6,325 bases of DNA from Zygophlyctis sp. KS116 (Eukaryota; Fungi; Chytridiomycota), in assembly GCA_054661495.1 (NCBI GenBank), contig BAAFSQ010000445.1, positions 1 through 6,325 of the forward strand, given 5' to 3'. The notes beneath the pieces were generated by a model. The model saw nothing but the letters and a program-made list of their open reading frames with translations. It was not told the origin of the DNA and ran no database searches. Of this stretch, positions 1-6,325 are shown piece by piece. The position numbers and the translations under genes were made by a program. How positions within the stretch are numbered: the first letter of the stretch is position 1; every line of letters starts with the position of its first letter.

Positions 1-144
1 ATTGGTATGAAAGGTAATCTGGTAGGACTTCGTGCTCCAGTTGATGGAGCTCTGGCTCCTCCTGGAAATTGGATGCTATTTATTCTGACCGACGGAACTC
101 CTTCAATCGCCAAAGTCATCAATTTACAATCTGGTGATCAAACA
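1..144 (+). repeat. Direct repeat copy 1 (paralogous oxidase 3' region; copy 2 is at 2000-2143)
   Basis: Manual alignment at offset 1999 shows only 3 mismatches (positions 78, 99 and 106). Confidence 0.97.
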
Positions 145-234
145 GATTTTACTCTGGATTTGATTTCGGGATCTTCAAAAATGTCTTTCCCCCTTATTTT
201 AGGAATAATGGCTGTTGGATATTTGATCGTATAA
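1..234 (+). CDS. 3' end (partial) of an upstream glyoxal oxidase-like copper radical oxidase paralog, ending in a hydrophobic GPI-signal/TM-like tail
   Basis: The frame is open from base 1 (ATT GGT ATG AAA) to TAA at 232-234. IGMKGNLVGLRAPVDGALAPPGNWMLFILTDGTPSIAKVI matches the APPGxYMLF motif of the C-terminal Ig-like domain of AA5 oxidases. Bases 1-144 are 141/144 identical to 2000-2143. The protein ends in the hydrophobic stretch FPLILGIMAVGYLIV. Confidence 0.88.
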   Translation: MGMKGNLVGLRAPVDGALAPPGNWMLFILTDGTPSIAKVINLQSGDQTDFTLDLISGSSKMSFPLILGIMAVGYLIV

Positions 235-439
235 AGCGTTTGAATAAATCATCCCGATTTCTTTTAAATTGATGCGTATCTTAAAATACTTAAAATCCCA
301 TTGATATTGTAGGGGCTTCAATATATAAAGATTGATAAACTGCTTTCGGTGGGTAATGACCACGCAAAATGACACAATGCTGGTCATCACCGCATTGTTG
401 AGGATACAGTCATTGTTCCCATTGTTGAAAGTTTCAAAA

Positions 440-2260
440 ATGACTTCATTAGGCTATTGGGACATTATTGGATCATCAGGAGCAGTATGCATTCATACAT
501 TCCAGCTTCCTGATGATCGACTTCTTTGTGTTGAACGACCTCATGAACGACCTGTAAATAGAAATAATTCTGATCATATAGTACCCTCAAAACATCAATA
601 CAAATGGTATTCCAGCAACCGAAATCAGGCTAAAAAATGATGCAGGGGAATGGAAAGCCTCATTTCAACCTGTTCCAATGGCTTCAAACGCATTCTGTTC
701 AGGGCATGCAATGTTGGGCAATGGGTCAATATTGAATGTGGGAGGTGATGCAAGAATCGATACTGGATTACAAGATGGAAGAAATAATATCAGAATTTAC
801 AATCCATGCCAGTCTGGTACTTGTTCTAATCCAAAGGGAGAGTTTTCTGAAGTTTATCAGATGTCTACCCAAAGATGGTATCCTACAATTGTGACTCTGG
901 CAGATGGAAGGTATTTTTTGGTTTTCTGAGTATAAGCGCTATGATCATATCAGGATCAACAGACAACTTAGATTTCTCCATGCTCGATCGTCCAATCCAA
1001 AACCCGACGTATGAATATTATCCTCCAAAGTCCACTGGAGTATGGCCTCAAACTCTTGAAATATTGCAGTGGGCCTGGCCTTTTGATCTGTATCCAATGG
1101 CTTTCCAAATGCCATCTGGAAACATTTTCCTGTTTGTCTCTAACAAGTCGATCATTATCAATCCGAAAACTGATCAAATATACAGCACTGTTCCTGATTT
1201 GGTGGTAGATAAGCACCATCCATTCATCTATCCTTATACGCCTAACATGGTATTGCTTCCTCTTACTAAGAAAAACAATTATAAAGCAACTGTTTTGATT
1301 TGTGGTGGAAGCGACAAGGGAGTGAATGATGCGCCTGTAAGCTCTCAGCAATGCTATAAGATTTCACCAGAGGATCCTTCCTCTAAATGGGAACGGCAAG
1401 ACGATATGCCCGTCGGACGTGTTATGCCCGATAGTATTATATTACCAGGTAAGACTTACTCGTAGCTAAAAAATTAAGACGGTAAAGTTTTATTTGTCAA
1501 TGGGGCAGGTTGGGGACTTGCTGGTGGACAGGGCGGTGATGCACAAAATGCTGGTAATCCAGTGTTTGAAACATCCCTATATGATCCAGAGGCACCAACC
1601 GGCCAAAAATGGTCGAGCCTACCAAAATCATCTGTTCCACGTTTATATCATTCAGGTGTCATTCTGACTCCTGATGGTTTCGTTGTTACTACAGGGTCTG
1701 AAATGAGCAATTATGTTGATTTGGCGGGACCGAATGCAAATCCTGACTGCTTTCCTAATGGGGCCAGAAGAGTCTGTACGGATCCTTACGAATATAGGAT
1801 CGAGAGATATACTCCATATTATCTAACAAACGGCAAAGAAAGACCTGTTATCATCAATGCACCGACAAAGTTAACTTACAATTCATCATTTTTGATTGAA
1901 GTTCCAAAAGGAACCAAAATCTCAAAGGCTTCATTTATTCGCTTTTCTACTACAACCCATTCCACAAATACTGACCAGAGATTTGTGGAGTTGGAAATTA
2001 TTGGTATGAAAGGTAATCTGGTAGGACTTCGTGCTCCAGTTGATGGAGCTCTGGCTCCTCCTGGAAATTGGATGCTTTTTATTCTGACCGACGGAACCCC
2101 TTCAGTCGCCAAAGTCATCAATTTACAATCTGGTGATCAAACAAAAATTGATGAAACTGAATTCAGATTACCGACTGACTTAACCAAAAATGGCCGGGCA
2201 TTCTCAACGAAAATTGCAATCTGGCCAACTATTTTAGCGATTATATTCATTTTTTGTTAA
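440..2260 (+). CDS. Glyoxal oxidase-like copper radical oxidase (CAZy AA5, probably AA5_1). Exons 440-553, 582-910, 937-1448, 1479-2260; 578 aa (599 aa if the in-frame ATG at 377 is used)
   Basis: Three GT-AG introns join four ORF-track fragments into one frame (junctions ERP|YPQN, ADG-S-AMII, LP-D-GKVL). Active-site motifs are present: NAFCSGH (Cys, 696-698), RWYPT (Tyr, 879-881), RLYHS (Tyr-His, 1646-1651) and THS (His, 1958-1960). These correspond to the Cys-Tyr cofactor and Cu ligands of galactose/glyoxal oxidases. The C-terminus IAIWPTILAIIFIFC is hydrophobic. The start codon is uncertain. Confidence 0.92.
554..581 (+). other. Spliceosomal intron, 28 nt, phase 0
   Basis: GTAAAT...CTGATCATATAG. 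Removal joins ORF 332..640 to the frame of ORF 678..929. Confidence 0.9.
911..936 (+). other. Spliceosomal intron, 26 nt, phase 2
   Basis: GTATTT...CTGAGTATAAG. Removal gives the kelch-like motif TLADGSAMIISG. Confidence 0.9.
1449..1478 (+). other. Spliceosomal intron, 30 nt, phase 1, contains an in-frame TAG
   Basis: GTAAGA...GCTAAAAAATTAAG. Removal gives the conserved ILPDGKVLFVNGA. Confidence 0.92.
2000..2143 (+). repeat. Direct repeat copy 2 (matches 1-144; the shared region probably extends further 5', beyond the window edge)
   Basis: 141/144 identity to 1-144. Similarity stops abruptly after GATCAAACA. Confidence 0.97.
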
Positions 2261-2296
2261 ATTTAAAGTATTGGCTATTGTGCACTTTAGAATATT

Positions 2297-3210
2297 TTAA
2301 ATTGGGGAAAACCCATATAACCATCGTAGATTCTCTAACACCAGAAAGGTAACAATCGTATGGGGTCCTATCCTAAGCCATTGAGGTAACCACCCTCTAT
2401 ATAATCCTGCGACTCCTTCAGACTGGAATGTTTTTGCAAAACAGTCTAAAGTTGATGAATAAAGCATCCCAACACCGTTTGAATTTACGCCCTGATTCAT
2501 AAATCTTGATTTGACTACATCGATTGGCGACGTAGTTGTAGCTGAAATTAAACCCGAAATCATTGCGCATATACAATGGGTTAAAGTATCTTCCTTAAAA
2601 TACCCTGTCGACAATACGATTCTTTTTGATTGGTCATAAGCTGGCAACTGACTTCCAGTGAGAACTACTGCCCTTTGAATATTTGGTCCGACACCTCTAT
2701 ATAATCCCTTCCATCCGTGACTTGCTATTATAGATTTAAATGCAGTGTATAGCTTTACTGAAGTTGCAGAATTCGCTTGTGACCGAACCTTTATCAAGTC
2801 TGCAGGATTAGCTATTGCTGCGCCGATTCCTTATGTAAAATTAAGAATATCATACCTCCTGCTGAGCCTCCAGCGACTATTTTCTCAAATAACCCCACAG
2901 AGTCTTGTCCGTTTTGTAATAATTTCTTTATCGGTTCGTAAAGTCCCATCCTTATAGTTGAATATGATGCTTCTCTGAACAAAGATGCAGAAAGTCCTTT
3001 ATACAAACCTCTTATTCCTTCATTAGATATAATTCTCCATGATCCCTTTAACAGTCCCTGATATAGTAAACCAGACTTTGCCAATTCTCCCTGTAACTGT
3101 AGCCTCACTTTTATTGTGTCCATCGGATGAGTCACTATATATTAAACAATTGTCTTTCCTGTTGCGGCAATCATACAGCTCAAACCACCAAAAATATATG
3201 ATTCAATCAT
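2297..3210 (-). CDS. Mitochondrial carrier family (SLC25) protein of the UCP/dicarboxylate/oxoglutarate-carrier clade (ucpB-like). Exons 3210-3159, 3134-2856, 2829-2297; 287 aa
   Basis: Three Px[DE]xx[KR] signatures: PMDTIKVR, PADLIKVR, PIDVVKSR. Clade-typical motifs: EGIRGLYKGLSASLFREASYSTIRMGLYE, GVGPNIQRA, WLRIGPHTIVTF. The N-terminal exon reads MIESYIFGGLSCMIAAT and is preceded directly by an in-frame TGA. Substrate cannot be assigned from sequence alone. Confidence 0.92.
2830..2855 (-). other. Spliceosomal intron, 26 nt, phase 1
   Basis: GTATGA...TTTTACATAAG. Removal gives AGGSAGGIGAAIANPADLIKVR. Confidence 0.93.
3135..3158 (-). other. Probable non-canonical GA-AG intron, 24 nt, phase 1, contains an in-frame TAA
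   Basis: ACAG|GAAAGACAATTGTTTAATATATAG|TGACT. Removal gives GGLSCMIAATVTHPMD, which has the normal carrier helix-1 spacing. Confidence 0.72.
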
Positions 3211-3252
3211 TCAAGGATTACGTGTTAAAAATCACAACTCCATTTATGATTG

Positions 3253-3751
3253 CTAACTATTTGAATGTGCTTCCAATGCTCTTGCTACACCTCCTGCTCT
3301 AATAGACTCTGTAGAATCTAAAATCTCAAATGATTCTATACCTTTATGGATGTGTCCGATATTCTCTGATGGCTTCTTTGGAGCATCAAGCGCTTGCTTT
3401 ACAGAGATTGCATCTAAACTCAAGCTAACAGAATCTAATGATCCAATAACAGTCTTATGTAAGCCTTCACAAGTTTTTTTTGGGGAATCTATGATTAGCA
3501 ATACCTAAATTACTCAAGGCCGCAACCAAATGTATTGAATCTGTAATCGCTGTCGCAGATGGTTTTGGAACATGCTTAAAACAATACAGCAATCCATTTT
3601 CAATTTCAAAGTTTTTCAAATTTAATGTGAGAACACAGCCTGGTTCAATGCACTTGAAACATGATTTATGGAAGAATAGATGATTGGTTTCAATCTTTGC
3701 ATCTGCAGAATAAACAGCTTTGGAGCATTTAGAACAAGTGAAACTACTCAT
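3253..3751 (-). CDS. Small single-LIM-domain protein (LASP/hillarin-like N-terminus) with two short C-terminal repeats. Exons 3751-3514, 3488-3253; 157 aa
   Basis: Zinc ligands CSKC...HKSCFKC-x4-C...YCFKH form a LIM double zinc finger. One GT-AG intron joins the two ORF-track pieces (AAL-N-SPKK). Confidence 0.88.
3489..3513 (-). other. Spliceosomal intron, 25 nt, phase 1
   Basis: GTAATT...GCTAATCATAG, with a good CTRAY branch motif. Confidence 0.92.
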
Positions 3752-3836
3752 TGATCTTTTGTTTGTTTATGTTTAATATTCGGACACGTTCACTAGGACA
3801 CAATAACAGTTCTGAAGCTTCTGAAGCTTACTTAAA
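3752..3836. promoter_or_regulatory. 85-nt divergent (putative bidirectional) promoter region between the LIM and CBS genes
   Basis: Head-to-head ATGs at 3751(-) and 3837(+). Contains GGACAC twice (3782, 3796) and a tandem TTCTGAAGC repeat (3810-3829). Confidence 0.55.
3810..3829 (+). repeat. 9-bp tandem repeat (TTCTGAAGC x2.2)
   Basis: TTCTGAAGC TTCTGAAGC TT, read directly from the sequence. Confidence 0.85.
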
Positions 3837-4950
3837 ATGATTAAACTTTCTGATTCAGATGCCAAACAATTGGAAATTGAACTCTTTAGAAAGCCAATTC
3901 AATCTCTTATAAACGATCGGACATCTAGTACTCTTACAGAGTATATTAGATCTCGGTAATGCAAAAAATATAACGATTAGAATGCGTGAATCTAAATTGG
4001 GCCCATCTCTGATAACTGTAAAGGATACAGATACAGTTAGTACTGCATTCGCATTGATAAAAAAATCGAAGATTCAGTCTTTGCCAGTCTTAAATGCCCA
4101 GGATTCTTCACTGATTGGGTTAGTCTCAATTATGGATATCTTGTCCGAAACTATTCTGAGCCCATCTTTTGATGATTTTGAGATATGGACCCAAAGAGAA
4201 AATCTTTACATAGATGAATGGAATAAGATGCACTCTGAAATGTTTAGCAAAATTCTTATCAAGACCGTGCTTGATAAAAAGAACAAGGAATTTAGAATAT
4301 TTCATTCTGATGAATCAATTCAATCAATGTTGGAATTCATGTTTAAAAATCATGAGCATAGAGTCATTGTAGTGGATAAGGCTAGAATGAATGATTTACG
4401 GTATACTACTATTATTAGTCAGACCGATCTCTTGTATTATTTTTTTCTAAATCAAAAATCAATTCCTCAGACTGTTTTATCTTTCAAGGCTGCAGATTTG
4501 ATGCAATTGGCAATGCCTGCAATTTTAAAAGATTGTTCAATTGATATGGATCATGTAACTCAAAAAGCTCCAATCATTGCTCCTTGTGATACACCGACCT
4601 TGATTGCTTTACGTGTAATGAAGCTCTATCATGTATCAAGTGTGGGTATAGTTGATCCAGATGGTGCATTAGTAGGAAACTTGAGCCCGAATGATTTTAG
4701 AGGCTATGATTTTCAGGATTTGTCTTGTCTTGTTCATCCTGTTTTAACTTTTATAAAGCTTCAGCATCAGGAGGATCCACGTATGTGGAGTATAAGTTGC
4801 ACAAAGGATGATCAGCTCATGATTCTTATTCATAGAATGCTGAGAGCTAAAGTACATAGAATATGGGTTTGTGATGAGTTACTTCATCCTTTGGGAGTCG
4901 TAACGATGACAGACATTCTAACTGCCTTGACTCAAATAAAAAATGATTAG
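3837..4950 (+). CDS. CBS-domain protein (about four CBS motifs; SNF4/AMPK-gamma/Sds23-like). Exons 3837-3955, 3981-4950; 362 aa
   Basis: CBS-type motifs: KIQSLPVL...LIGLVSIMDIL, HRVIVVD...IISQTDLL, VSSVGIVD..GALVGNLSPNDF, VHRIWVCD...PLGVVTMTDIL. An upstream exon (AAAATG; MIKLSDSDAKQLEIELFRKPIQSLI...) joins in frame through a 25-nt intron. Confidence 0.88.
3956..3980 (+). other. Spliceosomal intron, 25 nt, phase 2
   Basis: GTAATG...TATAACGATTAG. Removal links the open upstream exon to ORF 3982..4950. Confidence 0.85.
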
Positions 4951-4995
4951 CTTCTGCATTTGTATATTTTATTTCTAGCTTGTAATCCTATAAAT

Positions 4996-5791
4996 TCATA
5001 ATGTCTTTTCATAAATCCCATTATAAGATTTCAACAGCTGCACGATTTGTGACTGTAAACGTGAAATTATTTTGACCAAAATCTCTTTCAGTCTAAAATA
5101 ATTTAAATCTTGAAACTTACAAGGTTACATCTTGAGATTGTGCTGCTCCAAGAAGACCGCCATGAAAATGTGAATAAGAATCATCCAGGTTTTGTAAAAT
5201 AGAATCTAAATTCCCTAATTCCACTTCAATTTCTTCATTTGAGAGCGTGCCTATAGAAATCAGTAATTTCTTGATCATGGCAACAGCAGAATTTAAAGTT
5301 GTAAAATAACCCAGGCATTGATGATGATCTATTTCCGAGCCAAATGGATCAACCTAAAATTGTTACGATTCAATAGAAACTTACTGGCGAGTTAAAGTGG
5401 GAGGCGCATTTTGGAAACAGATTTGCTAAATTATATTGAAAGAGAAAGTATGATATCGTACAATCCGGAAACGATATCTTTAGACTCGATATTATAATTT
5501 CCACTTGCCGATTGGTCAAATCTTTAAGAGTGCTTAATGACTTGTTCATATTATCTACAGACTCTGCATTTGTAAAGTCAACCATGGATTCGCAGCACAC
5601 GCGCTTAGAAAGAAGAACTTCTAAACAACTTAATTGGCATAGAATATTTGGGATTTTTTTGACTTTTGGATCTGATTGATATCCCCATATTTCTGTTTTA
5701 TATTGGGTAACTCATCATTATTTGCATTGGAAATACCTTTGAAATTTATGTCGCCGGAAGCATCTCTTTTCAATGGAGTCGATCGGATCAT
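4996..5791 (-). CDS. Hypothetical protein, about 236 aa, no recognised family. Exons 5791-5737, 5710-5385, 5353-5121, 5092-4996
   Basis: Three GT-AG introns of 26, 31 and 28 nt give one continuous frame, MIRSTPLKRD...FKVTQYKTEIWG...HFNSPVDPFGSE...QDVTLLKEILVK...YEKTL*. Only part of it appears in the ORF track (5370..5600). The start codon is less certain. Confidence 0.75.
5093..5120 (-). other. Spliceosomal intron, 28 nt, phase 2
   Basis: GTAAGT...TTTAAATTATTTTAG. Perfect donor; removal restores the frame. Confidence 0.85.
5354..5384 (-). other. Spliceosomal intron, 31 nt, phase 0
   Basis: GTAAGT...CGTAACAATTTTAG. Perfect donor; removal restores the frame. Confidence 0.87.
5711..5736 (-). 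other. Spliceosomal intron, 26 nt, phase 1, rare GAG acceptor
   Basis: AAAG|GTATTT...AATAATGATGAG|TT. Joins two open frames, and the downstream frame opens right after the intronic TGA. Confidence 0.72.
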
Positions 5792-5863
5792 TTCGAGGAT
5801 GAAATCTAGTTCCGATGTTGATGTCGATTGATCTTAAAAAACAATATTGGAATTGAAATTCAT

Positions 5864-6325
5864 TTATTCATAAATTTCAAAATCTCTGGACAATCTTAAA
5901 TTCTTCCACACAAGGCATACAAATCAATAATTTGATTTTTGACGACATCCATTGCAGCCAATTTAGCCTGTTCCTTTACAGAATTGTAGATTGGTCCATC
6001 ATACACCTTTCCAGAAATAAAATCTTCAGACAATCGGACAGATTCAGAGTTTTTTCTGCGATAATGACAAATATTTTGGATTATCTCTGCAACTTTGATA
6101 TCCACTGTTCGGTCAAGTTTAATAGCTTGAGCAACAACCATTGGATCAACAGCAACTCCAGAAGCTAAAAGATTCCAAATTTGATCAGTAGATCTTTGTC
6201 CTTTTAACAAACTTAAAACATCATCCACACTATTGGCAGCTCTTAAACTTTCTAACCGATCCAACAAAAGTCCATGAAGAATCTTTTCAGATTGAGCAGT
6301 TGGTTGTTGATAAAGAGGCAACCCA
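5864..6325 (-). CDS. 3' part (partial) of a hypothetical, probably alpha-helical protein. Exons >6325-5921, 5894-5864
   Basis: The frame is open to the window edge (ORF 5896..6321). A 26-nt GT-AG intron gives the ending NQIIDLLSRDFEIYE*. If unspliced, the CDS would stop at 5896. No family recognised. Confidence 0.7.
5895..5920 (-). other. Probable spliceosomal intron, 26 nt, phase 2
   Basis: GTATGC...GAATTTAAG. The size matches the modal length in this window, the branch motif is weak, and homology does not force it. Confidence 0.6.

Follow-up and report, generated by a model that had tools for sequence, protein, structure and literature searches.

Few signals of eukaryotic gene expression vary as little as the GU of the 5′ splice site, and a gene whose coding sequence appears to continue across a donor reading GA raises the question of whether such an intron is removed at all, or whether the gene, its model or its sequence is at fault. 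A gene of this kind lies on the minus strand of the window analysed here, a stretch of 6,325 nucleotides from Zygophlyctis sp. KS116 that makes up the whole of contig C445 in the 12.7-Mb, 1175-contig assembly (G000) of this compact genome. It encodes a mitochondrial carrier and is flanked by a LIM-domain gene on one side and a glyoxal-oxidase gene on the other. The initial annotation, made from the letters of the window alone, had noted that exon 1 meets an in-frame TAA and had proposed that a short interval bounded by GA and AG is spliced out. All that it described is present in the sequence, and every test that we ran, whether on independent assemblies, on orthologues or on an outgroup, favours the proposal: judged from the sequences, the interval (3158–3135, minus strand) is very probably a genuine intron of the major spliceosome (U2-type) with a GA 5′ end, which would be removed from the mRNA.

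Table 1. Exons, introns and splicing elements of the carrier gene, in window coordinates.
Feature	Position	Strand	Description
Exon 1	3159..3210	-	52 nt; ATG 3210-3208; 17 codons (MIESYIFGGLSCMIAAT) plus G, which begins a Val codon; last bases CAG
Intron 1, GA..AG (probable)	3135..3158	-	24 nt, phase 1, GAAAGACAATTGTTTAATATATAG (GAAAGAC...ATATAG)
Donor hexamer GAAAGA (+1 to +6)	3153..3158	-	A at +2 is position 3157, T on the + strand
In-frame TAA within intron 1, block to read-through	3142..3144	-	
Branch-site-like TTTAAT (candidate)	3141..3146	-	Distance of putative branch A to the 3′ splice site, 7 nt; read from sequence
Alternative in-frame GT donor GTATGA	3171..3176	-	42-nt intron; judged unused; within conserved Cys-Met-Ile codons
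Exon 2	2856..3134	-	VTHPMDTIKVRLQ ... GGSAGG; matches positions 22-94 of the Pfam Mito_carr profile (E=1.9e-18)
Intron 2	2830..2855	-	Canonical GT-AG, 26 nt, GTATGA...CATAAG; 25-27 nt in all lineages
Exon 3	2297..2829	-	Carrier repeats 2 and 3; TAA stop 2299-2297; Pfam Mito_carr E=6.7e-41, two stretches

By its sequence the gene belongs to the mitochondrial carrier family (SLC25; UCP/SLC25A14-30-like). Its top full-length relatives are all from chytrids (Homolaphlyctis, Cladochytrium, Batrachochytrium and Gorgonomyces), and its homologues carry database names of the SLC25A14/30-like or ucpB-like type. The exons were used separately as search queries, the spliced reading being only translated, and the Pfam family PF00153 (Mito_carr) was matched by exon 2 in one stretch and by exon 3 in two. 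Carrier signatures of the form P-x-[DE]-x-x-[KR] are present in all three repeats (PMDTIKVR, PADLIKVR and PIDVVKSR). The match on exon 2 begins only at position 22 of the profile, so that exon 1 must supply about 20 N-terminal profile positions and, with them, the first half of helix 1.

Exon 2 opens at 3134 with TG ACT CAT CCG ATG GAC, which reads (V)THPMD once the preceding G is supplied by exon 1, and removal of the 24 nt yields FGGLSCMIAATVTHPMDTIKVRLQ; at the second junction, removal of intron 2 restores GGSAGG|IGAAIANPAD. It had been claimed from the window that taking out the GA..AG interval restores the spacing between the GG and the Pro of the first repeat, and the spacing obtained is indeed that of helix 1 in all full-length orthologues, which read FGG(L/I)SCM.AA.VT(H/N)P.D, those derived from transcripts included, and align to the spliced model without a gap. 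A cut one or two nucleotides further upstream (GG..TA or AG..AT) would give an identical mRNA, and the boundaries GA..AG are preferred to these solely by analogy with the consensus.

To follow the intron in other genomes, orthologous loci were retrieved via homologues of exon 3. They fall into four deep lineages, namely the window with the near-identical L001, then L002, L003/L004 and L007/L008 (five loci when L001 is counted separately). L002 has the same gene neighbours as the window, and those of L003 and L004 are different. In all lineages the codon in question carries CAG|GAAAGA...TAG|, with an interval of 24, 28, 28 and 29 nt, respectively. The fuller pattern in L002, L003/L004 and L007/L008 is ...GCAG|GAAAGA...TTAG|(T/G)(T/A/G)AC.CA.CC, and when spliced at GA..AG the lineages read MIES(F/Y)(V/I)FGGLSCM.AA.VTHP.D (MIESFVFGGLSCM.AAAVTHPID). 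Substitutions have accumulated freely inside the intron, while no lineage departs from the donor hexamer GAAAGA or from CAG at the end of the exon; a canonical GT is one transversion (A>T) away, and no lineage has made that change. The positions aligned to the candidate branch site TTTAAT read CTAAT in L002–L004 and CTTAC in L007, at 7–10 nt from the AG, in a genome whose branch consensus is not cleanly definable from the noisy set of intron candidates. At the other end of the gene, exon 3 stays open for 150 codons in L003 and L007 and for 176 in L001, L002 and the window; the difference suggests an additional intron or a shorter C-terminus in L003 and L007.

A scan of JGI metagenomes with the exon-2 alignment found its nearest relative at 61% identity in exon 2, a freshwater sequence (L009) that supplies an outgroup. 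At the same codon and in the same phase this relative has a 33-nt intron with ordinary GT-AG ends (GCGCTGG|GTACTT...ACTTAG|TCACTCACCC; also ACTTAG|TCACTCAC), and by this sequence comparison the GA-AG intron of the carrier is positionally homologous to a canonical GT-AG intron. The site is free of introns in Cladochytrium replicatum and in two further relatives. In the simplest history, the ordinary GT-AG intron at this codon would be ancestral, the T at +2 would have changed to A in an ancestor shared by the GA lineages, which are chytrids with tiny introns, and the GA donor would have been retained since that ancestor without ever reverting. Several other carrier homologues on JGI freshwater contigs (L013–L020) are intronless at this site and have TAA or TAG in frame inside conserved motifs, for instance IRL*IQG, and resemble genes of ciliates that use a reassigned code.

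The least improbable of the alternatives, which the evidence nevertheless rejects, holds that the GT upstream at 3176 is the productive donor, that helix 1 is shortened accordingly and that the GA is never cut. GTATGA is a good donor sequence and the product would be in frame. The initial annotation had described this choice as a 42-nt intron at the price of six residues and had considered it unlikely, and we confirm both the coordinates and the deletion. The six residues that would go from helix 1 are common to all orthologues, and the 18 nt that separate the two donors correspond to the conserved SCM(I/A/T)AA(T/A), with synonymous variation present. The donor itself is not conserved, as L003 and L004 have TGCATG in place of the GT, and introns beginning at this point would measure 42–49 nt, outside the main peak of about 24–31 nt in the candidate set. 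Nor does any other canonical choice do better, since every in-frame GT-AG or GC-AG alternative is 42–58 nt long and costs at least six conserved residues.

Somewhat less probable still is a splice-dead allele or pseudogene, in which the mutation at the donor would have left the gene without function, an alternative that had been raised from the window. A change of GU to GA usually abolishes productive splicing in model systems, which speaks for the idea; the substitution pattern speaks against it. From lineage to lineage pS is 0.49–0.77, which is saturated, and dN/dS is 0.04–0.17, so that the gene is to be regarded as functional in all lineages and the notion of an inactivating allele is refuted. 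The remaining exons and introns are all intact. Seven synonymous and four conservative replacement changes separate exon 1 of the window from that of L003, a pattern which indicates that the exon is translated, and this next to a donor hexamer that does not vary.

An intron of the minor spliceosome (U12-type), or some other non-U2 intron, is very improbable, although non-GT introns frequently belong to that class. The donor GAAAGA is unlike (A/G)TATCCTT, the branch box TCCTTAAC is absent, and the homologous intron of L009 is an ordinary GT-AG intron. A search for the U12 snRNA (RF00007) gave no match in the assembly, a weak negative given that the assembly is fragmented and that the control genomes were all prokaryotes.

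The remaining two explanations have next to no probability. Translation of an unspliced interval by stop-codon read-through or recoding would be conceivable for the window and L001, where the interval is 24 nt long and in frame with a single TAA, but the 28 or 29 nt of L002–L004 and L007–L008 are not multiples of three and would shift the frame into several stops if left unspliced, the eight added residues would break the GG-to-P spacing common to all orthologues, and both TAA and TAG serve as normal stop codons in the window. A sequencing or assembly error, with a real GT whose T was miscalled as A, would be the default assumption for a single assembly because GA-AG introns are very rare, and had been considered as such from the outset, but the independent contigs refute it. 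A Logan contig of run X3 (4153 nt, depth 140), from a sample not flagged as the source, spans 2126–6278 with zero differences, position 3157 included, and in run X4, a third sample, the site is covered at a depth of about 4 with no difference listed. The intron of L001, an ENA scaffold from another sample with a dS of 0.07 to the window, is identical, and GA is present in all of seven independently assembled contigs from six other samples (L001–L004, L007 and L008). The GA donor is real at the DNA level.

At the RNA level, the metatranscriptome runs X19 and X20 cover the glyoxal-oxidase gene and the last gene of the window only, with a depth of zero over 2126–5725, the carrier included. No spliced transcript of a close relative was present in the protein and JGI collections searched, and the public protein collection has close relatives of the carrier and of the N-myristoyltransferase (NMT) discussed below only as ORF fragments.

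At the left edge of the contig, window 1–234 (plus strand) holds the 3′ end of a glyoxal-oxidase gene, a near-repeat of 1996–2260, where the complete gene at 600–2260 terminates, which makes the two genes tandem paralogues. The X3 contig links 2143 back to 326 via 181 other letters, and this suggests that in the X3 assembly the glyoxal-oxidase tandem array has another arrangement or has been collapsed in another way. At 2286–2336 the X4 contig (depth 2.9) has 7 letters (AATATTT) in place of 49 nt; the stretch replaced consists of intergenic spacer and the last 13 codons of the carrier plus its stop, and the replacement may stem from a variant strain or else from a relative placed at 90% likeness.

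How a GA donor might be recognised can be considered from the snRNAs of the genome. Two copies of U1 were found, in tandem on contig C548 and both with the canonical 5′ end ACUUACCU, and U6 has the canonical ACAGAGA and AGC. Among these U1 copies and the U6 found, which are the best-scoring candidates only, there is no compensating variant, and the suggestion that variant U1 or U6 snRNAs might be responsible is thus unsupported. The two U1 genes (L061; 191–348 and 523–680, minus strand) are identical, lie about 330 nt apart and share their upstream sequence; in the U1 5′ region, U stands at position 11 in place of the usual G (ACUUACCUU), by which the usual pair with C at donor position -3 is lost. 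Against the U1 5′ end GCACUUACCU, CAG|GAAAGA pairs at -2, -1, +1, +3, +4 and +5, leaving the donor unpaired at +2, an A.A mismatch, and at +6.

Both the splicing of the GA intron and the mechanism of its compensation we infer from these sequences. The donor may work since everything else about it is optimal, with AG at the end of the exon, G at +1 and AAG at +3 to +5, so that six Watson-Crick pairs with U1 would form, and the AAGA would be able to pair also with the ACAGAGA region of U6. In addition, within an intron of 24–29 nt the branch site and the sole nearby AG would leave the spliceosome almost no other partner. In yeast and mammalian extracts a change of GU to GA at the 5′ splice site stalls the second step of splicing, and efficient use of the donor here would consequently need some tolerance. 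Prp8 suppressors of the U2A mutant of the 5′ splice site have been reported (PMC11651659).

Three further genes of the same genome, encoding GDI, NMT and BUD32, have candidate introns of the same kind, and all three hold on inspection of the sequence. For GDI, the gene begins aaaaATG|GAAAGTTTGATTTTGTTAATTTAATAG|GATGAAGTA with the donor ATG|GAAAGT and an intron of 27 nt; TAA and TAG stand in frame directly before exon 2, on which the GDI profile begins at position 2. The intron of NMT (CTTAAATG|GAAAGTTTAG...TTTTATAG|GGCATTAGAACC) is 31 nt long and has the donor ATG|GAAAGT. That of BUD32 (GAG|GAAAGTTTATTTAGTTTAATTCCTAG|TTTTTTGAT) is 26 nt long, with the donor GAG|GAAAGT; its exons lie in different frames, which requires an intron length of 3n+2, and no GT donor gives such a length.

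The NMT gene allows the two kinds of donor to be seen side by side. Tandem NMT paralogues occupy about 200–760 and 1375–2186 on the minus strand of L087 (contig C125 of the assembly) and both have an intron at the same place, in the FLKW|AL codon, one with GT and the other with GA; in the GT copy the same Trp codon is interrupted by TG|GTAATT...CAAAG|G, with 25 nt. A relative at 80% identity (L089) reads GAAAGTTTA and has kept the GAAAGT donor in an intron of 28 nt. Further NMT relatives show W-Y or W-stop following FLKW, so that only TG|GTA... is possible there. In a sister lineage, represented by a Logan contig from SRR29492106 (L090:1255-1270), the GA-AG intron of NMT is precisely absent and the next GT-AG intron is present, which looks like a clean intron loss at the non-canonical site.

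The donors of the carrier, GDI, NMT and BUD32 have G|GAAAG(A/T) in four out of four cases. For comparison, we applied an ORF-bridging screen to a 206-kb sample of the genome, a small and noisy set in which about half of the 'high-confidence' GT introns look spurious; among its GT-AG candidates AAG at +3 to +5 occurs in only 8–10%, and together with G at -1 in 0–4%. Typical donors in this sample are weaker (GTAATT, GTATTT and GTAAAT). The association with G|GAAAG supports the view that GA would be tolerated only where every other donor position is optimal. The screen misses the carrier intron by design, exon 1 being short and a GT alternative being present. Two GA candidates that it returned were rejected: L078:4489-4516 is the end of a gene plus intergenic spacer, and L071:3149-3173 lies inside a continuous ORF. 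With four cases known so far in a 12.7-Mb genome that has several introns per gene, the GA-AG class must be very rare.

A more far-reaching proposal, which we put forward as speculative and on balance unlikely, is that the spliceosome of this clade heritably tolerates A at +2 provided that the donor reads G|GAAAG, and that GA-AG introns form a small but stable class, possibly selected in particular genes as slow-splicing control points and not just tolerated. If this were true, these chytrids would be a natural system for studying the second catalytic step on a 'dead-end' GA substrate.

GA-AG is an already recognised, rare non-canonical combination, and the carrier intron adds a case to it, not a new kind of intron. 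The GA-AG introns surveyed in two species, Eurytemora among them, are like the present ones in their GA and AG ends, in the (A)G upstream and the A downstream of the donor, and in the consensus-like remainder of the donor. In one of the two species they account for 3.2% of RNA-Seq-supported junctions, compared to the four cases known so far here, where the class is very rare, and the present cases come from a fungus whose introns measure about 27 nt and in which single GA introns are conserved across saturated synonymous divergence. The variant U1 suggested for Eurytemora is absent among the chytrid U1 copies found.

A similar example is the human FGFR 'dead-end' GA 5′ splice site (Brackenridge et al. 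2003), whose use reportedly requires a canonical GT located six nucleotides upstream (PMC7072748). Both systems have a GA donor, the major spliceosome and a conserved gene, and in the chytrid productive use is what the sequences point to. The chytrid loci read GCCGCAACAG or GCTGCTGCAG upstream of the GA, and in no lineage is there a GT within 6 nt, so that the mechanism described for FGFR is inapplicable. Introns as short as these are known from Paramecium and Nyctotherus, at about 25 nt (PMC5014332), and from myxozoans (PMC13644364). Like the chytrid introns, they measure about 24–30 nt within narrow limits, and a few helical turns have to accommodate the donor, the branch site and the acceptor, but the reports concern length and not GA donors, and the chytrid is a fungus with the standard genetic code.

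What makes the carrier intron noteworthy is that a GA donor has been kept for so long in housekeeping genes when GU to GA blocks the second step in yeast and mammalian extracts. Here it appears to have been held in a housekeeping gene for long enough to saturate synonymous sites, alongside canonical U1 and U6. For annotation, the practical rule is to permit G|GAAAG donors in these genomes, as the carrier, GDI, NMT and BUD32 genes are otherwise mis-modelled. For research on splicing, these introns would offer a natural test of how a strong donor and an extremely short intron can make up for a 5′ end that is not GU.
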